31,647 nucleotides of DNA from Gemmatimonadota bacterium. GTDB taxonomy: Bacteria > Gemmatimonadota > Gemmatimonadetes > Palauibacterales > Palauibacteraceae. Positions 1-31,647 of the stretch are shown here, one piece after another (position 1 is the stretch's first letter; every line of letters begins with the position of its first letter). The translations under genes and the position numbers were made by a program. The stretch lies in NCBI GenBank assembly GCA_046758745.1, contig JBHIAV010000033.1, positions 1 to 31,647 of the forward strand, written 5' to 3'. Under the pieces are notes generated by a model. It worked only from the letters and a program-made list of their open reading frames with translations. It was not told the DNA's origin and ran no database searches.

Positions 1-271
1 GGGAGACGGAGTGTCAACCGCGCCTGCCTGCGGGCCTACGGCCCGTGTCCTCTCATCGATCCTCAGCAGGCAGCGGCCGCCGCGAAGACCCGATGGGCGC
101 ACGCCGCGACGGCGCCGCTCGCGGCCAGCGCCAACGACCGACGGCCAGGGCCCGGGCTCTGCGGTCGTCCCCTTAGGCCTCGAGGGTAGCACGCCCGCGC
201 CCCGGCTTCCGACCCCCGTTTTCCCGACCGAGCGGCGAGGGCCCAGCCCGAGCCGGCCACACTGCTGCCGG

Positions 272-511
272 CTACCAGTCTTCCTCGCCCCCGGCGCGCC
301 GCGGGTGAAAGCTCTCTTCTTCCTCTAACTCCTCGTACTCCTCCCACTCGTCGAAGTCGTCGAGGTCCTCCCACTCCTCGTCGTCGAAGTCGTCGTCGTC
401 GAGGTCCTCGTCGTCGAACTCCTCGTCGTCCCAATCGTCCTCGCCGTCCAACTTCGCGACGAGCTCGACGACCTCCTCGCTGCAGGAGGGGACGAGAGTC
501 GCGTACGACAT
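272..511 (-). CDS. Small highly acidic (Asp/Glu-rich) hypothetical protein, 79 aa
   Basis: ATG preceded by strong SD GAGGAGG with a 7-nt spacer; 40 of 79 residues are D/E; candidate promoter upstream. Confidence 0.75.
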   Translation of the reverse strand: MSYATLVPSCSEEVVELVAKLDGEDDWDDEEFDDEDLDDDDFDDEEWEDLDDFDEWEEYEELEEEESFHPRRAGGEEDW

Positions 512-554
512 GAAAAATCCTCCTCATGAGTGACCCGGCACGGCATCCAGCCCC

Positions 555-583
555 CTTGTAAGTCGGGCACCGGGCCTTGTCAA
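555..583 (-). promoter_or_regulatory. Candidate sigma70 promoter for the acidic protein gene
   Basis: Perfect TTGACA (583-578), 17-bp spacer, then TACAAG (560-555); the -10 is imperfect. Confidence 0.45.
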
Positions 584-729
584 GATGGTCGGATCGGCAT
601 GGTCGGATCGCGCGGCGACCTGCTGCCTGGCATCGCGATCGGCCCGGCGCTCGGGTGACGTCCGAGCCGCCGCTCCGATGGTGAAATCCGATTGCCGCCC
701 CTGGTGGCCCCACGTACCTTGGCCGTTGC

Positions 730-1788
730 ATGACCCGGTGCACCGACTCCCGACCGAGCTCTCCGGCTCCGGCATCACGAACCGCGGCGTCACGACTCCC
801 GATTCCGTGGGCCGTCGCCCTGGCCTTCCTCACCGCAGGGTGCGGAAAGCCCTCCTCCTTCGGCGAGGCGAACAGCCTGATCGTCGTCGCGCCGGACTCC
901 CTGTGGAGCCAGGTGAGCGAGGAGACGTACGCCCGCCTCGAGCCGACGATCTTCACCACGCGCGAGGAGAAGAAGTTCGTCGTCACGCACGTGGATCCTG
1001 CCTCGCCGCAGCTCGGCCAGCTCCTCCTGTGGCGGCAGGTGCTCGTCTTCGCGCCTCCGCGTGATGAGCGCCTGGACCGGATCCTTCGCGCGGCGGGGAG
1101 GAAGGGAGAGAGGGGCCCGGCCATCGTGCAGGCGGAGGACGTGTGGGCGCTCGATCAACTCGCCACGGCGGTCGTCCTCGAGGCGGGGCGCGAGCGCGAG
1201 TCGTGGCGCGAGCTGCTACCCGAGTTGGCGCGCACGGTCGATGAGCAGTACCGCGACTACGTGCGGAGGCGCATGTTCGTGAGCGGCGTGGACAGCGCCA
1301 CGGCCGAGACCCTCGAGCGCCGCTTCGGCTTCTCGATCCAAGTGCCGCGGGTGTACCGCCTTGTCCTGAGGGAGAGCGCCGAAGGCGGCGACATCGCGAT
1401 CCTCCGCAACGACAACCCGGATCCGAGCGAGCTGATCCGCTCCATCCTCATCCAGGCTCGCCCGCGCGCCGACTCTCTGGCTCCGGAGGCGGTGGCGGAG
1501 TGGCGAGAGTCGGTGGACGGCGTGCACTACAACATCCCACAGCGGATCGACCGGAGCCGCGGCTCCGAGCGAAGCCTCACGGTGGGCGGGAGGCCGGCGG
1601 TCGAGGTGACCGGAACGTGGATCGACGAGGGCGGGGCCGTGCCCGCGGCGGGCCCGTTCATCGCCCGGGCCGTGCAGTGCTCGAAACGCACCGTGTTCCT
1701 CGACGCCTGGCTGTACGCCCCGCAGCGGAGCAAGTACGAGTACATGCTGCAGCTCGAAGAGATCCTCGGCTCGTTTCGGTGCGACTGA
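730..1788 (+). CDS. DUF4837-like lipoprotein
   Basis: Hydrophobic stretch with lipobox LTAG-C; motifs G-x-x-N-S-L-I-V-V, DVWAxxQ, GPF and YAP-x-x-x-K; stop lies 1 nt before the dnaE ATG; exact start uncertain. Confidence 0.75.
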   Translation: MTRCTDSRPSSPAPASRTAASRLPIPWAVALAFLTAGCGKPSSFGEANSLIVVAPDSLWSQVSEETYARLEPTIFTTREEKKFVVTHVDPASPQLGQLLLWRQVLVFAPPRDERLDRILRAAGRKGERGPAIVQAEDVWALDQLATAVVLEAGRERESWRELLPELARTVDEQYRDYVRRRMFVSGVDSATAETLERRFGFSIQVPRVYRLVLRESAEGGDIAILRNDNPDPSELIRSILIQARPRADSLAPEAVAEWRESVDGVHYNIPQRIDRSRGSERSLTVGGRPAVEVTGTWIDEGGAVPAAGPFIARAVQCSKRTVFLDAWLYAPQRSKYEYMLQLEEILGSFRCD

Positions 1789-1789
1789 G

Positions 1790-4700
1790 ATGTCGTTCGT
1801 CCATCTCCACACCCACAGCGAGTACTCCCTCCTCGACGGCGCGAACCGGATCGACGACCTGATCGACGGCGCGGTTCGGATGGGGATGCCGGCCGTTGCC
1901 CTCACCGATCACGGCAACCTGCACGGGGCGTGGGAGTTCCAGGAGAAGGCGCGCCGGCGCGGCATCCGGCCGATCATCGGGTGTGAGGCGTACATCGCCT
2001 ACGGCGACCGACGGGTGCGGCAGAAGCCGCTGGACGCGCCCGCCGAGTACGCGCACCTGGTCCTCCTGGCGTGCGACCTCACGGGCTACCGGAATCTCGT
2101 GCGTCTCACCTCGATCGGCTATCGGGAGGGCTTCTACCGCCGGCCGCGCATCGACCACGACGTCCTCCTGCGCTACTCGGACGGTCTCCTTGTGCTGAGC
2201 GCTTGTCTGTCGGGGGAGATCGCCAAGTTCCTGCAGCTCGGCCGCTACGATCGCGCGAAAGAGGCGGCCGAGTTCTACGCCAGCCACTTCGGACCGGGGC
2301 GCTACTGGCTGGAGGTGCAGAAGCACGGGATCCCCGGCCAGGACGATGTGAACGAGGGGGTTTTCCGACTCGCGGAGGAGCTCGGTCTGGGCGTCGTCGT
2401 CACGAACGACGCGCATTACCTGCGGCGCGAGGACGCCGACGCGCACGACACTCTGCTGTGCATAGGGACGGGGAAGGACAAGGACGACCCGAACCGTCTC
2501 CGCTTCTACGGGGCGGAGAGCTACTTCAAGTCGCCCGAGGAGATGGCGGCGCTCTTCCCGGACCGCCCGGAGCTGGTGGCCAACACGCTCCATATCGCCG
2601 AGCGGTGTGACGTGGAGTTCGAGCAGAAGTACTACCTGCCGAGCTTTCCCCTCCCGTCCGGCTTCGACGACGAGGCCGCCCTCCTCCGCCACCTCGCCGA
2701 GAAGGGCGCTCGGGAGCGCTACGGCGATCCTCTTCCGCCCGAGGTCCGCGAGCGGCTCGACTACGAGCTCGGCGTCATCGCCGAGACCGGGTATGCCGGC
2801 TACTTCCTCATCGTGTGGGACTTCATCCGCGCCGCGCGGGAGCTCGACATTCCCGTCGGGCCGGGGCGTGGCTCGGCGGCCGGCTCGATCGTCTCCTACG
2901 CGCTTCGGATCACCGACCTCGATCCGCTCGAGTTCGATCTCCTGTTCGAGCGCTTCCTCAACCCCGAGCGGATCTCGATGCCCGACATCGACATCGATTT
3001 CTGCTACGAGCGGCGCGGCGAGATCATCGACTACGTCCGGAAGAAGTACGGGCAGGAGTCGGTCGGACAGATCATCACCTTCGGCACGATGAAGGCGCGC
3101 GCGGTGGTGCGCGACGTGGGGCGGGTCCTCGGCTTCACCCCGCAGGAGACCGACAGGCTGGCCAAGCTGATCCCGAGCGGACCCGGCTACTCCCTCACCG
3201 TCGCGAAGGCGGTGGAGAAGGTCCTCGAGCTCAAGGACGCATACGAGAACGACGCCCGAACCCGCAAGCTTCTGGACTACGCGCGGCGCATCGAGGGGCT
3301 GGCGCGCCACGCCTCGGTGCACGCGGCCGGCGTGGTGATCGCTCCCGGACCGCTCGAGGAGTACGTCCCCGTGTGCATCGACGCCAGGAGCGAGGACGGG
3401 TCGGTCATCACGCAGTACGACATGATCGCGCTCGAGAAGGCGGGGATGCTCAAGATGGACTTCCTCGGCCTGCGCACGCTCACCGTGATCCACGACGCGG
3501 AGCGGGCGATCGAGGAGCGGGACGGGGTGGAGGTGGATTGGGACGAGATCGGGCTCGAGGACCCGGAGACGTACCGAATGCTCGCCGCGGGCGGGACGAG
3601 CGGGATCTTCCAGTTCGAGTCCTCGCTCGCCACCGAGAAGCTCCGCGCCATGCGGTGCGATCGCTTCGACGACCTGATCGCGGTGAACGCGCTCATCCGG
3701 CCGGGTCCGCTGGACACCGGGATGGCCGATGTCTACATCCGGCGCAAGCGGGGCTTCGAGCCGGTGACCTACCCTCATCCGGACCTCGCCGAGGTGCTCG
3801 AGCCGACGTACGGCGTCATCACCTACCAGGAGCAGGTGATGCGGGTGGCCAACGTCCTCGCCGGCTTCTCGCTCGCCGAAGCGGACGTGCTCCGCAAAGC
3901 GGTGGGGAAAAAGGACGCGGCGCTCACCGAGAAGGTGCTCGCGGACTTCCGCGCGCGCGCGGTCGAGCGGGGCGTCCAGGAACGCCAGGCGAAGGAGATC
4001 GCAGAGCTCATCCGCACGTTCGGCCGGTACGGGTTCAACAAGGCGCACGCGGCGGCCTACGCCCTGATCTCGTACCGCACGGCGTGGCTGAAGGCACACT
4101 ATCCGGCCGAGTTCATCGCGGCTCTCCTCTCCTCCGAGATCGGGAACACCGACAAGGTCGTCGCTTACATCGCCTCCGCCCGCGCGCTGGGGATCGAGAT
4201 CATGCCGCCGAGCGTCAACGAGTCCGGATACAAGTTCACGGTGGTTGACGACCGGCGGATACGCTTCGGGCTCGGGGCGATCCGGGGGGTGGGCCAGTCG
4301 GCGATCCAGTCGATCCTCGATGGACGAGTGGACGGGAAGTACGCGTCGCTGTTCGACTTCTGCCAGAGGGTGGACCTTCGGCTCAACAACAAGCGCGTGC
4401 TCGAGTGCCTCATCCAGTCCGGGGCGCTGGACGACCTGGGCGAGCGGGCTTCCCTGCTCGCCGGCCTCGAGGCGGCTCTGGCGGAGGCGCAGCTCCGTCA
4501 GCGGGAGCGCGAGACGGGCCAGGCCTCCCTCTTCGGAGAGGGTTCGGGGGCGCAGCGCCCGGAGCCGCAGCTGCCCCAGGTCGAGCCGATGGCGGAGGCG
4601 GAGCGCCTCAAGCTCGAGAAGGAGGTGCTCGGGTTCTACATCTCGGGTCACCCGCTGGAGCGCTTCCGCGAGCTGGTCGAGCTCTTCTCGCTGGAGGCCA

Positions 4701-5254
4701 ACACGTCGACCATCGGCGAGATGCGCGAGCAGAAGGTCGAGCTTGCCTGCGTGGTGACGGGCACGGCGGTTCGGGTCTCCCGGCGGGACGGCCGCGAATG
4801 GTGCCGGCTCACCATCGAGGACTTCCACGGCACCGCCACGGCCCTCGTGTTCGGGGACACGTGGCTCGACAGCCGGACCGTGCTGACCCAGGACGCCCCG
4901 GTGCTGATCGCCGGCACGGTCTCCGGAAACTCGCGCGATGAGGAGGACCCCCCCATCTTCATCGACTCGGTCCGGCCGCTCAGCGAGGTGCGGGCCACCG
5001 GCCGCATCGGGATCTGCATCGAGCTGCGACCGGGGGACCGTCTCGGGCCGGAGGCGTTCAGCCGCGTTCGGAGCCTCGTCGAAGCCTCGCCGGGCAGCGG
5101 GCCGCTGTACGTAAGATGGCGGGGGGAGGAGGGCAACGGGAACGAGCCGCCGATCCTGGCGTCCGAGTCGCTCCGGGTCTCTCCGACGGCCGGCCTTCTC
5201 GCCGAGCTTCGATCGGTGCTCGGGAGCGAGCGCGTCCGGCTCATCCGGGTGTAG
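1790..5254 (+). CDS. dnaE: DNA polymerase III alpha subunit
   Basis: PHP motif FVHLHTHSEYSLLDG; GPGRGSAAGS; catalytic PDIDID; YGFNKAH; clamp-binding-like QASLF; OB fold; 1154 aa with no intein. Confidence 0.98.
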   Translation: MSFVHLHTHSEYSLLDGANRIDDLIDGAVRMGMPAVALTDHGNLHGAWEFQEKARRRGIRPIIGCEAYIAYGDRRVRQKPLDAPAEYAHLVLLACDLTGYRNLVRLTSIGYREGFYRRPRIDHDVLLRYSDGLLVLSACLSGEIAKFLQLGRYDRAKEAAEFYASHFGPGRYWLEVQKHGIPGQDDVNEGVFRLAEELGLGVVVTNDAHYLRREDADAHDTLLCIGTGKDKDDPNRLRFYGAESYFKSPEEMAALFPDRPELVANTLHIAERCDVEFEQKYYLPSFPLPSGFDDEAALLRHLAEKGARERYGDPLPPEVRERLDYELGVIAETGYAGYFLIVWDFIRAARELDIPVGPGRGSAAGSIVSYALRITDLDPLEFDLLFERFLNPERISMPDIDIDFCYERRGEIIDYVRKKYGQESVGQIITFGTMKARAVVRDVGRVLGFTPQETDRLAKLIPSGPGYSLTVAKAVEKVLELKDAYENDARTRKLLDYARRIEGLARHASVHAAGVVIAPGPLEEYVPVCIDARSEDGSVITQYDMIALEKAGMLKMDFLGLRTLTVIHDAERAIEERDGVEVDWDEIGLEDPETYRMLAAGGTSGIFQFESSLATEKLRAMRCDRFDDLIAVNALIRPGPLDTGMADVYIRRKRGFEPVTYPHPDLAEVLEPTYGVITYQEQVMRVANVLAGFSLAEADVLRKAVGKKDAALTEKVLADFRARAVERGVQERQAKEIAELIRTFGRYGFNKAHAAAYALISYRTAWLKAHYPAEFIAALLSSEIGNTDKVVAYIASARALGIEIMPPSVNESGYKFTVVDDRRIRFGLGAIRGVGQSAIQSILDGRVDGKYASLFDFCQRVDLRLNNKRVLECLIQSGALDDLGERASLLAGLEAALAEAQLRQRERETGQASLFGEGSGAQRPEPQLPQVEPMAEAERLKLEKEVLGFYISGHPLERFRELVELFSLEANTSTIGEMREQKVELACVVTGTAVRVSRRDGREWCRLTIEDFHGTATALVFGDTWLDSRTVLTQDAPVLIAGTVSGNSRDEEDPPIFIDSVRPLSEVRATGRIGICIELRPGDRLGPEAFSRVRSLVEASPGSGPLYVRWRGEEGNGNEPPILASESLRVSPTAGLLAELRSVLGSERVRLIRV

Positions 5255-5297
5255 CCGGCCGCGCGGGCGGCGCGCGTCCCCAGAAGACGAGGAGTCG

Positions 5298-6248
5298 ATG
5301 GCGCTGGAGCGCGAGACGGACATGACGGACATCCGCCGGCAACTGGTGGACCTCCGCGACCTCGCGGAGCGGCGCGGGATCGATGTCTCCCGGCAGGTGC
5401 ACGAGCTCGAGCAGAAGCTCGAGGAGGAGCACGCCGCCATGGTCGAGGGCCTCTCGCGCTACGATCGGGTCAAGCTGGCCCGGCACCAGTCGCGTCCCTT
5501 CACGCTGGACTACGTGGAGCGGCTGTGCGACGACTGGGTCGAGCTGCACGGCGACCGGCGCTTCCGTGACGACCCGGCGATAGTCGGAGGCTGGGCGACG
5601 TTCGCGGGCCGGACGATCATGGTGATCGGGCAGCAGAAGGGCCGCGACATCAAGGAGAACCTGCACCGCAACTTCGGGTCGCCGCACCCGGAGGGGTATC
5701 GCAAGGCGGAGCGGCTGATGCGACTCGGCGAGAAGTTCCGCCGGTCCATCGTCACCTTCGTCGACACGCAGGGGGCGTATCCGGGCATCGGGGCCGAGGA
5801 GCGCGGCCAGGCGGAGGCGATCGCGCGCAACCTCTTCGTGATGGCGGGGCTCCGGACGCCGATCGTGAGCTGCGTGATCGGCGAGGGCGGAAGCGGCGGA
5901 GCACTCGCAATCTCGGTAGCCGACCGGATACTGATGCTCGAGAACGCCATCTACTCGGTGATCTCCCCCGAGGGGTGCGCGGCGATCCTGTGGAGGAGCC
6001 GGGAGCACGCCGAGGACGCCGCCGAGGCGCTCAAGCTCACGGCCACGGACCTCCTCGAGCACGGGATCATCGATGAGATCGTGCCGGAGCCGCCGGGAGG
6101 GGCCCACACCGACCCCGACGAGGCGGCGCGGGCGCTGGGGGAGGCGCTGAAGCGACATCTGGACGAGCTCGAGGGGATCGAGCCCGAAGAGCTGCTCGCC
6201 GGGCGCCGTAGGAAGTACTACGGGATTGGAAAGTGGGAAGAGGTGTAG
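5298..6248 (+). CDS. accA: Acetyl-CoA carboxylase carboxyltransferase alpha subunit
   Basis: ELHGDR, RNFG-x-P-x-PEGYRKA, DT-x-GAYPG, GEGGSGGAL, YSVISPEGCAAILW; SD GAGGAG; classic dnaE-accA linkage. Confidence 0.97.
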   Translation: MALERETDMTDIRRQLVDLRDLAERRGIDVSRQVHELEQKLEEEHAAMVEGLSRYDRVKLARHQSRPFTLDYVERLCDDWVELHGDRRFRDDPAIVGGWATFAGRTIMVIGQQKGRDIKENLHRNFGSPHPEGYRKAERLMRLGEKFRRSIVTFVDTQGAYPGIGAEERGQAEAIARNLFVMAGLRTPIVSCVIGEGGSGGALAISVADRILMLENAIYSVISPEGCAAILWRSREHAEDAAEALKLTATDLLEHGIIDEIVPEPPGGAHTDPDEAARALGEALKRHLDELEGIEPEELLAGRRRKYYGIGKWEEV

Positions 6249-6352
6249 GGCGGGACGCTGACACCGGGGCGGTGGCGCGCGGGGTGGAAAGACTCCCCCG
6301 TGCCGCGGCGTTTCCGGGCGGAAAGGAAGCGGCGGGCGCCGACAAACGCCGC

Positions 6353-7225
6353 ATGATGCAGATCGTGCAGGTCCGGTTCAAAGGCGTCCGCACGGACTAC
6401 TACAGCTTCCGTCACGACTCGCCGCTGCGCACGAACGAATACGTGATCGTGGAAGCGGACCGCGGACAGGACCTCGGGTGGGTGAAGCGCGCGGTCGATG
6501 CCGAGAAGCACACCTGCGAGGGCGGCTGCGACCATGTGACGCATCGCCCCGTCGTGCCTCCGGCGAAGCGGGTCCTCCGCCGGGCCTCCCCGTCGGACCT
6601 GGAGCGCCGCATCCAGCTGAGCGAGAACGAGTGGGAGGTTCGCCAGAAGACCCGCGAGCTGGTGAGGAAGCACGGCCTGAAGATGAAGGTGAGCGAGGCG
6701 GAGTGGCAGTGGGACCGGAACAAGCTCACCGTGTACTTCACGGCCGAGAAGCGGGTCGACTTTCGCGCGCTGGTCAAGGAGATGGCCCGGACGTTCAAGA
6801 CCCGGATCGAGCTTCGGCAGATCGGAGTGCGCGACGAGGCCAAGCGTCTCGGAGGCCTGGGCCGATGCGGCCGGGAGCTGTGCTGTCGCTTGTGGCTCCC
6901 CTCGATCGAGCCGGTCACGCTGCAGCTGGCCAAGGACCAGGGGCTCTCGCTCAACCCGGCGCAGATCTCGGGGGCGTGCGGCCGCCTCATGTCCTGCCTC
7001 CGCTACGAGCACGAGTACTACCTGCAGGCGAAGAAGCGCTTCCCGAAGGTGGGGACGATGCTCATGACGAGTCGGGGCGAGGAGGTGGTGACCGAGTGGA
7101 ACCTCTTCAACGACACCATCTCGCTCCGCGGCACCGACGGCGAGACGCGCACGCTTCTCCTCGAGGACCTCAAGGAAGAGACCGCGATGGCGAAGCCGAA
7201 GCTCACCCCCCGTCCCGCCACCTGA
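6353..7225 (+). CDS. ricT: PSP1/RicT (YaaT)-family Fe-S protein
   Basis: RVDFRALVK, TRIELRQIGVRDEAK, GxCGRELCC and LNPxxISGxCGRLMSCLRYE; start placed at ATGATG 6353. Confidence 0.9.
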   Translation: MMQIVQVRFKGVRTDYYSFRHDSPLRTNEYVIVEADRGQDLGWVKRAVDAEKHTCEGGCDHVTHRPVVPPAKRVLRRASPSDLERRIQLSENEWEVRQKTRELVRKHGLKMKVSEAEWQWDRNKLTVYFTAEKRVDFRALVKEMARTFKTRIELRQIGVRDEAKRLGGLGRCGRELCCRLWLPSIEPVTLQLAKDQGLSLNPAQISGACGRLMSCLRYEHEYYLQAKKRFPKVGTMLMTSRGEEVVTEWNLFNDTISLRGTDGETRTLLLEDLKEETAMAKPKLTPRPAT

Positions 7226-7229
7226 CGGC

Positions 7230-8753
7230 TTGGCGCGCACTTACATCACCACGGCCATCGACTACTCGAACGGCGAGCCGCACGTCGGCCATGCCTTCGA
7301 GAAGATCGGCGCCGACGTGATCGCTCGCTATCGCCGCCTTCGCGGGGATGACGTCCGCTTCGTCATCGGAATGGACGAGCACGGACAGAACGTCGCGCAG
7401 GAGGCGGCCCAGCGCGGGATGGAGCCGCAGGCCCTGGTGGACGAGCTCGCCGAGCTGTTCGCCTCGGCGTGGCGACGGCTCGAGATCTCGAACGACGACT
7501 TCATCCGTACGACCGAGCCTCGCCACGCGGCGGCGGTGACGGCGCTCCTCGAGCGTATCCGGGCGGCCGGCGACCTCTACCTCGACCGCTACGCCGGCTA
7601 CTACTGCGAGCGTTGCGAGGCCTTCCGAAAGGAGAGCGAGCTGGTCGAGGGACGATGTCCCTGGCACCCGACGCGCGACATCGTGTGGACGGAGGAGGAG
7701 AACTGGTTCTTCCGCCTCTCGCGCTTCCGCGATCCGCTGCTCGATCACATCGCGCGGAACCCCGACTTCATCCGGCCCGACAGCCGGCGGAACGAGATCC
7801 TCCGCCTCCTGGAGGGCGGGCTGGAGGACATTTCGGCATCGCGGGCCCGGATTCCGTGGGGAATCCCCTTCCCGGGGGCCGAGGATCACACGGTGTACGT
7901 GTGGCTCGACGCGGTGACGAACTACCTCTCAGCGGTCGGCTTCCCGGCTGAGGAGTACGGCGAGTGGTGGCCGGCGAACCTGCACGTCATCGGTAAGGAC
8001 ATCACCCGATTCCACTGCGTGATCTGGCCCGCGATGCTGATGTCGGCCGGGGTGGAGCTTCCGCGAGCAGTGTGGGGACACGGCTTCGTGATGATCGGTG
8101 GAGGCAAGCTCTCCAAGTCGGAAGCGCTCCTCCTCGAGCTGGGCGCGCTCGTCGATCGGCACGGTCCGGACGCCTTCCGCTACTTCCTCCTGCGGGAAGC
8201 CCCGTGGGACTCGGACCGCGATTTCCCCTCGGTACAGGCCTTCCTCGACCGGTTCGACGAGCGGTACAACGCAGATCTCGCGAACGACCTGGGGAACCTG
8301 CTCAACCGCAGCCTGACCATGATCCGCAAGTACCGGGGTGGGGAGGTGCCGGAAGGGGAGCCCACGTCGCTCGACGAGGAGACGGAGCGGGCCCTCGGGG
8401 CGTACCACGAGCGCATGGAGGCCCTCCTTCTCAACCGGGCGCTCGAGGCGGCGATGTCGGTGGTGCGCGAGGCGAACGGCTTCATCGACGCCAGTCAGCC
8501 GTGGAAGCTCGCCAAGGAGCCGGAGAGCGCGGCTCGCCTCGACGGCGTGCTGGGCAGCGTGGCGCGGGCGCTCGCCGCCGCCGCCGCCATGTTCGCCCCC
8601 TTCATGCCGTCGAAGTCGAGGGAGCTGTGGGCGCGTCTCGGTGGGGAGGGCTCGGTCCCGTCGTTCACGGAGCTGGCGACCCGACGGGTGCGTCGCCTTC
8701 CTGCGGATGCGGGCCCGGTGCTCTTCCCTCGCGTGGAGGCACGGGCGGGCTGA
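7230..8753 (+). CDS. metG: Methionyl-tRNA synthetase, short form without C-terminal tRNA-binding domain
   Basis: YITTAIDY, HVGH (HIGH motif), DEHG, Zn knuckle CERC...CPWH, YVWLDA, IGKDI, KLSKS (KMSKS motif), LANDLGNLLNR; TTG start. Confidence 0.96.
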   Translation: MARTYITTAIDYSNGEPHVGHAFEKIGADVIARYRRLRGDDVRFVIGMDEHGQNVAQEAAQRGMEPQALVDELAELFASAWRRLEISNDDFIRTTEPRHAAAVTALLERIRAAGDLYLDRYAGYYCERCEAFRKESELVEGRCPWHPTRDIVWTEEENWFFRLSRFRDPLLDHIARNPDFIRPDSRRNEILRLLEGGLEDISASRARIPWGIPFPGAEDHTVYVWLDAVTNYLSAVGFPAEEYGEWWPANLHVIGKDITRFHCVIWPAMLMSAGVELPRAVWGHGFVMIGGGKLSKSEALLLELGALVDRHGPDAFRYFLLREAPWDSDRDFPSVQAFLDRFDERYNADLANDLGNLLNRSLTMIRKYRGGEVPEGEPTSLDEETERALGAYHERMEALLLNRALEAAMSVVREANGFIDASQPWKLAKEPESAARLDGVLGSVARALAAAAAMFAPFMPSKSRELWARLGGEGSVPSFTELATRRVRRLPADAGPVLFPRVEARAG

Positions 8754-8953
8754 TGCCCGTGATCGGCCAGAGGCTTCGCACCATCGGCCCTTCCCAGGCG
8801 CAGAGGCGGGGTGGGCTGAGCCGGGCGGGCCGAGGCGGTCGGGGCCGAGGCGCTCGAGCCAGGCAGGCTGAGCCGGCGCTGGCCGACGCGAGCGGCCGTG
8901 ACCCGGCGGGTGCTTCGCGCTGGCCGACGACGAGGCCGGGGGACGGGCCGGCC

Positions 8954-8982
8954 TTGACACTTCCGGGCACGCGTGCTAGCCT
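8954..8982 (+). promoter_or_regulatory. Sigma70 promoter upstream of the M23 peptidase gene
   Basis: TTGACA (8954-8959), 17-bp spacer, extended -10 TG-c-TAGCCT (8977-8982). Confidence 0.7.
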
Positions 8983-9219
8983 GGCGGCCTTTGGGGGGAG
9001 GCCAATTCACACCGCCGGATAATTATTTCACACAGCGGCCGTCGGATGCCGCGCGCGTGTGGCGCCAGGGAACCCGTACAGCTACAGCGCAAGAGCAACG
9101 CATGTGCACGACACGGCTCGAACTCGCACCGGCTGCCGCCCCTCGGGCGCGGAGCGTGCCGACAAGGACCCCCCCGGCCGTGAACGCCACGGCCTTTCCC
9201 ACCCACCCGGGGGCCCGAG

Positions 9220-10161
9220 ATGACCTCATCCCACTGGATCGTACAGCTGCTGCCGACCGGAACGGGACGGGTGCGTAGCTTCCGCGTGCCTCGGCGTTTC
9301 TTCGGGATCGCGGGCCTCGTCTCCCTCGTCCTGCTGGCTGTCTGCCTCACCCTGCTCGTGCGGCTCGCCAGCGATGCCAGCCGCGAGGTCGAGCTGGTAC
9401 GGCTGCGGGTGGAGAACCGGCACCTCACCGGAAACCTGGCGGAAGTGGAGAGCCGGCTCGCCTCCCTCTCCGAGGCGGTCGACGAGCTGTCCGAGAAGAA
9501 CCGCCGCTTTCGGCTGCTGGCCGGGCTTCCGCATCTGGAGCCGGAGATCCTGGCGGTGGGCATCGGCGGCCCGGACGGGACATCCGGGGAGCCTGACCGG
9601 CTCCTCGAGCTCTCTCCGGACCTCGCGGGACGCACCTTCGCGGCGACGTACGACGTCAACAAGCTGCTGCGCCGCGCCGATCTCCTGAACGCGAGCTTCT
9701 CGGAGGCGCTCGACTCCCTGGCCGTACACCGGGACGTCTTCCTCGCGCGGCCTTCCATCCGTCCCGTGCGGAGCACCGAGGCGTGGATCAGCTCGAGCTT
9801 CAGCCGGAGCCGCTATCACCCGCTCCTGCTGCACAACCGTCCCCACGAAGGGATCGACATCGCGGCCCACGCCGGAACGCCGATCCTCGCGACGGCGAAG
9901 GGGAAGGTGGTCTACACCGGCCGTAAGCCCGGGTACGGGAAGCTCATAGAGATCGACCACGGGTTTGGCTATCGGACCCGCTACGCCCACGCCGCCCGCA
10001 TCACCGTGAGACGGGGGCAGCGCGTGGAGCGCGGCCAGGAGATCGGCGAGGTCGGGCAGACAGGGCTGGCGAGCGCGCCGAACCTGCACTACGAGGTGCT
10101 GGTCCACGACCGCCCGGTGAATCCGCGGGAGTTCCTCCTCGACGAGAAGATCCTGGAGTAG
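9220..10161 (+). CDS. M23-family metallopeptidase (peptidoglycan endopeptidase) with N-terminal TM and coiled coil
   Basis: HxxxD (HEGID), YAH and HxH-like NLHYEV motifs; N-terminal hydrophobic anchor; GIGG linker. Confidence 0.92.
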   Translation: MTSSHWIVQLLPTGTGRVRSFRVPRRFFGIAGLVSLVLLAVCLTLLVRLASDASREVELVRLRVENRHLTGNLAEVESRLASLSEAVDELSEKNRRFRLLAGLPHLEPEILAVGIGGPDGTSGEPDRLLELSPDLAGRTFAATYDVNKLLRRADLLNASFSEALDSLAVHRDVFLARPSIRPVRSTEAWISSSFSRSRYHPLLLHNRPHEGIDIAAHAGTPILATAKGKVVYTGRKPGYGKLIEIDHGFGYRTRYAHAARITVRRGQRVERGQEIGEVGQTGLASAPNLHYEVLVHDRPVNPREFLLDEKILE

Positions 10162-10310
10162 CCGGATCCCCTTCTCTCTCATACATTCCGCCCCCGCGGA
10201 AGCCCGTCCCGATAAGGGTTCCACCCGTGCCGGGGCTCTCCGGCCCGGGCGTGCTAGGTCGCCCGCCGGTCATCGAGCGTGTCCATGGTCCGTCGAACCT
10301 GGAGTGCGGG

Positions 10311-11072
10311 ATGAAGTCGAATAGCGCGTTTCTCGCGGCGGCAGCGTTCTTCGCGTTCTCCCTCTCCGGATGCGGGGGGTCCGACCTCACCGTCCAGGTC
10401 CTACAGGAGGGAGCGCAGGGAGCAGCCACCGGGGTGAAGAACCACGTCGTCTTCTTCATCCCTTTCGACCGCGACTCGCTGTTCGAAGCGCTCGCGGCGC
10501 AGGCTCCCGAGCCGGAGCCGAGGATCCCGGACGACCTGCTCGAAGCGTTCGACCGAATCAGCAACCTACAGGAGGAATGGCGGCAGGCGGATGCGGCGTG
10601 GGCCGAGGTCCGGGACTCGCTGCAGCGACTCTCCGACCGGCTCCGCGGCATGGATCGCCGCAGCCGGCAGTACTTGCAGCTCTTCCGGCGATTCACCGCT
10701 CTGGAGGGTCGGGAGCGCCAGTTGAACCGGCAGAAGCAGCGGGCCTTCGACGCGTTCGACAACCTCCAGAAAGCCGCTCTCACGCGGGCCGATTCCGTTC
10801 GCGCCGTGATCGAATCATGGGAGGATGTAGCTTTCGCTGACTATTCGGACATCGAGGCGGATCTCCTCGAGGCGATGGAGCGGGAGATCTACCAGGACAC
10901 GACCGATGCCGACGGCTACGTGACGCGGCGTCTTCCGGGGGGCGCCTGGTACGTGCACTCGAGGTTGCCGATCCCCTCCGGCGAGCTGTACTGGAACGTT
11001 CGGGTGGACCCGCGTCAGGTCGACACGCTTCGACTGTCGCGCGACAACGGAGAGCCTCGTCCCCGCCTGTGA
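10311..11072 (+). CDS. Hypothetical lipoprotein with central coiled coil
   Basis: Signal MKSNSAFLAAAAFFAFSLSG-C (lipobox); SD GGAG; helical heptad middle; beta-rich C-terminus. Confidence 0.8.
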   Translation: MKSNSAFLAAAAFFAFSLSGCGGSDLTVQVLQEGAQGAATGVKNHVVFFIPFDRDSLFEALAAQAPEPEPRIPDDLLEAFDRISNLQEEWRQADAAWAEVRDSLQRLSDRLRGMDRRSRQYLQLFRRFTALEGRERQLNRQKQRAFDAFDNLQKAALTRADSVRAVIESWEDVAFADYSDIEADLLEAMEREIYQDTTDADGYVTRRLPGGAWYVHSRLPIPSGELYWNVRVDPRQVDTLRLSRDNGEPRPRL

Positions 11073-11110
11073 CGGCGGCGAAGGCGAGCCCCTCCCCTCA
11101 CACTCATCCC

Positions 11111-13273
11111 ATGGACACTCCGCCGCGGACGGAGGCGAAGGCCTTCACCCTAGAGGTCGACCGGAACGAGGTCGCGTGGGTGACCTTCGACCAGCCGGAG
11201 TCGAAGGCCAATCTGCTCTCCTCCGCGACGATGGCCCAGCTCGACCGGCTCCTGTCGGAGCTCGAGTCGAGGATCGCGACCGGTCGCCTCGTGGCCGTGG
11301 TCATCCGGAGCGGGAAGGCCGGACACTTCATCGCGGGGGCCGACGTCCACGAGATCGCGCACCTACGTGACGCCGAGGAAGCCCGGGCCAAGAGCCGCGA
11401 GGGACAGCGGATCTTCCGGCGGCTGGAGCGCCTGCGCGTCCCCACGGTCGCCGCCGTGGATGGGATCTGCGTGGGTGGGGGAACGGAGCTCATCCTAGCC
11501 TGCGGATTTCGCCTCGCCTCGAATCGCGGCTCCACCCGGATCGGCCTCCCCGAGGTGCGCCTCGGGATCCTCCCCGGCTTCGGCGGAAGCGTCCGGCTGC
11601 CCCGCCTCGTCGGGCTGCGTCACGCGCTCGACCTCATCCTGAGCGGGAAGACGATCAGCGCGCAGCGGGCCCTTCGCATCGGGCTGGTGGACCGAGTCGC
11701 CGACCACACCCGCTTCGAGGAAGAGGTGGAGAGCTTCCTGGCCGATGTGCTCTCGGGCGCGCAGCGGCCCGGCGGGAGACGGAGATCCGTCCTCCAGCGA
11801 CTGGTCGAGAGGAGCGCCCTGGGTCGCCGCTTCCTCTTCTCGACGGCCCGGCGGCGCATCGCAGCGCGGTCGGCCGGACACTACCCCGCCCCGCTTCGCG
11901 CCCTGGAGATGATCGAGGAGACGTGCAGCATGTCGCCGGACGCGGCGTTCGAGGTCGAGGCGCGCACCCTCGGCGAGCTGGCGGCCGGAGAGGTATCGCG
12001 CGGCCTGGTGCGCGTCTTCCTCATCTCGCAGGCCGCCCGCCGGGCCCTCCCCATGGAGCAGCTCGATGCGGGAAGGCCGGTGCGGCGGGCCGCGGTGCTC
12101 GGCGCCGGAGTCATGGGCGGCGCCATCGCCGAAGTCGTGGCGGCGACCGATGTCCACGTGGTGTTGAAGGACATCGATCGCATCCCGCTCGATTCCGGCC
12201 TCCGTCACGCGAAGAGCCTGCTGACCCGAGCGGCCAAGAAGCGCGTCTTCACGCCCGAGGAGGCGAAGCGCAAGTTCGAGCTGATCGAGGGCACCCTCTC
12301 GTACGACGGATTCGACGACGTCGATCTGATCGTCGAGGCGGTGGTGGAGCGCATGCCGGTCAAGCAGCAGGTACTGCGGGAGGTCGAGGAGAGGGTGAGC
12401 GAGGCCGCCGTCTTCGCCACGAACACCTCGTCCCTCTCGGTCACCGAGCTCGCCTCGGCTGCCCGGCGCCCGGAGCGGGTGGTCGGCCTCCACTTCTTCA
12501 ACCCCGTCCACAAGATGCCGTTGGTCGAGGTCATCAGGACAGACCAGACCTCCCCCGAGGCGCTCGCCACGGCGTTCAACTTCGTCCTGGCGCTCGGCAA
12601 GACGCCCGTGATCGTGGCGGACCGCCCGGGCTTCCTGGTGAACCGTCTGCTGGCGCCATACCTCAACGAGGCGGGACACCTGGTCAGAGAGGGAAACGGA
12701 GTCGGGGAGATCGACGGCGCGTTCAAAGAGTTCGGCATGCCGATGGGGCCGCTACGGCTGCTCGACGAGATCGGATTCGACATCGCCGAGCATGCCAGCC
12801 GCGAGATGGCGGCGAGCCTGGGCGATCGGGCCCGGCCCTCCGAGGTCGTTCGCAGACTCCGCCAGGACGGCCGGCTCGGAAGAAAAAACGGTCGAGGCTT
12901 CTACCGGTACGAGCGGGGGCGCGAGAAGGAGGTGGACCCGGCGGTCGAGCGCATGTACCCGCGGGACGCCGCGGGCGCCTCGACTCCGGAGGAGATGCGC
13001 CGGCGCTGCCTGTACCTCATGGTCAACGAGGCGGCGTACGCCCTCTCCGAAGCGGTGGTCGCCTCCGCCGACGAGATCGATCTCGCCATGGTCATGGGAA
13101 CGGGGTTCCCGCCCTTCCGGGGTGGACTCCTTCGGTGGGCGGACCAGGAGGGAATCCGCCGGATCGCAGAGGCGCTCGCCGAGCTTGCGGAGCGAATCGA
13201 TCGTCGTTTCATCCCCGCACCGCTGCTCGTTTCGATGGCCGAGCACGGACACACCTTCACGCGTCCGTTCTGA
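11111..13273 (+). CDS. fadJ: Multifunctional fatty-acid oxidation enzyme alpha subunit (enoyl-CoA hydratase plus 3-hydroxyacyl-CoA dehydrogenase)
   Basis: FIAGAD, GGGTE, GLPEVRLG (crotonase); GAGVMG, EAVVE, TNTSSL, HFFNP, GFLVNR (HACDH); alternative GTG start at 11069 overlaps the upstream stop. Confidence 0.9.
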   Translation: MDTPPRTEAKAFTLEVDRNEVAWVTFDQPESKANLLSSATMAQLDRLLSELESRIATGRLVAVVIRSGKAGHFIAGADVHEIAHLRDAEEARAKSREGQRIFRRLERLRVPTVAAVDGICVGGGTELILACGFRLASNRGSTRIGLPEVRLGILPGFGGSVRLPRLVGLRHALDLILSGKTISAQRALRIGLVDRVADHTRFEEEVESFLADVLSGAQRPGGRRRSVLQRLVERSALGRRFLFSTARRRIAARSAGHYPAPLRALEMIEETCSMSPDAAFEVEARTLGELAAGEVSRGLVRVFLISQAARRALPMEQLDAGRPVRRAAVLGAGVMGGAIAEVVAATDVHVVLKDIDRIPLDSGLRHAKSLLTRAAKKRVFTPEEAKRKFELIEGTLSYDGFDDVDLIVEAVVERMPVKQQVLREVEERVSEAAVFATNTSSLSVTELASAARRPERVVGLHFFNPVHKMPLVEVIRTDQTSPEALATAFNFVLALGKTPVIVADRPGFLVNRLLAPYLNEAGHLVREGNGVGEIDGAFKEFGMPMGPLRLLDEIGFDIAEHASREMAASLGDRARPSEVVRRLRQDGRLGRKNGRGFYRYERGREKEVDPAVERMYPRDAAGASTPEEMRRRCLYLMVNEAAYALSEAVVASADEIDLAMVMGTGFPPFRGGLLRWADQEGIRRIAEALAELAERIDRRFIPAPLLVSMAEHGHTFTRPF

Positions 13274-13375
13274 CGCCGGAGAGGTCCTATCCGGCCGCGG
13301 CACGGTCTGCCTGCCTTCCTGCGCTTCGGTTCCACCGCGCGCTTCGGGACGGAGGGCCCCGACGGCTCCCGCGAC

Positions 13376-14365
13376 GTGCCGTTCGTGAACATCGAGTACC
13401 TTCGCCCCCCGGGGAACGTCAGCCGGCACCGGCAGGAGCTCCTGCACGACGGGGACACGGTCAAGGTCACCCTCCAGCCCATCCCGCCGGGCCACGGCCC
13501 TCTCCGCCTCGGCGGCCGATCCGTCCCCGAAGGCGGCGTCGTCCTCTGGTTCACCTTTCCCGGCGAGTGGTACGAGATCGCGGCAGCCTACGACCCCGAA
13601 GGCCGGCTGCTCGGCTGGTACACGAACATCGTTCGACCGCCCGAGATCGCGGCGCTCTCGTGGAGAATCGTCGATCTCTTCGTGGACGTGTGGCAGGATC
13701 CGAGCGGTGATGCCCGCCTTTTGGACCTCGCCGAGCTGGACCGGGCTCGCGAGCGGGGCTGGATCGAGCCGGAGACGGCCGAGCGCGCCGTGGCCGTGGC
13801 TCGCCGGGTCACCGAATCCGCGTCAGCGGGGAGATGGCCCCCGCGCCGGGTGCGCCGGTGGGGGCTGGACGCGGTCCCCTCCCTGCGCTTCCAGCGGGAT
13901 GCCCCCGGGATCTACTTCGCCAACCTCGTCTCCGGCCGCATCATCGCGTTCGGGATCTACACGCTGGGCGCCGTCTCTCTCACCTCTCTCGCGTTCGCGG
14001 CGTTCACGGACGCGTTCGCCGGCGGGCGATCCGGCCAGGCGGTGTGGCTCGTCACCATCGCGCTCGAGGCGGCGGTTTTGCTTCCGTTCGCCCTGTCGGG
14101 CCGGCTGCCGGCCACTCGAATCCCGCGCCCGCGGGAAGCGCTCAGCGAGCGCACGCTCTTCATCGGGACCCTGGTGATGGGCGTGGCCGTCCTCCTCCTG
14201 CACGACAGCTCTCTGTGGCGGGGCGGGCTCCTCGGCGTGTACTCGACGCTGACGCTCTTCCTGCTCGTGTTCGCGGCGTGCCGGGCCGCCTTCGACCGCT
14301 CGACCCCGGTCCTCGCGCTCGCCGGACTGGTCGTGTGCGCCGTGGCCCTCCTCGTGCTGCTGTAG
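13376..14365 (+). CDS. DUF402-domain protein fused to a C-terminal multi-pass membrane domain
   Basis: W-Y-T-N-I, DLFVDV and LLDxxE DUF402-like motifs in the first ~170 aa, then about 5 hydrophobic helices; GTG start. Confidence 0.7.
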   Translation: MPFVNIEYLRPPGNVSRHRQELLHDGDTVKVTLQPIPPGHGPLRLGGRSVPEGGVVLWFTFPGEWYEIAAAYDPEGRLLGWYTNIVRPPEIAALSWRIVDLFVDVWQDPSGDARLLDLAELDRARERGWIEPETAERAVAVARRVTESASAGRWPPRRVRRWGLDAVPSLRFQRDAPGIYFANLVSGRIIAFGIYTLGAVSLTSLAFAAFTDAFAGGRSGQAVWLVTIALEAAVLLPFALSGRLPATRIPRPREALSERTLFIGTLVMGVAVLLLHDSSLWRGGLLGVYSTLTLFLLVFAACRAAFDRSTPVLALAGLVVCAVALLVLL

Positions 14366-14490
14366 CGGCCGGATCCGCGGAGGTCCCGGCCATGGCGGGG
14401 TGCGGTGAGCTCCGGTGCCCGGCCTCGATGGGACGAGAGCGAGAGAACAAGGCTCCCGAAGGCGCCGTCGAGCGACCCGGCCGGTAGGCC

Positions 14491-15732
14491 CTATCTCTGG
14501 ACGCTCGAGACGGGACGCGTCCGGCCGCGGGGGATGGCGATGAGATCGGCCTCCACCCGTGTGTCGTGCCGCTCGGTGGGCGCGTCGGGCGCAATCACCT
14601 CCCCCTCCTGGATCAGGTTGTAGCGGTCGATGATGGCTCGGTGCAGGCGGGCTCCCCTCGAGACGCGGCAGTGGTCCATCACGATCGAGTCCACGATCTC
14701 TGCCCCCTCCTCGATGAGGACGCTGCGGCCGATCACCGACCGCACCACCCGCCCACCCGCCAGCGTACTCCCGACTCCGATCGTCGAGTCCCGCAGAGTC
14801 CCGGTCAGGATTCGGGCGCTCAGCCGCTCGACCGGGACCGAGTGGATCGGCCAGCGCGGGTTGTTCAGGTCGAAGCGAGGCTCGCGTCCCAGGAGGTCCA
14901 TGTGCGCAGACCAGTAGCTCGCCAGTGTGCCCACGTCGCGCCAGTACCCCTGCTCCTCGTACGCGCGCACCGCTGGGATCTCGTTGCACAGGAAGTCGTA
15001 AGCGAAGAGGCGGTAGCGCTCCGCCTCCAGCATGAGGGGAACGATGGTCTTGCCGAAGTCCGGGTCGAGCCCGCGCTCGTTCACCTCCCGAAGGATCTCC
15101 ACGAGCGCGCTCGGCTCGAACAAGTAGTTCCCCATCGACGCGAAGCAGTAACCGGGGCGGCCCGGCATCTCGGGCGGGTCGGGAACCTTCTCCTTCCACG
15201 CGACGATCCGTCCGTCTTCCTCGGTCTGGGCCACCCCGAACCCGCCCGCCTCGCAGCGCGGCACGGGGAGCATGGCAACCGTGAGCTCGGCCTTCCGTTC
15301 CCGGTGGAATTGGATCATCTGGCCCACGTGCATGCGGTAGATGTGGTCGGCACCGAAGACCGCGATCAGATCGGGACGGAAGTCATAGACGAGGTTGAAG
15401 TTCTGGTACACGGCGTCCGCCGTGCCCCGGTACCACTCGCGCCCGATTCGCATCTGGGGCGGCACGACGGTGAGGAAGTCGTCGCTGCTCGGCGTGCTCA
15501 GCCTCCACCCCTCGCGCAGGTGGTCGATCAGGGATTGGGAGCGGTACTGGACCAGCACATAGACCGAATAGATCCCGGAGTTGAGGAAGTTCGAAAGGAC
15601 GAAATCGACGATGCGGTAGTTGCCGCCGAAGGGGACGGCCGGTTTGCTGCGCTCCAGGGTGAGGGGTAGGAGGCGGCGCCCCTCTCCTCCGGCCATGATC
15701 AGACCGAGAACCCGCACGTCGCCGAAGCCCAT
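14491..15732 (-). CDS. glgC: Glucose-1-phosphate adenylyltransferase (ADP-glucose pyrophosphorylase)
   Basis: MAGGEGRRL-x-PLT-x-x-RSKPAVPFGG, WYRGTADAV, DHIYRM, ASMGNY, DFG, YWRDVGT, C-terminal beta-helix; SD GGAG before ATG 15732. Confidence 0.96.
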   Translation of the reverse strand: MGFGDVRVLGLIMAGGEGRRLLPLTLERSKPAVPFGGNYRIVDFVLSNFLNSGIYSVYVLVQYRSQSLIDHLREGWRLSTPSSDDFLTVVPPQMRIGREWYRGTADAVYQNFNLVYDFRPDLIAVFGADHIYRMHVGQMIQFHRERKAELTVAMLPVPRCEAGGFGVAQTEEDGRIVAWKEKVPDPPEMPGRPGYCFASMGNYLFEPSALVEILREVNERGLDPDFGKTIVPLMLEAERYRLFAYDFLCNEIPAVRAYEEQGYWRDVGTLASYWSAHMDLLGREPRFDLNNPRWPIHSVPVERLSARILTGTLRDSTIGVGSTLAGGRVVRSVIGRSVLIEEGAEIVDSIVMDHCRVSRGARLHRAIIDRYNLIQEGEVIAPDAPTERHDTRVEADLIAIPRGRTRPVSSVQR

Positions 15733-15936
15733 GCGTCTCCGCACGCTCGCGTGGTCGGGGAAGCCCCGCCGGGCCCGTCTCGAGACGCCTCCCGGCAGGG
15801 ATGGGCGGGAAACATACCGGCCCCACCGGGCTCCCGCGACCACGGCGCGGCCCGTAGCTTTCGCGCCGTCTCCCGCGGCTCGCGAGGACGTAGAAGCCGA
15901 GCGGGGCAGCTCGAGTCAGAGCAAGGGGTTGAGAAC

Positions 15937-16608
15937 ATGAAGGCCGTCGCCCGGCGGCGCCTCCGCTTTCTGGGCGGGTTCGCCGCGTACTTCGGCGCGC
16001 TGTGGCTCCTATGGGAGACGCCGCTCGTGTATCCCCTCAAGATCTTCGTGGTCTTGCTCCACGAGATCAGCCACGGTGCGGCGGCCATCGCCACCGGCGG
16101 CTCGATCGAGCGCATCGTCCTCACTCCCGATCAGGGCGGCGCGTGCTATTGCGCCGGGGGCAACGCCTTCCTCACCCTCTCGGCGGGATACCTCGGCAGC
16201 CTGGGGTGGGGCGGTCTCATTCTCCTGGCGGGCGAGGCGAAGGCGGTCGTCGCGCGGGCCGCCACGGGGATCGTCGGCACCACGGTCCTCACCCTCACCC
16301 TGCTCTTCGTGCGAAACGGCTTCGGCCTCGTCTTCGGGCTGGCGTTCGGGGCGACCCTGACGGCGTCGGTGCGCTACCTTCCGGCATCCGCGCACTCCAC
16401 GCTTCTCACCGTGCTGGGACTCACGAGCTGTCTCTACGCGATCCTCGACATCAAGAGCGATGTGCTGGACCGGCCGTACCTTCCATCCGACGCCTACATG
16501 CTGGCGGAGCTTACGGGTGTGCCGACGCTGGTGTGGGGAACCATGTGGGTCGCACTGGCCGCCGGGGCGAGCTGGCTGCTTTTCCGGCGGGCTTTCCGTA
16601 GGGCGTAG
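15937..16608 (+). CDS. M50B-like intramembrane metallopeptidase
   Basis: HExxH (HEISH) in a TM segment, AGYLG and SDA motifs, multiple TM helices. Confidence 0.88.
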   Translation: MKAVARRRLRFLGGFAAYFGALWLLWETPLVYPLKIFVVLLHEISHGAAAIATGGSIERIVLTPDQGGACYCAGGNAFLTLSAGYLGSLGWGGLILLAGEAKAVVARAATGIVGTTVLTLTLLFVRNGFGLVFGLAFGATLTASVRYLPASAHSTLLTVLGLTSCLYAILDIKSDVLDRPYLPSDAYMLAELTGVPTLVWGTMWVALAAGASWLLFRRAFRRA

Positions 16609-16616
16609 CGTCCCGC

Positions 16617-17885
16617 CTACACCCTAAGGGACTTCGCCGCCGGACCCACGACCTGGTCCCGCCCGGCAAGCTTCGCCTGGTAGAGACGGTCGTCGGCGCG
16701 CTCCTGGAGGCGGGAGATCTCTGTGCCGTGCTCCGGCCAGCTGGCCACGCCGATGCTGACCGTGACGGGAATCGGATCGCGATATCCGTTCAGGCTGAGC
16801 GGGCTCGCGGCCACCGCGCGCCTCAACAGCTCCGCGGTAGCGACGGCGGTATGGGCCGCCGTCTCGGGCAGGAGCACGACAAACTCCTCGCCGCCGTACC
16901 GGGCGACCACATCTCCCGTGCGCAGGCGACTGCGCAGGGTAGCGGCTACGCTGCGGAGCGCATCATCCCCGCAGACGTGACCGTACGTGTCGTTGAATTG
17001 CTTGAAGTAATCGATGTCGATCATGGCGATCGAGATCGGACGCCCGTAGCGGCGGGCGCGCGCCAGCTCCTCGACAAGGCGCTCGTCGAAGGCTCGGCGG
17101 TTCATAAGGCCGGTGAGCGGATCGGTGGCCGACAGCTGCCGGAGCCGCTGCGCGCCGAGGATCACCACGGTGCTGATGAGACCGGCACACCCGAGGAGGG
17201 CGAGCCTCCCCACCTGCACGCTCCACCGGAGCGAGTCGGCAGGTGGCGCACCGGGCGGACGGGCGGCCGCTTGGAGTGCGGCCGCTGCGATGATCACGAT
17301 GACGAGGTACTGGGCGAACGCCACGAGGCCGGTGAAGGCGCACACGCGGTGGTCGAGGCGGACGCTCGTCGCGGCGATGGCGAGGAAATAGAGCGGGAAG
17401 ACGACGGCGCTGTTCATGGCGGCCAAAGGGTCGCCGATGAGCAGGAAGAGGGCGAGCGCCACGCTCACCATCGACACGTCGAGGAGGCTGGTGAAGAAGC
17501 CGATCCACGGCCGGTAAAGGCTTCGCCTCACTCCGATGAGCGTTGCGATCCCGATGACCGTGGCCGCAGCGGCCAAGCCGAGCCCGCCCTTGACCATGGC
17601 CTGGTCGGGGAACTTGAGCTGCGCGGATAGCGCGAAGAGCAGGAGCCCGGCCAGGATAAGTACACGAATCCGGGCCAGGGTCAGCTCGCCCTCCCCACCG
17701 GCCTGGAGAAGCCGGCTCTCCGGATCCCGCCAGAACATATGGAAGGCGCGGGTCAGCCTGCGGATGAGGCTGTCCCCGGGGGAGACCTCGTCGGTCAGCC
17801 CATCCAGGCCTCCGGCAGATTGCCAAACGCCGGCGTCACCTCCCGAGGCGAACGCGGAGGCGCGTAAGTCTTTTAGCATAGGCAT
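16617..17885 (-). CDS. Membrane-bound diguanylate cyclase (GGDEF domain)
   Basis: About 6 TM helices, then DPLTGLMNRR, DIDYFKQFNDTYGH, I-site RTGD and active-site GGEEF; start uncertain (17891/17885/17879). Confidence 0.93.
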   Translation of the reverse strand: MPMLKDLRASAFASGGDAGVWQSAGGLDGLTDEVSPGDSLIRRLTRAFHMFWRDPESRLLQAGGEGELTLARIRVLILAGLLLFALSAQLKFPDQAMVKGGLGLAAAATVIGIATLIGVRRSLYRPWIGFFTSLLDVSMVSVALALFLLIGDPLAAMNSAVVFPLYFLAIAATSVRLDHRVCAFTGLVAFAQYLVIVIIAAAALQAAARPPGAPPADSLRWSVQVGRLALLGCAGLISTVVILGAQRLRQLSATDPLTGLMNRRAFDERLVEELARARRYGRPISIAMIDIDYFKQFNDTYGHVCGDDALRSVAATLRSRLRTGDVVARYGGEEFVVLLPETAAHTAVATAELLRRAVAASPLSLNGYRDPIPVTVSIGVASWPEHGTEISRLQERADDRLYQAKLAGRDQVVGPAAKSLRV

Positions 17886-17971
17886 CTTCAAGGACGTGGA
17901 CTTCGCCGCTCATCCGTCCCTCACACGCTGAGCAGCAATCCTCATGCCCGGTATCGAGCGTGCGAGATCTC

Positions 17972-18910
17972 TCAGAAGAACGCCCCGGCCGGGCCGGGAA
18001 AGACCACCGGGCTCTCGAACCCCGACGGTGAGACGCTGGCCACGCCGAAGAAGTAGTTGTCGATAACGAGGCTCTCGAGCGTGTGTTCCGTTACGGCACC
18101 CACGTACACGGCCCGCGTGCCCTCGGAGAAGACCCGAGCCGTCGTGTTGTCGGTCACCCCGTTGATCCCGGACGTGTTGCCGATCATGTCGTTGTTGAGG
18201 ACGGCCTCGATCCGCCACGCCCACGCAGCGGCCTCCTCCGCCAGCGCCCTTCCGCCGTACAGCCCTTGCTCCTCACCGGAGAGGGCGGCGAAGACGATGG
18301 ACGCGGCGAAGCGATGGCGGCTTAGCACCCGCGCCGCCTCGAGGACGCCGGCCATACCGGACGCGTTGTCGTTGGCCCCGGGAGAAGGGCTGGTGAAGTC
18401 CATCGGGTCGGAGACGCGTGAATCGATGTCCCCCGACATGATCAGGTGGCGCCCGGGGTCGGCCTCGCCGCGAAGGATCGCAATGACGTTGACGATGGCC
18501 GTCGTGTCGGGGATTCGCGGTTCTCCGGCCACAATCGACCGCTGATAGGAGACATCGAGGCAGCCCCCGCACGCCTCCGAGATGCGGTCGAACTCCGCCT
18601 TTATCCAGCGACGCGCCGCCCCGATCCCACGGCTGTCGGACAGGGTGTCCGAAAGGGTATGGCGCGTTCCGAAACCGACGAGCGTGCGGATGTCGGCCTC
18701 GATCCGCTCGGCCGAGACGGCGGCCGCGATATCGCGGAGGATCGGCTGCTCGGTGGGCGGAACGGCAGACATGGCGGCGCGCCCCGCGGCCGTCTGCGGG
18801 GGGACCGGCGTGGCCTCGGCCCTGTTCGGCCGCGCGGCCAGCGCGAGCGGGAGCGGGAGCAGGGAGACCCCGAGCGCCATGAGCCACCACCGGTGTCGGT
18901 GGAACACCAT
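17972..18910 (-). CDS. Secreted M28-family metallopeptidase with an apparent in-frame internal deletion (probably inactive)
   Basis: SD GGAGG; signal peptide; FGTRHTLS, SGDIDSR, GANDNASG, GEEQGL and NNDMIG; then jumps from RVFSEGTRAV straight to a C-terminal FN3-like tail (YVG...IDNYFFGV); 312 aa. Confidence 0.8.
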   Translation of the reverse strand: MVFHRHRWWLMALGVSLLPLPLALAARPNRAEATPVPPQTAAGRAAMSAVPPTEQPILRDIAAAVSAERIEADIRTLVGFGTRHTLSDTLSDSRGIGAARRWIKAEFDRISEACGGCLDVSYQRSIVAGEPRIPDTTAIVNVIAILRGEADPGRHLIMSGDIDSRVSDPMDFTSPSPGANDNASGMAGVLEAARVLSRHRFAASIVFAALSGEEQGLYGGRALAEEAAAWAWRIEAVLNNDMIGNTSGINGVTDNTTARVFSEGTRAVYVGAVTEHTLESLVIDNYFFGVASVSPSGFESPVVFPGPAGAFF

Positions 18911-19143
18911 GGAAGACCTCCGATTCGGAGTTCGAGACGGCGGCGCGCCCGCCGCGGCGGACGACCGTGAGGTGCCAAGCTCGCTCGAAACGAGACTATC
19001 CGTACGTCGCTCCGGCAAGCTACGCGACGGACGGATCAGGTCGCTATCATGATCCGGATCGCAGATTCGGCAGTCTGGACAGGGTGCGGCCCGGGCCTTC
19101 GCCCCCGGGTCCCGGAAGATCCACAAGCCGGAGGTCGGTAGCC

Positions 19144-19596
19144 ATGAGCGTCGAGGTACGGGCTGCGGTGCCAAAGGACCGGGACCGGATCGCTCTCTTC
19201 AACCAGGCGCTGGCGCGGGAGACGGAGGGGCGGGAGCTCGACCGGAAGACGCTGCTCAGGGGGGTGGAGGCCGTTCTCGGTGATCCCGCGCGGGGCCGCT
19301 ACCTGGTGGCGGAGAAGGACGGGGAGGTGGTGGGTCAGCTGGCCATCACGTACGAGTGGAGCGACTGGCGCAACGGCCGGGTGTGGTGGATCCAGAGCGT
19401 CTACGTCTCGCGACACCATCGAAGGGAAGGGGTCTACTCCGCCCTCCACCGGTACGTGCGGGAGCTCGCTCGCGCGGAGAAGGCGGTGGGGCTCCGCCTG
19501 TACACGGAGCGGGACAACGAGCCGGCCCATCGGGCCTATCGGGCTCTGGGGATGTCGGAGTCCAGCTACGTGATGTACGAGGAGATGTGGGGGTGA
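19144..19596 (+). CDS. GNAT-family N-acetyltransferase
   Basis: SD GGAGG; TYEWSDWRNG, WIQSVYV, RREGVY (motif A), LRLY and N-x-x-A-x-x-x-Y-x-x-LG. Confidence 0.92.
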   Translation: MSVEVRAAVPKDRDRIALFNQALARETEGRELDRKTLLRGVEAVLGDPARGRYLVAEKDGEVVGQLAITYEWSDWRNGRVWWIQSVYVSRHHRREGVYSALHRYVRELARAEKAVGLRLYTERDNEPAHRAYRALGMSESSYVMYEEMWG

Positions 19597-19666
19597 GCCG
19601 GCGTGCATGCCCGCCCGATGGGTCCACGCTGCGCCACCCGCGCCCGGAGCTGTCGGCGAGCTGCGC

Positions 19667-19837
19667 TCATCCGCGCCGCCACTTCATGTACTCGAACACC
19701 GTCCGGCAGCGGCGGCAGTAGTACTGGCTGGTCGACAGGGCGGAGCCGAAAGCGGCGAACTGCTCCGTGTCGAAATTGCTGCAGAAGGGGCAGCGCGCCC
19801 GTTCCGGAAGCGCTCCGGACCGGAGGGTTTCGTCCAT
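19667..19837 (-). CDS. Stand-alone PaaD-type zinc beta-ribbon protein
   Basis: CPFC-x(4)-TE...FGS...YYCRRCRTVFEYMK matches the C-terminal ribbon of PaaD; start could be as far upstream as 19966. Confidence 0.8.
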   Translation of the reverse strand: MDETLRSGALPERARCPFCSNFDTEQFAAFGSALSTSQYYCRRCRTVFEYMKWRRG

Positions 19838-19981
19838 CCCATCGGAGTCGTGACCCTCGCCGGAGGCGGCCGGAGTGCTCTTGCCGGCCCTATCCGGGGC
19901 ACTCTTCCCGGGCCCTTCCGGGGCTCCCGTCCCGCTTCCTTCCGGATCCCCATCGCCGCGCAACACAGGCCGCCCTCGCCC

Positions 19982-20824
19982 CTAGTCGAGGAGCAGCGCT
20001 CGGTTCCGGTCGCCGCGCACCCGGGCGAGGGTGTCCGGATCCGGACCGCCCCCTTCCGACCTGCGTCGCCGCTCGGCGCTCCAATCCTTCCAGGAGGGTT
20101 CCGCCCGGCTCTTCCAGGCGCCGTTCTCCCGAACGGCGAGCTCGAGACCCGCGGACCCCACCACCGGCCCTACCTTGCCGAGCCACCGGGCGCGCAGAGC
20201 GTCGGGGCCCGCCGTCATGACGCCGACCTCGGCGAGGGCCACGCCGAGCGCATCGTCGGAGGGACCGAACCAGCGCAGACAGGCCTCCCAAGCGGGCTGG
20301 AAGGCCACGCGGAGCGCCTCTCGTCCCCTCTCGCTGGACGCGAGACGGATCGTCCACCCGCGCCCGTGTTCGAAGTGGAACCGCTCCTCGTCGAGCAGCT
20401 TGCGCACCTTGTAGTGGAGCGGCTCGAAGCGACTCTCCTCCATCGACTCGAACACGACGGTCAGGGCGCTGTCCACCAGAAGGTTGAGGGCGAGAAGCTC
20501 CGGCCACTCGCCGATCGGGGAGTCGAGCAGCTCGATGTTCCGATACTCCGAGGCCTCGCGCTCGTGCTCCAACCGGTCGGGATCGTGCCCGAAGTCCCTG
20601 AGCATGGCGTACAGGATGCGGCCGTGTCCCCACTCGTCCTGCGCCATGGCGGAGCAGGAGATCCCCGCCTCCAGAGCCGGAGCTCCGAGGATCCAGTCCG
20701 AGTAGCGGAGGCCGAGGAGCCGCTTGTTGTCGGCGAGGGTGAGCAGCAGGTCCGCGAGCGGCTTCCTGACCTCGTCGGGGAGCTCGAGGGCCGACTTGAA
20801 GCTGCGAGCGTGTCCGTCGGTCAT
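19982..20824 (-). CDS. paaC: PaaC-like ferritin-fold subunit of an aryl-CoA epoxidase-type di-iron oxygenase
   Basis: LAD-x-x-x-x-LG-x-RYSDW-x-x-GAPALE, QDEWGH and EERFH; operon context. Confidence 0.85.
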   Translation of the reverse strand: MTDGHARSFKSALELPDEVRKPLADLLLTLADNKRLLGLRYSDWILGAPALEAGISCSAMAQDEWGHGRILYAMLRDFGHDPDRLEHEREASEYRNIELLDSPIGEWPELLALNLLVDSALTVVFESMEESRFEPLHYKVRKLLDEERFHFEHGRGWTIRLASSERGREALRVAFQPAWEACLRWFGPSDDALGVALAEVGVMTAGPDALRARWLGKVGPVVGSAGLELAVRENGAWKSRAEPSWKDWSAERRRRSEGGGPDPDTLARVRGDRNRALLLD

Positions 20825-20882
20825 GTGGAAGTTGGCCGAGCTCTCCGTGCCGACGTCGGGCCCTGCGGCGTTGTCAGGTCCT

Positions 20883-21191
20883 TCACGCGAACGGCGTCCC
20901 GTACCCGGGCGGCGGCTCGGTGTCGGCGCTGGATCCCTCACCCACCGGCGGCGGGCCGCCCAGTGTGAAGGGCGCTTCCTGCCGATTCACCTGGAAGAAG
21001 GCATCGCGCGGCGCGACGGCCATCTCGAACCACTTCTGCTCATCGTACGTCTGCCAGGCGTAAACACGGGCGAGCTCCCGGCTCGGTGCCTGCACCGTGC
21101 CGATGTGCTGAAAGCGATCCGCCCGATCCTTGCGCGCGAACACCTCGAAGATCCGGTCCTCCACCTCCAGAGGACTGACTTTCCCCCTCAT
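20883..21191 (-). CDS. paaB: PaaB-like small subunit
   Basis: FEVFAR...HIGTVQAP...A...Y motif of the PaaB family; lies between the DUF59 and PaaC-like genes. Confidence 0.8.
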   Translation of the reverse strand: MRGKVSPLEVEDRIFEVFARKDRADRFQHIGTVQAPSRELARVYAWQTYDEQKWFEMAVAPRDAFFQVNRQEAPFTLGGPPPVGEGSSADTEPPPGYGTPFA

Positions 21192-21207
21192 CTCGAAGCC
21201 ATCGCCC

Positions 21208-21681
21208 TCACACCGACACCCCGACGCGTCCGAGGATCTCACGCCCGCGATCGGTGATCCGCTCCGTGGTCCACGGAGGGTCCCAGGTCACCTCGATGAG
21301 GACTCGCTCGACCCCCGGCTCTCTCAGGAGGCGCTCCCGTACGTCCCAGCGGATGAAGTCCATGCACGGACAGGCGGTAGCGGTGAACGAGAGGCGCACC
21401 GTGACCTCGCCCCTCTCCTCGTCCGCCTCCACGCCGTACACGAGGCCGAGATCGACGAGAGAGATGGGGAATTCCGGGTCCGACACCTCGTAGAGCGCCC
21501 GGTGCGCTCGCTCCGCCAGGTCGCCCGGCGGCGCGTCGAACTGCGGGGGTGGCGGGATGTCCCCCCGTCGGCCCTGCGTGGCCCGAAGCACCGCCGCGAA
21601 GTTCATCCCCTCCTCGTAGCGGGGCCGGCGTATCTCTTCGCTCGCTCCGTTACCCTCTCGCCTCAGCCGGACGAGGGTCAT
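21208..21681 (-). CDS. paaD: DUF59 / FeS-assembly-P (PaaD N-terminal-like) metal-sulfur cluster maturation protein
   Basis: V-x-DPEFPISLVDLGLVY, T-x-x-ACP and WDPPWT; ATG overlaps the paaA stop (ATGA); alternative start 21606 with SD GAGGAGG; no Zn ribbon. Confidence 0.85.
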   Translation of the reverse strand: MTLVRLRREGNGASEEIRRPRYEEGMNFAAVLRATQGRRGDIPPPPQFDAPPGDLAERAHRALYEVSDPEFPISLVDLGLVYGVEADEERGEVTVRLSFTATACPCMDFIRWDVRERLLREPGVERVLIEVTWDPPWTTERITDRGREILGRVGVSV

Positions 21682-22616
21682 GCGGCCAGCATCCTCTCGA
21701 CGCTGAAGCGGCTCTTCCGAACCGACTCCACGTACCGCTGGTTCATCGGACCCCGGCCCTTCCAACGTGCGAACACCTCCTCCCAGGTGATCGGCTCGTC
21801 GAACAGCCACCGCCGCTCATCCGGGTCGTACTGGCAGGGGAGCTCGTACTCGAGTTCCACCTCCTCCGTCTCCGGGTTCACGCGCGCCGGAACCTTGTAG
21901 CCGAGCTCGTCGCACAGAGGGACGACCGCCTTGAGCCATGTCTGCCGAAGCTGGTCGTTCGTCATCCCCTTCAGCTTGAACTCGAGCTGCGCGTTGTGCC
22001 GCTTCTTATCGTCCGGCATCCCGAACCATTCGACGCCCATCGGGAACATCCAGTCGAGCGCCCGCTGCACCGTCTCCTTGGCCGCGCCGCCGGCCTCGGC
22101 GAAGCGCCGCATCCACACCTCTCCGTGCCGGAGGTGGAAGTTCTCCTCCATGTCCACCTTCACGAGAGCCCGCTTCAGCGGCCCGTAGCTCGTGTTCCGG
22201 TAGACATCGCCGAGCAGGGTGATCCCGGCCCTGTCGTACAGCCCGTTCGCAGCAATCAGCTCGGCCCAGTTCTCCAGAGGCTGGTCGAAGCCGTACGGGT
22301 GCTTGAACTTGCGCGGTTCCCGTTCGTAGAGGAGCCAGTGCCGGTCGATCCCGAGGTCCTCGAGGAGCCGGTAGGCGATGTTCGCGTGTCCCAGCTCGTC
22401 CTGGATGATGGCCGTCGCCGAGACCATCGTGTTCGTGGAGGGGGCGTCGCGGGCCGCCATGAAGTAGGCCGGCGCGCTGATGAGCTCCGTGTCCCCCTGA
22501 ACGGTGAGCTGCGTGATGAGCGCTTTCTTGTAGCTCTCGGTCATGTCGGCTTCGGACTCCACGATGAAGCCTTCATGGACCTTGCGCTGCAGCTCATCGT
22601 CGGTGAAACGCGCCAT
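21678..22616 (-). CDS. paaA: PaaA-like catalytic di-iron subunit (1,2-phenylacetyl-CoA epoxidase family)
   Basis: QGDTE, APS, QDELGH, YD, TSYGP, EENFH, WMFP-x-x-x-x-WFG and NDQLRQ; SD GGAGG/AAGGA. Confidence 0.88.
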   Translation of the reverse strand: MARFTDDELQRKVHEGFIVESEADMTESYKKALITQLTVQGDTELISAPAYFMAARDAPSTNTMVSATAIIQDELGHANIAYRLLEDLGIDRHWLLYEREPRKFKHPYGFDQPLENWAELIAANGLYDRAGITLLGDVYRNTSYGPLKRALVKVDMEENFHLRHGEVWMRRFAEAGGAAKETVQRALDWMFPMGVEWFGMPDDKKRHNAQLEFKLKGMTNDQLRQTWLKAVVPLCDELGYKVPARVNPETEEVELEYELPCQYDPDERRWLFDEPITWEEVFARWKGRGPMNQRYVESVRKSRFSVERMLAA

Positions 22617-22649
22617 ACGTCCTTCCCTCCGTTCGACTCGGGGGGGCGG

Positions 22650-22677
22650 AATCTAGCCGGATCCCGCCGGGCGGCAA
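22650..22677 (-). promoter_or_regulatory. Candidate sigma70 promoter for the Paa-like operon
   Basis: TTGCCG (22677-22672), 16-bp spacer, TAGATT (22655-22650), about 35 nt upstream of the paaA ATG. Confidence 0.4.
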
Positions 22678-22741
22678 AACGGCGCCGGAGCCGGTCCAGC
22701 CTGCGCCACCATGAGCCCGGCGGGAGCGCGCCCGGCTCCGC

Positions 22742-24499
22742 CTAGTCGGCCGCCAGGAACGGATATCGATAATCCCTCGGCGGGGCGAAGGTCTCCTTGA
22801 TGGCCCGCGGCGACACCCAACGGAGCAGGTTGAGGATCGACCCCGCCTTGTCGTTGGTTCCGCTCGCCCGGCCGCCGCCGAACGGCTGTTTTCCGACGAC
22901 GGCCCCGGTCGGTTTGTCGTTGATGTAGAAGTTTCCGGCCGCATGGCGGAGGGCGGAGGCCGCCTGCCGGATCGCGCCTCCCTCCCGAGCGAATACGGCG
23001 CCCGTGAGGGCGTAGGGCGAAGTCGCGTCTACCAGCGCCAGCGTCTCCTCCCACCTCTTCTCCGGATAGACGTGGACGGTGACCACCGGCCCGAAGATCT
23101 CCTCGCACATCAGCCGGTGACCGGGATCCTGGGCGAGCACCACGGTCGGATCGATGAAGTATCCCACCTCGTCGGAGAAGCCGCCGCCGAAGACGATCTC
23201 GGTCTCCGCCGATTGCCGAGCGTGCTCGATATAGCCGGTGATCGAGTCGAACGCGCTCCGGTCGATCACGGCGGCCATGAAGTTCTGGAAATCCGCCGGA
23301 TCCCCGACGCGGATCTCCGACAGCATCTCGCCTACCCGGTCCCGCACCTCAGGCCACAGGTTGGCCGGCACGTACACCCGCGAGGCCGCGCTGCACTTTT
23401 GCCCCTGGTACTCGAAGGCTCCCCGCACGACCGCCACGGCGAGCGCCTGCGGGTCGGCCGAGGCGTGGGCGACGATGAAATCCTTTCCGCCCGTCTCGCC
23501 GACCACGCGGGGATAGGAGCGGTAGTCGGAAAGGTTCTCGGCCACCTGGCGCCACAGGAGCTGGAAGGTGGCGGTGGAGCCGGTGAAGTGGATCCCGGCC
23601 AGCTCGGGGCTGGCGAGAAGCACCTCGCTCATCGCCGCGGAGTCGCCGGGCACGAAGTTGATGACGCCGGGGGGAAGGCCGGCCTCCTCCAGGACGCGCA
23701 TGATGTAGTAGGAGCTCAGGATGGCGGTCGTCGCGGGCTTCCAGATGGAGACGTTGCCCATGATGGCGGGCGAGGTCGGGAGGTTCCCGCCGATGGAGGT
23801 GAAGTTGAACGGGGTGATCGCGTACACGAACCCCTCCAGCGGACGGTGGTCGAGCTGGTTCCACTGCCCGGGGGCCGACTCCGGCTGCTCTTCGTACAGC
23901 CGACTCGCGAAGTGGACGTTGAAACGCCAGAAATCGATGAGCTCGCAGGCGGCGTCGATCTCCGCCTGATGGACCGTCTTGCTCTGCCCGAGCATGGTTG
24001 CGGCGTTGAGCGTCGCTCTCCAGGGGCCCGCGAGGAGCTCGGCTGCCCGCAGGAAGACGGCCGCCCGGTCTTCCCAGCTCCACGCCGACCACTCCCGCCA
24101 GGCCTCACGCGCCGCTTCGATCGCGGCGTGCGTCTCCTCCGTTCCCGCCCGGTGGGCCCGAGCGAGGATGTGGCCATGGTCATGCGGCATCACCACGTCC
24201 ACGCGCTGGCCGGTTCGCACCTCCTCACCGCCGATGATGAGGGGAATCTCGATCTCCTCGGCACTCATCCCCTGAAGCGTCGTTCGGATCTCCGCGCGCT
24301 CCGGAGAGCCCGGCACGTACCCCAGCACGGGCTCGTTTGCGGGGGGAGGAGGACGGAGATGCGCCGCCCGCGGCGCGATCGTGCCCTCCCTGCCGGCCAC
24401 CGCGCCGCCCTCTCCGCCCCGTGCCGGGGCGCGGGCCGGGCGGGCCTCGGACGTCGGGGTCGGTGCGGGACCGGGCGGCGTGACCGTCTTGCTGCTCAT
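22742..24499 (-). CDS. pruA: L-glutamate gamma-semialdehyde (delta-1-pyrroline-5-carboxylate) dehydrogenase
   Basis: NEPV, QAEIDAACELIDF, TPFNF, FTGS, catalytic ETGGK and GQKCSA, EEIFGP, YINDKPTGAVVG; SD AAGGAGG; low-complexity N-terminal extension. Confidence 0.95.
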   Translation of the reverse strand: MSSKTVTPPGPAPTPTSEARPARAPARGGEGGAVAGREGTIAPRAAHLRPPPPANEPVLGYVPGSPERAEIRTTLQGMSAEEIEIPLIIGGEEVRTGQRVDVVMPHDHGHILARAHRAGTEETHAAIEAAREAWREWSAWSWEDRAAVFLRAAELLAGPWRATLNAATMLGQSKTVHQAEIDAACELIDFWRFNVHFASRLYEEQPESAPGQWNQLDHRPLEGFVYAITPFNFTSIGGNLPTSPAIMGNVSIWKPATTAILSSYYIMRVLEEAGLPPGVINFVPGDSAAMSEVLLASPELAGIHFTGSTATFQLLWRQVAENLSDYRSYPRVVGETGGKDFIVAHASADPQALAVAVVRGAFEYQGQKCSAASRVYVPANLWPEVRDRVGEMLSEIRVGDPADFQNFMAAVIDRSAFDSITGYIEHARQSAETEIVFGGGFSDEVGYFIDPTVVLAQDPGHRLMCEEIFGPVVTVHVYPEKRWEETLALVDATSPYALTGAVFAREGGAIRQAASALRHAAGNFYINDKPTGAVVGKQPFGGGRASGTNDKAGSILNLLRWVSPRAIKETFAPPRDYRYPFLAAD

Positions 24500-24708
24500 C
24501 TCCCCCTCCTTCGAAGAACGGACCTGCCGTGAGCCTCAGGGTGCGGCACGGTTTTCGCTGGGCAGCGCGCCGGCGCGCCCGAGGCCGCCGGAACCTTCGG
24601 CCACCTCCGGACCGTTTCCCCCTGGGCTGCGTACCGGGCTGTCCGGCGCGAATCGGCTTGACCCGGGTATGGGATCCTATTCACCTATCGACATGAAGGC
24701 TACTCTCG

Positions 24709-25263
24709 ATGGCTGACGAGTTCGACTACCGAAGGTACTGGAAAGCCGGCCTTTCCTGGAACGAATTCCGCTCCGGCGGGATCCGCAAGAACCGCGAGCT
24801 GTGGGAAGGCGTGTACCGCAAGACGCGCATTCCTGACTGGGCCGTGGAGCGCATGACGGAGCTGGGGGTCCACGTCCGGCTGCTCGTCATCGCCGAGGAC
24901 TGGTGCGGCGACGCTGCCAACACCGTACCGCTGTTCGTGCGGTTCTCCGAAGCGGTCCCGGGGCTGGAGCTCCGGATCGTCAAGCGGGATGAGCATCCCG
25001 AGCTCATGGATCGCCACCTCACGAACGGGTCGCGGTCCATCCCGATCGTGATCGCGCTCGACGCGAGCGACGAGCCCATGGCCGTGTGGGGCCCGCGACC
25101 CGCGGAGCTCCAGAAGTTCGTGATCGGCGAGAAGCAGGCCGGCTCGCGCCCGACGGGCGACATCTACCGGGACGCGCGCCGGTGGTACGCGAGGGACCGC
25201 GGAGAGACGACGCTGCGGGAGTTCCTGGATTGCATAGCGGCCCCCGTGGCGACGGGAGGCTGA
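24709..25263 (+). CDS. Thioredoxin-family protein (Thioredoxin_9-like)
   Basis: EDWCGDA, LTNGSRSIP and WGPRP motifs. Confidence 0.9.
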   Translation: MADEFDYRRYWKAGLSWNEFRSGGIRKNRELWEGVYRKTRIPDWAVERMTELGVHVRLLVIAEDWCGDAANTVPLFVRFSEAVPGLELRIVKRDEHPELMDRHLTNGSRSIPIVIALDASDEPMAVWGPRPAELQKFVIGEKQAGSRPTGDIYRDARRWYARDRGETTLREFLDCIAAPVATGG

Positions 25264-25383
25264 CGCTCCGCCCGGAGGTTCGGGACGCGGTGCGGCCGGA
25301 GCGATGGCCTCGGCGCCGGGCACGGACCCTGCAGCGCCGCACCCCCTTCGGATACCGGACCACACTACTAAGGAGGCTCGACC

Positions 25384-26865
25384 ATGCCTGACGCCCGTGG
25401 CCGGATGCGCGGCGCTCGACCTCTCGCCTTGGCCATCGCCCTGGGGCTCGCCGCCGTGCTCGGGGACGCCGCCCGCCTCCCGGCACAGGACATCGAGGGG
25501 GAGATCGGGGCGGTCGCCGAGCGTCTCGAGGCGGCACGGGCCGCGCGCCTTCACCTCATCGCCCCGCGGCACTTGGACCGGGCGACCGAGCGACTGGTGG
25601 ACGCCCGGGCCCGCTACGAGCGTGGCGGACGGATCGAGGACATCCGGCGGCGCTTGAACGAAGCCAACCGAGAGCTGGCGGAGGCCGAGCAGCTCGAGGA
25701 GATCGGCGGGGTTCTGCTACGCGGCGCCCTCGAGGCGCGCTCCGATGCGCTCGAGGCCAACGCGCCGGAGTTCGCCGCGAAGCTGTGGGATGAAGGCGAG
25801 AAGATGATCCGGGACGCCGGCCGAAGGGTCGAGAACGGCGATCAGAACGGGGCGAGGGAGCGCGGGTCGCGGGCGGAGCGGCGCTACCGCGAGGCCGAGT
25901 TCGCCTCCATCCAGGCGGACGTGCTCGGGCGCGCGCGGGACCTCCGTCAGGCCGGGATGCGGGTGAAGGCGGACCGACGCGCTCCGGCCACCTTCGCGCT
26001 GGCCGACTCGCTCTTCCGGGAGGCGGAGCTGGTGCTTCAGGGCGATCGCTACCAGCGCTCCGACGCCCGCCAGTACGCCGAATCGGCCGCCGAGGAGTAT
26101 CGGCACGCCGGCTGGATCGCGAGCCTGGTGGACAGCGTGGAGGCGCGGAGGCTCTCCGTCGAGGAGCTCATCCTCCGGCATGAGGCCGAAGTGGCCCGGA
26201 TCGCCGAGGCACTCAACTTCGAGCCTCGGTTCGTACGCGGCTCGATGCCCGTCACCGAGCACGCGCTGGCCGCCGTCCAGAGTGTTTACGAGGACCGCGA
26301 CAACCTGCGCAGCGAGCTGGCGGCCCGAGAGACCGAGATATCGGGACTCGCGAGTCAGCTCGACTCTCTGGACGCCCGGCTCGCCGAGCTGGAGCAGCGA
26401 GAGGCCACCGTCGCGGCGGAGCTCCGCGAGCGCGAGAGGCGGGAGCGCAAGCTGCGCGAGGTTCGGGCCATCTTCTCGCGGGACGAGGCCGAGGTGCTGC
26501 TTGGCGGCGGCCTCCTCATCGTCCGCCTGTACGGCCTCTCCTTCGCGTCCGGCTCGGCCGAGATCAGCCCAGACAACTTCTCCCTCCTCACCAAGCTGCA
26601 GCGGGTGCTGCGGGAGTTCCCGAACTCGCTGATCACGATACAGGGGCACACGGACTCGCAGGGGAACGACGACTACAACCAGGCGCTCAGCGAGCGCCGG
26701 GCAATCGCGGTACGCGAATACCTGCTGGCGAACATGGCGCTGAGCTCCGATCGGGTCGAGGCAGTGGGCTTCGGTGAGTCACGGCCGATCGCGACAAACG
26801 ATACCGAGGAGGGGCGGGCCAAGAACAGGCGCATCGAAGTGTCCGTGTCGGTTGTGGGAGCGTGA
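25384..26865 (+). CDS. OmpA-family peptidoglycan-binding protein with long helical/coiled-coil N-terminus
   Basis: SD TAAGGAGG; signal peptide; C-terminal GHTDSQG, NQALSERRA-x-AV-x-x-YL, GFGESRP and NRRIE. Confidence 0.92.
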   Translation: MPDARGRMRGARPLALAIALGLAAVLGDAARLPAQDIEGEIGAVAERLEAARAARLHLIAPRHLDRATERLVDARARYERGGRIEDIRRRLNEANRELAEAEQLEEIGGVLLRGALEARSDALEANAPEFAAKLWDEGEKMIRDAGRRVENGDQNGARERGSRAERRYREAEFASIQADVLGRARDLRQAGMRVKADRRAPATFALADSLFREAELVLQGDRYQRSDARQYAESAAEEYRHAGWIASLVDSVEARRLSVEELILRHEAEVARIAEALNFEPRFVRGSMPVTEHALAAVQSVYEDRDNLRSELAARETEISGLASQLDSLDARLAELEQREATVAAELRERERRERKLREVRAIFSRDEAEVLLGGGLLIVRLYGLSFASGSAEISPDNFSLLTKLQRVLREFPNSLITIQGHTDSQGNDDYNQALSERRAIAVREYLLANMALSSDRVEAVGFGESRPIATNDTEEGRAKNRRIEVSVSVVGA

Positions 26866-26877
26866 CCTCCGGCGTGC

Positions 26878-27408
26878 CTAGGCCAGACGGCTTCCGGTCC
26901 TAAGGGATCCTCCCTCCGTCGGTTCGGTGAGCGGCCCGTAAAGGTCGGGCCGGCGGTCGGCGATCGGATCGTATTCGTAGGCGCCGGGTGCTTCCACGAT
27001 GCGGGACGCATCGGCGGCCGCGAAGTCGAAGTCCACATGGATCCTCTGGGGGCCATCTCCGCCCTCGGCGAGAAGATGACCCGTGGGGTCGGCCGCGCAG
27101 CTCCCGCCGTCGAAGCGCGCTCCCCGCTCCACCCCCACCGGGTTCACCGCGAAGTAGTTGACGTGGTTCTCGTACGCGCGGATCTGGACGAGCTCGCGCT
27201 TCAGCCTCTGGTGCGGCCAGTTGGTCGGCAGGACGATGAGCTGCGCCCCGCGGAGCCGCAGGGCGCGTCCGCTCTCGGGGAAGCTGCCGTCGACCAGCCG
27301 CGCGCCCTTGGCCGCGGCGGCTTCGATCGCCGCGCACGCAGCGGCCGTGTTCTCGCCCGTGCGCGCCAACCTCGGGTCGAGCTGGACGCCGCAAACCCGG
27401 GTCGTCAC
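26878..27408 (-). pseudogene. Carbon-nitrogen hydrolase (nitrilase superfamily) remnant with in-frame internal deletion
   Basis: N-terminal VQ...N...GARLV joined directly to DGSFPE-x-x-R...GAQLIVLPTNWP, RAYEN, GxS and DRRPDLY; catalytic Glu, Lys and Cys segments missing; only 176 aa. Confidence 0.75.
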
Positions 27409-27486
27409 GTCCGGCGGCGCGTGCGGAGGAGCGAAGAAGGACGGCCGGACACGACGCGCCTCGACGAGACCCAGGCGGCGAAGCCG

Positions 27487-27717
27487 TCAGGGACCACGGC
27501 GGAACGCGCCGTACGCGGCCAGCCCGACCCCGAGGGCGAACGCCCCGACGGCCAAGCCGAGCCCCAGCCAGCGCCCGACCTCGGCGGCCGTGCCCCTCCG
27601 GCCCGTGCGCCACGGCTCGGCGACCCGTCGGGCGGCCCGGGCGGGCAGGGTCCGCACCGGCTCCACCATGGCCTCCCTTGCGATGCGACCGGCGATCCGG
27701 CCAAGCCGCCGCGCCAT
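27487..27717 (-). CDS. Small Arg-rich hypothetical protein with one C-terminal TM helix
   Basis: Fills the gap between co-oriented genes; hydrophobic WLGLGLAVGAFALGVGLAAYGAF; no clear SD. Confidence 0.4.
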   Translation of the reverse strand: MARRLGRIAGRIAREAMVEPVRTLPARAARRVAEPWRTGRRGTAAEVGRWLGLGLAVGAFALGVGLAAYGAFRRGP

Positions 27718-27769
27718 CAGGGGACGAGCGCTCGGCGAGCGAAGCGCCGCCTGCCCCTCCCGACCCGTC

Positions 27770-28579
27770 TCATTCGGACCTCGGCATGGAGCCGACGAAG
27801 TCCTCGCCGCCGTCCACGCGGATCGTGTTCCCCGTCATCCAGGCGGTCCCCTCGCTGGCCAGCACGACCATCGCCCGGGCCACGTCCTCGGGCGTGGTGA
27901 GGCGACGGTACGGGTTGTTCCGCCTGGCCTCCTCGATCATGTGCTCCGCCCCCGGGATCTTGCGCAGAGCCGGAGTGTCGGTCACCCCCGCTCTTATGGC
28001 GTTGACCGTGATTCCGCGCGGGGCGAGCTCGAGCGCCAGCTGGCGGCAATGCGACTCGAGCGCCGCCTTGGCCGCCGACACGGCTCCGTAGGACGGGATC
28101 ACGCGGTCTCCACCCGAGCTCGTCATCGCGAAGATCCGCCCTCCCCGCCCCATCAGGCCACGGTGCACGAGCCCCTGCGTCCAGTAGACGAGCGTGTGCG
28201 CCATGACGTCGAGCGTCATGTCCATCTGCTCGGGCGTGATGGCCTTGGCCGCATCCTCCGCGACGAAGGGACGCAGGGTACCGAAGGCCAGCGAGTGGAG
28301 GAGGACGCGGACCGATCCGGGCACCGCTCCGGCCGCGATCTCCTCGAGGACGCGGTCGCGCTTCTTCGCATCGGCCGCGTTGATGTTGAAGAAATCGGCT
28401 CGGCGACCCAGCCCCTCGATCGCCGCCTTGATCTCTTCCACATGCCTCAAACCGGCGCGCCGGTCCAGGTGCACGCCGTAGATATCGTAGCCCGCGCCGG
28501 CGAAGGCCCTGGCGGCGCCCTCTCCGAATCCGCTGGACGCGCCCAGGATGACCGCGCACCTCGCTCCCTGACCGTTCAC
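27770..28579 (-). CDS. SDR-family oxidoreductase, FabL/FabI-like enoyl-ACP reductase
   Basis: GASSGFG, Y-x6-K (YGAVSAAK), AGVTDTPAL and TG-x-x-I-x-VDGG; SD GAGGAGG before GTG. Confidence 0.88.
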   Translation of the reverse strand: MNGQGARCAVILGASSGFGEGAARAFAGAGYDIYGVHLDRRAGLRHVEEIKAAIEGLGRRADFFNINAADAKKRDRVLEEIAAGAVPGSVRVLLHSLAFGTLRPFVAEDAAKAITPEQMDMTLDVMAHTLVYWTQGLVHRGLMGRGGRIFAMTSSGGDRVIPSYGAVSAAKAALESHCRQLALELAPRGITVNAIRAGVTDTPALRKIPGAEHMIEEARRNNPYRRLTTPEDVARAMVVLASEGTAWMTGNTIRVDGGEDFVGSMPRSE

Positions 28580-28840
28580 CCTGCCTCCTCATGCCTCGGG
28601 CTCCTCGCGCCGCCGGCTCCGGAGAGGCTCGCCCACCGGCCCGGGACCGCCGGGGCCGGTCCGCGCTCATGCATGGGCCGGTCCCGGGCCGCCGGCCGGC
28701 ACCGGTCGGAGCAGCCCGCCAGCGTGGCCCGGTCGATCCTAACATCCGGGGACTGCCGCGGACCACCCGGCCCCGCGCAAGCCGGTAACCCGCACCGTCC
28801 AACACGGCCGACGCCGCGCGAGCCGGTAGCCTGAAGCGTC

Positions 28841-30367
28841 TCACACGGCCAGCGCCACGAGGAGCGTGTAGCCGAGCGCCGCCATGCCCGCCGCTCCCAA
28901 GGCCATCGGGAGCTGGGTGTACACATGGTCCATGAGGTCGCAGCCCGTGGCGAGGGAGGAGAGGATGGTGGTGTCCGAGATCGGCGAGCATTGATCCCCG
29001 AAGACGCTCCCCCCGACCACGGCGCCAAAACAGAGGCTCAGGAAGGTGGGATCCGGCAGCACGGCCCAGGCGAGCGGGACGGCCACCGGGAAGATCACCG
29101 CATATGTCCCCCACGACGTCCCGGTCGAGAAGGCCACGAACATGCAGAGGGCGAGGAGGGCCGCCGGCAGGAAGACGGGTGAGAGCCGCTCCCCGAGGAG
29201 CTCGACCACGTAGGGCGCCGTTCCGACCGCGTCCGCCACGGACTTCAGGGTCACGGCCAGAGCTAGGACGATCGCTCCGATCGTCACTCCTTTGCAGCCG
29301 TCGACGAAGCCCTCCATCACATCGCGCAGTCTCATTCCCTTGGCCAACGCGATACCCATCGACGCCAGCACCGCGAGGAGAAACGCTTCGGCGATGGGAA
29401 GGGAGGGGGACTCCCGGTTGCCGAGGATGAAGAAGGTGACGACGTACGGGACGATCGCCACGCCCAGGAGGGTGCCGATCGGCCCCAGGAAGTCGATCAA
29501 GCCCGGGCGGTAGCCGGCGGGCGGCCGGTAGCGGCTCAGCTCTTCCGCGGCGAGCGGCGAGGCGTCCGGCCGGTCGAGCGCGCCCGTATCCCGCGCGCGT
29601 CGCCGTGCCTTATCCATTCTCCTCCCCGGGAGGATCGGAAGCCGGTCCCATGCGAAGAGGAAAGTGAAGAGGACGGCGAAGAGAGCGTAGAGATTGAAGG
29701 GTAGCGCGCGGAAGAAGAAGTTGATCCCATCCTGCGGCGTCGTGATGATCGGCACCGTGCCCGCTACCAGCCCGCCCACGTAGATCGGCCACACGTTGAA
29801 GGGGATCAGGGTGGCGGCCGGAGAGGCCGTCGAGTCCACGATGTAGGCGAGCTCCTCGTGGGAGACCCTGTGGCGGTCTGTTACGGGGCGCACGGTGGCT
29901 CCGGTCAGCACCGTGCTGACGGTGCCGCCCTGGTGGAACACCATCCCCATCATCCATGCGAAGAACTTCGCCGAGCGGGGACCTCGTGCGAGCCCGGTGC
30001 CCGCCCACTCCGCGAAGCGCATCGCCCCTCCGGTCCGAGTCCACAACCCGATGAGGCCGCCGAGGGCCCAAAGGTAGACGAGGAGAATCAGCCCGTAGCC
30101 GGGCGATCCGATCGACGGGATGAGGAAGTCCCGCACGATGTTGAGCTTGCCGCTGATCACCCCGCCGAGGGCGATGCCGATGAACAGCGCCGAGATCACC
30201 TCCCGCACGCTGAAGGCCAGTACGAGCGCCACCACCGGCGGGACCACGGACCAGATTCCGTAGTGCTCGCCGTTCGTCGGGAAGCGACCCGCCGCCAGGA
30301 CGCCGGCGGCGAGCAACGCCAGGCCTACGGAGACACCCGACCATCTGACCCGACCCGAAGATCCCAT
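28841..30367 (-). CDS. NhaC-family Na+/H+ antiporter / ion-coupled transporter
   Basis: WSVVPP, SHEELAYIVDSTASP, FSTGTSWGT, FGDQCSPISDTTILSS and DHV-x-TQLP; more than 10 TM helices. Confidence 0.92.
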   Translation of the reverse strand: MGSSGRVRWSGVSVGLALLAAGVLAAGRFPTNGEHYGIWSVVPPVVALVLAFSVREVISALFIGIALGGVISGKLNIVRDFLIPSIGSPGYGLILLVYLWALGGLIGLWTRTGGAMRFAEWAGTGLARGPRSAKFFAWMMGMVFHQGGTVSTVLTGATVRPVTDRHRVSHEELAYIVDSTASPAATLIPFNVWPIYVGGLVAGTVPIITTPQDGINFFFRALPFNLYALFAVLFTFLFAWDRLPILPGRRMDKARRRARDTGALDRPDASPLAAEELSRYRPPAGYRPGLIDFLGPIGTLLGVAIVPYVVTFFILGNRESPSLPIAEAFLLAVLASMGIALAKGMRLRDVMEGFVDGCKGVTIGAIVLALAVTLKSVADAVGTAPYVVELLGERLSPVFLPAALLALCMFVAFSTGTSWGTYAVIFPVAVPLAWAVLPDPTFLSLCFGAVVGGSVFGDQCSPISDTTILSSLATGCDLMDHVYTQLPMALGAAGMAALGYTLLVALAV

Positions 30368-30732
30368 GCAGCCCCCGCGCGAGTCTCGTCCAGCGCTCCG
30401 CCGCCGCGGGACCATACGCGTGCGGCGCCGACGCGGCCACCGCCCCGGGCGCGCCCCCGTCGCATCGCCCTGGTTTCACACTCGCGAACGCTCGCGCCAT
30501 GGCCTCCGGGCTCGCCGCATGGCTCCCGAGGATCCTTGCGTCGCACGGGGGGGGCACGAGGGTCGCGGCGGACAAGAAAGCGGAGAGGCCCGAGAGGCGC
30601 GCACCAGCCGTTGCGGCGCATTCCGTTTTTCGCAAAAAACATGCACGCAATCGAAAGCTTGATAGCTGCGAGTCACGCGAAAGATTGGATGCGGCCTACC
30701 TTCCTCGCCCATGGCGAATTCGCGTCGCGCAT

Positions 30733-30772
30733 ATTTGCACACGTAATCCACACGGAAGAGAGGTTATCGACA
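30733..30772 (+). promoter_or_regulatory. Cluster of three co-oriented DnaA-box-like 9-mers
   Basis: ATTTGCACA (30733-41), TAATCCACA (30744-52), TTATCGACA (30764-72); each has one mismatch to TTWTNCACA; AT-richer context. Confidence 0.4.
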
Positions 30773-30842
30773 AAAGTCGCAAGCGGCTGCAATCAAGCAC
30801 CTTATGGTTCATCGAGCGTGGGCCGTACTCATCCGGAGCGGC

Positions 30843-30872
30843 TTGCACGCGGCCGACAACTCGGATTATACT
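30843..30872 (+). promoter_or_regulatory. Candidate sigma70 promoter
   Basis: TTGCAC (30843-48), 18-bp spacer, TATACT (30867-72). Confidence 0.55.
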
Positions 30873-30978
30873 GAGCGTGGCCGTGTGAATCGGACGCCTG
30901 ACGACGACCGTCCCGCGGGAGGCGCTCGCCGGCCGATCGAGTCGAGCAATTCTCCAACTTTGGAAGGTGCTGCGCCGA

Positions 30979-31161
30979 ATGTGGGACACCCGCCCCGTTC
31001 AACTCGTCCTGCACTTGCCGGAAGACCTCGCCGATCGAGTTGAAGAGGTTCGAGAGAGTGATCCGGAATTCCTCAACAACGTCATCCGATACGGCCTGCT
31101 GCGCCGCACCGTCTTCGAGGAGCTGAGGCGCATGTGTAGGGTGGAGCCGGCCAGCTCCTGA
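30979..31161 (+). CDS. Small hypothetical protein, possibly ribbon-helix-helix-like
   Basis: MWDTRPVQLVLHLPEDLADRVEEV... (alternating strand, LP, helix, second helix); upstream promoter; GGAAGG SD-like. Confidence 0.7.
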   Translation: MWDTRPVQLVLHLPEDLADRVEEVRESDPEFLNNVIRYGLLRRTVFEELRRMCRVEPASS

Positions 31162-31351
31162 TCCTACACCGGCTTGACGCTCCGACAGACGTCCGCTACA
31201 TCGCCAGTGCTTTGGGTCGCCGGCGCGGCTCATCCGCGTTTCGTCGCCCACCGAGACGGCACCCGAACCACAGAGACGGCGAGCGGGACGGCGTTTGGTA
31301 GACCGACCAACGGACGAGCAGCCCGAACCGGGGACGGATCCCGGGAGGGAG

Positions 31352-31647
31352 GTGGAGGTGGACGAGGTCCTCCGCTCCAAGTACCTCGACTACTGCTCGG
31401 CCCGTATCTGCGAGGTCTTCCTGTCCCTCTCCGACGAGCGAATCTACGAGCTCATGGAGGAAGCTGCGGACGAAGCGGGGCTCACGGCCGGCTCTCTCGG
31501 CTTCCAGTCGATGGTCAGCCTCGTCACCGGGAAGCTGAAGGAGAGCGTGCCGCTGCCGGAGCTCGAGTCGTGGGCCCGTGATTACCAGGAGAATCCGGAG
31601 CGATACGACCCGCTCCTGCTCGGTCTGTGGGAGACCGCGCTCGACGA
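31352..31647 (+). CDS. Hypothetical protein, runs off the window end (not in the ORF track)
   Basis: Open frame VEVDEVLRSKYLDYCSARICEVFLSLSDERIYEL...PLPELESWARDYQENPERYDPLLLGLWETALD with high GC3; GGAGG-rich upstream; alternative starts TTG 31295 or GTG 31358. Confidence 0.75.
   Translation, partial: MEVDEVLRSKYLDYCSARICEVFLSLSDERIYELMEEAADEAGLTAGSLGFQSMVSLVTGKLKESVPLPELESWARDYQENPERYDPLLLGLWETALD

Follow-up and report, generated by a model that had tools for sequence, protein, structure and literature searches.

The closest described relatives of the locus are the PaaABC(D)E systems of E. coli, Pseudomonas and Klebsiella (PDB 3PW1, 4IIT). In E. coli PaaA, according to the accessible portion of the structural account (PMC4498308), the di-iron ligands are E42, E72, H75, D126, E155 and H158, a lysine bridge is formed by K68 with E49, E72 and D126, and Phe108 and Lys103 orient the phenylacetyl group and gate the pocket. 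The cluster on plasmid pHME505 of Haloferax mediterranei (paaABCD plus a 55-aa Zn-ribbon gene named 'paaE') resembles the locus described here in having PaaD as two proteins, one with DUF59 and the other a small Zn-ribbon, and in lacking an FNR-type PaaE, but its gene order is A-B-C-D-ribbon, two copies of PaaK and one of PaaI are linked to it, and its A and C subunits belong to the canonical clade. BoxAB is of a different protein family and has a dedicated reductase, BoxA, but resembles the pathway proposed below: a di-iron enzyme epoxidises an aromatic CoA ester, and a crotonase-type ring hydrolase, an aldehyde dehydrogenase (ALDH) and beta-oxidation-like steps come after it.

The window, that is, the whole 31,647-nt stretch of Gemmatimonadota DNA that was analysed, contains a cassette of five genes, listed here with the gap that precedes them:

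21678..22616, minus strand: PaaA-like catalytic di-iron subunit (312 aa; PF05138)
21208..21681, minus strand: DUF59 protein (157 aa; PF01883), N-terminal half of a split PaaD
20883..21191, minus strand: PaaB-like bridging subunit (102 aa; matched by hhalign and by the fold of an AlphaFold model)
19982..20824, minus strand: PaaC-like second ferritin-like subunit (280 aa; PF05138)
19667..19837, minus strand: free Zn-ribbon protein (56 aa from the ATG; PF23451), C-terminal half of a split PaaD
22617..22741, minus strand: gap of 125 nt upstream of the PaaA-like gene, after a co-oriented P5C dehydrogenase gene

The order PaaA-like, DUF59, PaaB-like, PaaC-like, Zn-ribbon in five co-oriented genes, as given in the preliminary description of the window, was recovered as five minus-strand open reading frames (ORFs), and so was the ATGA overlap, with the ATG of the DUF59 gene lying on the TGA stop of the PaaA-like gene. 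For the Zn-ribbon gene there were two candidate start codons, the upstream GTG at 19966 giving a protein of 99 aa. A candidate promoter of the cassette's own had also been proposed, but a consensus scan for sites of the sigma-70 type returned no sigma-70-like site and no terminator in 19300-24800. The 125-nt gap behind the P5C dehydrogenase gene was the sole gap upstream of the cassette, and within it the stretch GGAGGGAAGG precedes the ATG of the PaaA-like gene. A search of sequencing runs found the window stretch in four DNA runs, all from a single study and labelled as hydrothermal vent metagenome; two of them are possibly its source, and no RNA run containing it was listed.

The PaaA-like subunit scored 197.5 bits against PF05138 (gathering cut-off 28.5) and is a member of the PaaA_PaaC ferritin-like superfamily. 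Its closest PDB structure was that of E. coli PaaA, with about 30% identity in a full-length match (3PVR_A; E 2e-27), but its score against the PaaA model TIGR02156 (127.9 bits) was under the equivalog cut-off of 280. All six di-iron ligands are present (E44, E74, H77, D128, E158 and H161) and were kept in 80/80 of the best related loci. The lysine-bridge positions are occupied by Y51 and I70 in place of E and K. An equivalent of K68 was found in 0/26 rows of the clade to which the cassette belongs, called type II below, and in 18/18 rows of the core canonical clade; a hydrophobic residue replaces it in type II, and the PaaA-like subunit of the window conforms.

The PaaC-like subunit scored 159.8 bits against PF05138 (cut-off 28.5) and 116 bits against TIGR02158, under the equivalog cut-off of 133.35. 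At the ligand positions it has Lys at the first, followed by E, H, D, E and H, so that five of the six are kept, unlike in E. coli PaaC (C, L, Q, D, A, H). This pattern was present in 76 of the 80 C rows aligned from the best related loci. The other four rows have Glu at the first position and come from loci ended by contig edges; they were taken to be matches to the A gene at these truncated loci.

Against PF06243 the PaaB-like subunit reached 23.3-23.9 bits, under the cut-off of 27, and against the NCBIfam PaaB equivalog 21.3 bits, under the cut-off of 85.45. Profile comparison with E. coli PaaB (hhalign) gave a probability of 92.7% (E 4.4e-7). The top three PDB matches of its AlphaFold model (pLDDT 76.7) were 3EGR_B, 3EGR_A and 4IIT_B, all of them PaaB chains, with target TM-scores of 0.76-0.78 and E values of 2e-3 to 7e-3, none of them at or below 0.001. 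The identity of this 102-aa protein as PaaB is thus supported by profile comparison and by the predicted fold.

The DUF59 protein (PF01883, 49.4 bits) covers positions 1-89 of the 146 of the PaaD model TIGR02159, with 60.4 bits for a cut-off of 108.15, and the Zn-ribbon (PF23451 Zn_ribbon_PaaD, 53.1 bits) covers positions 100-144. Because the two genes match the two halves of one model, we read them as a PaaD split into two genes. In 37 aligned sequences the motif T-A-x-A-C-P-C of the DUF59 protein was invariant, as were, in 37 sequences, the four Cys of the Zn-ribbon. Prediction of a complex between the DUF59 domain and the Zn-ribbon, with a 37-row alignment for each, scored 0.08, the mark being 0.32. 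The subunits had been described as divergent from the E. coli type, and A, B, C and D were indeed all under the NCBIfam equivalog cut-offs. Against the haloarchaeal models NF041867-NF041869 (PaaB, PaaD and 'PaaE') the proteins of the window scored 28.5, 90.2 and 29.3 bits, where 150, 180 and 100 bits are the cut-offs.

In a quick LG+G4 tree, which leaves out the Thermus chromosomal PaaA (TTHA0972) and the Bacillota PaaK-linked clusters, the A subunits of this kind (28 rows) formed one clade with an SH-aLRT of 98, and the canonical clade (19 rows, including E. coli and Haloferax PaaA) one with an SH-aLRT of 99. The corresponding C subunits also formed one clade (SH-aLRT 99). The A and C subunits thus fall outside the canonical clades, in a deep sister clade, as the preliminary description had suspected. 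We refer to it as type II, a working name and not that of a published family, for an interleaved, split-PaaD, reductase-less Paa-like clade; our literature searches turned up neither a paper about it nor an assayed enzyme of type II.

Synteny was surveyed as well, and the operon, earlier called rearranged, proved to have the order that is fixed across the whole clade (A-DUF59-B-C-Zn-ribbon) in every member examined. It was complete in 75 of the best 80 related loci, all of them close relatives (76/80 titles name Gemmatimonadota taxa); four were truncated at contig ends, and in one (L066) DUF59 gave no match. Gene context from outside the phylum came from a plasmid search, in which the interleaved order was also found on two Thermus plasmids, four haloarchaeal plasmids and one Agrobacterium plasmid, with unannotated Zn-ribbons recovered there by translation. 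The Thermus thermophilus 'paaA_2/paaC_2' clusters (A subunit 54% identical) and the megaplasmid clusters of Haloterrigena, Haloarcula and Haladaptatus (54%) and of Halobaculum (45.6%) are like the window in belonging to type II and in having the same order and no reductase. They differ in lying inside catabolic islands that also encode CoA ligases or transferases, crotonases, ALDH and thiolase, whereas the cassette of the window is apart from its partner genes. The Thermus clusters furthermore have two tandem PaaB-like ORFs, and the haloarchaeal clusters adjoin a 2Fe-2S ferredoxin gene (4/4 loci) and a GNAT gene. A GNAT gene beside the Zn-ribbon was considered as a conserved partner and rejected: the haloarchaeal GNATs share 54% identity among themselves, but the copy in this genome bears only a weak resemblance to them (E 1e-4; 34% over 85 aa), which is probably coincidence.

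The cassette was found in 94 of 301 high-quality Gemmatimonadota genomes (the phylum tallies of the cassette, of PaaG-like proteins and of benzoate-CoA ligases each include one unpublished genome, G137, G196 and G221, which adds one to each count). Its distribution was patchy, with the A subunit and cassette in 15/125 genomes of family f3, the sister family, 43/49 of f6 and 0/71 of f4. The idea that the cassette is a core housekeeping gene set was dropped on account of the 94/301 tally.

The preliminary description had called the operon an orphan with no pathway genes. Within the 31-kb window this was borne out, with paaE, paaK, paaG, paaZ and paaX all absent, but genome-wide it was not, as an unlinked partner cluster was found on contigs C42 and C49, encoding a crotonase and an ALDH (both at the start of C42), a PaaJ-type thiolase, a PaaG-like crotonase and a PaaF-like crotonase. 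The closest PDB structure to the thiolase was T. thermophilus PaaJ (1ULQ, 505.7 bits, the next at 434). PaaG was the top NCBIfam model of the PaaG-like crotonase (243.8 bits, cut-off 345), and the PaaF-like crotonase scored 275.5 bits for a cut-off of 371; none of the lower-pathway proteins reached its equivalog cut-off, and the crotonase and ALDH families are generic. This lower-pathway cluster is contiguous in genomes G019 and G028. In three genomes of f3 (G083, G101, G215) the two clusters are linked, in the order TetR, cassette, crotonase, ALDH, thiolase (detected in 2/3), PaaG-like and an opposite-strand ORF, with all but the final ORF on one strand; a PaaF-like crotonase was detected in 2/3, and the orthologs were 59-72% identical to the copies in this genome.

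Phylogenetic profiling gave no clean co-distribution of the cassette with PaaG-like orthologs or with the benzoate-CoA ligase family. The lower cluster occurred without the cassette in genus g7 (A subunit absent from 2/2 genomes), f4 had a PaaG-like protein in 11/71 genomes and A in 0/71, and f6, with A in 43/49, had a close PaaG-like ortholog in 0/49 (E <= 1e-85). Three Longimicrobiales chromosomes (G046-G048) keep an ALDH-thiolase-crotonase cluster. The search for canonical partners found no equivalog of PaaE, PaaK or PaaZ (this genome is 87.4% complete): the best score was 129 bits for PaaZ (TIGR02278; cut-off 563) and, for PaaK (TIGR02155; cut-off 646), 44 bits here and 112 bits in 11 further genomes.

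No match over the cut-off of the PaaE reductase model TIGR02160 was found in this genome or in 11 further genomes (searched as 5/5 and then 8/8 genomes, of which G028 and G044 share identical coordinates and are probably one genome). The donor would therefore not be PaaE, as had been proposed. A plant-type ferredoxin is encoded in this genome (TIGR02008, 92.8 bits; cut-off 81.15).

We consider it probable that the cassette supplies the oxygenase module for a type II Paa-like system, related to phenylacetyl-CoA 1,2-epoxidase as a sister clade, and it is best read as the epoxidising part of a pathway for aromatic-CoA ring cleavage that is split over two loci. For the complex, its electron donor, its substrate and every reaction, we infer the following scheme. 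The A subunit, carrying the di-iron site, would epoxidise the ring of an aromatic acyl-CoA. C would pair with A, and B would bridge A-C dimers by analogy with PDB entry 4IIT. The DUF59 and Zn-ribbon proteins may jointly stand in for PaaD as maturation factor, and electrons would come from a free [2Fe-2S] ferredoxin and a general reductase. The epoxide would then be processed by the unlinked cluster, with its PaaG-like isomerase, PaaJ-type thiolase and PaaF-like hydratase, in which the crotonase and the ALDH might do the job of PaaZ.

As for the substrate, the cassette may encode a plain phenylacetyl-CoA 1,2-epoxidase, with the same reaction as E. coli PaaABCE, serving phenylalanine/phenylacetate catabolism; we regard this as a serious possibility, somewhat short of an even chance. 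The top family matches of all subunits were Paa models, the equivalents of Phe108 and Lys103 were conserved in 80/80 of the best related loci, and the partners, linked or not, make up a Paa lower-pathway complement. In f3 a TetR regulator lies upstream in 3/3 loci, like PaaR in Thermus (available text of PMC6651687), and a class IV aminotransferase is near the operon in 2/3. With no PaaK equivalog in this genome or the 11 further ones searched, the substrate would have to be made by another route, for example by oxidative decarboxylation of phenylpyruvate. The absence of the K68/E49 lysine bridge in type II also argues against this substrate, and no PaaK was found within 10-15 kb of the four interleaved haloarchaeal loci or of the Thermus plasmid locus. 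The sole haloarchaeal PaaK-bearing cluster examined, that of Haloferax mediterranei, is canonical in clade and order, and PaaK is likewise reported with a canonical-type cluster in Thermus (PMC6651687, in the part available). Both Paa types therefore occur in the same lineages, which suggests that they have different jobs.

More tentatively, the substrate might be benzoyl-CoA or a ring-substituted benzoyl-CoA, and the enzyme an epoxidase or hydroxylase, a functional counterpart of BoxAB built from Paa-type subunits. On the Thermus plasmid, the island that holds the type II cassette also has a gene for a member of the benzoate-CoA ligase family (TIGR02262, 587.9 bits; cut-off 375.25), along with genes for crotonases, ALDHs, a thiolase and a PaaY-like protein, and TIGR02262 is also the top family of the Haloterrigena ligase, at 370.7 bits slightly under the cut-off. 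UbiD-family decarboxylases are present at 3/4 haloarchaeal loci, two of which also have two-subunit CoA-transferases, a pairing that presumably resembles the conversion of phthaloyl-CoA to benzoyl-CoA. In Thermus and haloarchaea the gene context thus favours a ligase of the benzoate-CoA family over PaaK, although TIGR02262 is a broad subfamily model and the ligase adjoining the Halobaculum locus is outside it. In Gemmatimonadota, a TIGR02262 member over the cut-off was found in 8/11 genomes, and the BoxB model TIGR03225 had no match at E <= 0.001 in 5/5 genomes, this one included. Against this, the best TIGR02262 score in this genome was 208 bits, under the cut-off, and no activating ligase, whether PaaK or of the benzoate-CoA ligase family, tracked the cassette in the phylum (ligase 55/125 vs cassette 15/125 in f3, and 21/49 vs 43/49 in f6).

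Taken literally, the orphan idea would make the cassette an independent di-iron oxygenase whose role is not catabolic or not aromatic (such as modification of a lipid, a cofactor or another acyl-CoA). This would fit the housekeeping flanks (P5C dehydrogenase, PBP1A, GyrA, PLP decarboxylase) in the family of this genome and at Longimicrobiales-type loci and the high conservation of the A subunit (64-90% identity across the phylum), but is very improbable given the patchy spread typical of an accessory trait, the same-strand linkage in f3 to a beta-oxidation-like ring-cleavage set with TetR upstream, and the location of all out-of-phylum relatives examined in CoA-ester catabolic islands. Another acyl-CoA takes the rest of the substrate odds. 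It is doubtful, but worth stating, that type II is a third, unrecognised CoA-dependent aerobic ring-attack system on (substituted) benzoyl-CoA, independent of BoxAB and driven by a free [2Fe-2S] ferredoxin, with a working or half-occupied metal site in the C subunit.

PaaA-PaaC are treated as phenylacetate degradation markers in a 2026 survey (PMC13186573, as far as its text was accessible), and databases label these genes 'phenylacetic acid catabolic protein'. If the cassette encodes a plain phenylacetyl-CoA epoxidase, what remains is an ordinary module of a pathway, annotated before now, whose genes stand in an unusual order. If type II acts on another aryl-CoA, these markers would overstate how common phenylacetate catabolism is in Gemmatimonadota, Thermus, haloarchaea and some Bacillota, and an aerobic benzoyl-type route would have been missed so far. 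Type II also provides natural experiments: a PaaA lacking the lysine bridge, a PaaC in which ligand positions are kept, a PaaD whose two domains are separate proteins, and a system with no dedicated reductase.

The cassette is a typical representative of a widespread but unstudied variant of a known system, and not an orphan. Its five genes (PaaA-like, DUF59, PaaB-like, PaaC-like and Zn-ribbon; A, DUF59, B, C and ribbon hereafter) span positions 22616 to 19667, all on the minus strand, in contig C33 of a 3.08-Mb assembly of 130 contigs that is 87.4% complete (genome G000). Judged by the names of its nearest database proteins, the assembly belongs to Gemmatimonadota, close to Candidatus Palauibacterales.

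Genes of the cassette and two further genes of the window
22742-24499, minus strand: P5C (L-glutamate gamma-semialdehyde) dehydrogenase, ending 125 nt upstream of PaaA (TIGR01236, 811 vs 613.6 bits)
Cassette, minus strand: PaaA-like protein, 312 aa (PF05138, Pfam)
Cassette, minus strand: DUF59 protein, 157 aa (PF01883), its ATG overlapping the PaaA stop as ATGA
Cassette, minus strand: PaaB-like protein, 102 aa (PF06243 below threshold, 23.3 vs 27 bits)
Cassette, minus strand: PaaC-like protein, 280 aa (PF05138, Pfam)
Cassette, minus strand: Zn-ribbon protein with four Cys, 56 aa, or 99 aa if read from a GTG further upstream (PF23451, PaaD Zn-ribbon)
10841-13273, plus strand: fused crotonase/3-hydroxyacyl-CoA dehydrogenase, FadB-like, ~810 aa

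The open reading frames and Pfam matches bore out the preliminary description of five co-oriented, Paa-like genes with an ATGA overlap. The promoter that it had proposed for the cassette was not recovered, as a consensus scan of the cassette region returned neither a sigma-70-like promoter nor a terminator. An alignment of 37 sequences related the PaaB-like protein to E. coli PaaB with an hhalign probability of 92.7%, and the three top PDB matches of its AlphaFold model (pLDDT 76.7) were the PaaB chains 3EGR_B, 3EGR_A and 4IIT_B, with E values of 2e-3 to 7e-3 against 0.42 for the next match. The PaaD model TIGR02159 matched the DUF59 protein with its positions 1-89 and the Zn-ribbon with its positions 100-144; PaaD is thus divided between these two proteins.

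Among the best 80 of 549 relatives confirmed in a scan of species-representative genomes, on which the counts out of 80 rest, 76 locus titles named Gemmatimonadota taxa and 75 loci carried all five genes in the same order; the exceptions were four loci cut by contig ends and one (L066) without a DUF59 match. The order A-DUF59-B-C also occurred in 7/7 plasmid loci opened (Thermus, haloarchaeal and Agrobacterium), so that an arrangement at first described as rearranged is the regular one. Five of these seven loci were checked for a small Zn-ribbon ORF behind C: two have it annotated, and translation revealed it in the Haloterrigena and Agrobacterium loci and in one of the Thermus loci. The type II cluster of Thermus thermophilus plasmid pTF24b (type II being our working name for the interleaved, split-PaaD, reductase-less form) has two tandem PaaB-like ORFs of 64 and 60 aa (L104:16247-16629), neither of which was seen by Pfam at E <= 0.01. 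In 4/80 loci (L019:10936-11928, L020, L025 and L027) PaaA and DUF59 are separated by an extra co-oriented gene of ~330 aa, whose product begins like a signal peptide and weakly matches an SMP-30/gluconolactonase-like beta-propeller (PF08450, 24.2 vs 26.3 bits). Thirteen Longimicrobiales-type loci (L092:12368-13315 and 12 others) have a co-oriented ORF of ~315 aa 3' of the Zn-ribbon gene, for which Pfam and NCBIfam gave no match; it could be either another partner or a spurious ORF.

The upstream P5C dehydrogenase, which has a Pro/Ala-rich N-terminal extension of ~50 residues, was kept in 29/80 related loci (best 80 of 549). The remaining flanks in the window were housekeeping genes, and those in more distant orders were different housekeeping genes. 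A GNAT acetyltransferase gene (19129-19596, plus strand) converges on the Zn-ribbon gene, ~70 nt from the ribbon stop; its product is weakly like the GNATs beside haloarchaeal cassettes (34% over 85 aa, E 1e-4).

Of 41 relatives' genomes, 33 encode one C together with an A ortholog (73-90% identity). Across the phylum, A was found in 94/301 Gemmatimonadota genomes, nearly all at least 90% complete and one of the counted genomes (G137) flagged unpublished, with a sharp pattern by family: 23/23 in f1, 43/49 in f6, 5/6 in f5, 15/125 in f3 and 0/71 in f4. The cassette is thus an accessory trait retained in some lineages and not a core gene. Outside the phylum, the nearest matches to A in the plasmid collection were Thermus thermophilus plasmid 'paaA_2' (54%) and haloarchaeal megaplasmids (52-55%), and more distantly an Agrobacterium plasmid (38%) and canonical proteobacterial PaaA (31%). 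Further relatives came from cluster look-ups, in a Dormibacteraeota MAG (48%), a Bacillus (44%) and a Paenibacillus (39%).

In a quick LG+G4 tree with 62 rows, for which the C subunits (one clade, SH-aLRT 99) served as root, the A subunits fell into a canonical clade of 19 rows (SH-aLRT 99) and a second clade, type II, with 28 rows (98). The canonical clade includes E. coli PaaA as well as the PaaA of Haloferax mediterranei, whose operon has the order A-B-C-D-ribbon and two PaaK genes. Besides the window protein, the type II clade contains every other Gemmatimonadota sequence, the copies from the Thermus and Agrobacterium plasmids, four haloarchaeal copies of the interleaved kind and Bacillota representatives. 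This placement outside the canonical clade, with all cassette subunits under their respective NCBIfam equivalog cut-offs, agrees with the divergent sister clade suspected beforehand. Sites were compared using the E. coli PaaA residues given in the available text of PMC4498308. All six iron ligands, Phe108 and Lys103 were retained in type II A, including 80/80 Gemmatimonadota loci (best 80 of 549). At the 'lysine bridge' residue Lys68, all 18 core canonical rows have Lys, whereas 26/26 type II rows have a hydrophobic or small residue, and Glu49 is replaced by Tyr in 18/26 type II rows. At the ligand positions of the C subunit, E. coli PaaC has C, L, Q, D, A and H (ligands lost), whereas type II C has Lys, E, H, D, E and H; this pattern was found in 76/80 aligned rows (best 80 of 549), and the other four, from loci cut short, have Glu at the first position and are taken by us to be the A gene itself.

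Equivalogs were sought in G000 together with at most 11 other genomes, of which eight were single chromosomes and two (G028 and G044) probably represent one genome. No PaaK, PaaE or PaaZ equivalog was found in this set, in keeping with the absence of a PaaE reductase in the preliminary description; the PaaG equivalog stayed below its cut-off in 5/5 genomes and no BoxB was found in five. The term 'orphan' holds for the window but fails for the genome, where parts of a lower-pathway cluster lie at the end of contig C49 and the start of contig C42. All of its proteins score under the equivalog cut-offs and belong to generic families.

Genes of the lower cluster in G000 (C49/C42)
Thiolase: best PDB match T. 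thermophilus PaaJ, 1ULQ (505.7 bits; next 434)
PaaG-like crotonase: best NCBIfam match PaaG (243.8 vs 345)
PaaF-like crotonase (275.5 vs 371)
Aldehyde dehydrogenase (ALDH) and another crotonase

The cluster is contiguous in two relatives (G019 and G028), in the order crotonase, ALDH, thiolase, PaaG-like, an opposite-strand ORF and PaaF-like. In three f3 genomes (G083, G101 and G215), genes encoding proteins 59-72% identical to the G000 copies follow the Zn-ribbon gene directly, on the same strand except for that opposite-strand ORF; the thiolase was detected in 2/3, the PaaF-like crotonase in 2/3 and a TetR gene upstream of A in 3/3. By coordinates, 13/15 cassette-bearing f3 genomes have the PaaG-like gene ~4-6 kb away from A, with both genes on one contig and one strand. 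Because the two units directly adjoin and PaaG-like is near A in most of these genomes, cassette and lower cluster form one operon in f3, which is split into two loci in the window's family. The lower cluster also occurs without A in 2/2 genomes of genus g7, and family f4 has PaaG-like in 11/71 genomes against A in 0/71. Family f6 has the cassette, with a close PaaG-like ortholog in 0/49 (E <= 1e-85). On three Longimicrobiales chromosomes (G046-G048) an ALDH gene still lies in a cluster with genes for a thiolase (66-69% identity) and a crotonase. After ring epoxidation, cassette and lower cluster would together supply the isomerase, a hydrolase and dehydrogenase replacing PaaZ, the thiolase and the hydratase. 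The fused FadB-like protein could provide the missing PaaH-type dehydrogenase step. Contig C42 (L101) also carries, at 6652-11940 on the minus strand, a row of fatty acyl-AMP ligase-like, type III polyketide synthase-like (DpgA model, 176.6 vs 425 bits) and RtcB-family genes.

An FNR-type reductase gene was found beside none of the type II cassettes opened. In 4/4 haloarchaeal loci the cassette is flanked by genes for a 2Fe-2S ferredoxin and a GNAT, and G000 encodes on contig C78 a plant-type [2Fe-2S] ferredoxin (TIGR02008, 92.8 vs 81.15) with 41% identity to the Haloterrigena ferredoxin. This G000 ferredoxin might feed the oxygenase; its gene directly follows a DPS-like ferritin gene (NF040955, 292 vs 250 bits), and the pair lies at 6834-8139 of C78 (L100), plus strand.

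Phenylacetyl-CoA is a plausible substrate, at somewhat under an even chance: Paa models give the top family matches, Phe108 and Lys103 are kept, and the partner set is of Paa type. A benzoyl-type CoA ester is a more tentative candidate. The Thermus island has a benzoate-CoA ligase family enzyme (587.9 vs 375.25), and the Haloterrigena ligase matches the same family best, at 370.7, just below the 375.25 cut-off; UbiD decarboxylases occur in 3/4 haloarchaeal loci and two-subunit CoA-transferases in 2/4. Canonical PaaK-linked clusters also share lineages with type II (Haloferax, and the Thermus chromosome according to the available text of PMC6651687), which suggests that the two types are not redundant. 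However, G000 is without a member of this ligase family, and although members occur in 8/11 Gemmatimonadota genomes and in 111/301 in the phylum survey (a count that takes in G221, flagged unpublished), their family-level pattern does not track the cassette. The ligase family gene clusters with a creatininase/MftE-like hydrolase in G015 (L109:4589-9091) and G019 (L108); the former cluster also has an SDR and a crotonase over the PRK08258 cut-off (355.7 vs 330), and a crotonase lies near the latter. In several genomes of genus g16 the ligase gene is ~50-60 kb from the cassette.

The literature search found no work on the type II clade, on the division of its PaaD or on a benzoyl-CoA epoxidase of Paa type. 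In the available text of a 2026 survey (PMC13186573), PaaK is the anchor, PaaA-PaaC-only contexts in Bacilli, Clostridia, Deinococci and Halobacteria are termed 'partial multicomponent', and no second clade is set apart; the constancy of paaABCD is noted in that of PMC2653477. The interest that is left lies in the type II clade itself and in its substrate.
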